From Candidatus Woesearchaeota archaeon (GTDB lineage Archaea; Nanobdellota; Nanobdellia; SCGC-AAA011-G17; JACPIM01): a stretch of DNA of 64,000 bases. A program made the translations under genes and the position numbers. The stretch is from the NCBI GenBank assembly GCA_964513145.1, contig CAZELK010000006.1, positions 10,081-74,080 of the forward strand, written 5' to 3'. Below the pieces are notes generated by a model. It had not been told where the DNA came from, searched no databases, and worked only from the letters and a program-made list of their open reading frames with translations. Below, one piece after another: positions 1 to 64,000 of the stretch (positions within the stretch are counted from its first letter, which is position 1; the number at the start of each line of letters is the position of its first letter).

Positions 1-2
1 GC

Positions 3-1298
3 AAACCCAATTCATCCTTATGTCCACTTTGTTTGGGACATCCTGGAAGCAAGCCAGTAATCAATAACAAAGCAATTGAATTAGGAATTAAATTGGGATT
101 GGCTTTAAATTGTACAATAAATAAAGAAAATTACTTTTCAAGAAAAACTTATTTTTACCCAGACATGAGCAAAAATTATCAAATAACACAATATGAATAT
201 CCTTTATGCATAAATGGACATGTCAGATTTAAAGATAAAATAATCAGAATAAAGAGAATTCATTTGGAAGAGGATCCGGCTTCTATACAATATCCAAAAA
301 CTATTTCTGATTCTGAATATTGCTTAATTGATTATAACAGATCTGGGGTTGCTTTATGTGAAATTGTTACAGAACCTGATTTAACTTCTGCTCAAGAAGC
401 CAGGGAATTTCTAGAACAATTAGCAACTATAATTGATTACCTAGAAATTTATGACTCTAAAAAATTTACAACAAGGGTTGATGCTAATGTTTCATTGCCA
501 GGAACAAAAAGGGTTGAGATAAAAAATATTACTGGATTTAAAGCTGTAGAAAAGGCAATCGGGTTTGAAATTTTAAGGCAGAAAGGCAAATTAAGAAGAA
601 ATGAAGAATTTAAACAAGAAACAATGCATTATGATTCTTTTAGCAATAAAGTAATCCCATTAAGAGAAAAAGAATTTGAAGAAGATTATGGATATATTTT
701 TGATCCTGACTTGCCGAAGATTGTTGTTGAAGAAAAATTAATCAAAAAAATTAAAGAAACTATACCAGAACTACCAACTGAGAAAATTGAAAGATTAATT
801 GAAAAATATAAAATTAGTGCAAATACAGCCAGTATTCTGGCTTCTGAAAGAGAAATTTGCGACTTGTTCGAAGAAAGTGTTAAAAAAATTGACAAAGAAC
901 TAGCTATAAATTTTATTACAGTTACATTAAAGAAAGTCCTTAATTATAATAATTTGAAATTAAAAGACAGCAAATTGACTTTGGATAATTTTATTAATTT
1001 ATTAAAATTAATTGGAAAAAAAGATTTAACATCAAGGATGGGTGATTTATTGCTGAGAAGACTTGTTTTGAGCAATAAAAATACTGATGAATTAATTAAA
1101 GAACTAGGTTTTAAAAAAATAGAGAATTTTGACAAGGCTGTTGATACTATATTGATCAAAAATAAAAAATCTGTTGAAGATTATAAAATGGGAAATTCCA
1201 AGGCTTTACATTTCTTAATCGGACAAATTTTAAGGGAATTAAAAGACAAAGCAGACCCAAAAAGCATTGAGAAAAAAATATTAGAAAAAATAAAATAA
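3..1298 (+). CDS. gatB: Asp/Glu-tRNA amidotransferase subunit B, 5-prime end outside the window
   Basis: Frame is open from base 3 (KPNSSLCPLCLGHPGSKP); motifs FSRKTYFYPDMSKNYQITQY, RIHLEEDP, IDYNRSGVALCEIVTEPD, VEIKNI; C-terminal YqeY-like ALHFLIGQILR. Confidence 0.95.
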   Translation, partial: KPNSSLCPLCLGHPGSKPVINNKAIELGIKLGLALNCTINKENYFSRKTYFYPDMSKNYQITQYEYPLCINGHVRFKDKIIRIKRIHLEEDPASIQYPKTISDSEYCLIDYNRSGVALCEIVTEPDLTSAQEAREFLEQLATIIDYLEIYDSKKFTTRVDANVSLPGTKRVEIKNITGFKAVEKAIGFEILRQKGKLRRNEEFKQETMHYDSFSNKVIPLREKEFEEDYGYIFDPDLPKIVVEEKLIKKIKETIPELPTEKIERLIEKYKISANTASILASEREICDLFEESVKKIDKELAINFITVTLKKVLNYNNLKLKDSKLTLDNFINLLKLIGKKDLTSRMGDLLLRRLVLSNKNTDELIKELGFKKIENFDKAVDTILIKNKKSVEDYKMGNSKALHFLIGQILRELKDKADPKSIEKKILEKIK

Positions 1299-1301
1299 AA
1301 A

Positions 1302-1520
1302 TTACCTTCGTTTAGAAGGTTTTTCCATACCCATACATGCCTGACATTCTGGGCAGTGGCACATTGCTACTGATCCGAATCCAATTAGCAAAAATAAAAC
1401 TGACCACCACTGGATATTCCAAAAAGTCCATACATTAAGGTCTTTTAATAAAAATAAGACACCAACAACTAAAAATAGAACACCACATAGCTTTCTACAT
1501 TTTTTACATCCCATCATCAT
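1302..1520 (-). CDS. Small two-TM membrane protein with Cys clusters at both ends
   Basis: 72 aa; CKKCRKLC, two hydrophobic helices, then CHCPECQAC; GGAGG-like RBS upstream. Confidence 0.75.
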   Translation of the reverse strand: MMMGCKKCRKLCGVLFLVVGVLFLLKDLNVWTFWNIQWWSVLFLLIGFGSVAMCHCPECQACMGMEKPSKRR

Positions 1521-1538
1521 TTTACATATCCTCCTTTT

Positions 1539-2090
1539 TTAAATTATACTAGCTTTTTTTATTACTACATCAGTTAAAGGTTTATCGCTTGTGTCTCTTT
1601 TTGCATTACTTATTTTGTCAACAACATCCATACCTTCAACTACTTTACCGAATACTGGATGTTTTGCATCTAAGAAATTATTATCAACTGTATTTATAAA
1701 AAATTGACTGCCACCAGTATTAGGACCTGCATTTGCCATTGATATAGTACCACGATTATTTTTATTATTTTTTGTAAATTCATCCTTTATTACATACCCT
1801 GGACCGCCTCTTCCTGTTCCAGTTGGATCACCGCCCTGAATCATGAAGTTCGGAATAACCCTATGAAAAATAACTCCGTCATAGAATTTTGAATTAACTA
1901 ATTTTTTGAAATTATCAGATGTAATTGGCATTGTATTTTCAAATAATTCTATCTTTATATTACCAACAGATGTTTCCAATAATACTATGCTGTTCATTTT
2001 ATTTTCTGTTTTAGGTGTACAACCAGTTATTAAAAATAACATTAATAAGATTACTACCTCTTTCCGCATTTTACTTATAATACTTGTCAT
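1539..2090 (-). CDS. ppiA: Cyclophilin-type peptidyl-prolyl isomerase, probably a lipoprotein
   Basis: FYDGVIFHRVIPNFMIQGGDP, RGTISMANAGPNTGGSQFFIN, HPVFGKVVEGMDVV; N-terminal hydrophobic stretch ending LITGC; start at 2090 or 2069 rather than 2180. Confidence 0.93.
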   Translation of the reverse strand: MTSIISKMRKEVVILLMLFLITGCTPKTENKMNSIVLLETSVGNIKIELFENTMPITSDNFKKLVNSKFYDGVIFHRVIPNFMIQGGDPTGTGRGGPGYVIKDEFTKNNKNNRGTISMANAGPNTGGSQFFINTVDNNFLDAKHPVFGKVVEGMDVVDKISNAKRDTSDKPLTDVVIKKASII

Positions 2091-2145
2091 ATTTATATAA
2101 CTTTCTAAGTGATAAATTTTTAAATGTAAAATATGTCTTATTATC

Positions 2146-2427
2146 ATGGTTAGATATAAACAAAGATGCATGCGCTGCAAAAATAATATGGTTATTGTAA
2201 CCCAGAATACAAAATTTCCTTTGTGCTACGACTGCCAAAAAGACGAACTGCATAAAGATATAAAAGACCCCAAAATGAAAAAGATGTTTGAAATACCTGA
2301 GGACTTTTATAAAAATAATGCGTTTTTAAGATCAATAAAAATCAATTACATCAGATTTGGAAAATTATCAGACAAACAAATAGAATGGTTTAATAAAACT
2401 GTAGATGGATTGAAGAAAGATAAATAA
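2146..2427 (+). CDS. Hypothetical Zn-finger protein
   Basis: 93 aa with CMRC...CYDC; fills the gap between flanking genes with typical codon bias. Confidence 0.75.
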   Translation: MVRYKQRCMRCKNNMVIVTQNTKFPLCYDCQKDELHKDIKDPKMKKMFEIPEDFYKNNAFLRSIKINYIRFGKLSDKQIEWFNKTVDGLKKDK

Positions 2428-2437
2428 TATTGAAACA

Positions 2438-3748
2438 TTACGGTGTTAATCTTTCTGGATCGCGGGGGAGCAATATTGCTTCACGTACATTTTCCAGATT
2501 TAACATTCTCTGGATTAACCTGTCAAAACCAATACCTGCTCCGCCATGAGGGGGAGTTCCGTATTTGAAAATATTAGCATAAAAAGACATTTTATCTAGA
2601 TCTATTCCCTTTTCTTTAGACTGCTCTTTTAAAATATTATAATTATTTTCTCTTTGTGAGCCTGAAGAAATTTCTACACCTTTGTAAACTAAATCAAATG
2701 ATTTTGTAACTTTTTTATTTAAACTTGAACGCATTTGATAAAATGGTTTTTTCTCCCAAGGATATAGTGTAATAAAAACCATATCTGAATCATATTTTTC
2801 TTTTATTATCTCGCCAATTAATTTTTCGCCCTCTGAATCTAAATCTTCATTTTCTTTTAATTTTTTTCCTTTTTTCTCTATTAGTTTTTTTGCTTCTTCC
2901 AATGTAATTCTTGGGACTTGTTTTGGAATATCAATTTTTACATTTAACAAATCTAATTCTTCTTTGCATTTTTCTTTTACACTTGCCAGAACAAATTTCA
3001 TTAACTCCTCAAGAACATCCATAACGTCGTTTTCATCTTTAATAAAACCCATTTCAATATCTATACCAGTAAATTCTGTTAAATGCCTTGTTGTATGGGA
3101 TTTTTCTGCCCTGAAAACTTCACCAATCTCATAGACCCTTTCCATGCCTGAAACTACGAACATCTGCTTGTAAACTTGCGGACTTTGTGTTAGGAATGCT
3201 TCTTTACCAAAATAATCAATACTAAATTGTTCAGCTCCAGATTCTACACCACCAGCTGTTATTTTTGGAGTATTAATAGAAATAAATCCTTTTTCCTCGA
3301 AAAAATTAGAAACTATATTGAAAACTTTTGATCTTACCTTGAATATTGCTGAAATTTGCGGTCTTCTTATATCCAAAAATCTATAGTCTAATCTTTTATC
3401 TATTAATGTTTTTGATTTCTCTGATGTGTCTATAGGCAGAGGAGTTAGTGATTCTGATAAAATTTTTAAATCTTCAACTGAAATTTCATAACCTTTTTTT
3501 GCTTCTTTGCTTGTCTTTACCTTTCCTTCGATTTCAACAACAGATTCTATTGATATTTTGTGAATTTTATTGAACAAATTTTCATTTATATTTTCTTTAT
3601 GAGAAACACATTGAATTAAACCAGTTTTATCTCTTAATAAAATAAACTGGACTTTACCTAAAGACCTTATTTCAGAAACCCATCCTTTTACAAGGACTTT
3701 TTTATCATTTAATTTTTCATTTATTTCCGATATAAAAATACGATCCAT
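2438..3748 (-). CDS. aspS: Aspartyl-tRNA synthetase, archaeal type
   Basis: N-terminal OB fold (GWVSEIRSLGKVQFILLRD); AFLTQSPQVYKQ, motif 2 FRAEKSHTTRHLTEF, motif 3 PPHGGAGIGFDRL, C-terminal PRDPERLTP. Confidence 0.95.
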   Translation of the reverse strand: MDRIFISEINEKLNDKKVLVKGWVSEIRSLGKVQFILLRDKTGLIQCVSHKENINENLFNKIHKISIESVVEIEGKVKTSKEAKKGYEISVEDLKILSESLTPLPIDTSEKSKTLIDKRLDYRFLDIRRPQISAIFKVRSKVFNIVSNFFEEKGFISINTPKITAGGVESGAEQFSIDYFGKEAFLTQSPQVYKQMFVVSGMERVYEIGEVFRAEKSHTTRHLTEFTGIDIEMGFIKDENDVMDVLEELMKFVLASVKEKCKEELDLLNVKIDIPKQVPRITLEEAKKLIEKKGKKLKENEDLDSEGEKLIGEIIKEKYDSDMVFITLYPWEKKPFYQMRSSLNKKVTKSFDLVYKGVEISSGSQRENNYNILKEQSKEKGIDLDKMSFYANIFKYGTPPHGGAGIGFDRLIQRMLNLENVREAILLPRDPERLTP

Positions 3749-3792
3749 TAAAAATTTGGTGATAACAAGAATTTATAACATTTGCGGTTGAA

Positions 3793-4251
3793 TTATGCGC
3801 CCTGAGCTATTTCTTTTGACCAGAACTCGTATGCCTCCTTATAAAATTTAAGCCCATTTTTCATTTCTTTTTCAGCATCCCTAAACTGAATATGGGAGAC
3901 TCCATAAATTAGATTAGACAGACCATTTCTAAAAAATCTGTCATCTCTTTTTGGGAAATTTAGTTTTATTTCTTCAGGTATTCCAGAAAATTTGATAATA
4001 TATTCATTGTCATTTTCGCTTCTTTTTTTATTATCATAAAAACAACATTTATATAATTTTATTAAGTCATAAAGAAAAATTACTTTTTGCAGGAAATCCC
4101 TTTCCCTTGTTTTAATTTTTAACATTGGACACAAGCATAAGGATTTTCGAAATGCATTGCTTTCCAAAGACTTTAAACTCACATTATCTACAAATTCTGA
4201 GATTCTTCCTTTATAAAAATTTATTTTAGTTTCTAATGAATTCTCACTCAT
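3793..4251 (-). CDS. Hypothetical protein
   Basis: 152-aa ORF with own ATG, no recognisable motif. Confidence 0.6.
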   Translation of the reverse strand: MSENSLETKINFYKGRISEFVDNVSLKSLESNAFRKSLCLCPMLKIKTRERDFLQKVIFLYDLIKLYKCCFYDNKKRSENDNEYIIKFSGIPEEIKLNFPKRDDRFFRNGLSNLIYGVSHIQFRDAEKEMKNGLKFYKEAYEFWSKEIAQGA

Positions 4252-4425
4252 TTTTAAGTTTTTGAAATGTTTTACTTATTTAATCTTTTGCTAATGGATT
4301 AAAACCTTTTTTATAAAGTTTTGAATTGAGATAAATAATGGCGAAGTCAGTTATTTATATTGAAACATTATAAACTTTTTAATCCTGGAAAATATAGTTC
4401 AAAGAATTTATTTTTAAGAATTATT

Positions 4426-4818
4426 TTAATATTTAAGAATTCTCAAATTAACTATTCTAGCATAATGAGCATCCCCAGTTATAAGCTTTTCATTATTTAT
4501 TCGAGCAATTGCAGCAATCATTATATCTTCTGTTTCTATTGTTAAACCTTTTTGTATAAGTTCAGCTTCTATTTCAGCAGCTTCTTTTGCACTTTTCTCA
4601 TCTAAATTTAATATCTCTAATGATTGTAAAAGTTCTATTATTTTAGATTTTTCTTTTTCTGATTGACCAGAGATTAAAGCGCCTGTCCAAAGTTCCATAA
4701 CTGAAGGAGCTGCGATTGTTAATCTTGTTTCTGTTCTGTCAATTTCTTCTTTTAAAGCTTTTACTATTTCTTTTCCCTGCAACAAATCAATTATAAAACT
4801 TGTTTCTAAGCACGCCAT
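4426..4818 (-). CDS. vapC: PIN-domain (VapC-like) toxin
   Basis: CLETSFIIDLL, SVMELWTG, IETEDIMIAAIA, LITGDAHY PIN motifs; 2 bp after an antitoxin gene. Confidence 0.88.
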   Translation of the reverse strand: MACLETSFIIDLLQGKEIVKALKEEIDRTETRLTIAAPSVMELWTGALISGQSEKEKSKIIELLQSLEILNLDEKSAKEAAEIEAELIQKGLTIETEDIMIAAIARINNEKLITGDAHYARIVNLRILKY

Positions 4819-4820
4819 TT

Positions 4821-5072
4821 TTATTTTTCTTTAAATTTGTTAACAATTTGCTTTATTCTTAGTCTATGTGTTTCATTACGTTTTTTTCTTAATTCGTAAA
4901 CTGAGTTTTCCAGTTTTCTTCCTTTTTCTTCCGATAAAATACCAAAAAAATTGCTAAGGGGCTTACGTTTTGAAACTCTAATAATTGTTTCACTAAAACT
5001 CTCTCTTGGGGCTTTTAATGATCTAAGGGCTTCATAAGCTTCCTTTGTTACAGTGATAGTTTTTATTGCCAT
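4821..5072 (-). CDS. vapB: VapB-like antitoxin (archaeal DUF217-type)
   Basis: KTITVTKEAYEALRSLKAPRESFSETIIR N-terminus; immediately upstream of the PIN gene. Confidence 0.85.
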   Translation of the reverse strand: MAIKTITVTKEAYEALRSLKAPRESFSETIIRVSKRKPLSNFFGILSEEKGRKLENSVYELRKKRNETHRLRIKQIVNKFKEK

Positions 5073-5124
5073 ATTATGTTTAATAATGTTTAATTATATA
5101 AACGTTACTATGTTTAGTTTAGAA

Positions 5125-6549
5125 TTATTTTAATAATTTTTTTAATAAATCAGAAAGTTTTTTTCCGTCAATTGAGCCTCTAAATGTTTTCATTGCTTCG
5201 CCCATTAAAGCTGAAAATGAAGCTCCTTTATTTTTAATTATTAATTCTTTTAATTTTATTTCTACTTCTTTTACATTAATTTGTTTATATTTATTTAAAT
5301 CAATGTGCTTGCCTTGGGCTAAGTCCAATAATATCTCTTTTGCAGCTTCTCTTGTTATTCTTTTTTCTTGGAGATTTTTAAAAATAAACTCAAAATCTTT
5401 TTGTGATAATTTTTCTGGGCTGACATTAAATCTTCTTCTTATTTCTTTTGGATATTCAACCAATAACTCAGCCATCAAACTTGGATTTAGACAGTATTTT
5501 TCAGAATAATAGTCAAAAGGTATGCTTTCTTCCAAAATTTCTCTTGCAAGCTGTTCGTTTATTTTATATTTTTTCTCGAAATTTATTGCTCTTTCTGTTA
5601 GTAATTCTGGTATTTCAATTTGAGACAATAACTCTTTTGTTATTCTTATTAGAACTATATCTGTCTCAACATACATTCTGGAGCCTGTTGGCATTGGTCT
5701 TAAAAATGTTGATGTGAAATCCGGCTCAACTTTTCTAACTTCTGCTTTTAATTCTTTTTTATTTTTTATATTTTCTAATTGCCTATTTATTTCATTTTCT
5801 ATTGTTTTTGGAATTCCTCTTAAATCCTGAAAACCTTTTAATTCTACTCTTGGATGGTCTTTAATACTTACATTCACATCCTGTCTTATTGAACCCAATC
5901 CAGATTTAAATTTTCCTGTTGATTTTAATATCATCCCCAAATATTCAGCAATTTCTTTTGCATGTTCGGGATCTTTTATACTTGAATCTGTTGCTATTTC
6001 TATTAATGGAATTCCTAGTCTGTCTAAATTATAAATAACTGATTTTTCATCTTGTTTTATTTTTTTAGCCGCTTCTTCTTCTAAACAAATTGTGGGAATT
6101 TTTACTTCCCCTTTTGAAGTTTTTATAGAACCATTAATTGCGATTAAAGTAGTTCTTTGGAAACCAGAAATATTAGAACCGTCAACTATAACCTTTCTCA
6201 TTATTTGAATTTCATCAATTATTTTTGCATTTGTTAAAATAGCAACCTGTAAAGCAACTTTTAGTGCTTCTTTATTTAATTTTTCGGGCGGGGATTCGTC
6301 CAAATCAACTAAACAAGTTGTGTCTTTATTAATTTCATATATAAAGATTTTATCTTTTTGTGTTTCATATAAAGCAGCTATATCTATTCCCCCTAATTCT
6401 CCGGCAGAAGCTTTTAATTTTCTTTTAATTGTATGGTCTACTTTTTCTGTATTTGTCAAAGAAGGACATTCACAAAATAATTTATGAGTTTCAATCTGCC
6501 TGTGAATTTCTAGACCAATACGTAAACCTAATTCTTTATAATTTAGCAT
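5125..6549 (-). CDS. gatE: Glu-tRNA(Gln) amidotransferase subunit E, short form
   Basis: LGLRIGLEIHRQ, KLFCECP, RKVIVDGSNISGFQRT, LDRLGIPLIEIAT, GSIRQDVNVSI, RMYVETD. Confidence 0.93.
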   Translation of the reverse strand: MLNYKELGLRIGLEIHRQIETHKLFCECPSLTNTEKVDHTIKRKLKASAGELGGIDIAALYETQKDKIFIYEINKDTTCLVDLDESPPEKLNKEALKVALQVAILTNAKIIDEIQIMRKVIVDGSNISGFQRTTLIAINGSIKTSKGEVKIPTICLEEEAAKKIKQDEKSVIYNLDRLGIPLIEIATDSSIKDPEHAKEIAEYLGMILKSTGKFKSGLGSIRQDVNVSIKDHPRVELKGFQDLRGIPKTIENEINRQLENIKNKKELKAEVRKVEPDFTSTFLRPMPTGSRMYVETDIVLIRITKELLSQIEIPELLTERAINFEKKYKINEQLAREILEESIPFDYYSEKYCLNPSLMAELLVEYPKEIRRRFNVSPEKLSQKDFEFIFKNLQEKRITREAAKEILLDLAQGKHIDLNKYKQINVKEVEIKLKELIIKNKGASFSALMGEAMKTFRGSIDGKKLSDLLKKLLK

Positions 6550-7692
6550 TTTTTACTTTATTACTTAATCTATCCCATTTCATAGTATCTTTTTCAAAAA
6601 AAGATAATGCTTTTACTAAGTTCTTTTTATTTAAAGATTTTGATATGCAAATCCATCGACCATAATTATCTAATTTTATTTTTTTCATTGGTAATAGTTT
6701 AGATAATATCTCATGACATCCCCTGATTATTTTTTTACTTTTACACGAAACTTGTATATTTCTTGTTTTTCTAAGTACATGCCCTTCAAAAGTCATAAAG
6801 CCACATAAAAAGGCAATTCGAAATTTTAAATTTGAATTTTTAATCAATTTTGGTTCTGTTACAGTATACGTTTTCTCACCTAAAGGAAAGCCCAAAAATT
6901 TATTTAAGTATCTAACAACAATTTTATTATCTAAATCAATTCTAAAGGCTTTCTTTTTCTTACATTTCTTTAATTTCGATTTTATTCCAAATATATGAAA
7001 AATCCAACCTTGAAGTTTTAGCATTGAACTCTCATACGCTTCTGTAATATTTATAGCGTTGGATATTGTTAAAGTAATTTGTTTATTTTCTCTAAATTTA
7101 TATAGTTCTTTAGGAATAATTGATATTGTATTTTTTAGTGTGTATTTTTTAGTCTAATTCTTAAAGCCTTTTTTGTTTTAAATATTTTAAATTCGTAATT
7201 ATTATTTTTTAAAATTTTAATTAAATCTTCTTTAATTTTTGAATCTTTAATTTCTATTCCTATCCTATTACATATATTGCCGTCTGCTGCATGCGCTCCA
7301 CAAATTTTCGCTAGATCTATATTAATAGTTTTAACAGCTTTTATTGGTTTCGACTTATTACTATTACATTTAATATATTCAACATTTTCATTTATTAAAT
7401 TAAAGTATTTGGGAGCTTTACATAAGGATATGACCATTTCAAATAAGGGAATTGGAATCCATTCGCGATCATTATAAATTATTTCTTCAATTGGTCCTAA
7501 ACTACATTTTAATCTATTCTTAATAATTCTAGATAACTCCTTCTTTGATAATTGCTTTTCTTCTATTATTTGGTTGAATAAACCCATAAAACTCTTTCTT
7601 AAATTCTTTCCCTTAAAACAAATCCAACTTTTTGGCGAGATATCTACTTTTTTATCATGAAGTTTAAATAAATCAAATTTATTTTTAGACAT
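6536..7692 (-). pseudogene. Free-standing two-motif LAGLIDADG endonuclease-family gene, frameshifted
   Basis: ORFs 7135-7692 (LAKICGAHAADG) and 6536-7024 (FLCGFMTFEG) join into one ~380-aa frame (RLKNTISIIPKEL...ESSMLKLQGW) when one copy of the 14-bp duplication at 7127-7154 is removed. Confidence 0.75.
7127..7154. repeat. 14-bp-period tandem duplication
   Basis: TGTATTTTTTAGT at 7127-7139 and 7141-7153. Confidence 0.9.
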
Positions 7693-7914
7693 TTAATAAT
7701 GGTAGGTAAGTTATTATATAAACTGCAGGCTGGTCTTTGTCTTGTCTAGTAGTTTTGTCCTGTTGTTAAAATGTTGTTATAAGCCTTATAAATCAATTTT
7801 AGTCCGAAAGATTTTTGGTTGTCTTGTATTAATTTTCGGAGAAGTCGGAAATTTTACGAAATTAATAGTTCTAGAACACAAATCTTTTTATATTAATCTT
7901 ATCACGAATAATTT

Positions 7915-8205
7915 ATGGGTGGGGGTACAGGTGATTGCGAACTTGGAGATTCTGAGTTAAAGGAAGTTTATAGTTTAGAATTTTTAACAACTATTGATGG
8001 GGAAGAATTTACAAGGAAGCAAATTGGCTTTTCAAAGGAGAAGTTTGTTGTTTTAAATGTACATGGCTCCAGATGTGAACATAAAGAGGTTCAAATAGGT
8101 CCTGATTTATATGCTTTATTTAAGGAACAAGCTTTAAAAGGAAGTTATAGGTCTGCAAAAGAGTTTTGTGCAGGCTTAGAAAAATCTCCTGAGAAAATTT
8201 ATTAA
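7915..8205 (+). CDS. Hypothetical protein
   Basis: 96-aa ORF whose stop overlaps the convergent gatD stop; no motif. Confidence 0.55.
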   Translation: MGGGTGDCELGDSELKEVYSLEFLTTIDGEEFTRKQIGFSKEKFVVLNVHGSRCEHKEVQIGPDLYALFKEQALKGSYRSAKEFCAGLEKSPEKIY

Positions 8206-9485
8206 TTTATTTCTGTTCTTTTTGATATTTCGCCATGTAAATTTTCATGAAATAATTCCTTAACTTTATTTTTAGGATAATTGCTTAAAAGCCAGGCTAT
8301 TTTTATAAAAGCAGTTTCTGTTAATATATCCAGTAAATTTCCTATTACTCCTGCTTCCTGCAATAAACGACCTGTAGAATAAACATTCATATTTATTCTA
8401 CCGTAAATTGTTTGGGAGGTAGCTATTACAGGAATTTTTTTAGCTAATTTTTTTATTTCATTGTATATTTTTTTATTTTCTTTTGTGTATTTGTCAATTT
8501 CATTTATTGGAAAATTACCTGCAAGACCAAAACCTTCCAATATTAGCGCATCAAAATTTCTGTAATTAGATATCTCTTTTGAAATCATATTTGGGTGTGA
8601 TTTAAGAATGCCTATTTTCAATTTAGAATTAAATAGATTTAATTTTAAAGATTTATTTTCTTTTTTAACATGCGGCTTTAAGAATGTAATATTGCCTTTT
8701 GAACTAATTCTTGCAATTGGCGAATCATTAACAACTTTAAAGGCATCTCTTGATGACGTGTGCATTTTTCTTGTTTTTAATGACGGCATTATCAAGCAGT
8801 TATCATCATTTGTTGATTCGTGCATGCAAATTGCAACGCCCTGAAAATCTGTTTTTGCTATAAAATTCGCTGCAGATATCAAATTTAATGCTGCATCAGT
8901 ACTACCCCTGTCTGAGCTTCTTTGAGAACCTACCAAAATTACCGGGACATTTAAATTTTCCAGAATAAATGTTAATGATGCTGATGTGAAGGCTAATGTG
9001 TCTGTGCCATGAGTTATTATTATGCCGTCAACCCCTTCTTTTATTTCCTTTTCAATTTCCTTTGCTATAATATTATAGTGATTAAAATTCATGTCTTCTG
9101 AGAACATGCTGCTGATTAACCTTGATTTTATATTTGCTATTTTTTGAAGCTCGGGAAACATTGCAATGATTTCTTCTGGGGTAAATTTTGATATTACACC
9201 CCCAGTTTCATAAGAAACCCTGCTTGAGATTGTTCCACCAGTATGAAGAATAGAAATTGTTTTTAGTTCTTTTTTAAATTGGATCTTTTGCTGTTCCTGA
9301 TTTTTCTCTTCAAATTTCTTTATTAATTTTATAGATTTAATATTCTTTTTTAGAATTCCAATATTATACCCTGAAGACAACTTTATTACAATAATTTCCT
9401 TATTTTCTGATGGAACAAATGCCCCATTTAATACCCCTTTATTTGTGCTGATCTCTATTAAGTCGCCCAAATTAAAATTCTGCAT
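8202..9485 (-). CDS. gatD: Glu-tRNA(Gln) amidotransferase subunit D
   Basis: Sm-like N-terminus (IVIKLSSGYNIG); asparaginase motifs TGGTISSRV, ITHGTDT, GSQRSSDRGSTD, RKMHTSSRDAF. Confidence 0.95.
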   Translation of the reverse strand: MQNFNLGDLIEISTNKGVLNGAFVPSENKEIIVIKLSSGYNIGILKKNIKSIKLIKKFEEKNQEQQKIQFKKELKTISILHTGGTISSRVSYETGGVISKFTPEEIIAMFPELQKIANIKSRLISSMFSEDMNFNHYNIIAKEIEKEIKEGVDGIIITHGTDTLAFTSASLTFILENLNVPVILVGSQRSSDRGSTDAALNLISAANFIAKTDFQGVAICMHESTNDDNCLIMPSLKTRKMHTSSRDAFKVVNDSPIARISSKGNITFLKPHVKKENKSLKLNLFNSKLKIGILKSHPNMISKEISNYRNFDALILEGFGLAGNFPINEIDKYTKENKKIYNEIKKLAKKIPVIATSQTIYGRINMNVYSTGRLLQEAGVIGNLLDILTETAFIKIAWLLSNYPKNKVKELFHENLHGEISKRTEIN

Positions 9486-9891
9486 TTATTTTAAATAAAA
9501 TTACAAGTATAAAAATTATATTATTTTAAACTTTTATAAAATTGAGTTAATATGTTTACTAGAAAATATATTTTCAAACTTATATCTTCTACTTCAAAAA
9601 TATTTATATATTCAGAAAGAGTAAATAAATAATATTAAATTAAAAAGTTCATTTCGTGTGTTTGATTTTAATTGGCGTTAAAATCAACTTAGTGTGTTTG
9701 AAATGAAATTTGGCTAATTTATTTCTAAACTAATTAGATTTATTTTCTTTGGCTTGAGTTTAAATCATTTAATCATTAAACCCTGAAAATTTATTTCTAA
9801 GAAGAATATATTATGAACTATAATATAAACTTTGTTGTGGTTCAGTATATATATCAAGATCAAAAATAAAAAAGTGGGGAGGAGAGTTAAT

Positions 9892-10992
9892 ATGATGGAA
9901 AGTTTTGTAAACCAGGCTTTGAAAAATACTAAAGAATTTGGTATGGATGATGTTCATGTTGGTGTAGCCAACATTAAGGTTGTAGGTTGTGGTGGTGGAG
10001 GAAGTAATACTGTTACTTGGCTTCATAAGAAGGGTATTTCTGGAGCAGAGGTTGTAGCTCTTAATACTGATAAACAGCATCTTGAAATTTCAAGTGCTGA
10101 TTACAAAATTTTAATTGGAAAAGAATTAACAAGGGGTTTAGGCTGCGGCGGATTTCCTGAAAAGGGAAGAGAAGCAGCTAAAGAAAGTTTGCATGATTTA
10201 AAAGAAGTTTTGAAAAGTTCTGACATGGTTTTTGTTTGCGCTGGTTTGGGCGGAGGAACTGGAAGCGGAAGTGCACCAGTTGTAGCTCAATTAGCAAGAG
10301 AACAAGGGGCTATTGTTATTGGTACTGTTACTATGCCTTTTGATATTGAAAGGGCCAGGGTTGATAAAGCTGAATTTGCTTTACAACAATTAAGAGAAGT
10401 TAGTGATACTGTTATTGTTATTGACAACAACAGATTAACGAGTATTGCAGGAAACTTACCAATACAACAAGCATTTGCTGTTGCAAATGAATTAATTTCT
10501 ACAATGATTAAGGGTATTGTTGAAACAATTGCAGTTCCATCATTAGTAAACTTAGACTATGCTGATGTAAAGGCAATAATGTCCAATGGTGATGTATCTG
10601 TTGTTGGTATTGGAGAAAGTGATACTGATTCAAGAGTAGAGGAAGCAACAAGAAGGGCATTAACAAACCCATTATTGGATGTAAGTTATGATGGTGCAAC
10701 TGGCGCTTTGATACACATAACTGGCGGAGATGACTTAACTTTAGATGAGGTCAATAGAACTGGTGAATTAATTACTGAGAGTCTAGACCCTGATGCTAAT
10801 GTTATCATGGGTGCAAGAATTGAACCTAGCATGAAAGGCAAGATAAGAGTTATGACTATTATAACTGGCGTAAACTCCCCATATATTCTTGGAAGGGTTG
10901 ACAAGAAAAAATTTGCTAACCCTGGAGTGAAAGTTAGCCCTGATTTAGGGATAGACATGGTTGGGCTAACTGCAGCTACAAGAAGGTTTTAA
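9892..10992 (+). CDS. ftsZ: Cell division protein FtsZ, FtsZ2-like
   Basis: VVGCGGGGSN, LNTDKQHL, GLGGGTGSG, NLDYADV; PFDIERARVDKAE resembles archaeal FtsZ2; ATG at 9892 follows a GGAGGAG RBS. Confidence 0.96.
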   Translation: MMESFVNQALKNTKEFGMDDVHVGVANIKVVGCGGGGSNTVTWLHKKGISGAEVVALNTDKQHLEISSADYKILIGKELTRGLGCGGFPEKGREAAKESLHDLKEVLKSSDMVFVCAGLGGGTGSGSAPVVAQLAREQGAIVIGTVTMPFDIERARVDKAEFALQQLREVSDTVIVIDNNRLTSIAGNLPIQQAFAVANELISTMIKGIVETIAVPSLVNLDYADVKAIMSNGDVSVVGIGESDTDSRVEEATRRALTNPLLDVSYDGATGALIHITGGDDLTLDEVNRTGELITESLDPDANVIMGARIEPSMKGKIRVMTIITGVNSPYILGRVDKKKFANPGVKVSPDLGIDMVGLTAATRRF

Positions 10993-10997
10993 GCTCC

Positions 10998-11070
10998 TGG
11001 GCATACTTTCCCCCATGCCCATGCTAAATCTTGCTAGTGCCATAGGCACTAGCTACTTTTTTTTATTTTT
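10998..11070 (+). terminator. Two tandem GC-rich hairpins followed by a T-tract after ftsZ
   Basis: TGGGCAT/ATGCCCA (10998-11021) and GCTAGTGCC-ATA-GGCACTAGC (11033-11053), then a T run. Confidence 0.6.
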
Positions 11071-11097
11071 AAACAGTTATACACAAGGAGATAAGAG

Positions 11098-12078
11098 GTG
11101 AAACTTTTGAATAAGGAAACAAAGATTTTTTTAATGGTTTTTTTAATTCTTGGCATAGGCTTTTTATCTACTAATTTGGAAATAACTGGAAATACTCATT
11201 TAGTTAAGACAGAAAATAAATATTTTGAAGATTTGCCAACTGAATTAACAATAAATTCTTATCCTCCAAAGGCTGATATTTATATTTCTGGAAATTATAT
11301 TGGACAAACGCCATTAACATTAACTGCCTTAGATCCGACATTATATGAAATTGAATTGAGGAAAATTGGATATTATAATTTAAAAGAAAAAATAAATCTA
11401 GAAGCTAATATAGATAATGTAATAAGACTTGATTTAACAAAAATTGGGGAGGGAAGTTTATTTATCGACTCAAATATTAAAGAGGCTGATATTTACATAA
11501 ATAATGAATTATCAGGAATCACACCAAAAAAAATATCTTTACTTGAAGGAGTTTATGATATAAAAATAAGAAAAAATAATTTCGCTGATTTTTTTACCTC
11601 GAAAGCAATAAAAGCTGGACAAAATGATAAATTATTTGCTAATTTAGACAATAAGAATTCTGGAAGCATGTATGTAGAAACTGAACCTAATGATGCAAAA
11701 ATTTTAGTTGATGATGTTTATCAGGGTGTTACACCAAATTTACTAGGATTAAATACTGGTTCATATATTGTTAGAGTTGAAAAGGAAGGCTATGATTCAA
11801 AAACATTTAATGTTGAAATAAAAGAAAATGAGAGAAAAGACATTATAGCAAAATTAGATGCCAGTTTAGGCACTTTATTTGTCGGATCAGAGCCTTTTGG
11901 AGCCAAGATTTATATTGACGGAACTTATCAAGGAGTTACTCCAAAAATAGTTTCTGGTTTAGGTGATGGTTTTCATACTTTAAAAATAACCAAGGACTAT
12001 TATGAGGAATATTTAGGTACAATAAAAGTAAAGAGACTGTATCCGAATAGTATTTATGTAAAATTAGTTAGAAAGTAA
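11098..12078 (+). CDS. Membrane-anchored PEGA-repeat surface protein
   Basis: N-terminal TM, then four repeats like INSYPPKADIYISGNYIGQTP / VGSEPFGAKIYIDGTYQGVTP. Confidence 0.85.
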   Translation: MKLLNKETKIFLMVFLILGIGFLSTNLEITGNTHLVKTENKYFEDLPTELTINSYPPKADIYISGNYIGQTPLTLTALDPTLYEIELRKIGYYNLKEKINLEANIDNVIRLDLTKIGEGSLFIDSNIKEADIYINNELSGITPKKISLLEGVYDIKIRKNNFADFFTSKAIKAGQNDKLFANLDNKNSGSMYVETEPNDAKILVDDVYQGVTPNLLGLNTGSYIVRVEKEGYDSKTFNVEIKENERKDIIAKLDASLGTLFVGSEPFGAKIYIDGTYQGVTPKIVSGLGDGFHTLKITKDYYEEYLGTIKVKRLYPNSIYVKLVRK

Positions 12079-12083
12079 ATTTT

Positions 12084-12725
12084 TTATTTTTTTATGATAT
12101 TTTTTAGATTGGATTTTATTTTCTGAAATAAACTTTTTATTATATTTTTTATTTTATCAACTGGCTTTTCTTGTCCCCAACCAATTTCCTCAGCAGTCTT
12201 GTCTCCATATTTATTAAAAGATATAATCCTTTTTAGAGATACTTTTAATGGTTCTTTAAATGGCTTGTCATAAGGATAACCAATTGTCAAGATTATTTGT
12301 GGCTGAATTCCTTCATCTATTCTTAATATCCTAGAAACTGCCTTTGGATCAAAAACATCGACCCAACACGTACCTAAACCAAGATCTACAGATTTTAATG
12401 AGATCAAGATTGCTGCAGCTGCAGAATTTTGAATAGAGTATTTTTCTGAGTTGTTTTTGTAATATGTTTTTAGTCTATTTATGTCACTGCAAACAACTAT
12501 AAATAATGTGGCTGTATTCATCCAATATTGTCTTAAAGAAGCTTCAGCAATCTTGTTTTTTTTATCTTTATCATTTACAGCTATAAACCTAAAATCCTGA
12601 AGATTTCCAGAATTTGGTGCATATCTTGCTGCATCCAATAAAAGAGTTAGTTTTTCAAATTCTACAGCTTTGTCAAGATACTTTCTTATGCTGCGACGAG
12701 TTTTTATTGCCTGATCTAAATCCAT
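12084..12725 (-). CDS. Nitroreductase family protein
   Basis: AIKTRRSIRKY, ARYAPNSGNLQDFRF, LGLGTCWV, LTIGYP. Confidence 0.92.
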   Translation of the reverse strand: MDLDQAIKTRRSIRKYLDKAVEFEKLTLLLDAARYAPNSGNLQDFRFIAVNDKDKKNKIAEASLRQYWMNTATLFIVVCSDINRLKTYYKNNSEKYSIQNSAAAAILISLKSVDLGLGTCWVDVFDPKAVSRILRIDEGIQPQIILTIGYPYDKPFKEPLKVSLKRIISFNKYGDKTAEEIGWGQEKPVDKIKNIIKSLFQKIKSNLKNIIKK

Positions 12726-12765
12726 ATAACAAGCTTTAAATTTATTAAATATTTAATTCTTTCTG

Positions 12766-14448
12766 ATGGAATACAGCTATTTAGTTAAATATTATCTTGA
12801 ATTAGGAAGCACAACAAAAAGACTGGAGAAGGTTGATATTCTTTCTAAACTCTTTAAAGAGGCTGATACTGAAGAACTTAGCTTAATCGTTTATTTAATT
12901 GAGGGAAGTGTTTTTCCTGAATTGGATGAGAGAAAAATAGGTTTTAGTTCCAGGCTTATGTTGAAGGCCCTAAGTTCTGTTACTGGTGTAAACCAAGATG
13001 AAATTGAAAAATTATTGAATATAAAGGGAGATTTAGGTTTAGTTGCTGAAGAATTAATTAAAAAGAAAAAACAAACTACCTTAGATTCTAAAAATTTAGA
13101 TATTCAGAAAGTTTTTCATAATATAAGAAAATTAGCTGAATTAGAAGGAGAAGGAACTGTAAATAAAAAAGTACAATTAGTTTCAGAATTATTAGGAAAT
13201 GCAAAACCAATTGAAGCAAAGTTTATTGCAAGAACAATTTTAGAAGATTTGAGGGTTGGAGTTAAAGAAGGGATTATTCGGGATGCTATCAGCAAGGCAT
13301 TTAATGTTGATGTCAAAGAAGTTGAGGATTCTTTTAACTTGATTATTGATTATGGGGAAGTTGCAAAACTAGCTAAAAAAAATAAATTAAAAGAAGTTTC
13401 AATTACTCTTGGGAAACCATTAAAATTAATGCTTGCCATTTTAGTAAAAAACATTAAAGAAGGTTTTGAGGCCCTGGGAAAACCTGTTCAAGCAGAGTTT
13501 AAATTGGATGGTTTTAGGGTCAGTGCACATAAAAATAAAGACAATATTATAAAATTGTTCACAAGAAGAATGGAAGAGGTTACAAAACAATTCCCAGATG
13601 TGATATCTATTCTAAAAGATAATGTTGATGCAAAGGAGTTTATTTTAGATTGTGAAATTGTTGGCATAGACAAAGATAATGGAAAATATCTGCCTTTTCA
13701 AAGCATTTCACAGAGAATAAGGAGAAAATATGACATTGAGAAAATGGCCAATGAATTTCCAGTTGAGGTTAATATTTTTGACGCAATATATTATAATGGA
13801 AAAAACCTGATGCAAATTCCATTAATTGAAAGAAGAAATATTTTAGAGAAAATTGTTAAAGGGAAAAAAGGAAAAATTGCATTAACTAAAAAACTTATTA
13901 GTGACAATGAAAAAGAACTTAATAATTTTTTCAAGGAATCATTAAAATCCGGAAATGAAGGTTTGATGTTAAAAAATATTAATTCTTTATATGTTCCAGG
14001 GAGATATGTTGATGGCTGGTGCAAATTAAAAAATGTTCTGGAGCCCCTGGACTTAGTAATTGTAAAATGTTTTTTTGGCGAAGGGAAGAGAGCTGGATGG
14101 TTAACTAGTTTTACTGTTGCATGCAGATCTGGAAATAAGTTTCTTAATATTGGTGATGTAAGTACTGGGTTAAAGGAGAAAGAAGGTGAAAACGGAGTGA
14201 CTTATGAAGAGATGACTAATTTACTTAAACCTTTGATTAAAGAAGAAAAAGGGAAGGAAGTTATTGTTGAACCCAAGATAGTAATAGAAGTCGGATATGA
14301 AGAAATTCAAAAAAGTACAACAAGCAGTTCTGGCTTCTCCCTGCGCTTTCCAAGATTCTTATTTTTACGTGAAGATAAGCCATTAAATGAAATAAATACT
14401 ATAAATGATGTTGAAAAGATCTATAAAATGCAAAGAGGAAAGAGATAA
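12766..14448 (+). CDS. lig: ATP-dependent DNA ligase
   Basis: Motif I EFKLDGFR, ILDCEIV, NIFDAIY, EGLMLK, WCKLK, SLRFPRF. Confidence 0.96.
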   Translation: MEYSYLVKYYLELGSTTKRLEKVDILSKLFKEADTEELSLIVYLIEGSVFPELDERKIGFSSRLMLKALSSVTGVNQDEIEKLLNIKGDLGLVAEELIKKKKQTTLDSKNLDIQKVFHNIRKLAELEGEGTVNKKVQLVSELLGNAKPIEAKFIARTILEDLRVGVKEGIIRDAISKAFNVDVKEVEDSFNLIIDYGEVAKLAKKNKLKEVSITLGKPLKLMLAILVKNIKEGFEALGKPVQAEFKLDGFRVSAHKNKDNIIKLFTRRMEEVTKQFPDVISILKDNVDAKEFILDCEIVGIDKDNGKYLPFQSISQRIRRKYDIEKMANEFPVEVNIFDAIYYNGKNLMQIPLIERRNILEKIVKGKKGKIALTKKLISDNEKELNNFFKESLKSGNEGLMLKNINSLYVPGRYVDGWCKLKNVLEPLDLVIVKCFFGEGKRAGWLTSFTVACRSGNKFLNIGDVSTGLKEKEGENGVTYEEMTNLLKPLIKEEKGKEVIVEPKIVIEVGYEEIQKSTTSSSGFSLRFPRFLFLREDKPLNEINTINDVEKIYKMQRGKR

Positions 14449-14521
14449 TCTAAAAATTATTTTTGCAGTTTAAAATATATTTAATACTATACAAATCTTT
14501 TATCATAATAATATTTATATA

Positions 14522-14536
14522 GTAGTATCGAACTAC
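14522..14536. promoter_or_regulatory. Candidate inverted-repeat operator upstream of the TrmB-family gene
   Basis: GTAGT-N5-ACTAC next to AT-rich TATA-like sequence; short, could be chance. Confidence 0.25.
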
Positions 14537-14625
14537 AACTAAGTAGGAATAGTTTGTTGTTAAAAAAGAGAGTTTATATTGTACATGAGTAGTTAAAAAG
14601 TAGGTGATACCTGGGAGGGTTTATA

Positions 14626-15453
14626 ATGATTGTTAAAGATGATTTTTTAAATAAATTGAGACAATATTTCTCGCTAAATCTTTATGAAGTAAGGATTTGG
14701 ACTGCACTTCTTTCTCGGGGTGTTTCCACTGCTGGTGAATTAAGTGACATTGGCAATGTTCCCAGATCAAGGGCTTATGATGTTTTAGAAAGTTTAGAAA
14801 AAAAAGGGTTTGTTGTAATGAAATTGGGCAAACCAATAAAATATTTGGCTGTTGAACCACTAGAAGTTGTTCACAGGGTTAAAAAAATAGTTAAACAAGT
14901 TTCTGATGAAAAAGTGAAAAAATTAGAAGACTTGAAAGGCAGTGATGTCTTGGGAGAACTTAATTTATTGTATAAACAAGGCATAGAGTTTGTTGAAGCA
15001 AGTGATTTATCAGGAGCTATCAGGGGAAGACACAATTTGTACACACATTTAGAAACTATGATAAAAAATGCAAAGAAAAGCGTTACAATAATGACTACAA
15101 GTAAGGGAGTTTTAAGAAAAATTGAGGCATTAAAACCTGAACTAGAAAGGCTTGCAAAGAGAGGAGTTAATATCAGGATAGCTGCGCCAGTTTCCAAAGA
15201 AAATTTAGGTGCACTTCAAGAAGTTTCCAAAATAGCAGAAATAAGGCATAATGAAAATGTTCAGGCCAGATTTGTGCTTGTTGACGGAAAAGAGATAATG
15301 TTTATGGCTTTAAATGATGATGAAGTTCATCCAAGCTATGATCTTGGTGTCTGGGTAAATACGCCTTATTTTACAACTGCAATGGAAAACATGTTCCAAA
15401 CTTGCTGGAAAGATTTTGAACCTGTAGAAAAAGCTGTTGCCAGGATTAAGTAA
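14626..15453 (+). CDS. TrmB-family transcriptional regulator
   Basis: N-terminal wHTH STAGELSDIGNVPRSRAYDVLESLEKKGFV plus C-terminal PLD-like domain (ARFVLVDGKEI). Confidence 0.9.
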   Translation: MIVKDDFLNKLRQYFSLNLYEVRIWTALLSRGVSTAGELSDIGNVPRSRAYDVLESLEKKGFVVMKLGKPIKYLAVEPLEVVHRVKKIVKQVSDEKVKKLEDLKGSDVLGELNLLYKQGIEFVEASDLSGAIRGRHNLYTHLETMIKNAKKSVTIMTTSKGVLRKIEALKPELERLAKRGVNIRIAAPVSKENLGALQEVSKIAEIRHNENVQARFVLVDGKEIMFMALNDDEVHPSYDLGVWVNTPYFTTAMENMFQTCWKDFEPVEKAVARIK

Positions 15454-15463
15454 TTTATTATTT

Positions 15464-16243
15464 TTATATTTTTAATTTTCCCTTTTGCCAATCATTTACA
15501 ATCATTCTGGAAGCAGATTCAAGATCCAAGACACCACCTTTTTTTAATTTGCCTTTTGATTTTGCTATTTCTTTTAGTGTTTCTAAAATGTCTTTTTTTA
15601 CTTTTATATTATATTTATTTTCCAAAATTTTTTTGTTTTTTCTTATTAGATTTTCCAGAATTTTATAAGCTACTTCTTCATGATCTTCAATATTTGTCAG
15701 GGCAGATTTTAAGGCTAAATCTGATTCTTTTTTTTCCTTAGAAGGTATTACACCAGGAGTGTCTATTAATTTAATATTTTTACTTAAATTAATCCACTGC
15801 ATTCCCCTTGTAAAACCAGCAACTGGGCTTGTTCTTGCTTTTTTTCTTCCAATTAAATAGTTTATTATTGAAGATTTACCAGTATTTGGATAGCCAACTA
15901 CACCTATAGTCATTGGTCTCTTTTTTACTGAACTGGTTATAGCTTTTATTAACCTTAATTTTCCACGCCTATCTTTGCATGAAACTGGGACAGTTAATGA
16001 TATTTCTTTTAGATTATCAAATGCCTGATGCAATTCATTTAAAGATACTAGATCAGACTTATTTAATATAAAAATAAATTTCTTGCCATAATCTCTCATC
16101 TTATTTTCTATTACTTCATTTCTTGTTTCATTGTAAAATCTTGAGTCCAAAACATTCAGTATTATATCTGATTTTCTTAATATTTCGTCAACTATTTTCC
16201 AATATCTTGTCTTGACTGCACGCCAGTTTTTTGACTTTGCCAT
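15464..16243 (-). CDS. Circularly permuted ribosome-biogenesis GTPase (YlqF/RbgA-like)
   Basis: G4 NKSD precedes G1 GYPNTGKSS and G3 DTPG. Confidence 0.9.
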   Translation of the reverse strand: MAKSKNWRAVKTRYWKIVDEILRKSDIILNVLDSRFYNETRNEVIENKMRDYGKKFIFILNKSDLVSLNELHQAFDNLKEISLTVPVSCKDRRGKLRLIKAITSSVKKRPMTIGVVGYPNTGKSSIINYLIGRKKARTSPVAGFTRGMQWINLSKNIKLIDTPGVIPSKEKKESDLALKSALTNIEDHEEVAYKILENLIRKNKKILENKYNIKVKKDILETLKEIAKSKGKLKKGGVLDLESASRMIVNDWQKGKLKI

Positions 16244-16336
16244 AAAACATTATCCGCATAATTAGTATATAAAATTAATCAATGAATTTTTAGATTTACA
16301 GACAATATTTATATAGTAAACAAATATTTTTTTATT

Positions 16337-17992
16337 ATGGATTTTAAAGAAGAGATTGTCAAAGAACTTAAAAAAGAAGTTAATGCTGATATTAATTTAG
16401 AAGTTCCGCCAGAATATAAACTTGGGGATTATGCTTTTCCTTGTTTTTCTTTATCTAAAACATACAAAAAAGACCCAAAAATAATTGCCTTAGAATTAAG
16501 CAAGAAAATTAAAAGCAAATACTTTTATGCAGAAGCAAATGGTCCGTATGTTAATTTCTTTTTAAGCAGAAAATTATTTGCTGAGAAACAAATCAAGGAA
16601 ATTTTAGAAGGAATAAAAATAAAACCCAAGAATAAGAAAATATTGGTAGAATATTGCCATGCCAACACTCATAAGGCTTTTCATATTGGACATACTAGAA
16701 ACATCTGCTTTGGGGAGTCTATGTCAAGAATTCTTGAATACACTGGAAATAAAATAATAAGAGCAAACTACCAAGGTGATATAGGGATGCATGTAGCTAA
16801 AACAATTTACGGCTTACTTAATTTAAAAAAATTAAAATTAAAAAAACCAGTGAAAAATAAAGGAAAATGGATTGGACTAGTTTATGCTGCAGCAAGCAAT
16901 CTTGTTTCCAATAATGAAGATGTTGCAAAAGAAGTTAATGAAATTAACCAGAAACTCTATGCTGGTGATAAAGAACTAATTAAAATCTGGAAAGAATCGA
17001 GAAAGTGGAGCATAGATTATTTTGAGAAGACAGTTTATCCTGATTTTAATGTTAAATTTGACAGATTTTATTTTGAGAGTGAGGTTGAAAAACACGGAAT
17101 AAAAATAGTTAAAAAATTAAAAGATGCGGGACATGCAAAACTCAGTGATGGGGCTATAATTGTAGATTTAAATAATTATAATCTTGGAATTTTTTTAATT
17201 TTAAAAAGTGATGGTACTGCCTTGTATTCTACCAAAGATTTAGCATTGGCAGAGCTGCAAGAAAAAGAATTTAAACCAGATATGATAGTGCATATTGTTG
17301 GTTCTGAACAGAATCTATATTTTAAACAATTATTTAAAACACTGGAACTATATAACAAAAAAATAGCTGACAAAGAGAAACATCTTTCTTATGAACTTGT
17401 AATTTTACCAACTGGGAAAATGTCTTCACGTGAAGGAAAAGTTGTTTTATACGACGATACTTTAAATGAAATGACTGAATGTGCTGAAAAAGAAATAAAA
17501 TCCAGAGACAAAGTAAATGAAAAAGAATTAAACAGGCGGGCCAAAATTATTGCACTTGCTGCAATAAAATATGCAATGCTATCACAAAATGCAAAAAAAG
17601 TGATTGTTTTTGAACAAGAAAAGTCTATTTCATTTGAGGGTGATACTGGTCCTTATTTATTATATTCTTATGCAAGAGCAGGCTCAATATTAAGAAAAGA
17701 CAAGAAAAAATATAAATTTAAAGTTGGTGACATAAATGATCCAGAATATCTAGTAATAAATAAATTAAGCAAATTTAAAGAAGTAATTGAGAAAGCAAGT
17801 GAACAAATGGATCCATCAATAGTTGCAAATTATGCTTTTGAGCTTTGCAAATTATTTAATGAATTTTATCATTCTTCACAAGTTATTGGTTCAGGAAGAG
17901 AAGAATTTCTTATTTACTTAACCAAGGCTTTTAATAATATATTGGGAAAAGCATTGTATTTATTGGGCATAGAAACTTTAGAAAAAATGTAA
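16337..17992 (+). CDS. argS: Arginyl-tRNA synthetase
   Basis: ANTHKAFHIGHTRN, NYQGDIG, DGTALYSTKDLA, KMSSREG, GDTGPYLLYSYARA. Confidence 0.96.
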   Translation: MDFKEEIVKELKKEVNADINLEVPPEYKLGDYAFPCFSLSKTYKKDPKIIALELSKKIKSKYFYAEANGPYVNFFLSRKLFAEKQIKEILEGIKIKPKNKKILVEYCHANTHKAFHIGHTRNICFGESMSRILEYTGNKIIRANYQGDIGMHVAKTIYGLLNLKKLKLKKPVKNKGKWIGLVYAAASNLVSNNEDVAKEVNEINQKLYAGDKELIKIWKESRKWSIDYFEKTVYPDFNVKFDRFYFESEVEKHGIKIVKKLKDAGHAKLSDGAIIVDLNNYNLGIFLILKSDGTALYSTKDLALAELQEKEFKPDMIVHIVGSEQNLYFKQLFKTLELYNKKIADKEKHLSYELVILPTGKMSSREGKVVLYDDTLNEMTECAEKEIKSRDKVNEKELNRRAKIIALAAIKYAMLSQNAKKVIVFEQEKSISFEGDTGPYLLYSYARAGSILRKDKKKYKFKVGDINDPEYLVINKLSKFKEVIEKASEQMDPSIVANYAFELCKLFNEFYHSSQVIGSGREEFLIYLTKAFNNILGKALYLLGIETLEKM

Positions 17993-18032
17993 GAACAATT
18001 TTGAAAAAAGCATTCGCGGAAAAACTTAGAAA

Positions 18033-18320
18033 TTATTTTTTATCAAATTCAACTTCTAATCCGCCAAATGATTTTGCAATCAGATTATATATGAATGCAG
18101 TCAATAAGCCGGCAAAGAAACCCAGTGCGCCGTAAAATATTGGCAATATAATTATAAACCCAAATCCAAAGGAACCGAACATCATGGATTGTGTTGCCAA
18201 AGGGCCTGCAACTAAAGAGATTAAAGCAAAAAATATACCAAAAATAAGCCCAATAAGAGCCATTGAAATAGAATATATTTTGGCCATTGACAAAACATGA
18301 ATTTTTTTTAAAACAACCAT
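18033..18320 (-). CDS. Small two-TM membrane protein (DUF3566-like)
   Basis: LKKIHVLSMAKI N-terminus, two hydrophobic helices, IYNLIAKSFGGLEVEF C-terminus. Confidence 0.7.
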   Translation of the reverse strand: MVVLKKIHVLSMAKIYSISMALIGLIFGIFFALISLVAGPLATQSMMFGSFGFGFIIILPIFYGALGFFAGLLTAFIYNLIAKSFGGLEVEFDKK

Positions 18321-18407
18321 GATATTGTTATTTGACTTGGCTATATAAATATTAAGCGCTATATTGCAGTAGTAACTTTTATAAATAGTTTTTATTAAAT
18401 TTATTAG

Positions 18408-18704
18408 ATGGAAACTGACTTTGGTGATTTATTTGCTTATCATGGTTTTAATAATATTACTATCAGAAATGCAGTAAGAATAATTAAAATAATAAAAATT
18501 AATACTGCTAAGCGGGGTGTTAATTATTTAAATCCAAATGAATTAGAAATTTTAGTTGATAATTCTAATATAATACATCTTTTGGTTGATAAAAAAATCC
18601 TTAAATTAGATAATGGGAATTACTCCCTTGATGAAGAAGGCATTAACAGATTAATTGAGAAAACAATGGGTGAAGAACCTGCTTACTTTATAGAGGGTTT
18701 TTAA
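18408..18704 (+). CDS. Hypothetical protein
   Basis: 98-aa ORF with an upstream TATA-like element. Confidence 0.6.
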   Translation: METDFGDLFAYHGFNNITIRNAVRIIKIIKINTAKRGVNYLNPNELEILVDNSNIIHLLVDKKILKLDNGNYSLDEEGINRLIEKTMGEEPAYFIEGF

Positions 18705-18705
18705 A

Positions 18706-18883
18706 ATGAAAACTGTCAATCATAAGAAATGAATCAGTGTTAATGAGTTAGTTAAAGAAATGGAAAATTCTTGAATGAGTGGGGCAATGGTTCCTGATTG
18801 CGTGAAAAATATTATTGTTGAAAATAATAATCTTTATCATAGCTTTCCATTTAATTTATGAGGCTGTTAAAGACATGATATAA
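18706..18883 (+). pseudogene. Possible heavily deleted deoxyhypusine synthase remnant
   Basis: Translates MKTVNHKK*ISVNELVKEMENS*MSGAMVPDCVKNIIVE and, in another frame, IIAFHLIYEAVKDMI*; these resemble DHS N-terminal, GAMVPxG and C-terminal segments. Confidence 0.4.
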
Positions 18884-18941
18884 TTTTCTACTTATGAATA
18901 ATTGCAAAGTCTTTAAATATTGTTTTGTATTTATTAATAAC

Positions 18942-19067
18942 ATGGCAAAAGATAAAGATAAAAAGAAGGAATATAAGAAAAAAGAGTATTATGAAAAAGA
19001 TGAGGATATGGAAGATGAAGACATGGATGATGAAATAGAAGACGACTTAGATAAAGATGAAAATTAA
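18942..19067 (+). CDS. 41-aa charge-polarised microprotein, missed by the ORF track
   Basis: MAKDKDKKKEYKKKEYYEKDEDMEDEDMDDEIEDDLDKDEN; TTTAAATA box about 25 nt upstream; stop overlaps the convergent primase stop. Confidence 0.6.
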   Translation: MAKDKDKKKEYKKKEYYEKDEDMEDEDMDDEIEDDLDKDEN

Positions 19068-19762
19068 CCAATAAATTTTGGCAATGTCTTTTTCATATTA
19101 AAAGAATTTTTATTTTGTATAGGCAAGACTATTCTCGAAACTACTGCATTTAATGAATAAGGAAGGCGAATTAATCTTATCCTTCCTTCTGTAACCCATT
19201 TATCCAGACCATAATTTTCAAATCTTTTTGCAAGCTCTTTTCTTTCTTTAATTCCGAATGTGTAGGCTTTTTTATCAAAAACATGAACATGGCAACCACG
19301 ACCAGAATAGACTATTATAATTTTTTTAAAATCTAATTTCTCTTTTAATTTAAATGCATTCTCTATTGATTTAATTATACATTTATTGCACACATCTCTG
19401 CAATTACAATCCAAATTATTTGCATCAATATCGAAGACAAGCTCCTGACCGAGAAAATTTTTACATTTGAAAAAATTTTTAGTTTTAAAACAGAATTTAC
19501 ATACTTTATTTCCTTTATGCAAATTTCTGTCATAATAGACGTCTTCTGGGAGATATTGCAATAGTTTTTTTCTTAAAGTTTTTGTTCTGAAAAATATTAA
19601 TTTATTGTCTTTTCTAGGATTCTTTGTTATTTTAGTTTCTGTTCCCAAATCAACTGCAAAATATCCAGGCTTTACTTTAAAAAACGATAATGCTTTTTTT
19701 TCATTAAACTCTTTTGAATAAAAACTCTTCCTATCTTTTAAAGTAGAAGGCTTAAATATCAT
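19064..19762 (-). CDS. priS: Archaeo-eukaryotic DNA primase small subunit-like protein
   Basis: QELVFDID, YSGRGCHVHV, RLIRLPYSLN AEP motifs; Cys-rich Zn insert. Confidence 0.85.
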   Translation of the reverse strand: MIFKPSTLKDRKSFYSKEFNEKKALSFFKVKPGYFAVDLGTETKITKNPRKDNKLIFFRTKTLRKKLLQYLPEDVYYDRNLHKGNKVCKFCFKTKNFFKCKNFLGQELVFDIDANNLDCNCRDVCNKCIIKSIENAFKLKEKLDFKKIIIVYSGRGCHVHVFDKKAYTFGIKERKELAKRFENYGLDKWVTEGRIRLIRLPYSLNAVVSRIVLPIQNKNSFNMKKTLPKFIG

Positions 19763-19800
19763 TAATATTTAGAATAGAACTGATTTTAATAAGTTTTTGG

Positions 19801-19833
19801 AAAGAGCACCTCTTTTTTTGTGCTCTTTTTTGA
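19801..19833. terminator. Terminator-like hairpin in a divergent intergenic region
   Basis: AAAGAGCAC/GTGCTCTTT 9-bp stem followed by a T run. Confidence 0.35.
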
Positions 19834-19933
19834 AATTAGAATTATTGCCCAGTATATAAACATTTATTGAATGAAAGACATAGATTGAGAAATATTACAA
19901 TAAATTTATATACAGAAATAATTGAAAAATTTG

Positions 19934-20242
19934 ATGAATCAATTATATTATGTATATAAAACAAATGAGAAGCTTACAGTGTATTCATCAGCCAATGAAT
20001 TTGTCTATAAACGATTTACGCAATTTAAAAGTTTAATTGAATTTTTTTCTGAAATAATTGCTGATCATCACAAACCGACACCTGATTTAAGTTATGACGT
20101 GCCTTCTGAACTTAAAAAAAGAAAAGATGGTGTAAAAAGAGTTCCCTTAGAAATAACAACATTATTTGATTTAGTCAGAAGTCTGCATGATGCCTCTGAA
20201 AAACAAATTAAGAAAGGGATTAGACAAAACATCAATCAATAA
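19934..20242 (+). CDS. Hypothetical protein
   Basis: About 100-aa ORF; ATG at 19934 preferred over TTG at 19922. Confidence 0.55.
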   Translation: MNQLYYVYKTNEKLTVYSSANEFVYKRFTQFKSLIEFFSEIIADHHKPTPDLSYDVPSELKKRKDGVKRVPLEITTLFDLVRSLHDASEKQIKKGIRQNINQ

Positions 20243-20275
20243 ATTTATATATAATTAATTAAAATATTAAATACA

Positions 20276-20536
20276 ATGGAAATAAAAAAGAAGTGCTGGC
20301 CCCAATCTTTTCAATTAATGTTAGATGGCAAGAAAAATTTTGATTTAAGACTTGCTGATTTTGATTTAAATGAAGATGATACAATTATTTATGAGGAATG
20401 GGATCCTAAAACCAAGAAATATAGCGGAAGAGTTCTGAAAAAGCAAGTAAAAAATCTCAGGAAATTTAAGGCTACTGAATTTAACTCTATTCAAGACATA
20501 GAAAAATTCGGACATTATGCTATAGAATTTGAGTAA
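20276..20536 (+). CDS. DUF3850/ASCH-like PUA-fold protein
   Basis: KKCWPQSFQLMLDGKKNFDLRLADFD...EEWDP...YSGR. Confidence 0.8.
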   Translation: MEIKKKCWPQSFQLMLDGKKNFDLRLADFDLNEDDTIIYEEWDPKTKKYSGRVLKKQVKNLRKFKATEFNSIQDIEKFGHYAIEFE

Positions 20537-20616
20537 TTCTGGGTCTTAGTTTAATTATAAAAAGATTTATAGTTAATTTTAAATATCTCAGGAAATTTCT
20601 ATTTATGGGGTGATTC

Positions 20617-20892
20617 ATGGGAAATAAACTTTTATTTTTTACGGGAGAAGAATGTCCCCATTGTCATGACTCTTTGCCGCTAATAGCCAGACTAGAAAAA
20701 GAACATAAACTTAAAATTGAAAAGATTGAGGTTTGGCATAATGCCAAAAATGCAGCTATTCTTGAGAAATTAGACAATGGCAAATGTGGCGGTGTACCTT
20801 TTTTTTATAATGAAAATACAGGTGGATGGATTTGTGGAACTCCAAATTCTTATGAAGATTTAAAAGAGTGGGCTTTAGGCAAAAAGAAATAG
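20617..20892 (+). CDS. Thioredoxin/glutaredoxin-like protein
   Basis: CPHC active site, cis-Pro GVPFF; 1 bp before pdhA. Confidence 0.85.
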   Translation: MGNKLLFFTGEECPHCHDSLPLIARLEKEHKLKIEKIEVWHNAKNAAILEKLDNGKCGGVPFFYNENTGGWICGTPNSYEDLKEWALGKKK

Positions 20893-20893
20893 T

Positions 20894-21961
20894 ATGTTAA
20901 GAATTTTAAAGAAGTTTGAAGTAAAAAGATTAGAAGTTTTAAATAAAGAAGGAAAGTATGATAAAAAATTAATGCCTAAGCTTAATAATAAAGACATAAA
21001 AAAGATTTATGAAGCAATGATTCTTACAAGAGTTTTTGATAGGAAAGCATTAAATTTACAGAGGCAGGGGAGATTAGGAACATATGCATCTATGGAGGGA
21101 CAAGAGGCAACTATTATTGGTTCTGCTTATGCTTTAAAAAAAGAAGATTGGTTATTTCCTTGCTTTAGAGAAAATGGTGCCTTAATATTAAGAGGTCAAT
21201 CAATGGAAGATTTGTTTCTTTATTGGGGCGGAGATGAAAGGGGAATGAATATTCCAAAAGATGTTAATAACTTTCCAATAGCAATTCCAGTAGGCACACA
21301 AATATTACATGCTGTTGGTGTTGCTTTGGGAGCTAAAATACAAAATAAGAAAATATGCAGCTTAGTATATTTTGGTGATGGTGCGACTTCAGAAGGAGAT
21401 TTTCATGAAGGTCTGAACATGGCAGGAGTATTTAAATTACCTGTTGTTTTTATCTGCCAGAATAACCAGTGGGCAATTTCTGTACCATTAAAAAAACAAA
21501 CTGCTTCTGAAACATTAGCACAAAAAGCGATAGCTTATGGTTTTAATGGCATACAAGTTGATGGAAATGATGTGCTTGCTGTTTACAAAGCAACCAAAGA
21601 GGCTTTGGACAATGCAAGAAATGGGAATGGGCCGACTTTAATTGAATGCCAAACTTATAGAATAAATGATCACACAACTTCTGATGATTCTAAAAAATAC
21701 AGGAATGAAAAAGAAGTTACTGAATGGAAAAAGAAAGACCCGATAATAAGATTATGGAATTTCATGAAAAGAAAAAAACTGTGGAACAAAAAATATGAGC
21801 AGAAAATAATTGAAAAATCTACCAAAGATGTTGAGGCTGCTGTTAAAAAAGCTGAGTCAACACCAAAACCAAAAGTTGAAGACATGTTCAAATATGTTTA
21901 CAGCAATATAACTCCAATACAAAAAGAAGAATTAGAATCTTTTAGGAAAAATGAAAACTAA
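20894..21961 (+). CDS. pdhA: Pyruvate/2-oxoacid dehydrogenase E1 alpha
   Basis: LQRQGRLGTY, GQEA, TPP motif FGDGATSEGDFHEGLN...QNNQWAIS, YRINDHTTSDD. Confidence 0.95.
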   Translation: MLRILKKFEVKRLEVLNKEGKYDKKLMPKLNNKDIKKIYEAMILTRVFDRKALNLQRQGRLGTYASMEGQEATIIGSAYALKKEDWLFPCFRENGALILRGQSMEDLFLYWGGDERGMNIPKDVNNFPIAIPVGTQILHAVGVALGAKIQNKKICSLVYFGDGATSEGDFHEGLNMAGVFKLPVVFICQNNQWAISVPLKKQTASETLAQKAIAYGFNGIQVDGNDVLAVYKATKEALDNARNGNGPTLIECQTYRINDHTTSDDSKKYRNEKEVTEWKKKDPIIRLWNFMKRKKLWNKKYEQKIIEKSTKDVEAAVKKAESTPKPKVEDMFKYVYSNITPIQKEELESFRKNEN

Positions 21962-22937
21962 AATGGCTAAATTAAATTTAGTAGAAGCAATAAACCTAGG
22001 ATTAAAACAAGAAATGAAAAGAGACAAAAATGTAGTCATTTTGGGAGAAGATGTTGGCAAAGACGGCGGGGTTTTTAGAGTTACAGATAATTTACAAAAA
22101 ATTTTTGGTGAAAAAAGAGTTTTTGACACACCTTTATGTGAATCTGGTATTGTCGGGGCTTCAATAGGCATGGCTGTTTTTGGATTAAAACCTGTTTGCG
22201 AGATTCAATTTGATGGTTTTATTATGCCTGCTATTGATCAAATAATAACTCATGCAGCAAGAATCAGAAACAGATCAAGGGGCAGATTTAAAGCTCCAAT
22301 TGTTATAAGATGTCCTCATGGTGGTGGAATTAAGGCTCTGGAACATCATTCTGATTGTCCCGAGGTTTTATTTGCCCATATACCCGGACTAAAAGTTGTT
22401 ATACCTTCAACACCTTATGATGCAAAGGGATTAATTGCAAGTGCTATTAGAAGTGATGATCCAGTGATATTTTTTGAACCTAAAAAAGTTTATAGGGCTA
22501 TTAAAGAAGAAGTTCCTGAAAAAGAATATGTTATTCCAATAGGAAAAGCAAAAATTGTTCAAGAAGGAAATGACATAACAATAATATCTTATGGTGCAAT
22601 TATACATAAAGTAAAAGAAGCTGCAGATAAATTAAATGAAATCAGCTGCGAAATCATAGACTTAAGAACATTAAGTCCATTAGATGAAGAAACAATTATT
22701 GATAGTGTGAAAAAAACTGGAAGAGCTTTGATTGTTCATGAAGCGCCAAAAATGTTTGGTGTTGGTGCAGAGATAAGCGCATTAATAAATCAAAAGGATT
22801 TATTGAGCCTGGAAGCACCTATAGAAAGAGTTGCTGGTTATGATGTTGTTGTTCCTTTGCCAAAATTAGAGGACTATCATATTCCGAATGTCGAAAGGAT
22901 TATTAATGGAATAAAAAAAGTTGTTAACTTTGAATGA
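21951..22937 (+). CDS. pdhB: Pyruvate/2-oxoacid dehydrogenase E1 beta
   Basis: LGEDVGKDGGVFRVT, DTPLCESGIVG, EIQFDGF, EHHSDCPE, IDLRTLSPLD. Confidence 0.95.
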   Translation: MKTKMAKLNLVEAINLGLKQEMKRDKNVVILGEDVGKDGGVFRVTDNLQKIFGEKRVFDTPLCESGIVGASIGMAVFGLKPVCEIQFDGFIMPAIDQIITHAARIRNRSRGRFKAPIVIRCPHGGGIKALEHHSDCPEVLFAHIPGLKVVIPSTPYDAKGLIASAIRSDDPVIFFEPKKVYRAIKEEVPEKEYVIPIGKAKIVQEGNDITIISYGAIIHKVKEAADKLNEISCEIIDLRTLSPLDEETIIDSVKKTGRALIVHEAPKMFGVGAEISALINQKDLLSLEAPIERVAGYDVVVPLPKLEDYHIPNVERIINGIKKVVNFE

Positions 22938-22943
22938 GGTATC

Positions 22944-23837
22944 ATGAGTTTGGAATTAAGAATTATTGAACCTGGGAAAAAAAATGGTGCATTTAACACT
23001 GCTTTAGATATGGCTCTTTTAGAATTAGTTGGAAATAATGAAAGCAAACCAACTATTGTACTTTCTGACTGGGAACCAACTGTTTCTTTAGGCAATTCTC
23101 AAAATTATTTTTTAGATGCTGATGAAGAAGCTTGCAGAAGACGCGGTGTTCAGATTGTAAGACGAAAGTCCGGCGGACAAGCTGTTTTTTTAGATGATAA
23201 TTATTTTGTATTTTCAGTTATTGCCAAACCAAATATGTTCCCAAAAGACCTCACTATTTTAAGAAAATGGTTTTGCAATTTAGTTATTGAAATGCTTACT
23301 GATTATAATATCCCTGCTGAGTTTTATCAACCAGATAATATAGTTATAAAAGATGGTAATAGGTTTAGAACATTGGGCAATTCCGGGCAAATTATTACTA
23401 ACAAAGCAATTGTTGTACATGGATCTATAAGATATTCTTTAAAAAATCTTGATATAATGACTGATGTTTTAAAAGTAAATGGTCAAAAATTACATCAGTT
23501 TAAAGATGAAATTGAGAATATTCTCGCTGATGTTGAAAGATATAAATGCAAAATTGACTTAAAGCAAGCTTTCTTAGATCATTTCTCAAGCAAATACCAA
23601 GCTAATTTTCTTAGGGGTGAATTAAGCTTAACTGAAAAAAATAAAACAAATAAAATTGCAGATGATTTAATTAAAAATGTTTCTGGAGAAATAAATTATA
23701 AATCCAGGGGTGTATGTTACTTTTTCTTAAATGGACAAAATTTAGTCCCTTCTCTTCAAAAATTTTTACCTGAAAATAAACCAAGTGAATGGCTTGATTC
23801 AGTTATCCAGCTTGAGGAAAGTGTAAATGGCATTTGA
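22944..23837 (+). CDS. lplA: Lipoate-protein ligase family protein
   Basis: NTALDMALL, TVSLGNSQ, VRRKSGGQAVFLD, VVHGSI; lies inside the pdh cluster. Confidence 0.85.
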   Translation: MSLELRIIEPGKKNGAFNTALDMALLELVGNNESKPTIVLSDWEPTVSLGNSQNYFLDADEEACRRRGVQIVRRKSGGQAVFLDDNYFVFSVIAKPNMFPKDLTILRKWFCNLVIEMLTDYNIPAEFYQPDNIVIKDGNRFRTLGNSGQIITNKAIVVHGSIRYSLKNLDIMTDVLKVNGQKLHQFKDEIENILADVERYKCKIDLKQAFLDHFSSKYQANFLRGELSLTEKNKTNKIADDLIKNVSGEINYKSRGVCYFFLNGQNLVPSLQKFLPENKPSEWLDSVIQLEESVNGI

Positions 23838-25080
23838 ATTTAAATTTCCCGATGTAGGCGAGGGAATTCATGAGGGAGAAATAGTTAAATGGCTTGTTAA
23901 AGAGGGAGATTCTGTAAAAGAAGATCAGCCATTATTAGAAGTGCAAACAGACAAGGCAATTGTCCAAATTCCAAGCCCAAAAACCGGGACTATATTAAAA
24001 ATAAATTTTAAAACAGGCAACACTGTTAAAGTTGGCGAGGTTCTAATTGTAATTGGGGTGAAAGGTGAACAAAATTCAAAGACAAAAGGTTTTGCAGTTG
24101 TCGGGAAATTAGAGGAAGCCAAAGATGAAGAGGCTTTGCCAAAACAAACTTTTAGGAAATTTGAGCAAAACAAAAACACTGGAAAAGTTTTAGCCACACC
24201 AAAAGTCAGGGCTTTGGCTAAAAGATTAGGTGTTGATATTAACTTAATAAAAGGAACTGGAAAAAACGGGATTATTTTTGATGATGATATAATAAACTTC
24301 AGCAAGAAACCGCTTTCTGAGAAAGTTTTACCTAAAACTGATAAACAAGGAATTAAAATAACAAAGAAATATGATTTTTACGGTTATGTTGACAGAGTGC
24401 CATTAAAAGGTCTGAGAAAAATTATTGCAGAGAATATGGTTAAATCAATTACAAAAGCAGTTCATGTTACTCACATGGATTTTGCTGATGTTACTTATTT
24501 AACTGGTATTAGAGAAAGAGAAAAAATAAAGCTGCAGAAAAATGGAATAAAATTAACTTATTTACCTTTTATTATCAAGGCAGCCATATCTGCTTTGAAA
24601 GAACACCCATATTTAAATTCTACATTAGATGAAGAAAATCAAGAGATTATCTTAAAAAAATATTATAATATCGGAATAGCTGTTGATACTGAAGACGGCT
24701 TAATAGTTCCTGTAATTAAAAGGGCTGAAACAAAAGAAATTTCAGAACTTGCAAAAGATATTTCTAATTTAAGTAATCTAGCTAAAGAAAGAAAAATTGA
24801 TTTAAGTGATCTAAAAGGCGGAACATTTACTATTACAAATATTGGCAGTATTGGTGGAACTTATGCAACGCCAATTATTAATTATCCTGAAAGTGCGATA
24901 CTGGCTTTAGGCAGAATTCAAGACAATGCTTTAGTTATTAATAATAAAATACAAATTAGGAAAATATTGCCTTTTTCATTATCATTTGATCATAGAATTT
25001 TGGATGGTGCTGAAGCGGCAAAATTTGCCAACAAAGTTAAATCTCTTTTAGAAGACCCAGACTCTTTATTAAAATCTTAA
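23827..25080 (+). CDS. pdhC: Dihydrolipoamide acyltransferase E2
   Basis: Lipoyl domain EVQTDKA, E3-binding ATPKVRALAKRLGVD, catalytic FDHRILDGA. Confidence 0.95.
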   Translation: MAFEFKFPDVGEGIHEGEIVKWLVKEGDSVKEDQPLLEVQTDKAIVQIPSPKTGTILKINFKTGNTVKVGEVLIVIGVKGEQNSKTKGFAVVGKLEEAKDEEALPKQTFRKFEQNKNTGKVLATPKVRALAKRLGVDINLIKGTGKNGIIFDDDIINFSKKPLSEKVLPKTDKQGIKITKKYDFYGYVDRVPLKGLRKIIAENMVKSITKAVHVTHMDFADVTYLTGIREREKIKLQKNGIKLTYLPFIIKAAISALKEHPYLNSTLDEENQEIILKKYYNIGIAVDTEDGLIVPVIKRAETKEISELAKDISNLSNLAKERKIDLSDLKGGTFTITNIGSIGGTYATPIINYPESAILALGRIQDNALVINNKIQIRKILPFSLSFDHRILDGAEAAKFANKVKSLLEDPDSLLKS

Positions 25081-25359
25081 TTCCAGACCAGAAGCAGATT
25101 TAGGTTTTGAAGCACATAATTCGTTTGCTCTTTTTAATTCTGATCTATATCTTAATAAAATATTAAGTTCCGGCTCTTGAACTTGTTCTGAAAATCTGCT
25201 TAAAAAATCTTTTAATTTTTTATTTACATACCTAAAGTTATCTTCTTTAACTTCTATAAATCTAAGGAGTTCATTATCCGGATCTTCAGTTTGCAATTTA
25301 GCATACTCTGCAATTAATACTGAAGTTGCCATTTCATATGCTGATTTTATGCTTGTCAT
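25069..25359 (-). CDS. Hypothetical protein
   Basis: 96-aa ORF convergent with pdhC; no motif. Confidence 0.55.
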   Translation of the reverse strand: MTSIKSAYEMATSVLIAEYAKLQTEDPDNELLRFIEVKEDNFRYVNKKLKDFLSRFSEQVQEPELNILLRYRSELKRANELCASKPKSASGLELRF

Positions 25360-25412
25360 AAAAAAAATTACCTTTACTTAGGTTTATAAATATTGCTAAA
25401 TGTAATAATCTT

Positions 25413-26243
25413 ATGGAGTCAATTGGCGGACAAGCCCTGATTGAGGGTGTTTTAATGCGAAATAAAAGCATTATTGGAATAGCAATTAGGAAACCAAACG
25501 GGCAAATTAAAACTGAAAAGCAACAATCTAATTTATTTGACAAATACAGAAAAATAATTTTTTTAAGAGGGATAATTGTTTTAATAGAAACTTTATATAT
25601 TGGAACAAAGGCATTAATATATTCTGCTAATGAAGCTTCTTCTGAAAAAGATGAAAAAATCTCAAAAAAAGAAATATTTCTTAGCATATTCTTATCTTTA
25701 ATATTTGGTGTGGGTTTTTTTATTTTGCTGCCATTTTATCTTACGAAATTTCTGGTTGATGATGGAATCTTATTTAATATTATTGACGGGTTATTGAGGG
25801 TATTTATTTTTATTATATATGTTATTGCAATTTCTTTTATGAAAGACATTAAAAGAGTTTTCCAATATCATGGTGCTGAACACATGGCTGTACACTGCTA
25901 TGAAAATAAAGACAAACTTACTGTAAATAACTGCAGAAAATACTCAACTATCCATGTTAGGTGTGGAACTAATTTCTTGTTTATAGTGTTATTATTGAGT
26001 ATTATTGTATTTTCTTTTATAATAAGCGATATTTGGTATATTAAACTTCTTTCAAGAATAATTTTAATTCCTTTAATTGCTTCGCTTTCTTATGAGTTTT
26101 TAAAACTAAGCAGCAGATTTGAGAATTTCTTTTTAATAAGAATATTAACAAAACCAGGGCTGTTATTACAGAAAATAACCACGAAAAAGCCAGATGACAA
26201 GCAAATTGAAGTTGCCATATCTGCTTTGAAACTAGTTTCTTAA
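25413..26243 (+). CDS. DUF1385 membrane protein
   Basis: GGQALIEGVLMR, FQYHGAEH, HVRCGTNF, LQKITTKKPDDKQIEVAI. Confidence 0.92.
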   Translation: MESIGGQALIEGVLMRNKSIIGIAIRKPNGQIKTEKQQSNLFDKYRKIIFLRGIIVLIETLYIGTKALIYSANEASSEKDEKISKKEIFLSIFLSLIFGVGFFILLPFYLTKFLVDDGILFNIIDGLLRVFIFIIYVIAISFMKDIKRVFQYHGAEHMAVHCYENKDKLTVNNCRKYSTIHVRCGTNFLFIVLLLSIIVFSFIISDIWYIKLLSRIILIPLIASLSYEFLKLSSRFENFFLIRILTKPGLLLQKITTKKPDDKQIEVAISALKLVS

Positions 26244-26244
26244 T

Positions 26245-27183
26245 ATGCAAATAAAAAACAAGTTTCCCAAATTATCTAGCAAGGCTTTACTCAGCCCTAT
26301 GTCTGGAGTAACAGATATAGCATTTAGAATACTTGCGAAAAAATATGGGGCTGGCTTAACTTATACGGAATTTGTAAGCAGCGCCGGAATTGTGCGAAAT
26401 AATAAAAATACTTTAGAAATGATTAAGACTGTGCCTTCTGAAAAACCTGTAGCTGTACAATTATTTGGGAATAATGTTCAAGAGGTTGTTGATGCTGCAA
26501 AATTAATTGAAGACCAATTTGATGTTATTGATGTGAACTGCGGGTGTCCAGCATGGAAGGTTATAAAAACCGGATCCGGAAGTGCGATGTTAAATGATGT
26601 CAATAAAATTGGCAAATTTATCAATAAACTTTCTTCATCTATAAACAAACCAGTCACATTGAAAATAAGAACTGGGGTTGATGATAAAAAAGTTAATGCT
26701 GTTGAAGTTGCTAAAACAGCTGAAGAAAATGGTGCCAGTGCAATAGCTGTACATGGAAGAACACAAAAACAAGGTTATAGTGGATCTGCTAACTGGGAAA
26801 TTATTAAAAAAGTTAAAGAATCTGTAAATATTCCTGTAATTGGTAATGGTGATGTTTTTAGTCCTGAAATTTTTAAAGAAAGATTAGAGCAAAGTAATGT
26901 TGATTTTATTATGATAGCAAGGGCAGCTATTGGAAACCTGTTTATTTTCAAACAAATTAAAGATTATATAAAATCAGGAACTTATGAAATTAAAAACCCT
27001 CTGGAACAATTCTCTGAATATTGTGTTCTTGCTGAGAAATATGAAGTTCCATTTAAGCTTGTTAAAAATCATGCAATAAGATTTACAAAGGGTCTTGAAA
27101 AAGGATCAAAATTAAGAGAATTATTATCAAAATGCAATAATTTAAATGAAATAAAAAAGATAATATCTAATTATGTTATTTAG
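26245..27183 (+). CDS. dus: tRNA-dihydrouridine synthase
   Basis: SPMSGVTD, VQLFG, DVNCGCP, GSGSAML, HGRT, IGNGDV. Confidence 0.93.
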   Translation: MQIKNKFPKLSSKALLSPMSGVTDIAFRILAKKYGAGLTYTEFVSSAGIVRNNKNTLEMIKTVPSEKPVAVQLFGNNVQEVVDAAKLIEDQFDVIDVNCGCPAWKVIKTGSGSAMLNDVNKIGKFINKLSSSINKPVTLKIRTGVDDKKVNAVEVAKTAEENGASAIAVHGRTQKQGYSGSANWEIIKKVKESVNIPVIGNGDVFSPEIFKERLEQSNVDFIMIARAAIGNLFIFKQIKDYIKSGTYEIKNPLEQFSEYCVLAEKYEVPFKLVKNHAIRFTKGLEKGSKLRELLSKCNNLNEIKKIISNYVI

Positions 27184-27224
27184 AACACAATTATTTATAA
27201 AATTAATTTTTTGTTAAAATTGAA

Positions 27225-27644
27225 ATGGACAAAGGCGAGTTTAAAATTCCAAGAGTTGGAAGTGCTATTCTAGTAGAAGATAATGGCAAATATCTTCTTG
27301 GCAAAAGGAACAAGCAAAATTACCAAAATTTCTGGGTTATTCCTGGCGGAAAAGTTGAATGGGGCGAGAATTTAGAACAAGCAGGAATAAGGGAACTTAA
27401 AGAAGAAACAAATCTTGATGTTGAAATTGTGAAATTTCTTGGATGGAAGGAAATAATTAATACTAAAGATGATTATCATAGATATGTTTTCTTTTTCCTG
27501 GGAAAATTAAAAGACCATGAGGTTGATATTAAAACTCTAGAAGATGTAAGTGAGGCGAAGTTTTTTGCAATTGATGAAATAAAGAAAATTGACTTATTGG
27601 CCAATAGCGCTAAAGAAGTTTTTAAAATGATTAATTTATGGTAA
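27225..27644 (+). CDS. NUDIX hydrolase
   Basis: Nudix box GGKVEWGENLEQAGIRELKEETNL. Confidence 0.93.
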   Translation: MDKGEFKIPRVGSAILVEDNGKYLLGKRNKQNYQNFWVIPGGKVEWGENLEQAGIRELKEETNLDVEIVKFLGWKEIINTKDDYHRYVFFFLGKLKDHEVDIKTLEDVSEAKFFAIDEIKKIDLLANSAKEVFKMINLW

Positions 27645-28037
27645 TTAATAAGTTTCTATTTCTAAATTCTTTATTCTAGAAAAATCGCTAATATCTCGTG
27701 TTAAAACTTTCTCTTTTTTTAATAAGGCTATGGCGCCTATCATTATATCAATTGATCCAATCATATTCCCTTCTTTAGAAAGTTGTCCATCTATCTCTCC
27801 AGCTCTTTCTGCAGATTCTTTATTTAAAGAAATAATAAGTTGACTTCCTAAAATTTTCTCTATCTCTCGCTTTTCTTTTTCATATTTTTGACTTTTTATT
27901 AAACCGCTAAAAAGCTCAAATATAGACAAAGTTGTAATTATTAATGGCTCATTTTTTCTGATTAATTCTTCCAATTTCTTTAAGGCGTTCTCTTTTTTTC
28001 TTAATAAATCTATAATAAAACTTGTATCTAAAATCAT
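27645..28037 (-). CDS. vapC: PIN-domain (VapC-like) toxin
   Basis: ILDTSFIIDLL, SIFELFSG, GSIDIMIGAIA, LTRDISDF. Confidence 0.9.
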   Translation of the reverse strand: MILDTSFIIDLLRKKENALKKLEELIRKNEPLIITTLSIFELFSGLIKSQKYEKEKREIEKILGSQLIISLNKESAERAGEIDGQLSKEGNMIGSIDIMIGAIALLKKEKVLTRDISDFSRIKNLEIETY

Positions 28038-28267
28038 TGTAATTCTTTTGCGGTTTTATCTAATTCCTTTCGCATTCTTTTATTTAAATCTTTAATATTA
28101 TTTTCTAATTCGTCTGCGGCCTTACTAGACAATAATCCAACAATATCAAATAAAGACCTTTTATTTGTAATTCTATTGATCACATCACTAAAGCTTTCTT
28201 TTTGTTTTTTTAAATGTGCTAGTCTTTCATAAGCTTCATTTGTTACAGTAATACATTTAGTTGCCAT
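28034..28267 (-). CDS. vapB: VapB-like antitoxin (archaeal DUF217-type)
   Basis: TKCITVTNEAYERLAHLKKQKESFSDVINR; 4-bp overlap with the PIN gene. Confidence 0.87.
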   Translation of the reverse strand: MATKCITVTNEAYERLAHLKKQKESFSDVINRITNKRSLFDIVGLLSSKAADELENNIKDLNKRMRKELDKTAKELQ

Positions 28268-28365
28268 AAAACTAAATACATTTATATATATTTAAATATT
28301 TCTACTATAATTCTAACTTTAAAACCTTGAAATAAATCGAAATAAATACTGGAGAAATCCAATAT

Positions 28366-29799
28366 TTAACTTATTATAGAACTATACAAATTTATAGCTT
28401 CTGCAAAGGAGGCTGATGACAAGGATTTAGTGTCTATATAGTCTTTAATTGAGTTTAATAATTTCTCTGCTTTCTCAAGATATTCCTTATTATTTGTTTT
28501 TTTATATAAAGCCAATAATATTTTAACAGCCAAAGAATTTTCTTCTGTATCAATTCTTCTTATTTTTAAATAACCAAAATTATCTTCTGAGTCTTGTATA
28601 TCATAAAAAACTGTTTTATTTTTATCAAAGAAATTGTTAATTGTTTTCTCAATTAATTTCTCTGCTAAACCCATGTATTTTTTTTCATTGGTGCTTAATA
28701 AAGAACTAATTAATAATAAATGATTTTTTAGCAAGCAAGGCTCACGAGCTTTAGAATCGTAAAAATGCATAACCCCCTTACCTGAAACCATATTTACTAT
28801 TATGAAATCCAATATTTTCAAAGCAATTTCCCCATATCTGGAATCTTTTAAAATTTCCGAAGCAATTAAAAATGAATTTATTGCATAACAATTAAAAGCT
28901 AAAAATAAAGTCTTGTCAATGAAAGGCTTTTTATATTCTGATCTTTGTTTTAATGTTAGTTTACTGTATTTTTCATCTGCATCTTGGCTTGAATAAAAGA
29001 ATGTTTTTTCTTTATTCAAAAAAACTTCTATAATAAAATTAATTGTTTTTAATGCAACTTCTTTATATTTCTCATTTTCTGTCAATTTATACAAATATAA
29101 AAAGTTCTTCAATAATCTTGCATTGTCGTCAAGTAATTTTTCATAATGCGGGCTTGACCAATCTTGCTGCTGTGCATACCTATAAAAACCGCCTTCTTCT
29201 TTATCAAATATTTCATTATCAGCCATAGTTGAAAGGGTTTTTGTTAATATTACTCTTGCGTTTTTTTCTTCATCAAATAACATCATCAAAAAATCTATGA
29301 TCTGATGATTTGGAAATTTTGGGAGAGGTCCAAAACCACCAAAGTATGGATCATAAGAAAGTTCTATTGTGCTTAAAATCTCCTGCTGCATTTTTTGTAA
29401 ATCAGTATTATTGAATTTTGGCAATTCGAAAATTATTTCTTCTTTTATTTCTTTCTTGAATTTTTCTAAAGCATTGTCCAAAAAGTCCAACATATCAAAG
29501 GGTGGCAAGTATAAAGCACCTAGAATTAATCCGCCTTCTTTGTTCAAAATTGCTGTACTTGGCCAACCACCCAAATTATATCTATTATTTATGTCTGGCC
29601 GTTTATCTGTATCAACCCTAATTGGAATAAAATTGTTATTTATTTTGTCAATAACTTTTGTGCTGGAATATGTATCTTTATCTAATCTGTGGCACCAATG
29701 GCACCATATTGCAGATATGCTTAATAAAATCGGTTTTTTTTCTTTTTTTGATTTTTCAAAAGATTCTTTACTCCATTCTAGCCAATTTGGTTTATCCAT
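28366..29799 (-). CDS. DUF255 thioredoxin-domain protein (YyaL/SPATA20-like)
   Basis: WLEWSKESF, WCHWCH, RVDTDKRPDI, GGWPST, GGFGPLPKFP, EGGFYRY, PHYEKLLDDNA. Confidence 0.9.
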   Translation of the reverse strand: MDKPNWLEWSKESFEKSKKEKKPILLSISAIWCHWCHRLDKDTYSSTKVIDKINNNFIPIRVDTDKRPDINNRYNLGGWPSTAILNKEGGLILGALYLPPFDMLDFLDNALEKFKKEIKEEIIFELPKFNNTDLQKMQQEILSTIELSYDPYFGGFGPLPKFPNHQIIDFLMMLFDEEKNARVILTKTLSTMADNEIFDKEEGGFYRYAQQQDWSSPHYEKLLDDNARLLKNFLYLYKLTENEKYKEVALKTINFIIEVFLNKEKTFFYSSQDADEKYSKLTLKQRSEYKKPFIDKTLFLAFNCYAINSFLIASEILKDSRYGEIALKILDFIIVNMVSGKGVMHFYDSKAREPCLLKNHLLLISSLLSTNEKKYMGLAEKLIEKTINNFFDKNKTVFYDIQDSEDNFGYLKIRRIDTEENSLAVKILLALYKKTNNKEYLEKAEKLLNSIKDYIDTKSLSSASFAEAINLYSSIIS

Positions 29800-29851
29800 T
29801 TCTAGACTATCAACAATAGAATTTATAAAGTATTTTGTTATCTTCAGAAAA

Positions 29852-31615
29852 ATGAAAAAAATAGCAGTAATAATTGATAAAGGCAGGTGCTATCCAGAAA
29901 GATGCCAACATGAATGCATGAAGTTTGATCCTGTCAACAGATCTGGAGGGCAAGGTTTTCATTTAGGTATAGATGGAAAATCCTGTATTGACGAAAAAAT
30001 AGCTACTGAAATGCATAAAATTTGTGCAAAGAAATGTCCTTTTAACGCAATTACTATTGTAAATTTACCAGAAGCTTTGAAAGAAGAACCAATTCACAGA
30101 TTTGGAAACAATGGATTTATGCTTTATGGTCTGCCTTTGTTTAAAGAAAATAAAGTCATCGGTATTTTGGGTAGAAATGGAATTGGCAAAAGCACGGCAT
30201 TAAATATTTTATCAGGAAGCTTAGTGCCAAATTTAGGAAGATATGATGAGAAAACTAAAGATGAGAATGTAATAAGCAGATATTCTAAAGTTTCCTTAGG
30301 TGGTTATTTTAAAAAATTATATGATGAAAAAATTAAATTCTCATACAAACCGCAAAGGGTTGAATTAATCAACAAGGCTTTTGATGGAAAAGTTATTGAC
30401 TTGTTAAAAAAAATTGATGAAAAAAATGAAAGCGAAAGATTAATTGAAGAATTTGAACTTGACAAAATAAAAAATAGAAATATTAAAGACTTATCTGGGG
30501 GAGAATTACAGAAATTAGCAATAATTGCAACTTATGTAAAAAAAGCAGATTATTATTTTTTTGATGAACCTTCTTCTTTTTGTGATATTCAAAACAGAAT
30601 TAAACTTGCAAAACTAATAAAAGAATTAAGCAAAAATTCTAGTGTCATTGTAGTTGACCATGATTTAGCTACTTTGGATTTTGTTTCTGATGAGATTCAA
30701 ATTGTTTATGGCGAGCCTGGGGCATATGGTATTTTTTCCCAAAGCAAGGGAATAAGCAGGGCAATTAATGAATATCTTGAAGGCAATTTAAAGGAAGAAA
30801 ACATCAGATATAGAAATTACAGCATTAATTTTAATCCATTGACTTATAGAAGAGAGCATCATAATGAAATATTTCTTGAAATTCCCTTATTGAGAAAGCA
30901 TTTTAGTGATTTTAAATTAGAAATAAACAAGTTTAATTTATTTAAAGGGCAGGTTGTTGCTATAATGGGCGCAAATGGATTAGGGAAAAGCACATTTTTG
31001 AATATTATTTCTGGAAAAATTAAGGCAGACAATTCTGATTTTAAAATTAAAAATGTTTCATACAAAGAACAAGACCTAGAAAGCAAAGACATGAGTGTAA
31101 ATGAATATTTATTATCAAAAGGAAATGATCTTTTTACAGATAACTGGCTAAAATCAATTTTAATTGAAAAGCTTAATTTAGAAAGATTATTTGATGACAA
31201 TATGAAGACCTTATCTGGCGGAGAACTGCAAAAAGTAAATATTGCCGGGGCTTTGGCAAAAAAAACTGACATCGTACTACTTGATGAGCCGTCAGCTTTT
31301 ATTGATGTTGAAGACAGATTGAAAGTAGCTGAAATAATAAAAGATTTTGCAATTAAAAAGGAGATATGCGCTATTATTGTTGACCATGATATCCAATTTA
31401 TTGATTATTTGGCAGATGCTATTTTAGTTTTTGAAGGAATACCTGGAAAAGAAGGAAGAGTTTCTGGGCCTTTTTTAAAAAATGATGGCATGAATAAAGT
31501 TTTAAAAAATCTTGAGATTACCTATAGAAAAGATAAAGATACGAACAGGGCAAGAATAAACAAAGAAGGTTCTCAATTAGACCAGATGCAAAAAAATAAA
31601 GGGGAATATTACTAG
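29852..31615 (+). CDS. abce1: Ribosome recycling ATPase ABCE1/RLI
   Basis: True start MKKIAVIID at 29852; RLI N-terminus; Walker A GRNGIGKST and GANGLGKST; two LSGGELQK signatures; ITYRKDKDTNRARINKEGSQLDQMQK tail. Confidence 0.93.
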   Translation: MKKIAVIIDKGRCYPERCQHECMKFDPVNRSGGQGFHLGIDGKSCIDEKIATEMHKICAKKCPFNAITIVNLPEALKEEPIHRFGNNGFMLYGLPLFKENKVIGILGRNGIGKSTALNILSGSLVPNLGRYDEKTKDENVISRYSKVSLGGYFKKLYDEKIKFSYKPQRVELINKAFDGKVIDLLKKIDEKNESERLIEEFELDKIKNRNIKDLSGGELQKLAIIATYVKKADYYFFDEPSSFCDIQNRIKLAKLIKELSKNSSVIVVDHDLATLDFVSDEIQIVYGEPGAYGIFSQSKGISRAINEYLEGNLKEENIRYRNYSINFNPLTYRREHHNEIFLEIPLLRKHFSDFKLEINKFNLFKGQVVAIMGANGLGKSTFLNIISGKIKADNSDFKIKNVSYKEQDLESKDMSVNEYLLSKGNDLFTDNWLKSILIEKLNLERLFDDNMKTLSGGELQKVNIAGALAKKTDIVLLDEPSAFIDVEDRLKVAEIIKDFAIKKEICAIIVDHDIQFIDYLADAILVFEGIPGKEGRVSGPFLKNDGMNKVLKNLEITYRKDKDTNRARINKEGSQLDQMQKNKGEYY

Positions 31616-31662
31616 TTCTTAATACGAAAACTATTTATATATGTTAAACTATACCATATATA

Positions 31663-31965
31663 TTGGCAGAAGAGATATTCAACCATAAGAATATTGATGA
31701 AAATGGAAATATTACAGAAATTAAAATATTAAAAATTCCGAAAACAACTGATAACCCTGAAGGTATTTCATATTCGCTTGTTTATATAAAAAATGATAAG
31801 CGCATAATTGGTTATGACAATTTTGGCGGACATAAAATAAATACAAATTGCCACCATAAACATATTAAAAATAGAATTGAAATTTATGAATTTATAGATG
31901 AATGGAAATTAATACAAGATTTTATGGATGATATTAAAAAAATAAATAAAGGAGTTATAAAATGA
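31663..31965 (+). CDS. DUF6516-family putative toxin
   Basis: PEGISYSLVY...RIIGYDN...HHKH motif; TTG start; 4-bp overlap with a wHTH partner. Confidence 0.75.
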   Translation: MAEEIFNHKNIDENGNITEIKILKIPKTTDNPEGISYSLVYIKNDKRIIGYDNFGGHKINTNCHHKHIKNRIEIYEFIDEWKLIQDFMDDIKKINKGVIK

Positions 31966-32336
31966 AAATCAAAAACATAAAAATTACTATAAATGACAGA
32001 AAACAAGCTTTGAATGAATTCGCCCATACATTAGCAAGAGCTCGAGAAGGTGAAATAATCTACAAACATAAAGAAATTTCATTTCAAGATGTTTATACAT
32101 TAAGAAAATTTCTAACTGAAAAAAGAATAGAATTACTACATATAATAAAACATTATAATCCAGAATCAATGTATGAATTAGCAAAAATTGTTAATAGAGA
32201 TTTAAAAAGCATAACTACAGATATATCTATTTTAAAAGATTTAAATCTAGTAAGTCTAGAAAAAATTAAAGAAAAAAGAATAAAGGTCAAACCCAAAGTT
32301 GAATTTAATAAAATAAATGTTGAAATTACAATATAA
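31962..32336 (+). CDS. HVO_A0114-like wHTH putative antitoxin
   Basis: LRKFLTEKRIELLHIIK..PESMYELAKIVNRDLKSITTDISILKDLNLV. Confidence 0.8.
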   Translation: MKIKNIKITINDRKQALNEFAHTLARAREGEIIYKHKEISFQDVYTLRKFLTEKRIELLHIIKHYNPESMYELAKIVNRDLKSITTDISILKDLNLVSLEKIKEKRIKVKPKVEFNKINVEITI

Positions 32337-32345
32337 CTATCAGAA

Positions 32346-32465
32346 ATGGGCGATTTAGAAATAATAGAAAAATTAACTGCTAAAAGTAAGCTTACAAAGA
32401 AAGATGTTTTAGAATTAAGCAGAAAAATAAATAATAATGTATCAAGAAAACTGGGATTATATTAA
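32346..32465 (+). pseudogene. C-terminal remnant of an archaeal CopG/RHH-type antitoxin
   Basis: MGDLEIIEKLTAKSKLTKKDVLELSRKINNNVSRKLGLY resembles the C-terminal half of such antitoxins; the DNA-binding N-terminus is missing. Confidence 0.4.
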
Positions 32466-32479
32466 TATAATTAAAGGCA

Positions 32480-33337
32480 TTATTTTTTATTTTTTTCGCG
32501 CGCGAGACGTACCCCGAGCCCGCCATTCGAGAGATCAGGATTGCCATTGCAGCCCAGGTAAGCCCAGTCAGCAACAGCACCGAACCAAGCGACTCTACAA
32601 TCAACAGGATACCAATAATTAAAATCAGTTCCTTCTTTTGTTGGCATTCCCTGCTTATTAAAAGAACTTAATTCAACTTTACAGTCTTTCATTACACAAG
32701 TTTCTAGAGGTTCAGAATTTGTTGCTTCTAGTTTTTTACATTTAGTTCTATGATTGTAATTTAAATGTAAATTTCCATTTTTATCTTCGAATTTGGCATC
32801 TAACCATTCTGCCCTATAAGGATCTCTTACTTCTGTAATATCCAAATAAAGAGTTTGCAAATCTGATTTTGATATTTTATTTCCCAATCCATCTTCTGCT
32901 TTACCTGATTTTAATAATAAAAGAAAATCTGCAAATTCTCTTAAGTTTAACATTCTTGCATCTTGCTTATGGGCTTCTTTATGAGTTTCATACCAATTAT
33001 TTCGGTGTAATATTCTTTCTTTAGCAACATATAAACTATGAGAAGGCATGAAAACATAATCTGCCAAATTAGCTTCTTGAACTGAAGTTATTTTTTCTAG
33101 TTTTTTCCCAATCATCTCTTGTTCTGTTACTTCTTCGGACTTTTCTTCTTGTTTTTTGTCTTTCTTTGATTTTTCTAGCTGAATTTCTTGTTCAATATTG
33201 TCTGTTAAATATAATCCAGAACCAACTATTTCATTTAATTTAAATAGATAATCTTTCGAGAATTTATCAGAATCTGATATTTCTTTGCATATTTTCTCTA
33301 GTTCACTTTTCCAAGCTTCAAATGATTCAAAAACCAT
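32480..33337 (-). CDS. Putative DGR target-like protein (C-type lectin-like C-terminus)
   Basis: Ends RVAWFGAVADWAYLGCNGNPDLSNGGLGVRLAR; no signal peptide. Confidence 0.7.
   Translation of the reverse strand: MVFESFEAWKSELEKICKEISDSDKFSKDYLFKLNEIVGSGLYLTDNIEQEIQLEKSKKDKKQEEKSEEVTEQEMIGKKLEKITSVQEANLADYVFMPSHSLYVAKERILHRNNWYETHKEAHKQDARMLNLREFADFLLLLKSGKAEDGLGNKISKSDLQTLYLDITEVRDPYRAEWLDAKFEDKNGNLHLNYNHRTKCKKLEATNSEPLETCVMKDCKVELSSFNKQGMPTKEGTDFNYWYPVDCRVAWFGAVADWAYLGCNGNPDLSNGGLGVRLAREKNKK
32498..32593 (-). other. Candidate DGR variable region
   Basis: 60 of 96 nt are G/C in an otherwise very AT-rich gene; spaced NNY codons; GC-rich CTCGGGGTACGTCTCGCGCGC 3-prime end. Confidence 0.6.
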
Positions 33338-33499
33338 CTTAATTTTTGATAAATTTAAGCTTTTAAATCTTTCGACTTATTACTACTTATAAGTTATCAA
33401 TATTACTTAGATAGTTTTAAATACTCTGATTGAGAATTATGTTCTATATACTTAGCTAGTATGGCTTTGTATAGATAAATTAAATAGGAGAGATAAATA

Positions 33500-33673
33500 A
33501 TGGGATTTGAACACAAAGGCGGAAGAAGAGAAGGCGGAGGCGGATTTCAAAGAGAAGAATTTGAAATAACTTGTGCTGATTGTCAGCAAAAGGCCAAAGT
33601 ACCTTTCAAGCCAAGACCAGACAGACCTGCATATTGCAGAGAATGTTATAACTCTAAACATAGAGACAAGTAA
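33500..33673 (+). CDS. CxxC-x17-CxxC domain microprotein, missed by the ORF track
   Basis: MGFEHKGGRREGGGGFQREEFEITCADCQQKAKVPFKPRPDRPAYCRECYNSKHRDK; GGAG RBS. Confidence 0.9.
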   Translation: MGFEHKGGRREGGGGFQREEFEITCADCQQKAKVPFKPRPDRPAYCRECYNSKHRDK

Positions 33674-33694
33674 GAATTCTAAAGTAATTTTTAT

Positions 33695-34321
33695 TTAGGG
33701 GAAATTTTTTATTTTTGTTTTATTTTTTATTTTATAGTTAGATAGATTTCTATTTGTTTTTGCTAATTTTAATCTGGTTTCTTTAACCAATGCTAAAGAT
33801 ACAAAAACAGAAATCAAAGACAAAGTAAACATTGTAAAAAATAAGGCTTCAAAACCAAAGTATGAAACTAAAAAACCACCAGCTAAAGCTGCCAAAGAAC
33901 TTATTATATAACTCATAGATTCCCAAGCACCCCATTCTGAAACATATTTATTTTTATCAATATTTTTTGAATATAATCCATCATATAATGGAGATAAAAC
34001 AGCTATTGCAAAACCAAATATTACCTCAACTATATACAAATGAACTGGTTTCGAGACAAACATATAACTAAAAAAACCCACTGAACTCAACAAATAACCA
34101 ACTGGGAGCAATTTTTCTTTGTATTTTAGTCTATCCTCCCACTTGCTTATAATATAAATCAAAATTCCTGCGCTAATAGAAAATATGGCAATTGCGTAGC
34201 TTGCTTCTAAAATACCACCTTCAATTTTTTCAACAAAAATAGCATAAATCGGACCCAACATATTATTGACGAATGTTGAAAATGCAGCAGCTAATAAAAG
34301 TATATTCAACTCTTTTTTCAT
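33695..34321 (-). CDS. Half-size (6-TM) MFS-like transporter
   Basis: 208 aa, six hydrophobic helices, motif-A-like ISKWEDRLKYKEKLL between TM2 and TM3. Confidence 0.75.
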   Translation of the reverse strand: MKKELNILLLAAAFSTFVNNMLGPIYAIFVEKIEGGILEASYAIAIFSISAGILIYIISKWEDRLKYKEKLLPVGYLLSSVGFFSYMFVSKPVHLYIVEVIFGFAIAVLSPLYDGLYSKNIDKNKYVSEWGAWESMSYIISSLAALAGGFLVSYFGFEALFFTMFTLSLISVFVSLALVKETRLKLAKTNRNLSNYKIKNKTKIKNFP

Positions 34322-34446
34322 GAATAAAAATAGATTTAATAAATATATAAATTTAATTAAAAAATTTTACACTCTTTTTTTGGCTTGGACTATTTAAAAA
34401 AGATTGCACCATTATAATTTTTAAAAAAATAATTTCCCAAATATTT

Positions 34447-34716
34447 TTATTTGGCATTTTGATCAACTATTTTTTCCAGCTTGCCTTCTTCATGGCCAAA
34501 TTCTTCTAATTTTCCGTTAATTAACTTGTAAGAGGTTTTACTAAAATGATCGTAGTTGCCATCGTTATCAAGATCGAAATAAGTTACTGTTTCTTTTTTA
34601 ATTTCTTTTCTTTCTACTATTCCGAATGGATTAAATTTAAAGACAGCACATCTTAAAAAGTAAAGAGCGCCTAAAGCAGCCAGTACTCCAATAATGTAAT
34701 TTTGTTTTTTTGACAT
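34447..34716 (-). CDS. Hypothetical membrane-anchored protein
   Basis: N-terminal hydrophobic helix; EF-hand-like DLDNDGNYD. Confidence 0.6.
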   Translation of the reverse strand: MSKKQNYIIGVLAALGALYFLRCAVFKFNPFGIVERKEIKKETVTYFDLDNDGNYDHFSKTSYKLINGKLEEFGHEEGKLEKIVDQNAK

Positions 34717-34717
34717 A

Positions 34718-35464
34718 TTAATTAGTTTCTTGCAATAATTTCTCGTAACCTTTGCTTTCTAATTCTACAGCCAAATCATGAGATCCTGTTTTTTTTATTT
34801 TTCCATCTACAAAAATATGAACTTGGTCTGGCTTTATGTACTGCAAAATTCTATTATAATGCGTAATCAACAAAATACCCATATTAAGATTTTTTTTAAT
34901 TGTGTTAATTCCTTCTGCAATTATCTTTAATGAATCTATGTCTGTACCACTGTCTGTTTCATCAAGAATTGCAAATTTTGGTTCTAAAATTGCCAACTGC
35001 AGTATTTCTGCCTTTTTCTTTTCTCCGCCAGAAAAGCCTTCGTTTAAATATCTTCTTGCAAATTTTTCATCCATTTTTAACATTGACATTTTATCTTTCA
35101 TTAATTTGTAAAACTCTAATACTGACATAGAAGAATCTTTTAATGTATTTAATGCTGTTCTTAAAAAGTTTGACAGGGTGACGCCGGAGATTTCAGAAGG
35201 ATACTGGAAAGACAAAAATAACCCTTTTTTAGCCCTTATTTCCGGATTTGCATTTGTTATATCTTCTCCATTTAATAAAATTCTCCCTTTTGTTATTTTG
35301 TATTTTGGTGAGCCCATTAAAGTATTTCCCAAAGAAGTTTTGCCGCTTCCATTCGGACCCATCAAAGCAACTACTTCGCCTTTTTTTATTCTTAGATTTA
35401 CGCCTTTGATTATTTCTTTATCTTCCAATGAAACATGCAGATCTTCAATTAATAATTCTTCCAT
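34718..35464 (-). CDS. sufC: Fe-S assembly ATPase SufC
   Basis: MGPNGSGKTSL, FLSFQYPSEISGV, RYLNEGFSGGEKKK, LDETDSGTDID; start MEELLIEDL at 35464. Confidence 0.95.
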   Translation of the reverse strand: MEELLIEDLHVSLEDKEIIKGVNLRIKKGEVVALMGPNGSGKTSLGNTLMGSPKYKITKGRILLNGEDITNANPEIRAKKGLFLSFQYPSEISGVTLSNFLRTALNTLKDSSMSVLEFYKLMKDKMSMLKMDEKFARRYLNEGFSGGEKKKAEILQLAILEPKFAILDETDSGTDIDSLKIIAEGINTIKKNLNMGILLITHYNRILQYIKPDQVHIFVDGKIKKTGSHDLAVELESKGYEKLLQETN

Positions 35465-35474
35465 ATTTATTCCC

Positions 35475-35915
35475 CTACAAACATACCTTATTTTTATCAA
35501 TTACATTAAATATTTCTCCGCGGTATATTTTAATTACTCTTCTCAATGCTTCCAAACCTAAACAAGCACATTTAACTCTTACTGGGCTAATCGGGATACT
35601 TAAAAGTTCGTAAACTTTTTCTTTTGTTATCCTTTCTGCTTCTTCTATTGTTTTCCCCTTTATTTCAGAAAGTAACATAGATGAGGCAGCCATACTTATT
35701 GCACAACCTTTCCCAAAAAATCTTATGTCTTTTATATAGTCACTTTCTATTTTAATTTGTACAGTTTCTTCATCCCCACACAATGGATTGAATTCCCTAT
35801 GCTGAGCATCGAAATTTTCCAATTTACCAAATTGTCTTGGGTGTGTATAATGATCCAGAATATTCTCTCTGTAAATGCCTTCGCCAGCATAATTTTTATC
35901 AATTATTTCTGTCAT
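35475..35915 (-). CDS. sufU: SufU/IscU-like scaffold or sulfur-transfer protein
   Basis: YRENILDHY, NPLCGD, GKGCAISMAASS, PVRVKCA. Confidence 0.9.
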   Translation of the reverse strand: MTEIIDKNYAGEGIYRENILDHYTHPRQFGKLENFDAQHREFNPLCGDEETVQIKIESDYIKDIRFFGKGCAISMAASSMLLSEIKGKTIEEAERITKEKVYELLSIPISPVRVKCACLGLEALRRVIKIYRGEIFNVIDKNKVCL

Positions 35916-37143
35916 TTTTAAAAATGCTCCTTACTTTGTCTAAAGCCAAAATAAATTTATCAATTTCTTCTTTTGTATTGTAAAAATACAAACTTATTCT
36001 GCAAAGTGCTGCTTCTTTTAAAACTTCCCTTACCAAAGGCATTGCACACATGTGGCCAGCCCTTATTGCTATGCCTTCTGAATCCAATATTGCAGCAACA
36101 TCATGGGGATGAATGTCTGATAAATTAAATGATATTAAAGAGGACCTGTTTTTCGGACCATATATTTTTATATCTTTTTGATCGAGTAATTTTTTATATA
36201 AATAATTTGTAAGCTCTTTTTCATAATCTTCGATATTTTCCATACTGATAAAATTCAGATAATCTATTGCTGCACCAAAAGCAACTGCTTCAGCAATTTG
36301 AGGAGTGCCTGCTTCAAATTTCCAAGGCAATGTATTAAAAGTTGCATAGTCAAATGCAACTTCTCTTATCATATCTCCACCATACAGGAAAGGAGTCATT
36401 TTTTCCAATAAATGTTTTTTACCATATAAAACCCCTATTCCAGTAGGGCCGCACATTTTATGACCTGAAAAAACCAAAAAATCTACATCCAAATCTTTTA
36501 CATCAACCTTCATGTGCGGAACACTTTGGGCACCATCAACAATGAATAATGAATTATTTTCATGAACTAATCTTGATATTTCCTTTACTGGATTTATTGT
36601 ACCCAATACATTTGAGACATGTGTTATTGAGACTATTTTTGTTTTTTTATTTAATAGTTTTTTTAAATGGTTTAAATCTAAATTTCCTTCTTTGTCTACT
36701 TTTACAAAGTTCAATTTTAATTTTTTTAGTTTTGCTAATTGCTGCCAAGGAACTATATTGCTGTGATGCTCCATTTGGGAGACAATTATTTCATCATTTT
36801 CATTTAAATTATTTAACAATGAATAAGCAACTAAATTCAATGACTCAGTTGTATTTTTAGTAAATATTATCTCTTCGAAACCAGAATTAATAAATTCAGC
36901 AACTTTTTTATGGGCTTCTTCGTACAGCAAAGTTGATTCTTCAGCTAATTTGTGAATACCACGATGAATATTTGCATTGTGTTTTTCAAAGAAATCTTTT
37001 AATGTATTTATAACAATTGCTGGTTTTTGTGATGTAGCTCCAGAGTCCAAATAGATTAAAGGCTTATTATTAACTATTCTAGCAAGTATTGGGAAGTCTT
37101 TTCTTATCTTCTCTATATTAATTTGTTTTGTTAAAATTTCCAT
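35899..37143 (-). CDS. sufS: Cysteine desulfurase, SufS class
   Basis: YLDSGATSQKP, ANIHRG, EHHSNIVPW, FSGHKMCGPTGIG, RAGHMCA. Confidence 0.95.
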   Translation of the reverse strand: MEILTKQINIEKIRKDFPILARIVNNKPLIYLDSGATSQKPAIVINTLKDFFEKHNANIHRGIHKLAEESTLLYEEAHKKVAEFINSGFEEIIFTKNTTESLNLVAYSLLNNLNENDEIIVSQMEHHSNIVPWQQLAKLKKLKLNFVKVDKEGNLDLNHLKKLLNKKTKIVSITHVSNVLGTINPVKEISRLVHENNSLFIVDGAQSVPHMKVDVKDLDVDFLVFSGHKMCGPTGIGVLYGKKHLLEKMTPFLYGGDMIREVAFDYATFNTLPWKFEAGTPQIAEAVAFGAAIDYLNFISMENIEDYEKELTNYLYKKLLDQKDIKIYGPKNRSSLISFNLSDIHPHDVAAILDSEGIAIRAGHMCAMPLVREVLKEAALCRISLYFYNTKEEIDKFILALDKVRSIFKNDRNN

Positions 37144-37144
37144 T

Positions 37145-38329
37145 TTATTTTAATTTAGAATTTATTGCTTTTCTAAGATTTTTTCTTGCCTCTTTTATTT
37201 TAATTTTTCTTATTATTGGATCAAAAAAACCTTTTATCATTAATTTTACAGCCTTATCTTCAGGCAATCCCCTTGATTTCAAGTAAAATAATTTTTCTCT
37301 GTCTAATCTCGAGACTGTTGTACCATGACTACATTTTACATCATTATTGTTAATTTCTAAATTCGGTATCGGGTCTATCTCAGCATTTGAACTTAATAAC
37401 AAAGCATCCTGCTTTTGATAACCATTTGAGTTTGAGGCATTTTCAGCTATTTTTACAAGACCATTATAAACTACTTTTGATTTATTATCTAAAACGCCAC
37501 GAACAGCCATATCTGATTTTGTATGCTTAGAATTGTGGTATATTGAAGAATTAAAATCAAACTGCTGCTCTTTGTTTGAGAAAAATAAACTAAAAACATT
37601 TGTGCTTGAGCCTTCTTCTTCTAATTTTGTAAGTATTTCTGATTTTGTTAATTTACTGCCTAAGCAAAAATCAATCCAATTAATATTTGCATTTTTGTTA
37701 ACAACAGCTCTTTTTGTAGAAAAATTTATTGTGTTTTGTGAAAGATTTTGGAAGTTTATATAATTTAAACTTGAATTATTATTTACAAAGATTTCTGTTA
37801 TTTTTGTTTTGTAGGATTTATTTTCATTGCTTGATAATTCTTCTTCAAAAATAGATGCTGAACTATTTTCACCTAAAATAATTATATTATGCTGAAATTC
37901 TGAATCTCCACCTATATTTGATAATTTAATGGGCTCTTTTAAAGTAACATTCTCTGGGACATATACTAATACCCCTTTATTCCATAATAATGTATGCAAG
38001 GCTTCGAATTTACCTATTGATGGAAAACAAGAAAGAAAATGTTTTTTTATTAAATCTTCATGGCTTTTTAATGCTACAGATAAATTTTCTATAATTACAT
38101 CTTTATAGTTTGGTAATTTAATTTCTTTTTTCTCCGGAAGTTGAATCTCGTTTAGATTTATTTCTGATGAGTTAAGAGTTATTGCTATCCCGTACTTTAA
38201 TTGTGGCAATGGCAAAGAATTGAAAATATTTAAAGCATTTAATCTTTTTTCCTTCATCCAAGCAGGCTCATCGCTATTTTGGATTTGGTTTATTATTTCT
38301 CTGTCCTGAAAATTTAAATTTTGATTCAT
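37145..38329 (-). CDS. sufD: Fe-S assembly protein SufD
   Basis: Beta-helix region, IPNLEINNNDVKCSHG, LFYLKSRGL. Confidence 0.9.
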   Translation of the reverse strand: MNQNLNFQDREIINQIQNSDEPAWMKEKRLNALNIFNSLPLPQLKYGIAITLNSSEINLNEIQLPEKKEIKLPNYKDVIIENLSVALKSHEDLIKKHFLSCFPSIGKFEALHTLLWNKGVLVYVPENVTLKEPIKLSNIGGDSEFQHNIIILGENSSASIFEEELSSNENKSYKTKITEIFVNNNSSLNYINFQNLSQNTINFSTKRAVVNKNANINWIDFCLGSKLTKSEILTKLEEEGSSTNVFSLFFSNKEQQFDFNSSIYHNSKHTKSDMAVRGVLDNKSKVVYNGLVKIAENASNSNGYQKQDALLLSSNAEIDPIPNLEINNNDVKCSHGTTVSRLDREKLFYLKSRGLPEDKAVKLMIKGFFDPIIRKIKIKEARKNLRKAINSKLK

Positions 38330-38360
38330 TTTAACCTTTTTTGTGAAAAAAACTTTTTAT

Positions 38361-39770
38361 TTAACCCAGAGACTTATCCATTTCTAATTCAATTAACCTG
38401 TTTAATTCTACAGCATATTCCAGTGGCAGTGCTTTTACTATTGGTTCTATAAAACCAGCTACAATCATTTTCATAGCCTGTTCTTCTGACAAACCTCTTG
38501 ATCTTAAGTAAAATATTTGTTCATCACTTATTTTACCAACAGTTGCTTCATGAGCTATTTCAGCGTCATTTTCTTTTATTTCCATATAAGGAAATGTATT
38601 TGATTTTGACTGCTCATCAATTAGCAGAGCGTCACATTGAACAGCAGCTTTTGTATTTAAAGCGCCTTTTGCAACTTTCAACAAACCCCTATAAGATGTT
38701 ATACCGCCGTCTTTGGCAATACTCTTTGATCTTGTTACTGATGTTGTTTCAGGAGCTAAATGATAAATTTTTGTTCCAGTATCCTGATTTTGTCCTTTAC
38801 CTGCGAATGCAATTCCAAGAAAATCCGATCTTGCTTTTCTTCCAATTAAAACAGAACAAGGATATAACATTGTACATCGGCTTCCCGAATTTCCATTTAA
38901 CCAGTTGATTGTACCTTCTTCATCTACAATTGCTCTTTTTGTATTTAAATTAAAAGTATTTTTTGACCAATTTTCTACACTTATGTAAGATGCTTTTGCT
39001 TTTTTCTTAACATGAATTTCAACACAACCAGCATGAATAGAACTTGCTACATACTGCGGAGCGGAGCAACCTTCAAAATATTGCATTTCTGCACCTTCAT
39101 CTACAATAATTAAAGTATGTTCAAATTGACCCATTTTTTCTGCATTCATTCTGAAATAAGCTTGTAATGGAACTTCAACTTTAACATTTTTAGGTATATA
39201 AATAAAAGTCCCACCAGACCAGACTGCAGCATGCAAAGCAGAAAACTTATGCAAGGCAACTGGAACACATCTTGTCATAAAATGCTTTTTAAATAATTCC
39301 GGATATTTATTAATAGCTATGTCACAGTCAGTGAAAATGACCCCTTTTTCTTCCAAATCTTTTTTTAAATTATGATAAACTGCCTGAGACTCATATTGCA
39401 ATCCAACGCCACCAAGAACATTTCTTTCTGCTTCTGGAATTCCTAATTTTTCAAAGGTTCTCCTAATATCTTCTGGCAAGTCTTCCCATTTTGTTGCATT
39501 CTCTTTTGCATCGGGAGTAGCGAAAAATTTTATTTTATTAAAATCATTCATTAATTGACTTATATCAGGACCCCAATTCGGAATTGGCATGGAGTTAAAT
39601 ATTTTTAAAGCATTTAACCTAAATTGGCGCATCCATTCAGGTTCCTTTTTATAATCAGAAATTTTATGAATAATTTCTTCTGTTAAACCTTCGCCAGCAA
39701 TGTATTTAAACCGATCTTCATTTTTATGATCAAACATCTCTCTTGATAATTGTTCTTGAATTTGTTTCAT
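38361..39770 (-). CDS. sufB: Fe-S assembly protein SufB
   Basis: EPEWMRQFRL, GQFEHTLII, YFEGCSAP, HAGCVEI, AHEATVGKI, FYLRSRGL. Confidence 0.96.
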   Translation of the reverse strand: MKQIQEQLSREMFDHKNEDRFKYIAGEGLTEEIIHKISDYKKEPEWMRQFRLNALKIFNSMPIPNWGPDISQLMNDFNKIKFFATPDAKENATKWEDLPEDIRRTFEKLGIPEAERNVLGGVGLQYESQAVYHNLKKDLEEKGVIFTDCDIAINKYPELFKKHFMTRCVPVALHKFSALHAAVWSGGTFIYIPKNVKVEVPLQAYFRMNAEKMGQFEHTLIIVDEGAEMQYFEGCSAPQYVASSIHAGCVEIHVKKKAKASYISVENWSKNTFNLNTKRAIVDEEGTINWLNGNSGSRCTMLYPCSVLIGRKARSDFLGIAFAGKGQNQDTGTKIYHLAPETTSVTRSKSIAKDGGITSYRGLLKVAKGALNTKAAVQCDALLIDEQSKSNTFPYMEIKENDAEIAHEATVGKISDEQIFYLRSRGLSEEQAMKMIVAGFIEPIVKALPLEYAVELNRLIELEMDKSLG

Positions 39771-39772
39771 TT

Positions 39773-40942
39773 TTATATTAGAATTTTTGATTCTACCTCC
39801 CTCTTGAAAGTTTTATTTCTAAGAATGTCTACAATCTCAGCCAGAATTTTAGCAACATAATTTATTTCTTCCTCTGTATTAAATTTTGATAATGTAAACC
39901 TTAAAGTCCCTCTTGCATAATCTTCGGAAATATTTAATGCTCTTATCACATGGCTTACGCCAATTTTATGCGAAGAACATGCTGAACCGCTGGAAACATA
40001 AATTCCATAATCATTTAAATGCAAGATTAAAGTTTCAGACTCCATTCCCTTAATTGATATGTTTAAAGTATTGGGGAGTCTTAATTCAGGGTGACCATTT
40101 AATTTTGAATTTTGTATTTTTAATAGTGAACTTTCTAATTTATTTCTTAGACTAATTAATTTTTTTACAATTACTTCCTTATCTTGCTGTGAAATCTCCA
40201 AGGCTTTTGTAAAACCTATTATTGACAACAGGTTCTCAGTTCCAGATCTTAAACCAAATTCCTGCTCTCCACCATGAATTAATGGATCCAATTTTATTCC
40301 TTTTTTTACATATAATAAGCCGGCTCCTTTTGGGCCATGCATTTTTATTGAATTTAATGTTAGTAATGAACAATTTAAGTTATTCACATTTAAATCCAAT
40401 AAAAAAGCTTGACAAGCATCTGTGTGGAAAATAATATTCTTTTCTTTTGATATATTTCCTATTTCAGAAATATTTTGTATAGTTCCGATTTCATTATTTG
40501 CGTAGATTATTGAAATTAGAATTGTATTTTTTGTAATCTCTTTTTTTAGTTTTTCTAAATCTATTAAACCATATTTATCCACGTCCAGATAAGTTACCTT
40601 AAAACCCTGTGTTTCCAAATATTTACATGTGTTTAATACAGAATGATGCTCTATTTTTGATGTGATAATATGATTGCCTTTTGATTTGTTTGCAAAGACA
40701 GCACCTTTAATTGCTAAATTATTACTTTCAGTTCCGCCTGAAGTGAAAATAATTTCGTTAGATCCTGTTTTTAAAATTTCAGCTGCTTTTTGCCTGCAGT
40801 TGTCCAAGATGTTTTTTGCTTCGCTACCAAGATCGTGAAAACTACTTGGATTATAATAAATTTCCTCATATTTCTGCATTTCTTCTTTAACTAATGGATC
40901 TAGTTGTGCAGAAGCTGCATTGTCAAGATAAATTTGTTTCAT
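39773..40942 (-). CDS. iscS: Cysteine desulfurase, IscS/NifS class
   Basis: IYLDNAAS, FTSGGTESNN, HTDACQ, KMHGPKGAG, RSGTEN, SSGSACSS. Confidence 0.93.
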   Translation of the reverse strand: MKQIYLDNAASAQLDPLVKEEMQKYEEIYYNPSSFHDLGSEAKNILDNCRQKAAEILKTGSNEIIFTSGGTESNNLAIKGAVFANKSKGNHIITSKIEHHSVLNTCKYLETQGFKVTYLDVDKYGLIDLEKLKKEITKNTILISIIYANNEIGTIQNISEIGNISKEKNIIFHTDACQAFLLDLNVNNLNCSLLTLNSIKMHGPKGAGLLYVKKGIKLDPLIHGGEQEFGLRSGTENLLSIIGFTKALEISQQDKEVIVKKLISLRNKLESSLLKIQNSKLNGHPELRLPNTLNISIKGMESETLILHLNDYGIYVSSGSACSSHKIGVSHVIRALNISEDYARGTLRFTLSKFNTEEEINYVAKILAEIVDILRNKTFKREVESKILI

Positions 40943-41315
40943 TTTTTTTTGTTAAGCAAATATCACAAGTATCTGGCAAGCCTTCGTTATGATATTGACA
41001 GGCTTTACAAACAACTTTATTTTGTAGTGCACTTTCAAGCAAATGCTGCATTTCTTGGAACAATAATTTTCCATTTTGTGAAATTAATTGCGCTGATTTT
41101 TTTATCTCTTCTTTTGTCTGATCATCAAATGTAATTTCGTTTGCCCTTTTTTCCCGGATATATTGTGAAACTGCTGCTTCTGTTACTCCTATTACCTTAG
41201 CTATAGTTTTTTGATCCAAGCCAAGCTTTTTCATTTCCAAAGTTAATTCTTTCCTTAAAGCAGGCAGAATATACCAAACAGCTATTTCCTGAGGTTGTAG
41301 ATTTTTCTTAACCAT
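40923..41315 (-). CDS. HTH regulator with C-terminal Cys/His cluster, first gene of the suf operon
   Basis: QEIAVWYILPALR, HTH QKTIAKVIGVTEAAVSQY...KR, C-terminal CKACQYH...CDIC. Confidence 0.82.
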   Translation of the reverse strand: MVKKNLQPQEIAVWYILPALRKELTLEMKKLGLDQKTIAKVIGVTEAAVSQYIREKRANEITFDDQTKEEIKKSAQLISQNGKLLFQEMQHLLESALQNKVVCKACQYHNEGLPDTCDICLTKKNETNLS

Positions 41316-41423
41316 AGTTAATTTTTGTTCTTAAATATATATAAAACTATCTGTTCGACCTTATTCTCCCTTAAAAGTGGTATTTGCCAAATAAAAAATT
41401 TTAAAATGGCGTGAAACCTTAAT

Positions 41424-41564
41424 ATGAAAATGAAATGCACTATATGTGGAGAAAAAATTGAAACTGGAATTTTAGATAAGGTTAGAGGGACTTATATAAA
41501 GAAAAAAATTGTCTGTTCTGCTTGCCAAAGCAAATACAAAGACAAGATTTTAGAAAAAATTTAA
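41424..41564 (+). CDS. 46-aa Zn-ribbon microprotein, missed by the ORF track
   Basis: MKMKCTICGEKIETGILDKVRGTYIKKKIVCSACQSKYKDKILEKI. Confidence 0.75.
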   Translation: MKMKCTICGEKIETGILDKVRGTYIKKKIVCSACQSKYKDKILEKI

Positions 41565-41596
41565 TTAAAATAAATTATTGACAAGAATAATTATAT

Positions 41597-41668
41597 GCCT
41601 CTGTAACTCAATGGCAGAGTGCCGCCTTCGTAAGGCGGAGGTTTTGGGTTCAAATCCCATCAGAGGCT
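41597..41668 (+). tRNA. tRNA-Thr(CGT), intronless
   Basis: GCCTCTG/CAGAGGC acceptor, CCGCC-TTCGTAA-GGCGG anticodon arm, GGGTTCAAATCCC, discriminator T. Confidence 0.95.
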
Positions 41669-41679
41669 TTATTACAAAA

Positions 41680-41823
41680 TTATTTTATTTTTTCACGTAA
41701 TTTGTTTAAAAGCTTATATTCCTCTTTTGTTGCATTACCTTCTTTGCACTTTGCTTCTAAGGCAGCAAGTTGCTCACGATATCCTTTTTGTACTTTAACT
41801 ATATCTTTTTTTCCACAACCCAT
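41680..41823 (-). CDS. 47-aa hypothetical microprotein
   Basis: MGCGKKDIVKVQKGYREQLAALEAKCKEGNATKEEYKLLNKLREKIK; TATA-like element upstream. Confidence 0.55.
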   Translation of the reverse strand: MGCGKKDIVKVQKGYREQLAALEAKCKEGNATKEEYKLLNKLREKIK

Positions 41824-41888
41824 TTTAAATATGTATTTTGTTAATATTTAAATATTGGGAAACAATTTGCGTATAGGACACAGACATA

Positions 41889-41930
41889 TTACAGAGAACT
41901 TTGCATAATTAACTTTTTACAGAGAACTTT
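41889..41930. repeat. 14-bp direct repeat with 28-bp period
   Basis: TTACAGAGAACTTT at 41889-41902 and 41917-41930. Confidence 0.85.
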
Positions 41931-42003
41931 TATATTATTTGGGTTTGGTCCAATTACAACTTTAAGTTGTGTGGGTTTTCTTTGTTTTTTATTTAATTTT
42001 TAA

Positions 42004-42220
42004 TTAAATTGTTATAGCTCTTGCTATGTTGCTTTTTATTAGGAAATTTAGTCTGTGAAAATTGTATGCTAGGTATACAAATCCCTGCTGCACATAAACT
42101 CTTGGTTTTCTATAATAAAAATATCTTCAAGTTCTACTTCTCTCGTTGTATGTGTTCAGGAAAATATCTGGTAGTATTGAAAGTGCAATTCTCCAAGTAC
42201 AGTTCCTGCTAACAGATCCA
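42004..42220 (-). pseudogene. Possible IS4/IS5-type transposase C-terminal remnant
   Basis: Reads YNERSRT*RYF...YLAYNFHRL, resembling a Y-x2-R-x3-E motif and an LAYN helix; weak. Confidence 0.25.
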
Positions 42221-42256
42221 AACTAACTCTCGTGGCTTCGCCAGGGGCTTTAATCC

Positions 42257-42910
42257 CTAATAGATAATAAATTCAGACATTGGACCATTGCCATTTCCAC
42301 GAAAATGAATTTTTTTTGCATGCAGGTTATAGCGATTAAATTCTGATATAGCAAGGCAACCTGAGAAAATATCATACTCATTGCTTCCTGTTATAACTAC
42401 ACCACCCACATTATAACCCTCTACTACGCCAAATGTTGGTGGGGGAATTTTATCTGTAAAAGGTATAGCACCGCTGTTGCGCAATAAACTTATAATAGCA
42501 TTGTCTGCTTCTGAACCAATTGCTATGAAGTTAGTTGAAAAAGGATCTTGTACATTTCTTGCTTCTTGAATTACATCCTGAGAAAAGGATGCATTAGAAC
42601 CATATCTCCTTTTGACTTCAGCTTCTAAGTCTATTTTTATTTTAAAAGCACCTTGACGTACTTGAGAAATTGGATTTATTGAATTACTACGACTAATATT
42701 ACTACCAATAATAATTCTTGAGGTTTGATAGCTTATTATAAAATCATCTAATCTTTTATCTATATAGTCAAGCTGAATGCCTCCTTGCAACTGGGTTGAT
42801 TTTTGACTTGATGATGAACTACCACAACCATAATTTTTGCCAATAACAATTGCTGCAAGACCTTTTGCTGCTACAGAAAAAAACTCTCTTCGATTTAATG
42901 ATTTTTTCAT
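42257..42910 (-). CDS. Twin-arginine signal lipoprotein-like protein with S-layer C-terminal-like segment
   Basis: NRREFF, hydrophobic stretch, YGC then Ser-rich linker; NFIAIGSEADNAII and VVITGSNE resemble archaeal S-layer C-terminal motifs. Confidence 0.65.
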   Translation of the reverse strand: MKKSLNRREFFSVAAKGLAAIVIGKNYGCGSSSSSQKSTQLQGGIQLDYIDKRLDDFIISYQTSRIIIGSNISRSNSINPISQVRQGAFKIKIDLEAEVKRRYGSNASFSQDVIQEARNVQDPFSTNFIAIGSEADNAIISLLRNSGAIPFTDKIPPPTFGVVEGYNVGGVVITGSNEYDIFSGCLAISEFNRYNLHAKKIHFRGNGNGPMSEFIIY

Positions 42911-43011
42911 ATAACACCCCTAATTTAGTTTGATTATATAACTTAATAAATATTATTGTAGTTAAGACATCTTTCGAAAGGTTAAAATCTTTAAGTGTTT
43001 TTTAAATAGGT

Positions 43012-43245
43012 ATGGCTAAAATAAAATACAAAGTATTGTGCAAGAAATGCAAGAAATATTTTACTCCTGTAAAAAGCAAAATATCTTATTTGGGTTATTG
43101 CAAAGAATGCAGTTTTATACCTGGCAAATGCAGATTCATCACTGAAATTGGCTATCCTTGCGTAAATGATGCTGAATTTTTTGGCTATTGCATACAACAT
43201 TTTTTGAAGGTTCCTTTATCTAAATTGACAAAAGAAGTGAAATAA
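43012..43245 (+). CDS. Cys-rich Zn-finger microprotein
   Basis: CKKC...CKEC and C-x9-C-x9-C-x2-H. Confidence 0.7.
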   Translation: MAKIKYKVLCKKCKKYFTPVKSKISYLGYCKECSFIPGKCRFITEIGYPCVNDAEFFGYCIQHFLKVPLSKLTKEVK

Positions 43246-43292
43246 TTTATGAAGAAAATTTTATAAAGTAACTACTTCTCTGTTCTTTTTAT

Positions 43293-43473
43293 GTGGGGGT
43301 GCCAGAGCCTGGTCAATAAGTTTGACTAAATGGGCAGGAACAGAGTTGCTAAACTCAGATTGCCAAACTTAAGATTTCCTATGAGAAATCCTGTGGCTTA
43401 GTGCCTACGCAGGTTCAAAATAAGCTTTTGGAGCTCGTAACTCCTAGAACTTAGGAAAGCCCTGTCCCCCACA
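43293..43473 (+). tRNA. tRNA-Leu(TAA) with four introns (21/22, 30/31, 37/38, 59/60)
   Basis: Exons 43293-43316, 43330-43338, 43367-43373, 43388-43419 and 43460-43473 give an 86-nt class II cloverleaf (GTGGGGG/CCCCCAC, CAGGA-CTTAAGA-TCCTG); each junction fits BHB geometry. Confidence 0.85.
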
Positions 43474-43607
43474 TTTATCATTTTATAATTTATACCTACA
43501 CTTTATCGCATTATTAATTATGTAGTGTTAACCCAAATAATAATCAAATTTATTTTTTGCAACTTATTCGAATAGTTTAAAAATAGATTTTAGTTCTGTT
43601 TTTTATT

Positions 43608-43732
43608 GCCTGGGTAGCTTAGCTAGTGGAGCACAGAATTCGCTCAGACCCTTGGTATAAACTTTGAAAGTTTTTATCAAAGCTAAGAAAACAAAAAGGG
43701 TGAGGTCGCGGGCGCAAATCCCGTCCTAGGCT
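43608..43732 (+). tRNA. tRNA-Thr(GGT) with two introns (27/28, 37/38)
   Basis: GCCTGGG/CCTAGGC acceptor, U73; removing 43635-43647 and 43658-43696 gives CACCC-TTGGTAA-GGGTG. Confidence 0.8.
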
Positions 43733-44046
43733 TTTTTTAAACAAAATATTTTTGTATGCAACTTAAAAACTTTTAATTAATGACAAAATAAATAATACTA
43801 TGAAAATTACAAATAGAATTTTTGCTATTGATGCAGAAACTCCAGCAATAAATCTGAAACCTAATATGCCCGTTATTATTGCTACTATTAAAAATGTTAA
43901 TGTCCAACCAAGCACCATGATAGATAAATATTTTTAGCACTTATAATCTTATGTTGTGGTTTTTCAAACTACAGCTATAAGAATTCTCATATTATCAAAG
44001 CTTCAAACTACGGAACTTATTTAAATAACAACCAAATAACAATCAT

Positions 44047-44517
44047 ATGGACTTAAAAGAAGAGTATGAAAAATTAAGAAAAAATTACAAACTTCCCAGT
44101 TATGAAGATTTAGACAGAGAATTTGAACTGCTTTATGTTGCCAAATTAGAAGAAATAAAATTCCCATTAAGATTTATCAGGAGAAGAATTACAGATAAAC
44201 TTAGCTGGTTTTGCAATATGATGCAAAATATAATACAGCCCAATCCAGGTTCTTTAATAAGTCTAGAAGAAAGCAAGTTTTTTTCAGACAATGACAGAGC
44301 AAAAATAATAAATCTACTAAAAGAATTAATGTATTTTGAAAGAGAGTCGCTTATTTTAGAAGTTTATTTTAATGAAAAAGATGATGTTGAATTTATAAAT
44401 AATATCTTTGACATCTGGGACAAAACAAAAAAAGAAATTAAATTTATAACAGATATACTTAAAAAAGGCTGGAAAAAAGAAATGAAAAAAGAGGAAAAAG
44501 AACATTATTTTGGCTAA
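44047..44517 (+). CDS. Conserved-looking hypothetical protein
   Basis: 156-aa helical ORF with strong codon bias, upstream of the pilin cluster. Confidence 0.75.
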   Translation: MDLKEEYEKLRKNYKLPSYEDLDREFELLYVAKLEEIKFPLRFIRRRITDKLSWFCNMMQNIIQPNPGSLISLEESKFFSDNDRAKIINLLKELMYFERESLILEVYFNEKDDVEFINNIFDIWDKTKKEIKFITDILKKGWKKEMKKEEKEHYFG

Positions 44518-44519
44518 AG

Positions 44520-45191
44520 ATGAATAAAAGAGGTCAGGTTTATATCTTATTTGCATTAGTTATAGCCTTAGTTGTTTTTGTTTTAACTAATAAATCAAAC
44601 ATAATCAATATTACTCCTAGTGACAGCGAGTTTAAGGAGATATCAGAAAATTATGAAACTGAAAGCAGCAATCTTGTAAGTTCTTTAATAAAATTTAATA
44701 AACTTGATGAAGAAATATCAGAACAGTTTGCAACATTCAGCATTTTATTTACACAATATTCAAAAAGCAAAAATCCTTCTTTTGGACTGGTTTATTTTCT
44801 TAATCACAATAATGTTTTAAGAGTAGGAAATTTTTTAGATAAAAATATAAAAGTAACTGGCGGCAGTTCTGATATTAATCTTGAGGGCTGTTATTCCCTT
44901 GTTCCTGTTTTTATAAATTATAATACTTTTCAAATAAACAATTATATTGATTATGAAACATACAGGCGCAATTCTATTACTTCCCCATGTGTTAATGAAA
45001 TAACACCAGCGCCTGATCAAATAATTTTGAAAATAGGTGATGAAGAAATTGAATATGAAGTTAATATTATACCACAACAACCCAGGGTTGTAGTCATAAG
45101 CAGGGAAAACTTGTTTCAAGACAGAAAGGTTTTTTTAGATGATCAATTTGTAAAAGGAAAAAGACATAGGGATAATAGAGATGATGATTAA
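44520..45191 (+). CDS. Class III signal-peptide (pilin-like) protein
   Basis: MNKRG/QVYILFALVIALVVF. Confidence 0.78.
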   Translation: MNKRGQVYILFALVIALVVFVLTNKSNIINITPSDSEFKEISENYETESSNLVSSLIKFNKLDEEISEQFATFSILFTQYSKSKNPSFGLVYFLNHNNVLRVGNFLDKNIKVTGGSSDINLEGCYSLVPVFINYNTFQINNYIDYETYRRNSITSPCVNEITPAPDQIILKIGDEEIEYEVNIIPQQPRVVVISRENLFQDRKVFLDDQFVKGKRHRDNRDDD

Positions 45192-45627
45192 AAAAAAGGG
45201 ACAGTCTGAATTTGTAGCATATGTTTTGCTGATAGGCATGGCTGTTGCACTAGCATCAATAATCGGAGTATGGAGTTTTAATAATGCACAAAAAGTTAGT
45301 GATAATATAATAAAACAAAACAAAATAGAAGAAAAATGCGACCAATTAGCTATTAGCAGCAAAATTATTTGCCTTAATAATGCTGTAGATTCTATTAGTA
45401 TTTCTAACACCGGCTATTTTACAATTGATGAAGTTAAAATAACTAATCCAGAAACTGGGCTGGAAAATTGCTTTAATAAAGTCACAAAAATAAAACCAGG
45501 AGAGTCCAGGATTACACAAACTTTAAATAATTGCGATACTGCCATATTATTGCCTTTAGTCAAGATTTCAGATGATGAGACAATAGGGTGCAGTGAAAAA
45601 AAATTGGTGTTGAAATTAATATGTTAA
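45181..45627 (+). CDS. Archaeal type IV pilin
   Basis: KKKG/QSEFVAYVLLIGMAVALASII; internal Cys pairs. Confidence 0.85.
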   Translation: MMIKKKGQSEFVAYVLLIGMAVALASIIGVWSFNNAQKVSDNIIKQNKIEEKCDQLAISSKIICLNNAVDSISISNTGYFTIDEVKITNPETGLENCFNKVTKIKPGESRITQTLNNCDTAILLPLVKISDDETIGCSEKKLVLKLIC

Positions 45628-46073
45628 AATTTAGAAAGAGGGGTATTTCGCCTTTAATTGCAACTGTGTTGCTGATCGGGTTTACTGTTGCTATTGCAGC
45701 AATAGTAATTTTCTGGAGCAGAAATTTTGTAAAAGAAAAGGCAGAAAAAGAAGGTGCTTTATCAGAAAAAAAATTAAAATGTGAAAATGTAGAAATTGAC
45801 ATTAAAAGCATTGATAAATTAAATAAAAATATTGTTATTGAAAATAAAGGCAATGAGGACATTGATGGATTTATATTAAGAGTTGTTTCTGGTGGTGTTG
45901 GATCAGATAAAATTACATTAAAATTAGAAGCTTTAAAAACAGCAACAATTACATATTCTTTTGATTTGGAAACAAATTCAAAAATTGATTTGATACCAGC
46001 ATTAAAACCAGAAGGAACAAATGCACCTTTGGTTCCTTGCTCAAATAAACATAAAGTTATAAAAACTGAATAA
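45621..46073 (+). CDS. Archaeal type IV pilin
   Basis: RKRG/ISPLIATVLLIGFTVAIAAIV. Confidence 0.9.
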   Translation: MLKFRKRGISPLIATVLLIGFTVAIAAIVIFWSRNFVKEKAEKEGALSEKKLKCENVEIDIKSIDKLNKNIVIENKGNEDIDGFILRVVSGGVGSDKITLKLEALKTATITYSFDLETNSKIDLIPALKPEGTNAPLVPCSNKHKVIKTE

Positions 46074-46090
46074 ATTTTAAGGAGGTAAAA

Positions 46091-46549
46091 ATGAGATTTT
46101 TAAATAAAAAAGGTATTTCACCTTTAATTGCAACTGTATTATTAATAGGATTTACTGTTGCCTTGGCTGCAGTAGTCATTACATGGGGCAGCGGATTTGT
46201 AAACAGGGTTACAACTGGCACTGACCAAAGAACTTCAAAGGCTATCTCATGCACAGGTGATCTGGATTTTGAAATTACAAAAGTAACATGTCCAGACACA
46301 ATACTTGTCAATAACAAAGGCAATTTAGCTATTGAAAGCTTAAATTTAAGATTTTTTGATGAAAATGGAAATCTAGCTGGAGTTCCTGCAACAACAGCGC
46401 CAATAGAAAAATATGAATTGAAATCAATTACACAAGCTATACCAGTTGGAACAACAAAAGTAGAGGCAATTGCAACAGTTATAATTGACGGACAAGAAGC
46501 AGTATGCAGTGAAGCAGCAAAACAAAGAACATTTAGCCCAGCCTGCTAA
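46091..46549 (+). CDS. Archaeal type IV pilin, paralog A
   Basis: KKG/ISPLIATVLLIGFTVALAAVVITWGSGF; ends SPAC. Confidence 0.92.
   Translation: MRFLNKKGISPLIATVLLIGFTVALAAVVITWGSGFVNRVTTGTDQRTSKAISCTGDLDFEITKVTCPDTILVNNKGNLAIESLNLRFFDENGNLAGVPATTAPIEKYELKSITQAIPVGTTKVEAIATVIIDGQEAVCSEAAKQRTFSPAC
46097..46194 (+). repeat. 98-bp exact repeat shared with 46626-46723
   Basis: Codons 3-35 of pilins A and B are identical, including synonymous sites. Confidence 0.9.
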
Positions 46550-46619
46550 ATTTTTTTCTTTTTTTATTATTTATGAGTTAATATACTTCTTTATATAATT
46601 GAATTAATTTTATTTTTTT

Positions 46620-47081
46620 ATGGGGTTTTTAAATAAAAAAGGTATTTCACCTTTAATTGCAACTGTATTATTAATAGGATTTACTGTTGCCTTGGCTGCA
46701 GTAGTCATTACATGGGGCAGCGGGTTTGTACAAAGAATTACAACTGGGACTGAAGACAGAACAACAAGAACTGTAACTTGCACTAGTGATGTAAACTTTG
46801 AAATTACAAAAGTTGACTGTAATACAAAAGCAGTTACAATAACAAATACTGGTGATTTTCCTATCCTTGGATTTACATTTAGATTTTTTAATAGTGGAGG
46901 CGATTATTTGGGAATGACAAATGGTGATGGAGCAAATAAATTTGAGGTTAAAATTATTAATCTTCAAAATATCCCTTCTACAACCAGCAAAGTAGAAGCT
47001 TTATCAACAATAATACTTGAAGGTCAGAATGTTACATGCAAAGATATAATCAAAGAAAAAATATTTAGTCCAGCTTGTTAA
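46620..47081 (+). CDS. Archaeal type IV pilin, paralog B
   Basis: Same N-terminus as paralog A; ends SPAC. Confidence 0.92.
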   Translation: MGFLNKKGISPLIATVLLIGFTVALAAVVITWGSGFVQRITTGTEDRTTRTVTCTSDVNFEITKVDCNTKAVTITNTGDFPILGFTFRFFNSGGDYLGMTNGDGANKFEVKIINLQNIPSTTSKVEALSTIILEGQNVTCKDIIKEKIFSPAC

Positions 47082-47113
47082 TTCTGGTAGCTTAATGAAT
47101 TAAAGGATTCTCG

Positions 47114-47686
47114 TCAAATCAACTTTTTAACTTTAACTCTTATTTTTTCCGGATATCTTTTCAAATAAGTTTCTAATCTTTTAAAATTTATTTTCTTTTT
47201 TATTTCTCTTAATAATTGTTTATCAATTGACTGATTAAAAACCACCATGTCAATAAATGTTTTTTCAATATCTGAGTACGGAAAGTAAAAACTACCCTCT
47301 TTTAAAAGCTCAAAACCAAAAAAATACTTTTTATTAATATTTCTTATCAAAACATTTGTCCCCAAAAATTCTCTAATTCCCCTTCTAACTTTTTTTGTAG
47401 TTAAAATTACAGGTATTGTTTCCTGCTCCCATAAACCATAAAAACTTAAGGCGGTTTGCAATCCTAAATAAGCTGGTTTAAATGCAAAAACAGGAAGAGA
47501 ACTTTCGTCATATTTTGTATAAAATCCCTTACCAACTTTTTTTACTTTATTTTTCTTTAAAAGATTTGAAATTAATAATTTTGCATAGTTATTCTTTCCA
47601 ATTATTCTCTCAATAGATTTAAAGTCTACTACTGGACTTCTTTCAAATAATCTCTCTATTTTTTTTAAATGTATTTGTTTTCCCAT
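47114..47686 (-). CDS. AbiEi-like antitoxin / transcriptional regulator
   Basis: N-terminal wHTH (KVGKGFY); PAYLGLQTALSFYGLWEQ; YSDIEKTFIDM; coupled to an AbiEii-like gene. Confidence 0.78.
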   Translation of the reverse strand: MGKQIHLKKIERLFERSPVVDFKSIERIIGKNNYAKLLISNLLKKNKVKKVGKGFYTKYDESSLPVFAFKPAYLGLQTALSFYGLWEQETIPVILTTKKVRRGIREFLGTNVLIRNINKKYFFGFELLKEGSFYFPYSDIEKTFIDMVVFNQSIDKQLLREIKKKINFKRLETYLKRYPEKIRVKVKKLI

Positions 47687-48309
47687 TTCTTTTTTATATA
47701 ATCAAACATTTCGTCAGAAGAAGGAATAATTCCTTCAGTAATTATGGCTTTTAAATTACTTTCATCAATTGGTTTTTTATAATATTTAATTAGTTTTTCA
47801 ATATCTTTATTGTGAATTTTAGAATTTTTCAACAAGAAGAAAATATCCCATAAATCCCTGACTTTAAATCTTTTTAGATAAGTATTAATTTTTTCAATTA
47901 AAAAATCTTCAATTGTCAGACTATAAATCGAGATTAAAGTCCCATCAGACATTTCATAATCACAAATTACGCCTGAAATCTTTTGAAAGGTCGCTTCCAA
48001 TCTAACAGAAGTTCTATCAAATTCCAGTTCAGAATAAATGCTATTTTCTGATATCTTTTTCTTCTTAATTTGAAATCCTATCTTTTTTAAATTTTCAAAT
48101 AATAACTCAATTTTTGAATTATCGTTTGGAAAATAAAAATCCAAATCTTCAGAAAATCTTTTTCCCTGATAACATCTCCATATCCCTGTTCCCCCATAAA
48201 ACTGCTTTTTTTAAATAGAATAAACTTCCTGAACAATTAAATCCTGGGCATAAGCTATTTTTTTGTGAGTTTCCCTGTTCAATCTTATCTGCAAAGGTAA
48301 TTTTTCCAT
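47665..48309 (-). pseudogene. AbiEii-like nucleotidyltransferase toxin with premature stop
   Basis: ATG at 48309 gives MEKLPLQIRLNRETHKKIAYAQDLIVQEVYSI*; TAA at 48211-48213; same frame then reads GGTGIWRCY..RFSEDLDF...EKI...RDLWDI. Confidence 0.8.
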
Positions 48310-48395
48310 ATTATTAACAAAAGTTATATATCTATATATCTTTCTGTTAATATAATAAATAACTAAAAAACTTTCTATTTTATATTATTTATTGT

Positions 48396-48516
48396 ATATT
48401 TACTCATTATTAATGAATTATAGATACGATTAATATGGTAAACCTTCCTACTATTCACTATCCTAATGAAACTCCCACATAAATAGTGAATAATACCTCA
48501 TATTTTCTATTGAGAA
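48396..48516. repeat. About 120-bp intergenic dispersed repeat, copy 1
   Basis: ATATTTACTCATTATTAATGAATTATA...GATTAATATGG...TATTCACTATC...CATATTTTCTATT; similar to 51235-51356. Confidence 0.85.
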
Positions 48517-48610
48517 GTTTGCAAAATAGTTAATTTAGATTTGTCACTTATACAAAAAGCTTTCTAATATTAATAGTAAACTTTATAAGTAAGCTTTCTA
48601 TTTATATTAT

Positions 48611-49897
48611 ATGGATTTTAAAAGTATAATTAAAGAACAAAGAGAAGAACTCGAAAAAATAGAAAGAGAAGAAAAAATAATAGAAAGAACTAATTTAGAA
48701 GAGTCTAAAATAGCATTAAAATACCCAAATATACTTGCTATTTTAGGTATTAGAAGGTGCGGTAAGTCAATTTTTTCATATTTATTGGCAAAACCACATA
48801 AATTTGCATACATTAATTTTGATGACGAAAGGCTAGCTGGATTGAAAAGTGGGGACTTGAACAAGATTTTAGAATCTTTTTATGAAATTTATGGAGATAT
48901 AGAATTTATAATTTTAGATGAAATACAAAATATAGATAACTGGGAACTATTTGTCAATAGATTAAGAAGAACAAAAAAAATAATCTTAACAGGAAGCAAT
49001 TCTAAACTTTTATCAGGGGAATTATCAACTCATTTAACTGGAAGATACTTAAATAAATTATTGTTTCCATTTTCTTTTAAAGAACTATTAAAATTGAAAG
49101 ATTTTAAAGAAAATAATGTTTATACAACACAAGAAAAAGCAAAAATTATGGGACTTTTGCAAGAATATCTTGAACTGGGTGGATTCCCGGAAGCATATAA
49201 ATTTGGAAGAGGAATAATTTTAAGAATTTATGAAGATATATTAACAAAGGATATTTTATTAAGACACAATATAACCAAGAGAGAAGAAATAAAAAAATTA
49301 GCTAAATACTTAATAACAAATTCTTCTGGAGAAATAACTTATAGCAAATTAGCAAAAATATTTAATATTAAACATGTTTCAACAATATCTAACTGGATTT
49401 CGTTTCTCGAAAATGCTTTTTTGATTTTTAGATTGGAAAGATTTGACTTTAAGTTAAAACAGCAATTTATAGCTCCAAAGAAAGTATATTGTATTGATTC
49501 CGGACTTGTTAATTCAATAGGGTTTCAATTCTCAGAAAATAAGGGAGAAATTATTGAAAATGAAGCTGCATTAGAATTACAGAGAAGAAAAGCTATAGAT
49601 AAATCTCTTGAAGTTTATTATTGGAAAAACCATCAGCAGAATGAAGTAGATTTTGTTCTAAAAAGAGACAAAAAAATAGAAAGTTTAATTCAAGTCAGCT
49701 ATATAAACTCAAAAGAAGAAATAAAAGAAAGAGAAATTAATTCTTTAATAAAAGCAAGCAAAGAGCTAAAATGTAAAAATCTTGTTGTTATAACCTGGGA
49801 TTATGAATCAGAAGAAAAGTTTTATGGAGAAGAGATTAAATTTGTTCCATTATGGAATTGGCTGCTTGGATATAAAGAACATATTAAAATAAACTAA
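48611..49897 (+). CDS. AAA+ ATPase with DUF4143 C-terminus (COG1373-like)
   Basis: GIRRCGKS, YINFDDERL, LDEIQN, LTGSNS, PKKVYCIDSG, EVDFV nuclease-like tail. Confidence 0.92.
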   Translation: MDFKSIIKEQREELEKIEREEKIIERTNLEESKIALKYPNILAILGIRRCGKSIFSYLLAKPHKFAYINFDDERLAGLKSGDLNKILESFYEIYGDIEFIILDEIQNIDNWELFVNRLRRTKKIILTGSNSKLLSGELSTHLTGRYLNKLLFPFSFKELLKLKDFKENNVYTTQEKAKIMGLLQEYLELGGFPEAYKFGRGIILRIYEDILTKDILLRHNITKREEIKKLAKYLITNSSGEITYSKLAKIFNIKHVSTISNWISFLENAFLIFRLERFDFKLKQQFIAPKKVYCIDSGLVNSIGFQFSENKGEIIENEAALELQRRKAIDKSLEVYYWKNHQQNEVDFVLKRDKKIESLIQVSYINSKEEIKEREINSLIKASKELKCKNLVVITWDYESEEKFYGEEIKFVPLWNWLLGYKEHIKIN

Positions 49898-49968
49898 GTC
49901 ATCATTTATTGTTATCACTATTGATTTAAGACAATAATTTATATAGAGAAATTTATATAAAATTATAG

Positions 49969-50475
49969 ATGAGATTTTTAAATAAGAGGGGTATTTCTCC
50001 TTTAATTGCAACTGTATTATTAATTGGGTTTACTGTTGCCTTGGCTGCAGTAGTTATTACTTGGGGCAGCGGGTTTGTTAACAAGGTTACTTCAACTACA
50101 GAAGAAAGCACATTAAAAACAATTTCCTGCACTACTGATGTAAGTTTTGAAATTACAAAAGTAACATGTGATACTGAACCTGGAAATCCAGATCCAAGCA
50201 CAATAACTGTAGATAATCGCGGTAGTTTAGATATTGAAGGTCTAATTTTAAGATTTTATGATATTAATGGAGAGGTTTCTGGAGAAGCAACCAATACTGA
50301 ACCCATTGGTAAATTCGAAGTTAAAACTATTTTGTTATATCCTGACACAATTCCGCAAGAAAAAATACCAACTGAGACAACTAAAGTAGAGGCAATTGCA
50401 GTAGTCAAATATAATGATCAAAATTTAACTTGTGGTGGGAATGCAAGACAGAAATCATTTACTCCTTCCTGTTAA
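49969..50475 (+). CDS. Archaeal type IV pilin, paralog C
   Basis: KRG/ISPLIATVLLIGFTVALAAVVITWGSGF; ends TPSC. Confidence 0.92.
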   Translation: MRFLNKRGISPLIATVLLIGFTVALAAVVITWGSGFVNKVTSTTEESTLKTISCTTDVSFEITKVTCDTEPGNPDPSTITVDNRGSLDIEGLILRFYDINGEVSGEATNTEPIGKFEVKTILLYPDTIPQEKIPTETTKVEAIAVVKYNDQNLTCGGNARQKSFTPSC

Positions 50476-50482
50476 TTCTTAC

Positions 50483-51064
50483 ATGAAAAAAGGCCAGATA
50501 TGGACATCAGCAGTTTTGTATATAGTTATAGGAGTAATTACAATATCAATTATTTTAAGTGCTGGGGTACCTTTAGTAAATAAATTAAAAGATAAAAATA
50601 CAATAATCCAAACAAAAGAATTAATGCTGGACTTGGATAAAGTAATTAGGGAAGTTAGAAATGAGGGGCCTGGTTCGAAAAGGGTTATACAGCCTTTTGT
50701 TATAAAGGATGGAAATTTTTTTATTAATACAACAAATAATGAAAATAAAATACAATGGATATTGAAAACTAGTGCTGTATTTGTTGAACCTTGTGGAAAA
50801 ACAAAAGCAGACTGCTTAAGCAATAATTTAATTATTAAAGAGGGGCCTTTAAGTATTTATGACACTGATACTATTGTTGAAGATGAATATATTATTAATT
50901 TGGAATTAGACTATGCTGGCGTTGGTTTTTTGAAAATGAAAGAGGGTCTTGGCAAAGATGCGCCTTTGCTAGGGAGATTTTCTTTTATAATTGAAAATTC
51001 TGGTGCTGATATTACAAGAAGTCCACCAACGAACCTGCCTGATTTGGATATTACAGTAAATTGA
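50483..51064 (+). CDS. Class III signal-peptide (pilin-like) protein
   Basis: Start MKKG/QIWTSAVLYIVIGVITISIILSAG at 50483. Confidence 0.8.
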   Translation: MKKGQIWTSAVLYIVIGVITISIILSAGVPLVNKLKDKNTIIQTKELMLDLDKVIREVRNEGPGSKRVIQPFVIKDGNFFINTTNNENKIQWILKTSAVFVEPCGKTKADCLSNNLIIKEGPLSIYDTDTIVEDEYIINLELDYAGVGFLKMKEGLGKDAPLLGRFSFIIENSGADITRSPPTNLPDLDITVN

Positions 51065-51234
51065 ACGGTTTCTTCAAAAAAAAAGTAAGAACTTGATTTT
51101 TATATCCTAACTAAGCTTTTCATTTATTTTCTTGAGATTGAAAAGTATTATTTTTTGCAGATTTGAAAGTAATTTTTTATCTTCTCTTGCTCTTGCCCCT
51201 TTAGTATAATTCAGGTATTCGTCCAGCAATCTGC

Positions 51235-51356
51235 ATATTTACTCATTATTAATGAATTATATATGGGATTAATATGGCAGACCCCCCTATTATTCACTAT
51301 CATAATAATATTTCACCATAAATAATGAATAATACTTCATATTTTCTATTTGAGAA
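51235..51356. repeat. About 120-bp intergenic dispersed repeat, copy 2
   Basis: Direct-orientation copy of 48396-48516 with scattered mismatches. Confidence 0.85.
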
Positions 51357-51537
51357 ACACCTTAAATCTGTAGTCTGACTAAAATAAGAAAACCATAAAT
51401 TTTCTCTTACTATTAATGGTGAGGAAGGCAGGGGTTTTGCTGGACTGGGTTTTTCATGGTAATGTTACTATTTATTTGTTAATGCACTTCTTTATATAGA
51501 ATAAGTTGATAATTTATTTATAAAAGAGCTGTGTTAA

Positions 51538-52785
51538 ATGAAATTAGAAAATACATTAACTATTTTTTGTATTTCCCTTTTGGGTTTTTTATTGTTATTA
51601 GTTAATTTTTATACTGTTAAATATAATGAAGACATTACTGGACAAATTGTATTAAGTGATTTTGCCTTGTTTGGTGCTGCTGCTTCTGGTGATAAAAATG
51701 CATGCAATGCCATTGCAAGCACTTATGCAGGAAATTTGGATGTTTTACCAAAATCAGTTTTAGATGCATGCAGATTTCCAAAGACTCCTTCTTTTTCTAC
51801 ACAAGTTGATAATTTAAACTTGGAACAATTAGATACAAATCTGAAAAATGTAGACAATTCTATTGCACAATTAGATTTATTAGGATCTGCCATGAGCAAC
51901 AGTATACCTAGTCTAAAAGAAGAAAAAACTACTTTAGAAGGTGAATTTATTTCTCTTAAAACTGAGATCCCTAAGTTAGCAACTACTATTTCTGAATTTG
52001 ATACAAAACTTAGAAAAGTTAATTCAGATTTAAGCAAAGCAAAAAGTAAACCCTGCAAAATATTTCAAACCAGCTGCAAGACTTTAAAGAACCAAGAAGT
52101 TTCTAAATTTAAATCTGAAGCTGATTTATTAAATAAAGACAAATCTTCTGCAGTAAGGAATAGCAAAGGAAAAACAGTTTTATTAAATAATAAAAGAGCT
52201 AAATTAAGTGATTTATCTTCCCAAATACAATTAGCTGAACAAGTTAAAGCTAATATTGGAAATAAGAAAAATGAATTAAATAAGTTAAAGAATGACATTA
52301 CTAATAAAATAAGTGAATTGGAAAAAGAAATTTTAGATGAAACAATTCGTGTTGAAGATGAGGATGATATATCAAATGCAGAAGTATCCAAAACTAGTAA
52401 AGTCTGCCATTGCACTCTGCGAGAGATAACAGAGGTAGAATGCAAGAAGAAAGGAATTCCTATTCAAACTGGTCCTGAAACTATTACTCCTTGGGAAGAA
52501 GGTGTTGCAAGTGGCGGTACTTGGAAAGTTTATCTTGATCGGGGTTTTGGTATGTCTGCAACAAAGTGCACGCGTGATTTGATTTATCCAGATGGTGCCT
52601 GTAATTCTGATGCGGACTGCATAGAGGGCTGTGCCTTTAAAATGCAGGATCAAGGGTCGACGGCGAGACTTGATTGCTTGGATACAGTGGAAAGAATTTG
52701 TGCAAAGAGAGGAGGGACAACGAATAAACTTTACTGGCCTGTTCGAAAGGAAGGTATTTGTTTGGATGTAGTTAGCGCTCCTTGA
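51538..52785 (+). CDS. Membrane-anchored coiled-coil protein with Cys-rich C-terminal domain
   Basis: N-terminal TM, long heptad region (about residues 95-270), C-terminal region with about 9 Cys. Confidence 0.8.
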   Translation: MKLENTLTIFCISLLGFLLLLVNFYTVKYNEDITGQIVLSDFALFGAAASGDKNACNAIASTYAGNLDVLPKSVLDACRFPKTPSFSTQVDNLNLEQLDTNLKNVDNSIAQLDLLGSAMSNSIPSLKEEKTTLEGEFISLKTEIPKLATTISEFDTKLRKVNSDLSKAKSKPCKIFQTSCKTLKNQEVSKFKSEADLLNKDKSSAVRNSKGKTVLLNNKRAKLSDLSSQIQLAEQVKANIGNKKNELNKLKNDITNKISELEKEILDETIRVEDEDDISNAEVSKTSKVCHCTLREITEVECKKKGIPIQTGPETITPWEEGVASGGTWKVYLDRGFGMSATKCTRDLIYPDGACNSDADCIEGCAFKMQDQGSTARLDCLDTVERICAKRGGTTNKLYWPVRKEGICLDVVSAP

Positions 52786-53029
52786 AACATAGGTTTAGCA
52801 CCCAAACTTAATCTTTAACTGCTTTAGGTGCTAATAAATATCAATAAGAATTGCACTACCAATACCGAAGATTTTATTTTTCATTTAATTATTACTAAAT
52901 AAATAACATCCTTATTAATTAAGGGTGAAGTCAGATTATCTTGTAGAACTCTCGGGGACTTTCTATAACAACTTTTTTAATCCTGTTTCAAACATAGCTT
53001 TTAAATATTAGAAATGCAAATAATTATTT

Positions 53030-56000
53030 ATGTTAGGTCAAAATAAAGAGGTTATAGAGTTCAAGCCGATTTTTTACATAAATCCAAGACCAGAGATAGC
53101 TGAATTACCTGATGTAAAAGAAAAGCAAAAAATAGATGTGAGATATGTTTTATTAGAACCTTATGTAAATGCACATATTTTCTGGGACAAAGAAAACAAT
53201 GAACTTGTATATTATGTTGAAGAACCACAATTAGATGAAAAAGAATTAAATGTCCTGAATATTTTAGAAAATGGGATAAATGAATTAATAAACATCAGCT
53301 TTATTGCAATGAAAAATACTGATGTTGTAGTTGAATATTTAGAAAAAAACATAAGGGTTTTATTAAATGAATTGAAAATAAGCATTTCCAAAGAATCTTA
53401 TTTAAAATTAATGTATTATATTTACAGAGATTTTGTTGGACTAAATGAAATTGAGCCTTTGCTAAAGGATTATTATATTGAAGATATTGAATGCAATGGT
53501 GTTAATACTCCAATTTACATTGTCCATAGAAAATACAGGAATTTAAGAACAAATATTATTTTTAAAGATGCAAAAGAATTAACTAGTTTTGTAGAAAAAT
53601 TAGCACAAAAATGCGGGAAATATATATCTTATGCTTCCCCTTTATTAGACGCAAGTTTGCCAGATGGGTCGCGTATTCAAGCAACATTCACGCAAGATAT
53701 TTCTTCAAGAGGACCAAGTTTTTGCTTTGCTGACGGATATTTACAATTAAATAATGGCGAGGTTGTGAAAATAAATAAATTATTTGAAAAATGTAAAAAT
53801 GACTTTGGTTCAAGTTTTGATAAAGAAAATGAAATTGTTAATGTAACTAATGTTGGTGTTTGCGGAGTTGATGAAAATAATTTAAAACAAATTGATTCTA
53901 AACTAAAAACTATAATAAAATTGAAACCACCTGAAGAATTAGTAAATATTGGATTTGATGATGGTTCAGAAATAATCACAACTACAAACCACTTATTTCA
54001 TGTGGTGGATAATGATTTAAGCCTTTTAGAAGCACATAAATTAAAAACCGGGTTGTTTGTACCTATGCCTTCTAAAGTAGATGTAGAGGGTTGCATGCAA
54101 TCTATCAACATAGTCAATTTAATAAAGGAATTTTCTTATTTATATAAAGTCTGTCTAGTTTCAAACCAAGAAATTAAAAACATAGTTTCCAACAATATTG
54201 ATTTTTATAAAAATAAAAGCAGAGATTATAGAATACAAATGGCTCAGGACTATACAGTACATAATTCTTATTTCTATGAGATTCTTTCAAGAGGAAGCTC
54301 AATTTCTTTTGAAGTTCTTAATGAAATATGTGATCTTAATTCTCTGGATGAAATCAATTTAGTTGTTTATGGCGGTCCTGTTAAAAAAGAAAGAAAATCT
54401 ATAAATGTACCAAAAATTTTAGATGAGGAATTAGCTTATCTGGCTGGTGCTATAATTAGTGATGGTCATCTCAGTAAATATAGTATTGATATTGCTTGTT
54501 ATAATACTGGATTTACAAATGCGGTTACTACCAGACTAAAAAATAAATTTGGGAAATTTAATGTCTATTATAATGGTACCAGAGTTTATTTGTGCAATCT
54601 ATTTGTGCCTTTTTTCTTCAATAAAATATTTGGCATACCTTATGGAAGGAAAGCAAAAATTGTAAATATTCCGGAGATAATATTTAAATCAGATAATAAA
54701 ATAATTGCCGCTTTTTTAAAAGGTTTATTTGACGGTGATGGGACATGCAAATCTGGAATAAGCTATAAAACAAGCTCCAAAGAACTTGCAGAACAATTAA
54801 CTTATTTATTAGCCAGATTAGGGTTATATTCCAAAATTATACTTAAAAAGAATATGTATAGAGTTCTTATACCGTCAATTTATGAAAATATTTATTCTGA
54901 AAAAATTAATTTTTGTGATACTTTTAAAATTAAATGTTTGAGCGAGTTACTTTTGAAGAAAGGAAATAATGCCAAATCTTATATTAGACATGGCAGAGTC
55001 CCTGCAAAACCCATCCTGAACTTAATGAAAGATGTGGGTTTATCTAAAAATAAAGCAAGTAAATTATGTAAAGTGAGCTATAACAGATTAGTACATTATG
55101 ACTCCTTGTCAAAACCTTTTGTTAAACAAATAATTAGTTTAATAGAATTGGAAATAGAAAACAAGGGGATAAAAAACTGCAAATTAGACTACATAAAATG
55201 GTTAGTTGGATGTGAACAAGAATTTGTTAAAATTAAACATGTAAAAATCTTTGAAAATAAAAATAAAATACCAGTTTATGATATAGAATTAGAACCTTGT
55301 AAATTCTTTATAGCTGGAAACAAACCAATGAATATTTTTGATACAGTTAGAAAATTTACAAAAGACCCATGGACCCCAGTTAAATTAATGCAATTTAAAA
55401 CAGTTTCACCAGAAATTTTGGCTTATCTCTGGCTGTTAATAGAAAATGAAGCAAATATAATGATAATCGGCGGAACTGGTTCTGGAAAAACTTCTTTTCT
55501 GAACTCGATTGCTTTTTTTATTCCGCCAGCAGCAAGGGTTGTTTCAATTGAGGATAGTGTCACTGGAGACTCCGAGATTATATATAAAAATAAAGATAAA
55601 ATTGAAAAATTAACAATAGGTAAATTAACAAAATTAGTAAATAGTAAAAAAATTAATTTAGAAAACATTGAAATTTTGACAGTAGATGATGACTGGAAAG
55701 TCAGATTTGGAAAACCCAGCAAATTTATAAAACATTCAACAAATAAAGATATATTCAAAATTACAACTTCGACTGGCAGAATAATAGAGGTAACAAAAGA
55801 TCATTCTTTGTTTACACTAACCACTTCCGGATTAGTTGAAGTAAAACCAGAGAATTTAGAAGAAAATGTATCCTGTATTGCTGTTCCCAGAGTTCTGCCT
55901 ATAGAAGGAAAAGGTTTTTTTGATATTAATTTAATTAATCATTTAAATTATTTTAATGAAGATTTTTTAATTGGTAAACCAATTCAAAAAATTTTAAGCA

Positions 56001-59000
56001 AATACAAATACAATCATTTTAAAGTTAGCAAATCAACACATCAGTGGTGGAAAAAAAGGAATATAATCCCAATTAGATTCTTTAAAAAATTAAAATATAA
56101 ATTTTCTAATGATGAATTAAAGAAACTATTTATAAAAAGTAAGAATTCGACAAAAATCCCAGTTATTTTTGAATTTGATGATGACTTTATTAAATTAATT
56201 GGTTTATGGATTGGAGATGGATCTCACGATAATCATAATAGAAATAGAACTATTTTTTCCTGCAATGAACCTGATTGTGTAGATATTTATAAAAGAATTA
56301 GTGAAAAACTAAAGATAAATATTTCTCTTATGGATGACAATTGGTCATGGGGTTTTAACAGCACTATTTTTTATAAATTTACCAAATATATTTTAAATTT
56401 AGATGGCTATGCAAAGGACAAAAAAATTCCAGACTTTGTTTATAATTTTACAAATGAACAATTAAAGCATTTTATCTCAGGATATTTTAGTGCTGATGGC
56501 ACAGTTAAGAAAAATGAAGTTTCGTGTTGTTCTGAAAGCAGGGATATTATTAATAGTATTCAGACTTTATTATTAAGATTTGGCATCATATCAAGAGCCA
56601 GCAAAACTGTTAGAAAAGATAACTGCAAGGAGTTAAATATATCTTCTTATGAAAACATAAATAAATTTAAATGCATAAACTTCATACAGAAAAGACAAAA
56701 TGATAAGCTTTCGCTTATAGGTAATTCTATTCCAACACATGCAAATTCAGACATTATTCCATTAAATCCAAACTGGTTTGAAGAGCTATCAAATTATAAA
56801 CAATATTTTAAAGACTATCACAATGTAAACAATAGTTTTCCTGGGAGAACATTTATGACTAATTTTATTTCAGAACCAAGTTTAGATATCCCCAAAGAAT
56901 GCTTTAGTTTTTTGGGAAAAATTGTAAATTCTGATTTATTGTGGGATAAAGTTGTAAAAATTGAAAAATTACCAAAAAAATCCAGGTATGTTTATGATAT
57001 CTCTGTTCCTGGAACTGAGAAGTTTATTTCCCAAAATATTTTATTACATAACACCAGGGAGCTTGCGCTTCTACATGAAAACTGGCTGCCTGGTGTAACA
57101 AGAGAGGGTGTTGGAATAAGTAATTTGCTTGGCACTAAAGAGGGAGATATAACTTTGTTTGATTTATTAAGGGAAAGCTTTAGGCAGAGACCAGACTATG
57201 TTATTGTTGGAGAAATTAGGGGAAAAGAGGCTTATGTTTTATTTCAAGGAATGAGTTCACTTAGGGGAGATGAAGAAATTTTTATATTAAATAATAATAG
57301 ACCGTTAAGGATAAAAATCACGGAGTTAGAAAATTTTGATATAAAAAATCTAAAGGCAGTTTGCTATGACACAGAAAATAAAAAGGCAGAAATTCTACCA
57401 ATTCAGGCTTTTATAAAACACCCAAAAAGAAATACTTTATACAAAATTATTACAAAAAAAGGCAGAGAGATAACTGTTACTCCAGATCATTCTTTATTTA
57501 CATTAAAAGAAAACAAAATCGTTGATATAAAAACTAATGAATTAGTTATAGGGAGTAAATTAATAATTCCTTCAAATATTCCTTGTGGATATAATAACAT
57601 TGATAAAATTAATTTATTCGAATATTTACCAGATATTAGAGTTTATGCACCGGAATATATCAAAGAAGCTTCTAATAAATTGGGATATTATCAAGCTAGC
57701 GCTTTATGTGATTGCTGCAGCATTACAGACTATTATTCGAATTTTAAAAGAAGCAAGCCTAGTGCTATGAAATCTGAAAAATTTTTAAAATTAATGAGTG
57801 AAGCTAAAATAGACTTTGATATAAAAAAATTAGAATTTAGATATGACAGAAAAAGTAAATCTATTAATGGGTTTTTGGAAATTAATGATGACTTTTTAAA
57901 ATTGCTGGGATATTACCTTTCAGAAGGGTCATTAGATGATTGTGAGGGAAATAGCAGCATTGTTCTATATAATAAAAAAGAAGCTGTTTTAGAAGACATG
58001 AGAAATTGCATTTACAAATTAACCAATAATAAACCAAATGAAAGAATTACAGAAGGATATGGCACTTGTTTAGAATTATCGTTTAATCATAAAGTTTTAT
58101 TTGAATTTATAAAAAGAAACTGTATGAAGAGACAAGGAAAAAGAATACCTGATTTTATTTTCGGTCTAGATAAAAGAAAAATTGGAGTATTTTTATCTGC
58201 ATTATATTGCGGTGATGGAACTATAAAACAAAGTCACTTTGATTATTATACAACATCAAAGAACCTTGCAAATGATGTTACACAATTATTATTAGTTTAT
58301 GGAATTGTTGCCAAAATTGGAAAAAGAAACAGAGTTGGAAGAAAAACTACTGACTATGAAATTAAGTTTTATATGTCTTATAAAAAAGAAGAATTTTTGA
58401 AATATGTCAAACCTATTGGAAAAGAAATTGATTTGAAGGTATTTAATAAAAAAGACTATAATTTATTAGGCGAGCTATATTGTGATGAAATTAAATCCAT
58501 AGAAATTCTTGAGTTAGATAAACCAGAATATGTTTATGATGTTTCTGTGCCTAAAAATCAGAATTTTATTGCTGGTTTTGGAGGTATATTAGCACATAAT
58601 TCTGGCCATCCATCGTTCGGAACTATGCATGCTGAAGATGTTGAGACTATGGTAAGAAGATTAGAAACTCCGCCAATTGAATTGTCGCCTTCTTTAGTTG
58701 AAAGCCTTGATGCTGTATGTGTTATTACACAAGCAAAAGTTGATAATAAAGATGTCAGAAGAATCAGGGAAGTTGTTGAAATTATAAAAATTAATGAGGG
58801 CTCGAATGTTGACACAAATACTCCTTTTACATGGGATCCTAAAACAGACAATTTTTATTTCAAAGAGGAAAGCAAGGTTTTTGACAAAATAGTGCTGCAT
58901 AAAGGAATAAGCAAGGAAAAACTTTACAGGGAGTTTATTTTGAGGACTAAATTGTTAATGGCTTTATATGCCAGAAACATAACTGGTTTTAAGGAAGTTT

Positions 59001-59065
59001 ATGATATTATAAATGCTTACTATAAAACACCAGAATTGGTATTAAAAAAATTTAATGTTTCCTAA
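53030..59065 (+). CDS. Type IV pilus assembly ATPase (VirB11/TadA/ArlI-like) with three inteins
   Basis: Spliced product about 524 aa: IEDIECNG, DASLPDGSRIQ, GPSF/TVRKF, Walker A GGTGSGKTS, SIED/TREL, RQRPDYVIVGEIRG, GMS/SGHPSFGTMHA. Confidence 0.93.
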   Translation: MLGQNKEVIEFKPIFYINPRPEIAELPDVKEKQKIDVRYVLLEPYVNAHIFWDKENNELVYYVEEPQLDEKELNVLNILENGINELINISFIAMKNTDVVVEYLEKNIRVLLNELKISISKESYLKLMYYIYRDFVGLNEIEPLLKDYYIEDIECNGVNTPIYIVHRKYRNLRTNIIFKDAKELTSFVEKLAQKCGKYISYASPLLDASLPDGSRIQATFTQDISSRGPSFCFADGYLQLNNGEVVKINKLFEKCKNDFGSSFDKENEIVNVTNVGVCGVDENNLKQIDSKLKTIIKLKPPEELVNIGFDDGSEIITTTNHLFHVVDNDLSLLEAHKLKTGLFVPMPSKVDVEGCMQSINIVNLIKEFSYLYKVCLVSNQEIKNIVSNNIDFYKNKSRDYRIQMAQDYTVHNSYFYEILSRGSSISFEVLNEICDLNSLDEINLVVYGGPVKKERKSINVPKILDEELAYLAGAIISDGHLSKYSIDIACYNTGFTNAVTTRLKNKFGKFNVYYNGTRVYLCNLFVPFFFNKIFGIPYGRKAKIVNIPEIIFKSDNKIIAAFLKGLFDGDGTCKSGISYKTSSKELAEQLTYLLARLGLYSKIILKKNMYRVLIPSIYENIYSEKINFCDTFKIKCLSELLLKKGNNAKSYIRHGRVPAKPILNLMKDVGLSKNKASKLCKVSYNRLVHYDSLSKPFVKQIISLIELEIENKGIKNCKLDYIKWLVGCEQEFVKIKHVKIFENKNKIPVYDIELEPCKFFIAGNKPMNIFDTVRKFTKDPWTPVKLMQFKTVSPEILAYLWLLIENEANIMIIGGTGSGKTSFLNSIAFFIPPAARVVSIEDSVTGDSEIIYKNKDKIEKLTIGKLTKLVNSKKINLENIEILTVDDDWKVRFGKPSKFIKHSTNKDIFKITTSTGRIIEVTKDHSLFTLTTSGLVEVKPENLEENVSCIAVPRVLPIEGKGFFDINLINHLNYFNEDFLIGKPIQKILSKYKYNHFKVSKSTHQWWKKRNIIPIRFFKKLKYKFSNDELKKLFIKSKNSTKIPVIFEFDDDFIKLIGLWIGDGSHDNHNRNRTIFSCNEPDCVDIYKRISEKLKINISLMDDNWSWGFNSTIFYKFTKYILNLDGYAKDKKIPDFVYNFTNEQLKHFISGYFSADGTVKKNEVSCCSESRDIINSIQTLLLRFGIISRASKTVRKDNCKELNISSYENINKFKCINFIQKRQNDKLSLIGNSIPTHANSDIIPLNPNWFEELSNYKQYFKDYHNVNNSFPGRTFMTNFISEPSLDIPKECFSFLGKIVNSDLLWDKVVKIEKLPKKSRYVYDISVPGTEKFISQNILLHNTRELALLHENWLPGVTREGVGISNLLGTKEGDITLFDLLRESFRQRPDYVIVGEIRGKEAYVLFQGMSSLRGDEEIFILNNNRPLRIKITELENFDIKNLKAVCYDTENKKAEILPIQAFIKHPKRNTLYKIITKKGREITVTPDHSLFTLKENKIVDIKTNELVIGSKLIIPSNIPCGYNNIDKINLFEYLPDIRVYAPEYIKEASNKLGYYQASALCDCCSITDYYSNFKRSKPSAMKSEKFLKLMSEAKIDFDIKKLEFRYDRKSKSINGFLEINDDFLKLLGYYLSEGSLDDCEGNSSIVLYNKKEAVLEDMRNCIYKLTNNKPNERITEGYGTCLELSFNHKVLFEFIKRNCMKRQGKRIPDFIFGLDKRKIGVFLSALYCGDGTIKQSHFDYYTTSKNLANDVTQLLLVYGIVAKIGKRNRVGRKTTDYEIKFYMSYKKEEFLKYVKPIGKEIDLKVFNKKDYNLLGELYCDEIKSIEILELDKPEYVYDVSVPKNQNFIAGFGGILAHNSGHPSFGTMHAEDVETMVRRLETPPIELSPSLVESLDAVCVITQAKVDNKDVRRIREVVEIIKINEGSNVDTNTPFTWDPKTDNFYFKEESKVFDKIVLHKGISKEKLYREFILRTKLLMALYARNITGFKEVYDIINAYYKTPELVLKKFNVS
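53723..55342 (+). mobile_element. Intein 1 with LAGLIDADG endonuclease, 540 aa, non-canonical Phe-Asp C-terminus
   Basis: Starts CFADG; block B ITTTNHLF; LAYLAGAIISDG and FLKGLFDGDG; ends YDIELEPCKFFIAGNKPMNIFD before +1 Thr. Confidence 0.85.
55556..57052 (+). mobile_element. Intein 2 with LAGLIDADG endonuclease, 499 aa
   Basis: Starts SVTGDSEI; block B EVTKDHSLF; IGLWIGDG and FISGYFSADG; ends ILLHN before +1 Thr. Confidence 0.93.
57257..58600 (+). mobile_element. Intein 3 with LAGLIDADG endonuclease, 448 aa
   Basis: Starts SLRGDEEI; block B TVTPDHSLF; LGYYLSEG and FLSALYCGDG; ends GILAHN before +1 Ser. Confidence 0.92.
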
Positions 59066-59067
59066 AA

Positions 59068-60339
59068 ATGGAATTTCAAGTAGAAAAAAAAGAGGTTTAT
59101 GATTTAACTAAAGAATTAGGAATATATGAAGATTACAAAGAGAAATTCATTAAAAAAGTTAATGTCCTTAAAAAAAGCAAGGATACTGAGGGATTAAAGA
59201 AATTTTTAGGCGACAAAACAGAAGAAGAATGGCTAAAATATTATGATGACTATATAAATAAAATACAAGAAAGGATAAACTTATTAAAGAATGATAATTT
59301 GAAGACTTTCTCTGAAACAAATATATTTAAATTAAACAAAAAAAGCAAGAATAAATTTTTAGAAGACACTAACAATGATTCTTTTACATTAAAGAGAATA
59401 ATTCAAAAGAAAAAAGAGCCTGTCAAGGAAGAAATACTATATACTGTTTACAAATCCAGCAGATACGGCAGTTTTGCAAATTTATTTGCAGAAAATTTAA
59501 CATTATATTTTACGCATAAATATCAAAAATTTTTTAATGAGCTAACGCACTTGCTGATCTTGGGGGACATAAAAATCCTTTCCAAGACTTATGTCAGCAT
59601 GGGCATATTTACCAGTTTTTTGTCTGCAATCAGTTCTTTTCTATTATTTAACCTGTATATATTTTTTTCAAACGGCAATTTTGTTATTGGCTTGATTAAA
59701 AGTGTTCCAATTAGTTTTTTATTTTTTGTAATTACCCCAGCATTATTTTATTTTTATCCATACACATTAATCGGCAACAGAAAAAAGGCTATAAAAAATG
59801 ATCTTCCTTTTGCAATCATACATATGGCAGCTATTGCTGGAAGCGGGGCTTCGCCAATTTCTATTTTCAATTTATTATTAAATTCAGGAGAATACAAGGG
59901 TCTGGAAGTTGAAATAAAAAAAATTGTAAATTATGTCAATTTGTTTGGGTATGATTTATCTACTGCATTAAAAGCTGTTTCTATGGCTACACCTTCCAAT
60001 GATTTTAAAGATTTATTGACTGGAATTACTGCTGCTACTGAAAGCGGCGGTGACTTAAGGGCATATTTGCAGGGAAAAGCAAGTGATGCATTAAGCACAT
60101 ACAGACTTGAAAGAAAAAAATATGTAGAAAGCCTGGCAACTTATTCTGATATTTATACTGGTGTTCTTATTGCTGCTCCGTTATTATTCATGACTACATT
60201 GGCAATAATAAATGTTATTGGGGGGGCAATTGGCGGATTAAGTGTCAAAACAATTTCAATTGCAGGCACTTATGGTGTAATTCCAATACTTAATATTGTA
60301 TTTTTAATATTCTTAAGCTTAATACAGCCGGAGACTTAA
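59068..60339 (+). CDS. Type II/IV secretion GspF-domain membrane platform protein (TadB/ArlJ-like)
   Basis: DLPFAIIHMAAIAGSG, ESGGDL, multiple TM helices; directly after the ATPase. Confidence 0.88.
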   Translation: MEFQVEKKEVYDLTKELGIYEDYKEKFIKKVNVLKKSKDTEGLKKFLGDKTEEEWLKYYDDYINKIQERINLLKNDNLKTFSETNIFKLNKKSKNKFLEDTNNDSFTLKRIIQKKKEPVKEEILYTVYKSSRYGSFANLFAENLTLYFTHKYQKFFNELTHLLILGDIKILSKTYVSMGIFTSFLSAISSFLLFNLYIFFSNGNFVIGLIKSVPISFLFFVITPALFYFYPYTLIGNRKKAIKNDLPFAIIHMAAIAGSGASPISIFNLLLNSGEYKGLEVEIKKIVNYVNLFGYDLSTALKAVSMATPSNDFKDLLTGITAATESGGDLRAYLQGKASDALSTYRLERKKYVESLATYSDIYTGVLIAAPLLFMTTLAIINVIGGAIGGLSVKTISIAGTYGVIPILNIVFLIFLSLIQPET

Positions 60340-61194
60340 ATGGATCTAAAATTAAAAAATGTATATTTTATATGGATTATTTTTGCATTAATCCTGATAG
60401 GCCTAGATGTATATGCTTATTTTAATTTTAATTTTCTAAAAAGATGGTTTTGGGCTTTTTTTGTTTTGGCTGTAAATATCGGGTGGGCTCATTTTTGGTA
60501 TGATTTTTTAAAAGAAAACAAGAGACAAAAAGAAATTGAGTTAAAATTTTTAGAATTTATAAGAAATTTAGTTGAGGCTGTAAAATCCGGCATCCCAATA
60601 CCAAAAGGGGTTTTGCAAGTGGCTGACAAAGATTATGGTGCTTTATCTCCTTATATCAAAAAATTAGCTTACCAGATTGAATGGGGGATACCAATGCATA
60701 ATGCCTTGATAGTCTTTGCAGAAGATACAGGCAACAGTGTAATCAAGAGGTCTGTTTCCATAATAATAGAGGCTGACCAGTCTGGGGGAAATATAGGCGA
60801 TATTTTACAATCTGTTTCAAGTTCTGTAATTAATATCAAAAAAATGAAGGAAGAAAGAAGAAGCAGCATTGCTTCACAAATTGTACAAGGGTACCTTGTT
60901 TTTTTAATGTTCATTATAATAATGCTTGTTTTACAGATAACTTTATTTCCAAAACTAGAAGGCATAAGTTCTGGTTTAGGAAGCAGTGCGAGTGTTATAG
61001 GACTACAAACTGGAGAAGGAGAAAAAACTGATTTAGATTTTATTTTTTTTATGCTATTATTAATACAAGGTTTTTTTGACGGACTTATTATTGGAAAATT
61101 TTCTGAAGGCAGCATTAAAAACGGGCTGATTCATTCTTTAATATTAATGACTATGAGTGCCTTGATAATAACAACTGTAAAGGGCGGGATATGA
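60340..61194 (+). CDS. Type II/IV secretion GspF-domain membrane protein (TadC-like)
   Basis: FLEFIRNLVEAVKSG, YGALSPYIKK, ADQSGGNIGDIL, C-terminal TMs. Confidence 0.88.
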   Translation: MDLKLKNVYFIWIIFALILIGLDVYAYFNFNFLKRWFWAFFVLAVNIGWAHFWYDFLKENKRQKEIELKFLEFIRNLVEAVKSGIPIPKGVLQVADKDYGALSPYIKKLAYQIEWGIPMHNALIVFAEDTGNSVIKRSVSIIIEADQSGGNIGDILQSVSSSVINIKKMKEERRSSIASQIVQGYLVFLMFIIIMLVLQITLFPKLEGISSGLGSSASVIGLQTGEGEKTDLDFIFFMLLLIQGFFDGLIIGKFSEGSIKNGLIHSLILMTMSALIITTVKGGI

Positions 61195-61252
61195 TGAGAC
61201 TTTTCTTAAAAAGAAAACTTTGGAAAAGAAATAACGGACTTTTTTGGGAAAA

Positions 61253-62080
61253 ATGAAAAGAAATGAGATTTTTTTAAAAAAGATATTTTGCCATAAATTA
61301 AATAGAAATGGTGCTATTCATGTTGACTGGGCTATAAGCATGGGCTTATTTTTGGTTTACATTACTGTCATGTTTGTATTAATTAAACCTGGTTATTTTG
61401 TAGAAAATAAACCTGAGAGTCTTTTTAATATAATTGACAATAATTTTGTGAAAAGTATTACTACAAATGTCAAAGAGATTCAACTAGTTGTTGAGAGATG
61501 CGTTGGTCAAGGACAAGCTGGACAAAATTCTAAGATAACTTTAAAAGATGATAAAAGAAAATATGGATTTAGCGAGTTAATGGATGAAAATAGGAACATA
61601 ATAAATAATCTACAAGGAGTTAGCGTGACTGAGAATGAAATTGAGATAAATTGCGAGAATGGAAATATGCCAATAGAAAATAAAAAAATATTCTTGGCAA
61701 CTTCTTATCCAAAAGAACATTATGATTTTTCTAATTCAGATAATTTCCCTAAATATACATTTGAATGCGGCATTAATTCTGCAAGAAATTGCGAAGTATC
61801 TTTAGGAATTATAACTGAATTTCTTGGTTTTAATGAGGCTTATTTAAATCAATTAAAAATTGTACCATATGAAACAATTATAAATGACTGGGGTTTCCCG
61901 GAAAATAATAAACTGAAGATATCAGTTAAGAAAATAAACAGTAATGTTGACCCAATTTTAATAAGTGACAATTCGGAAGCACCTGAAAATACAAATGTAT
62001 TTTTAAGGGAATATAACTGGATATATATTGACAACTGGAATAACAGGGAAAGCATAAAGGTGAGCACTTTTGTTTGGTAA
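61253..62080 (+). CDS. Class III signal-peptide-like protein
   Basis: RNG/AIHVDWAISMGLFLVYITVMF; start uncertain. Confidence 0.72.
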   Translation: MKRNEIFLKKIFCHKLNRNGAIHVDWAISMGLFLVYITVMFVLIKPGYFVENKPESLFNIIDNNFVKSITTNVKEIQLVVERCVGQGQAGQNSKITLKDDKRKYGFSELMDENRNIINNLQGVSVTENEIEINCENGNMPIENKKIFLATSYPKEHYDFSNSDNFPKYTFECGINSARNCEVSLGIITEFLGFNEAYLNQLKIVPYETIINDWGFPENNKLKISVKKINSNVDPILISDNSEAPENTNVFLREYNWIYIDNWNNRESIKVSTFVW

Positions 62081-62501
62081 ACAAGGATTTATAAGAACTG
62101 TGGAATCTTTGATTGCCATTATTTTATTATTGGGCTTTATTTTATATACTTTTAATGGTGAAAAAAATTTCTCCAATACACCAAAAACTGTTGAAGATAC
62201 TAATAGATTTATATCCAATGAGTTTTTATTTAATAACCAATTTAGAACTTGTTTTATTAATACGATTGGTGAGGGCTTTTGTGAAGACAAAGTAACTTCT
62301 AACTGCAGAAGTCTTTTAAATGATTTTATTACAAAATCAGTGCCTGCCGGATATGATTATGAATGCGAGATTTGTGACAGTTCCCAAAGCTGCACAAATT
62401 TAAGGGCTCCAAAAGATTTATCTCTTTATCCAAAATCAGTTTTTATATTCTCAGGCACGAATGCAAAAGTAGTCAGAATGTACTTATATGAGAAAAAATG
62501 A
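62070..62501 (+). CDS. Class III signal-peptide (pilin-like) protein
   Basis: KQG/FIRTVESLIAIILLLGFI; Cys pairs. Confidence 0.78.
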   Translation: MFGKQGFIRTVESLIAIILLLGFILYTFNGEKNFSNTPKTVEDTNRFISNEFLFNNQFRTCFINTIGEGFCEDKVTSNCRSLLNDFITKSVPAGYDYECEICDSSQSCTNLRAPKDLSLYPKSVFIFSGTNAKVVRMYLYEKK

Positions 62502-62914
62502 AATACAAATTTTTAGACCACACTGCAGACATAATGTTTGAAGCATACGGCAATTCTTTAAATAAATTATTTGAAAATTCTGCATTAGCTACAGAAGCAA
62601 CCATGGTTGATTTAAAACAGATTAAACAGGATACTCAAAGAAAGGTTAATTTAAAAAACCAAAGTATAGAAACTTTGCTTTATGACTTCTTGTCTGAATT
62701 ATTGTATTTTAAAGATGCTGAACTTTTATTATTCTCGGATATTAAAGTTGAGATAAAGAAAAACAAAATTTACTTTTTAAAGGCAATTTTGTATGGGGAA
62801 AAATTAACTGAAGAACATTCACAAAAAGTTGATGTCAAGGCAGTAACATTCCATAAATTTGAAATCAAGAAAAGAGCCAGAGATTATGTTGCCAGGGTAA
62901 TATTAGATATATGA
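62498..62914 (+). CDS. Archease (RtcB tRNA-ligase cofactor)
   Basis: YKFLDHTADIMFEAYG, LYDFLSELLY, VDVKAVTFHKF, VILDI. Confidence 0.95.
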   Translation: MKYKFLDHTADIMFEAYGNSLNKLFENSALATEATMVDLKQIKQDTQRKVNLKNQSIETLLYDFLSELLYFKDAELLLFSDIKVEIKKNKIYFLKAILYGEKLTEEHSQKVDVKAVTFHKFEIKKRARDYVARVILDI

Positions 62915-63022
62915 TAAACTTTTTAGAAAAAATGTCCAGTTTAGCTGCTAAGGGTTTTCCTTAATTTGTCAATTATATTATCTGGTATTGTTCTTTATAA
63001 AGGATGCAACTATACTGGCAAC

Positions 63023-63901
63023 CTATCTAAATAATGAATATAACTCTTTTTTTACTTTTTTCTCGTATATTTTTATTTTTTTACCAATAAATATTAATTG
63101 TGTTTTATCTGCCTTAAATTCTTCCAATGAATATTTTTTTGCAACATAATTAAACAGATAATATTTTTTATCTAAATTAATAAAACCTTTAGCCCTATAA
63201 ATTTCCTTAGGCAAGTTTTTTACAAATTCTTCAAATTTATATTTGTTAAATACATTATCTGATTCAAATGAGAAAAAATCAATATTTTCTGCATGATCAT
63301 GCTTAATTTCATTTTCTATTTCTTTCTTAGAATAAATTCCAAACAACAAATGCTGATCAACTTTTGCAAACTTTGCCATTATCAAATTTGCCCTTGGATT
63401 TATTTTTTTAATTTCAAGTTTTAATTTATCTATCTCCCTAATATTAATTAAATCAACTTTATTTAAAATTATAATATCTGCCATTTCTATCTGAATTTTT
63501 CCAGTCTTTCCCAAAGGAATTTTAAAAAAATTGTCTGTATCTACCAAAGCAATAATAGAATCTAACTTTACATCTGGCAATTCGCTTTCTATGTCAAAAA
63601 TCAATGCGTCCGGCTCTGCTAATCCTGTTGTTTCAACTATAATTAACTCGGGCTTGTATTTCTTTATAATTTCTTTAACTGCAAATTCAAATTCCCCAGT
63701 TAGAGAACAGCAGACACAACCACCAGCTAATTCAGCGATATTTACATTTTTTCCTTTAATTATTTTAGAATCTATATCTATCTCCCCAAATTCATTCATT
63801 ATTACTGCTATTTTTTGTTTTGTGCTTGACAGAATTTCTTTTAATAAAGTCGTTTTACCTGCACCTAAATAACCAGTTATAATTGAAATTGGCGTTCTCA
63901 T
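63023..63901 (-). CDS. CobW/COG0523 metallochaperone GTPase
   Basis: Start MRTPISIITGYLGAGKTT at 63901; NEFGE, GCVCC, ETTGLAEP, NKVD, RAKG. Confidence 0.93.
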   Translation of the reverse strand: MRTPISIITGYLGAGKTTLLKEILSSTKQKIAVIMNEFGEIDIDSKIIKGKNVNIAELAGGCVCCSLTGEFEFAVKEIIKKYKPELIIVETTGLAEPDALIFDIESELPDVKLDSIIALVDTDNFFKIPLGKTGKIQIEMADIIILNKVDLINIREIDKLKLEIKKINPRANLIMAKFAKVDQHLLFGIYSKKEIENEIKHDHAENIDFFSFESDNVFNKYKFEEFVKNLPKEIYRAKGFINLDKKYYLFNYVAKKYSLEEFKADKTQLIFIGKKIKIYEKKVKKELYSLFR

Positions 63902-63906
63902 ATAAA

Positions 63907-64000
63907 CTTTTAAGAAAAGTTTAATCAAAAAGCTTTCTATTTTGGCTTTTAAGAAAAGTTTAATCAAAAAGCTTTCTATTTTGGCTTTTAAGAAAAGTTT
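63907..64000. repeat. 39-bp perfect tandem repeat, at least 2.4 copies, running off the window
   Basis: Unit CTTTTAAGAAAAGTTTAATCAAAAAGCTTTCTATTTTGG at 63907, 63946 and 63985 (partial); no spacers. Confidence 0.92.

Follow-up and report, generated by a model that had tools for sequence, protein, structure and literature searches.

[quoted passage not shown] 2015, PMC4372165). In these nanoarchaeal systems the IMH reads TGGGGT and the IMH* reads TGGAAT (Paul et al. 2015, PMC4372165). Remote DGR targets have also been described elsewhere, as for the DGR of Treponema denticola; a remote target is assigned by its match to a template within the same genome, from which it shows only A-to-N differences (Wu et al. 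2018, PMC5758913).

Here a gene of this general kind is analysed that lies within a 64,000-nt stretch of the genome of a tiny woesearchaeotal archaeon from groundwater (the stretch is termed here the window; the genome, G000). The G000 assembly comprises 977,603 nt (0.98 Mb) in 18 contigs with N-filled gaps, and is 98.82% complete with 0.27% contamination. As with the partial DGRs of DUSEL4 OTU1, a DPANN archaeon carries an A-mutagenised variable region and a GGGGT-type IMH with no RT on site. Unlike G000, however, the DUSEL4 OTU1 genome retained four complete DGRs able to act in trans; two further differences are that congeners of G000 document loss, in the form of an RT stub and a truncated template, and that a toxin-antitoxin-like pair fills the slot. 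Like the remote targets of Wu et al., the G000 targets are located far from any RT and have a variable region of the C-type-lectin/FGE type; the same-genome template match by which those targets were assigned cannot be applied to G000 because its assembly holds no template. Orphan DGR targets are already known from archaea, and the G000 case belongs to the partial-DGR kind. What is added here is a genome in which neither RT nor template is found, a set of congeners that catch the loss, and a named target family. For small symbiotic archaea, the case is relevant to the question whether hypermutation is a permanent capacity or one that is called upon in bursts, with the outcome frozen afterwards.

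The features discussed below are collected in Table 1. On the sequence comparisons given here, the gene in question is a genuine DGR target. It was first singled out in an earlier note, made from the letters of the window, for the composition of its end: 60 G+C among the 96 nt of its last 32 sense codons (32498-32593, minus strand). This count is exact (A10 C26 G34 T26), and the translation given there for these codons is also correct, with EKNKK and the stop codon coming next. In a 100-nt profile G+C peaks at 0.60 at the tail, with values of 0.19-0.33 on either side; GC3 within the 96 nt is 0.59 versus 0.15 across the remaining gene; and A makes up 43% of the gene body and 12% of the GC-rich segment. 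Genome-wide, only 3 of 975,893 segments of 96 nt contain 60 G+C or more, namely the segment just described, the tail of a paralogue (G000:C6:79898-79995), and a stretch of contig C8 that by eye resembles tRNA genes. The GC-rich tail is real and far from chance.

Table 1. Coordinates of the target gene and its parts, of neighbouring genes in the window, and of insert-bearing template stretches (entered as template insert) and poly-G runs at loci of relatives
Feature	Coordinates	Strand	Basis or remark
TumE toxin gene	31663-31965	+	Pfam PF20126, 1.8e-11
HVO_A0114-type HTH gene	31962-32336	+	Pfam PF25212, 3e-20
DGR-type target gene	32480..33337	-	ORF, 285 aa (stop codon included)
N-terminal helical region, specific to this copy (residues 1-84)	33086..33337	-	AlphaFold2 model
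Invariant scaffold of predicted C-type-lectin fold (residues 85-248)	32594..33085	-	AlphaFold2 model
Variable region (residues 249-276)	32510..32593	-	matches template repeats in relatives' cassettes
IMH-like motif CTCGGGGTACG	32508..32518	-	3' end of variable region
CG-rich palindrome TCGCGCGCGA, 10 nt	32496..32505	-	just 3' of variable region; read from sequence
Template insert	L033:6773-6797		outside window
Template insert	L014:146-167	-	outside window
Template insert	L015:5886-5913	-	outside window
Template insert	L044:3122-3149		outside window
Template insert	L037:4224-4248		outside window
Template insert	L034:2575-2599	-	outside window
Template insert	L035:2252-2279	-	outside window
Template insert	L036:1270-1297	-	outside window
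Template insert	L039:1155-1179		outside window
Template insert	L040:1710-1734		outside window
Template insert	L053:3689-3729		outside window
Poly-G run	L014:1999-2008		RT gene of relative
Poly-G run	L015:5453-5462		RT gene of relative
Poly-G run	L033:592-600		RT gene of relative
Poly-G run	L054:1469-1479		RT gene of relative
Poly-G run	L055:1182-1189		RT gene of relative
Poly-G run	L058:1112-1122		RT gene of relative

The encoded protein has 56 homologues, found in the Woesearchaeota/Nanoarchaeia and all unnamed or 'hypothetical'; its own protein cluster has 1 member, on 1 contig. A Pfam-A hmmscan of the protein returned no family at E <= 1, so that neither the FGE-sulfatase nor the C-type lectin families were matched, and a profile built from the target family matches NKG2-D only, and weakly (E 0.004). 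The C-type-lectin fold that the earlier note had proposed to look for by structure prediction was nevertheless obtained, as a confident AlphaFold2 model based on an alignment of 37 homologues (pLDDT 87 overall and above 93 for residues 90-280), and the variable residues are placed in the last strands of this model. Its N-terminus consists of helices at residues 6-22 and 28-63 followed by a low-confidence linker (residues 67-80). A Foldseek search of the PDB with the model returned C-type lectin-like domains only, with weak scores (E >= 0.04), and VIA-align matches cover model residues 83-285. Compared with TaqVP (5vf4) and Mtd (1yu0), to which its sequence identity is 11-13%, the protein, whose structure here is a predicted one, has a helical N-terminus of its own, lacks the trimerisation or tail-fibre parts, and goes unseen by Pfam. 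Likeness to the FGE-sulfatase and C-type lectin families is at the level of fold only. For annotation, the case puts a name to a 'hypothetical' Woesearchaeota family, as proteins that DGRs regularly target and that have a binding site of lectin type.

The N-terminus aligns poorly to the homologues, most of which have another, short leader at their start. The absence of a signal peptide stated in the earlier note agrees with a simple hydropathy scan, which reveals neither a hydrophobic N-terminal stretch nor a membrane segment (the maximum of the Kyte-Doolittle 19-residue means is 0.84 and the first is -0.39); the protein would hence be cytoplasmic and would bind its ligand there. The leader itself is seen within the G008:C16 locus of a relative, where two different targets share at their starts a 69-nt stretch that is 94% identical (L033:3137-3205 and 5758-5826), that includes the start codon, and that encodes MNLPDRLFGKSTSESYERV; a leader of this kind is present in many family members and absent from the window's gene.

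G000 encodes two paralogues of this protein. A blastn search of the whole genome with the tail finds one other copy, 37 kb away on the same contig and just beyond the end of the window, which forms the tail of a complete gene for a 251-aa protein (L001:9890-10645, minus strand). This gene shows the same GC spike, with a GC3 of 0.61 in the variable region versus 0.20 in the body. The third member, on G000:C5 (L003:5116-5802), is more distant (27-29% identity); it has kept the protein motif and has no GC enrichment (GC3 0.22). It adjoins a gene that by eye is of Fic type (HPFxDGNGR motif) and two ORFs that resemble an AbiE-type pair (L003:2596-5802), a setting reminiscent of a defence island. 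A scaffold gap of 100 N (L001:4081-4180; G000:C6:74081-74180) starts directly after the last base of the window, between the window's target gene and the gene of its 251-aa paralogue. A tree built from the scaffold without the variable region was tried for dating the duplication; it did not resolve, and hence provides no timing for that event.

The origin of the GC-rich tail becomes apparent from related genomes. Of the 60 relatives searched, 34 carry RVT_1 genes and 25 carry homologues of the window's protein, which often lie 1-4 kb from an RT; the family has several paralogues per genome. In at least ten relatives the target family adjoins RVT_1 genes, and members of it reside in cassettes with an RVT_1-type RT and a template in G008, G002, G043 (two), G060, G030, G024, G039, G034, G038, G040 and L053; 9 of the 26 genomes carrying a homologue have no RVT_1. 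The G008:C16 cassette runs: RT, ParE-like gene, AAA_5 ATPase, target a, 580-aa protein, target b, template; target b is 75% identical to the window's protein. The 4.8-kb contig G002:C17 bears RT, target and template in that order, and the part of the G008 layout that runs from target to template recurs on a metagenome contig, L053. What these three loci share with the window is an orthologous target (64-75% identity), the same variable-region scaffold, an IMH-like motif and the CG palindrome; what is found in them and not in G000 is an RT and, 200-330 nt downstream of the target, a template. The protein of about 580 aa between the two targets in G008 and L053 and the AAA_5 ATPase upstream in G008 were likewise searched for in G000, and neither was found.

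Within such cassettes, mismatches between a variable region and its cognate template fall almost entirely upon template adenines (17/19, 17/18 and 17/17 in three pairs). Once the G008 and G002 templates are spliced (see below), the window's variable region can be aligned to both with no gap. Measured in this way, that is, against the template of another genome rather than a cognate one, 15 of 23 mismatches to the G008 template occur at template A for the window's copy, and 14 of 21 for the second G000 copy. The non-A mismatches of the G000 variable regions to foreign templates number 7-9; the 8 found for the window's copy against the G008 template include two patches at which the G008 and G002 templates themselves disagree, and the remaining non-A mismatches would be explained if G000 had its own template with A at those patches. 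Set in one register, the two G000 variable regions show 20 differences over 86 positions, and 15 of these 20 coincide with an A of the G008 or the G002 template (Fisher p = 1.9e-5). Codon positions 1-2 hold 16 of the 20 differences; over the upstream 480 nt, in contrast, third codon positions are the largest class (36/71). Of the 57 sites with no A in either template, 5 differ between the two copies, versus 71 of 480 in the body. Both variable regions end in CTCGGGGTACG where relatives' templates read CTCGGAATAAC (i.e., CGGGGT vs CGGAAT), which is the distinction between IMH and IMH*. The adenine-biased variation whose absence the earlier note would have counted against a DGR is thus present, in that differences among homologues sit on the template adenines of relatives. 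The note also looked to this genome and its relatives for a template or RT: both are found beside homologues in related genomes, and neither is found in G000.

Two explanations that dispense with retrohoming can be weighed against these data. The first denies any link between the tail and a DGR and takes the tail for a patch gained by horizontal transfer, for a chimera of the assembly, or for an RNA structure under selection that overlaps the gene end; it fits the abruptness of the composition jump and the fact that G000 has no RT. It is barely conceivable: the tail occurs twice in G000 and in many genera and samples, always at the same protein position; it aligns to non-coding templates that adjoin RT genes; and its RNA folds no better than shuffles do (z +0.20) and matches no family in an Rfam search. 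The second, ordinary positive selection combined with gene conversion among lectin-like paralogues and with no retrohoming in this lineage, would draw on the several paralogues per genome and on the G000:C5 copy, which has the motif with low GC3. It is very improbable, since selection on the protein leaves unexplained a synonymous GC3 of 0.6 where genes have 0.15-0.20, and since it accounts neither for the coincidence of differences with template adenines nor for the closer agreement of non-A positions with foreign templates than is seen between gene bodies.

The palindrome just 3' of the variable region is identical in G008 target b and in the C1 homologue of G003 (a genome in G000's genus). 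At the matching position other archaeal targets have a GRA-loop hairpin. A DNA hairpin was sought there, and none is stable in the window's copy (z +1.3) or in G008 target b; because no stable hairpin forms as single-stranded DNA, a cis-element role for the palindrome can only be conjectured.

That the window holds no retroelement, as the earlier note stated, is borne out and extends to the whole assembly. An RVT_1 HMM gives no match in G000 (the same search being positive in control genomes, as in the relatives above), and the best tblastn E-value with six RT fragments from G002, G003 and G008 is 0.23. In blastn searches of G000, the variable region retrieves nothing beyond itself and its counterpart in the 251-aa paralogue, and no template, and three relatives' templates retrieve variable region 1 only; a covariance model (R1) of the template's characteristic insert has a best E of 0.49, with nothing significant. 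The template repeat expected in the genome of a DGR target is thus not detected in G000 by either blastn search or by model R1, and the genome-wide BLASTN that the earlier note had suggested, for a template differing at A near an RT, comes back empty. Because RT and template were both searched for and not found, the G000 case is not one of a complete DGR, and both variable regions are orphans. IMG/VR viral contigs yielded no virus-borne relative of the protein and no template.

Several candidate traces were examined and rejected. An A/GC-rich island at C5:43981-44100, considered as a template, is the Lys/Glu/Ala-rich tail of a ribosomal-protein-like ORF. A weak blastn match of window positions 32174-32240 to the RT region of G003 (70% over 67 nt, AT-rich, within the HVO_A0114 gene) was taken as compositional. 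Runs of G or C of at least 8 nt, considered as markers of a hidden RT, number three in G000 and by eye lie in a methyltransferase-like ORF, RtcB and MsrA. Five exact matches to the template motif in IMG/VR are chance matches, and the two that were inspected have phage-like contexts without an RT. G000:C17:242-331, considered as a cassette trace, is merely a 31-codon remnant of a small membrane-protein gene, with no RT after it. The remnant lies within L052:1-340(-), at the start of G000:C17, and the gene it derives from is a neighbour of the DGR cassette in both G003 and G001. After the remnant comes a stretch of about 120 nt that starts with GGGCCCA, ends with TGGGCCCA, and resembles an intron-rich tRNA; neither ARAGORN nor Rfam calls it.

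The history of the locus can be followed in the three other genomes of the genus, G001, G002 and G003. The window's neighbourhood (ABCE1, a slot, a zinc-finger gene, a membrane protein and SufC) is collinear with G003:C3. In G000 the slot contains the window's target and, between it and ABCE1, the TumE toxin and HVO_A0114-type HTH genes, which overlap, are convergent with the target gene, and are likely a toxin-antitoxin pair. In G003 the slot contains a small membrane-protein ORF, an RT, a template and a 352-aa target. Because this target belongs to another family (E 0.15 to the window's protein), the slot is common to both genomes and its cargo is not orthologous; the G003 template was also considered as the writer for the window's family and rejected, as it matches only its own cis target. 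G001 has no RVT_1; the end of its contig C16 (L050:3557-3952(-)) carries the small ORF and a template 91% identical to that of G003, with the RT reduced to about 28 codons in which the N-terminus is joined to the C-terminal end. Elsewhere in G001 (C20; L049:3588-3902) a 5'-truncated template of the G002 type lies between two genes that by eye are Fic-like. Contigs of both G001 and G002 end at this very slot. The G003 C1 homologue (241 aa) has a GC-rich, A-varied tail for which no matching template was found in G003 (86% complete). Four congeneric genomes hence display four states: in G003 a complete cassette together with variable regions without a matching template, in G002 one cassette, in G001 an RT stub and a truncated template, and in G000 two intact orphan variable regions. 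Taken together, the slot contents, the decay in G001 and the genomes without an RT imply that DGR cassettes are being gained, moved and destroyed within the genus.

Poly-G runs of 8-11 nt are present in RT genes of the taxonomic family of G000, the genomes themselves having about 29% GC. In G002, G003 and G008 the reading frame is broken at the run; in G009 the run lies inside an RT with an open frame of 401 aa. No run of this kind occurs at the RT loci that were retrieved from other families. The run may be an on/off switch operating by slippage, a programmed frameshift, or a homopolymer sequencing error.

The scheme that best accommodates the G000 locus is as follows. The gene would encode a soluble, ligand-binding protein composed of a helical N-terminus and a domain of C-type-lectin fold, with neither signal peptide nor membrane segment; the last 28 or so codons of the scaffold constitute a DGR variable region. 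An RT would once have copied the RNA of a template repeat, misreading adenines, and the resulting cDNA would have replaced the segment. Such rewriting would leave a segment that is GC-rich, poor in A, and variable at codon positions 1-2 between fixed residues; the 251-aa paralogue would have been written in the same manner. Both orphan variable regions would then most likely have been frozen, after recent loss of the cassette, into two fixed binding specificities. Recent loss of the RT/template cassette from G000 is the explanation to which we incline, by a modest degree, and it would be a real loss rather than an assembly gap. The earlier note had left open a remote target or a fossil, which is the right frame; its 'DGR elsewhere in the genome', however, finds no support in the assembly, and 'fossil' is favoured by the RT deletion in a congener and by the toxin-antitoxin-like pair within the slot.

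The principal alternative is that both variable regions are active remote targets, rewritten in trans by an RT/template cassette that exists in the cells and that went unassembled; the cassette could be hidden in an assembly gap or in a short contig left out of the bin, be carried by a mobile element, or be confined to part of the population. GC3 in the two orphan variable regions (0.59 and 0.61) is as high as in cassettes that still have a template and RT (0.57-0.60), with gene bodies at 0.15-0.20; this lack of decay implies either that the variable regions were stranded recently or that the cassette is unassembled. An unassembled cassette also fits the intact IMH-like motif and the low divergence of the two paralogues at non-A positions relative to the body. 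DGR loci, moreover, commonly break the assemblies of relatives: they often occur at contig ends or on small contigs, several RVT_1 matches beginning 175-700 nt from an end, and with 18 contigs and N-filled gaps a cassette of 2-3 kb could be absent from the G000 assembly. Other DGRs are known to have remote targets (Wu et al. 2018, PMC5758913), and the slippery G8-G11 runs in RT genes of the family suggest switchable expression. Against this stand the failure of the searches of a 98.8%-complete genome, contig ends included, to turn up a template, its motif or any piece of an RT, the lack of a virus-borne relative or template in IMG/VR, and the real deletion of an RT in congener G001. An active but unassembled cassette is accordingly a distinct possibility that falls short of an even chance.

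A more speculative, and rather unlikely, picture is that the RT/template unit is an accessory and switchable part of the gene pool of the population, present or switched on in only some cells (via G8-G11 slippage), which rewrites dispersed orphan targets in trans and is then lost or replaced, here by the toxin-antitoxin-like pair. If this were true, the undecayed GC3 would mean that both orphans are still serviced from outside the consensus genome. More generally, the contrast in composition (GC3 of 0.6 vs 0.15-0.20) offers a simple measure of the time since an orphan variable region was last rewritten.

The templates of this family in relatives contain an insert of 15-21 nt that is absent from the variable regions and that has the form CTCG-AAA-hairpin-CGAG-AxT, i.e., the shape of a relaxed bulge-helix-bulge (BHB) intron; a literature search found no published description of such inserts in DGR templates. 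Each 3-nt bulge of a bulge-helix-bulge motif is cut between its second and third nucleotides by the archaeal splicing endonuclease. Cuts predicted in this way leave 1 non-A mismatch over 15 template/variable-region pairs, versus 11-52 for most other cuts, and the predicted junction is the only near-adenine-only one that does not need the same A-to-T change in all 15 pairs. All variable regions, including both of those in G000, read CTCG-NN-T at the junction. The insert helices are paired in 94% of cells versus 33-59% in slid controls; because the helices are so conserved, their covariation is thin. The motif occurs 23 times, in 17 of 60 relatives, with 19 occurrences within 1.6 kb of an RT (as judged from RVT_1 matches), and EndA is present in 5 of 5 genomes checked. 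The G024 and G040 templates are without the insert, that of G024 reading as the spliced junction. All ten insert lengths measured are multiples of three. On the G043:C22 locus (L034) one template (2564-2665(-)) accompanies two variable regions (about 2953-3018(-) and 5448-5546(-)), one of which lacks the insert and the other of which keeps it in an A-mutated form that is 3 nt shorter; the latter probably lies in the gene encoding P0018, a protein longer by five residues at this place. This pair, together with the multiples of three, suggests that spliced and unspliced template RNA can both be homed, giving rise to variation in length.

Follow-up and report, generated by a model that had tools for sequence, protein, structure and literature searches.

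The DNA analyzed in the current work (hereafter "the window") is a stretch of 64,000 nt from a Woesearchaeota genome. Its positions 43293-43473 contain a tRNA-Leu(UAA) gene whose mature sequence is interrupted by four short inserts, and the elements of this locus are, from 5' to 3':

43260..43267 (+), TATA-box-like sequence TTTATAAA, about 33 nt upstream of the mature 5' end, read from the sequence as a putative promoter element
43293..43316 (+), exon 1, 24 nt: 5' strand of the acceptor stem, 5' strand of the D-stem, and D-loop to position 21
43317..43329 (+), intron 1, 13 nt, at 21/22: helix GGTC/GACT (one G.U), bulges AA|T and AA|A
43330..43338 (+), exon 2, 9 nt: end of the D-loop, 3' strand of the D-stem, and positions 26-30
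43339..43366 (+), intron 2, 28 nt, at 30/31: helix GGCA/TGCC, bulges GG|A and AA|A, inner hairpin GAGTT/AACTC
43367..43373 (+), exon 3, 7 nt, ACTTAAG: positions 31-37 including the anticodon UAA
43374..43387 (+), intron 3, 14 nt, at the canonical site 37/38: helix CTTA/TGAG (one G.U), bulges AG|A and AA|A
43388..43419 (+), exon 4, 32 nt: 3' strand of the anticodon stem, long variable arm, 5' strand of the T-stem, and T-loop to A59
43420..43459 (+), intron 4, 40 nt, at 59/60: helix TTCA/GGAA (A.G mismatch), bulges AA|A and AG|C, outer helix formed by the T-stem and inner helix TAAG/CTTA
43460..43473 (+), exon 5, 14 nt: C60, 3' strand of the T-stem, 3' strand of the acceptor stem, and A73; CCA is not encoded

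Subtraction of the four inserts leaves an RNA of 86 nt, which ARAGORN, when supplied with the joined exons, calls tRNA-Leu(taa); the corresponding drawing has a 7-bp acceptor stem, a leucine anticodon, a long variable arm, the T-loop TTCAAAC and A73, being the features that characterize a class II tRNA-Leu. This call bears out the 86-nt leucine cloverleaf with A73 proposed in an initial annotation of the window, whose coordinates, lengths, four central helices, and T-stem and TAAG/CTTA helices around site 4 were likewise all recovered as given. The minimum-energy fold of the 86-nt product computed with ViennaRNA is not a cloverleaf, which we regard as usual for unmodified tRNA sequences and as uninformative. 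A T-rich stretch is present 3' of A73, while a TTTATAA(A) box occurs at a similar upstream distance in most of the orthologues printed (L002-L005, L007, L009, L010, L012-L014, L018 and L019).

In its unspliced form the gene was missed by both ARAGORN and Rfam, for which the only match in the window is a tRNA-Thr(CGU) at 41597-41668, and a search of the entire genome with the Rfam tRNA models at E<=1 did not recover it either. An apparent tRNA match ending at C6:51856 (about position 41776 of the window) was rejected as not being a tRNA. The five exons are colinear within 181 nt and are preceded by one TATA-like box, which distinguishes this gene from the split or permuted tRNA genes, with separate loci or permuted order, that occur in Nanoarchaeum, Caldivirga and Thermofilum. 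Similarly, the inserts of 13-40 nt have no Rfam match at gathering thresholds and are far from the ribozyme core of hundreds of nucleotides expected for a group I or group II self-splicing intron.

Orthologues were retrieved from many of 60 relatives by a DNA search, in which exon 4 emerged as the best-conserved segment of the gene, and the mature sequence was aligned to them in a spliced manner with an aligner that is blind to BHB motifs. Excision restores a canonical cloverleaf matching uninterrupted orthologues; in relative G049, whose Leu(UAA) gene has no intron, 77 of 86 positions are identical to the joined exons. Across the orthologues the exons are kept and the inserts vary, with 0, 1, 2, 3, 4 or 5 introns distributed over six insertion sites, and each of the four inserts of the window gene is missing at the identical junction in some relative (for example, exon 1 runs directly into exon 2 sequence in L003, L004, L018 and L020, which are without intron 1). 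Representative arrangements are the following:

L034 (G010): zero introns
L018, L020 and L029: 37/38 only
L036: 59/60 only
L039: one D-loop intron only
L004: 30/31 and 37/38
L002 (G008): introns 1-3 at 86% identity, with a near-identical 13-nt intron 1; intron 4 absent
L009 and L016: 21/22, 37/38 and 59/60
L025 (G011): all four sites of the window gene occupied
L005 (G055): four introns, at about 16/17, 21/22, 30/31 and 37/38
L011 (G045): four introns, at 30/31, 37/38, 53/54 and 59/60, with a 6-nt exon TTCAAA

At 21/22, introns longer than that of the window gene are present in L008, L009, L016 and L025, and the site of intron 3 is occupied in most orthologues, being empty in L034, L036 and L039. 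Intron 4 is absent from L002 and from three genomes of the same genus; a homologue by sequence (ATAAG...CTTAGGAAA) is located at 59/60 in L011 (G045), and other introns occupy this site in L009, L016, L025 and L036. The over-extended 5' ends with spurious large "introns" that the aligner produced for L006, L008, L011, L033, L034, L101, L116, L118 and a Tyr hit were corrected or ignored by eye.

Two sequence elements shared between introns were noted during this comparison. The 30/31 intron has a 14-nt core, TGCTAAACTCAGAT (window positions 43348-43361; TGCCAAACTCAGAT in L002), which is common to several families while the rest of the intron differs, being seen in L002, L003, L005, L007 and L090 in addition to the window gene. 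Its interpretation as a dispersed repeat was rejected, there being one exact copy in the genome and hits with two mismatches at the level of the control. Furthermore, a motif GCTTTTCTT...GAAAGAAAACC...GGAAAAGAA, of which the four introns of the window gene hold no obvious copy, recurs in D-loop, 30/31 or 53/54 introns of L013, L019, L021, L023, L024, L009 and L025.

With the exon boundaries fixed by alignment, each junction was assessed for a BHB core, in which four exon bases ending two before the 5' cut pair with four intron bases ending two before the 3' cut. At the register restoring the mature sequence, all four sites of the window gene combine a 4-bp helix with a 3-nt bulge on either side, with 4/4, 4/4, 4/4 and 3/4 pairs for sites 1 to 4, respectively. 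Random placements of equal length and with an equal number of equivalent registers give 4/4 pairs in 5% and 3/4 pairs in 21% of cases, and the joint chance of helix scores of 4, 4, 4 and 3, as the product of these null frequencies, is about 3e-5; the agreement of the four sites with the motif is far beyond chance. When 50 introns of orthologues were positioned solely by alignment, the central helix was complete (4/4) in 35 and had 3/4 pairs in 11, the four outliers being misplacements by the aligner. In the printed sequences of L022 and L027, moreover, helix 2 co-varies, in that A28 is changed to T and the intron TGCC to GGCT with pairing kept.

The strict hBHBh' form of the motif, with helices of at least 2 bp beside both bulges, is not seen across the gene as a whole: both flanks are present at site 4 only, where they are provided by the 5-bp T-stem and the 4-bp TAAG/CTTA helix. 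The outer helix of site 3 is the anticodon stem, which becomes available only once intron 2 has been removed, and next to the bulges of sites 1 and 2 no more than a single flanking pair is present. Under the definitions of Marck and Grosjean, as restated in a preprint (bioRxiv 10.64898/2026.10.13.758758), sites 1 and 2 are minimal or relaxed motifs.

The genome encodes the splicing endonuclease EndA as well as the RNA ligase RtcB and its cofactor archease, as follows:

G000:C7:33755-34318 (-), EndA, single gene, 188 aa, alpha-type, PF02778 and PF01974 (PF01974 E 3.7e-31)
C6:75368-78150, RtcB, PF01139, E 1.6e-142, just outside the window
62504..62911 (+), archease, PF01951, E 8.9e-41 (G000:C6:72584-72991)

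The archease gene confirms the presence of this cofactor in the window as originally read. No beta-type or second EndA subunit was found in the whole genome with the EndA Pfam model at E<=1 or with this EndA protein as query at E<=10. The source names of its closest homologues place the lineage in Woesearchaeota. Residues 42-188 of EndA align without gaps to the alpha4 EndA of M. jannaschii (1A79), and the protein is without the 2- and 4-residue insertions that the catalytic subunit of N. equitans has just before the catalytic histidine. The N. equitans insertion near this histidine may correspond to L3, and from the alignments the EndA of this genome seems to be devoid of the L1, L2 and L3 inserts in the aligned region. 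The relaxed-specificity EndA that had been postulated for this gene was not borne out: the sole enzyme is gap-free relative to that of M. jannaschii over these residues, no paralogue was found, and all sites contain a 3-4-3 core, though sites 1 and 2 have no adjacent flanking helices. The EndA gene is arranged head-to-head with a 316-aa ORF of the metallo-beta-lactamase fold which resembles RNase Z, the tRNA 3' processing enzyme (L040, G000:C7:32279-35539).

The Pfam match of RtcB is in two parts, corresponding to profile positions 1-44 and 49-426 and being separated by about 1.4 kb, with the second located within an 879-aa frame; the tRNA ligase itself is thus probably interrupted by an intein. 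Elsewhere in the window, a frame of about 2013 aa at 54704-58375 (+) (G000:C6:64784-68455) carries four LAGLIDADG_3 matches (three strong, the other weak), pointing to a host protein into which several inteins are inserted; the whole genome contains 24 LAGLIDADG_3 matches.

The order in which the introns could be removed was approached by folding of the precursor and of its intermediates, with all costs given here being nearest-neighbour predictions. Before any excision, the predicted probabilities are 0.98 for helix 1, 0.96 for helix 2 and 0.00 for helix 3, the last of which becomes 0.58 once intron 2 is excised. Forcing the motif in the primary transcript costs +4.6 kcal/mol at site 1, +1.8 kcal/mol at site 2, +5.0 kcal/mol at site 3 and +8.1 kcal/mol at site 4. 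At site 3 this cost falls to +1.2 kcal/mol following removal of intron 2, which supports an order in which intron 2 would probably be excised before intron 3. The initial annotation had proposed that splicing is ordered, and of this proposal the step placing intron 2 before intron 3 is retained, its support being in silico. The cost at site 4 is high because of a competing 13-bp hairpin between 43406-43420 and 43426-43439, and it amounts to +3.3 to +4.7 kcal/mol after removal of intron 1, of introns 1 and 2, or of introns 1, 2 and 3; it is at site 4 that the model is weakest. A pairing of TTCAAAA with TTTAGGA, similar to the 13-bp hairpin of the window gene, seems possible in the L011 homologue of this intron.

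From these observations we consider it highly probable that 43293-43473 represents a functional, single-copy tRNA-Leu(UAA) gene with four BHB introns which are spliced by EndA and RtcB/archease. A single precursor of about 181 nt would be transcribed from the upstream TATA-like box, after which the introns at 21/22, 30/31, 37/38 and 59/60 would each pair with adjacent bases of the exons to give a 3-4-3 BHB core, allowing the single alpha-type EndA to cut following the second bulge base on either side. RtcB and archease would then join the five exons to generate an 86-nt class II tRNA with A73, to which CCA would be added afterwards. Splicing itself, its order and the acceptance by EndA of sites without flanking helices are in this scheme what we infer from the sequence, and several features count against it: sites 1 and 2 are without flanks, site 4 has an A.G mismatch as well as the competing hairpin, EndA carries no insert in the aligned region when compared to the narrow-specificity enzyme of M. 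jannaschii, and the draft assembly may lack a second copy.

In an alternative reading the gene is real and not every insert is an intron for EndA, such that, for example, the 13-nt D-loop insert is retained or intron 4 is removed inefficiently because of the competing hairpin, with little or no working tRNA as the outcome. This reading draws on the weakness of the helices that flank sites 1 and 2 and on the cost of 3-8 kcal/mol for the site 4 motif in every folding intermediate tested, but we judge it very unlikely, given that only one register restores the orthologous mature sequence and that, in this register, every insert border falls on a 3-4-3 core that is perfect or nearly so, that homologous introns persist at the same sites in several genomes, and that the locus is the only decoder found for the commonest leucine codon.

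The last point derives from a genome-wide spliced alignment using as references 61 intact tRNAs from two relatives, which recovered one Leu(UAA) locus in addition to Leu(CAA) with two introns and Leu(UAG) with three introns; no second Leu(UAA) gene was found in the genome, which is 98.8% complete and represented by a draft of 18 contigs. With a G+C content of 29%, this genome uses UUA for 56% of its leucine codons, corresponding to 54 per 1000 codons. A decaying pseudogene, with the working Leu(UAA) gene being in unassembled sequence, could be accommodated by the draft state of the assembly, yet is even less probable than incomplete splicing because the locus is the sole one found for Leu(UAA), because UUA is the commonest leucine codon and because the TATA-like box is conserved. 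Furthermore, all stems pair, no damage is seen in the anticodon loop, the T-loop or A73, and versions with four introns, their exons no less intact, are retained by at least 13 other genomes. The locus is a real gene, which is almost certainly functional and spliced four times.

An assembly artefact, in which chimeric joins have created the inserts, is barely conceivable, as no support for it was found, introns 1-3 recur at 86% identity in the independent genome G008, the same four sites are occupied in G011, and a homologue of intron 4 is present in G045. The exact junction between exon 4 and intron 4 had no match in a metagenome contig collection, which may omit the records of this genome. 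A looser pattern for the 59/60 intron family matched five metagenome contigs, none of which was a Leu(UAA) gene, and the metagenome scans thus yielded no independently assembled copy of this allele.

The distribution of introns in Leu(UAA) genes was then determined across the order, where a pattern search of 240 genomes identified the combination of 30/31 and 37/38 introns in 41. Of these loci, 38 were examined by spliced alignment, which revealed four introns in 14 genomes, counting the window genome (G000). Together with the relatives described above, the survey of intron number in Woesearchaeota Leu(UAA) genes which the initial annotation had suggested gives a range of zero to five, with 13 further four-intron genomes and one five-intron genome. 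The latter, G219 (L115, contig C32, minus strand, 217 nt, locus position 329 on the reverse strand), has its introns at about 16/17, 21/22, 30/31, 37/38 and 59/60 with central pairs of 4, 4, 4, 4 and 3, and five is also the top count in the Asgard preprint of 2026. Genome G180 holds two Leu(UAA) genes (L112 on C1 and L113 on C2), with three and four introns, and this pair could be a true duplication, a strain mixture or contamination.

Within the window genome, ARAGORN detects eight intron-free tRNA genes. The genome scan, which is incomplete in that the noise floor of spliced alignment is high (scores of about 95-105 for 85-nt references) and heavily split genes are consequently missed when references are divergent, yielded about 31 tRNA genes, of which 6 are without an intron, about 12 have one, 9 have two, three have three (Ser-GCU, Leu-UAG and Met-CAU) and Leu(UAA) has four. 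In this genome it is thus normal for a tRNA gene to contain several introns.

The number of introns in an archaeal tRNA gene is put at "up to three" by reviews as well as by the tRNAscan-SE 2.0 paper (PMC8450103, PMC4390854), in line with the ceiling of approximately three introns assumed at first. This ceiling is outdated, since the tRNA table for Asgard archaea of Valentin-Alvarado 2024 (PMC11291895, Suppl. Data 4) contains columns to "intron 4", with a Lys-UUU row for which tRNAscan-SE indicates four and R2DT three, while a preprint of October 2026 reports a maximum of five introns per gene for Asgard archaea (bioRxiv 10.64898/2026.10.13.758758). The Leu(UAA) gene is a further case of a known multi-intron kind, and its four introns are no record; in the literature searched, no paper describing multi-intron tRNA genes in Woesearchaeota was found.

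Thermoproteales such as Pyrobaculum calidifontis (Sugahara 2007/2008, via PMC8450103 and PMC4390854) likewise have tRNA genes with several short BHB introns at canonical and non-canonical sites, so closely spaced that one must leave before the next motif forms, and these genes are missed by standard finders. They are described with up to three introns and are served by an (alpha-beta)2 EndA with a Crenarchaea-specific loop, whereas the gene of the window carries four introns, with five in one relative, and two of its exons measure only 7 and 9 nt; its host belongs to DPANN and has a lone alpha-type EndA with no detectable insert. The likeness to Asgard archaea lies in most tRNA genes being interrupted, in many introns being non-canonical, especially in the D-arm, and missed by annotators, and in repeated gains at sites able to form a BHB motif. 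Asgard archaea differ in belonging to another phylum, as opposed to the DPANN Woesearchaeota considered here, and in their EndAs, which carry the L1 loop (PMC5829648).

For DPANN genomes whose tRNA sets are incomplete, one from Woesearchaeota among them, Kaneta et al. 2018 (PMC5829648) predicted unidentified tRNA genes that are disrupted, and the Leu(UAA) gene is one such hidden disrupted gene. The same authors tied the inserts L1-L3 to broad EndA specificity and to tRNA gene disruption; the EndA described above differs in being gap-free against that of M. jannaschii and in lacking the N. equitans insertions. We tentatively propose, with somewhat less than even confidence, that Woesearchaeales tRNA genes are as fragmented as those of the most intron-rich Asgard archaea, with Leu(UAA) having six sites, 0-5 introns and exons as short as 6-7 nt, and with a single insert-free alpha-type EndA. 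If this is true, tRNA gene disruption is not tied to EndA inserts in the way that has been published, and an alpha4-like enzyme needs no more than a bare 3-4-3 core or, alternatively, this EndA has arrived at relaxed recognition by a new route.

The wider interest of these genes is at the level of the lineage, comprising the intron gain/loss series, the very short exons and the EndA without the expected inserts. The decoder of the most-used leucine codon is invisible to ARAGORN and Rfam, and with no more than 8 intron-free tRNA genes in this near-complete genome, tRNA counts of such genomes are badly underestimated. The range of 0-5 introns over six sites in 240 genomes, with homologous and non-homologous introns per site, represents material for the study of tRNA intron gain and loss, and the 7- and 9-nt exons, interlocked motifs and flank-less sites are concrete test substrates for an insert-free alpha-type EndA.

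Two further interrupted tRNA genes were noted in this genome. An initiator-like tRNA-Met(CAU) of 166 nt is located outside the window, at G000:C5:30086-30251 (-), between two free-standing LAGLIDADG ORFs; removal of four BHB-compatible inserts, for which the candidate boundaries are ambiguous, leaves a tRNA that is valid according to ARAGORN. The next gene 3' of Leu(UAA) is a hidden tRNA-Thr(GGU) at 43608-43732 (+) with two introns, at 43635-43647 (13 nt, about 27/28, GAGC/GCTC by eye) and at 43657-43695 (39 nt, at or next to 37/38). Its unspliced DNA yields no ARAGORN call, and the spliced 73-nt sequence is accepted by the same program.
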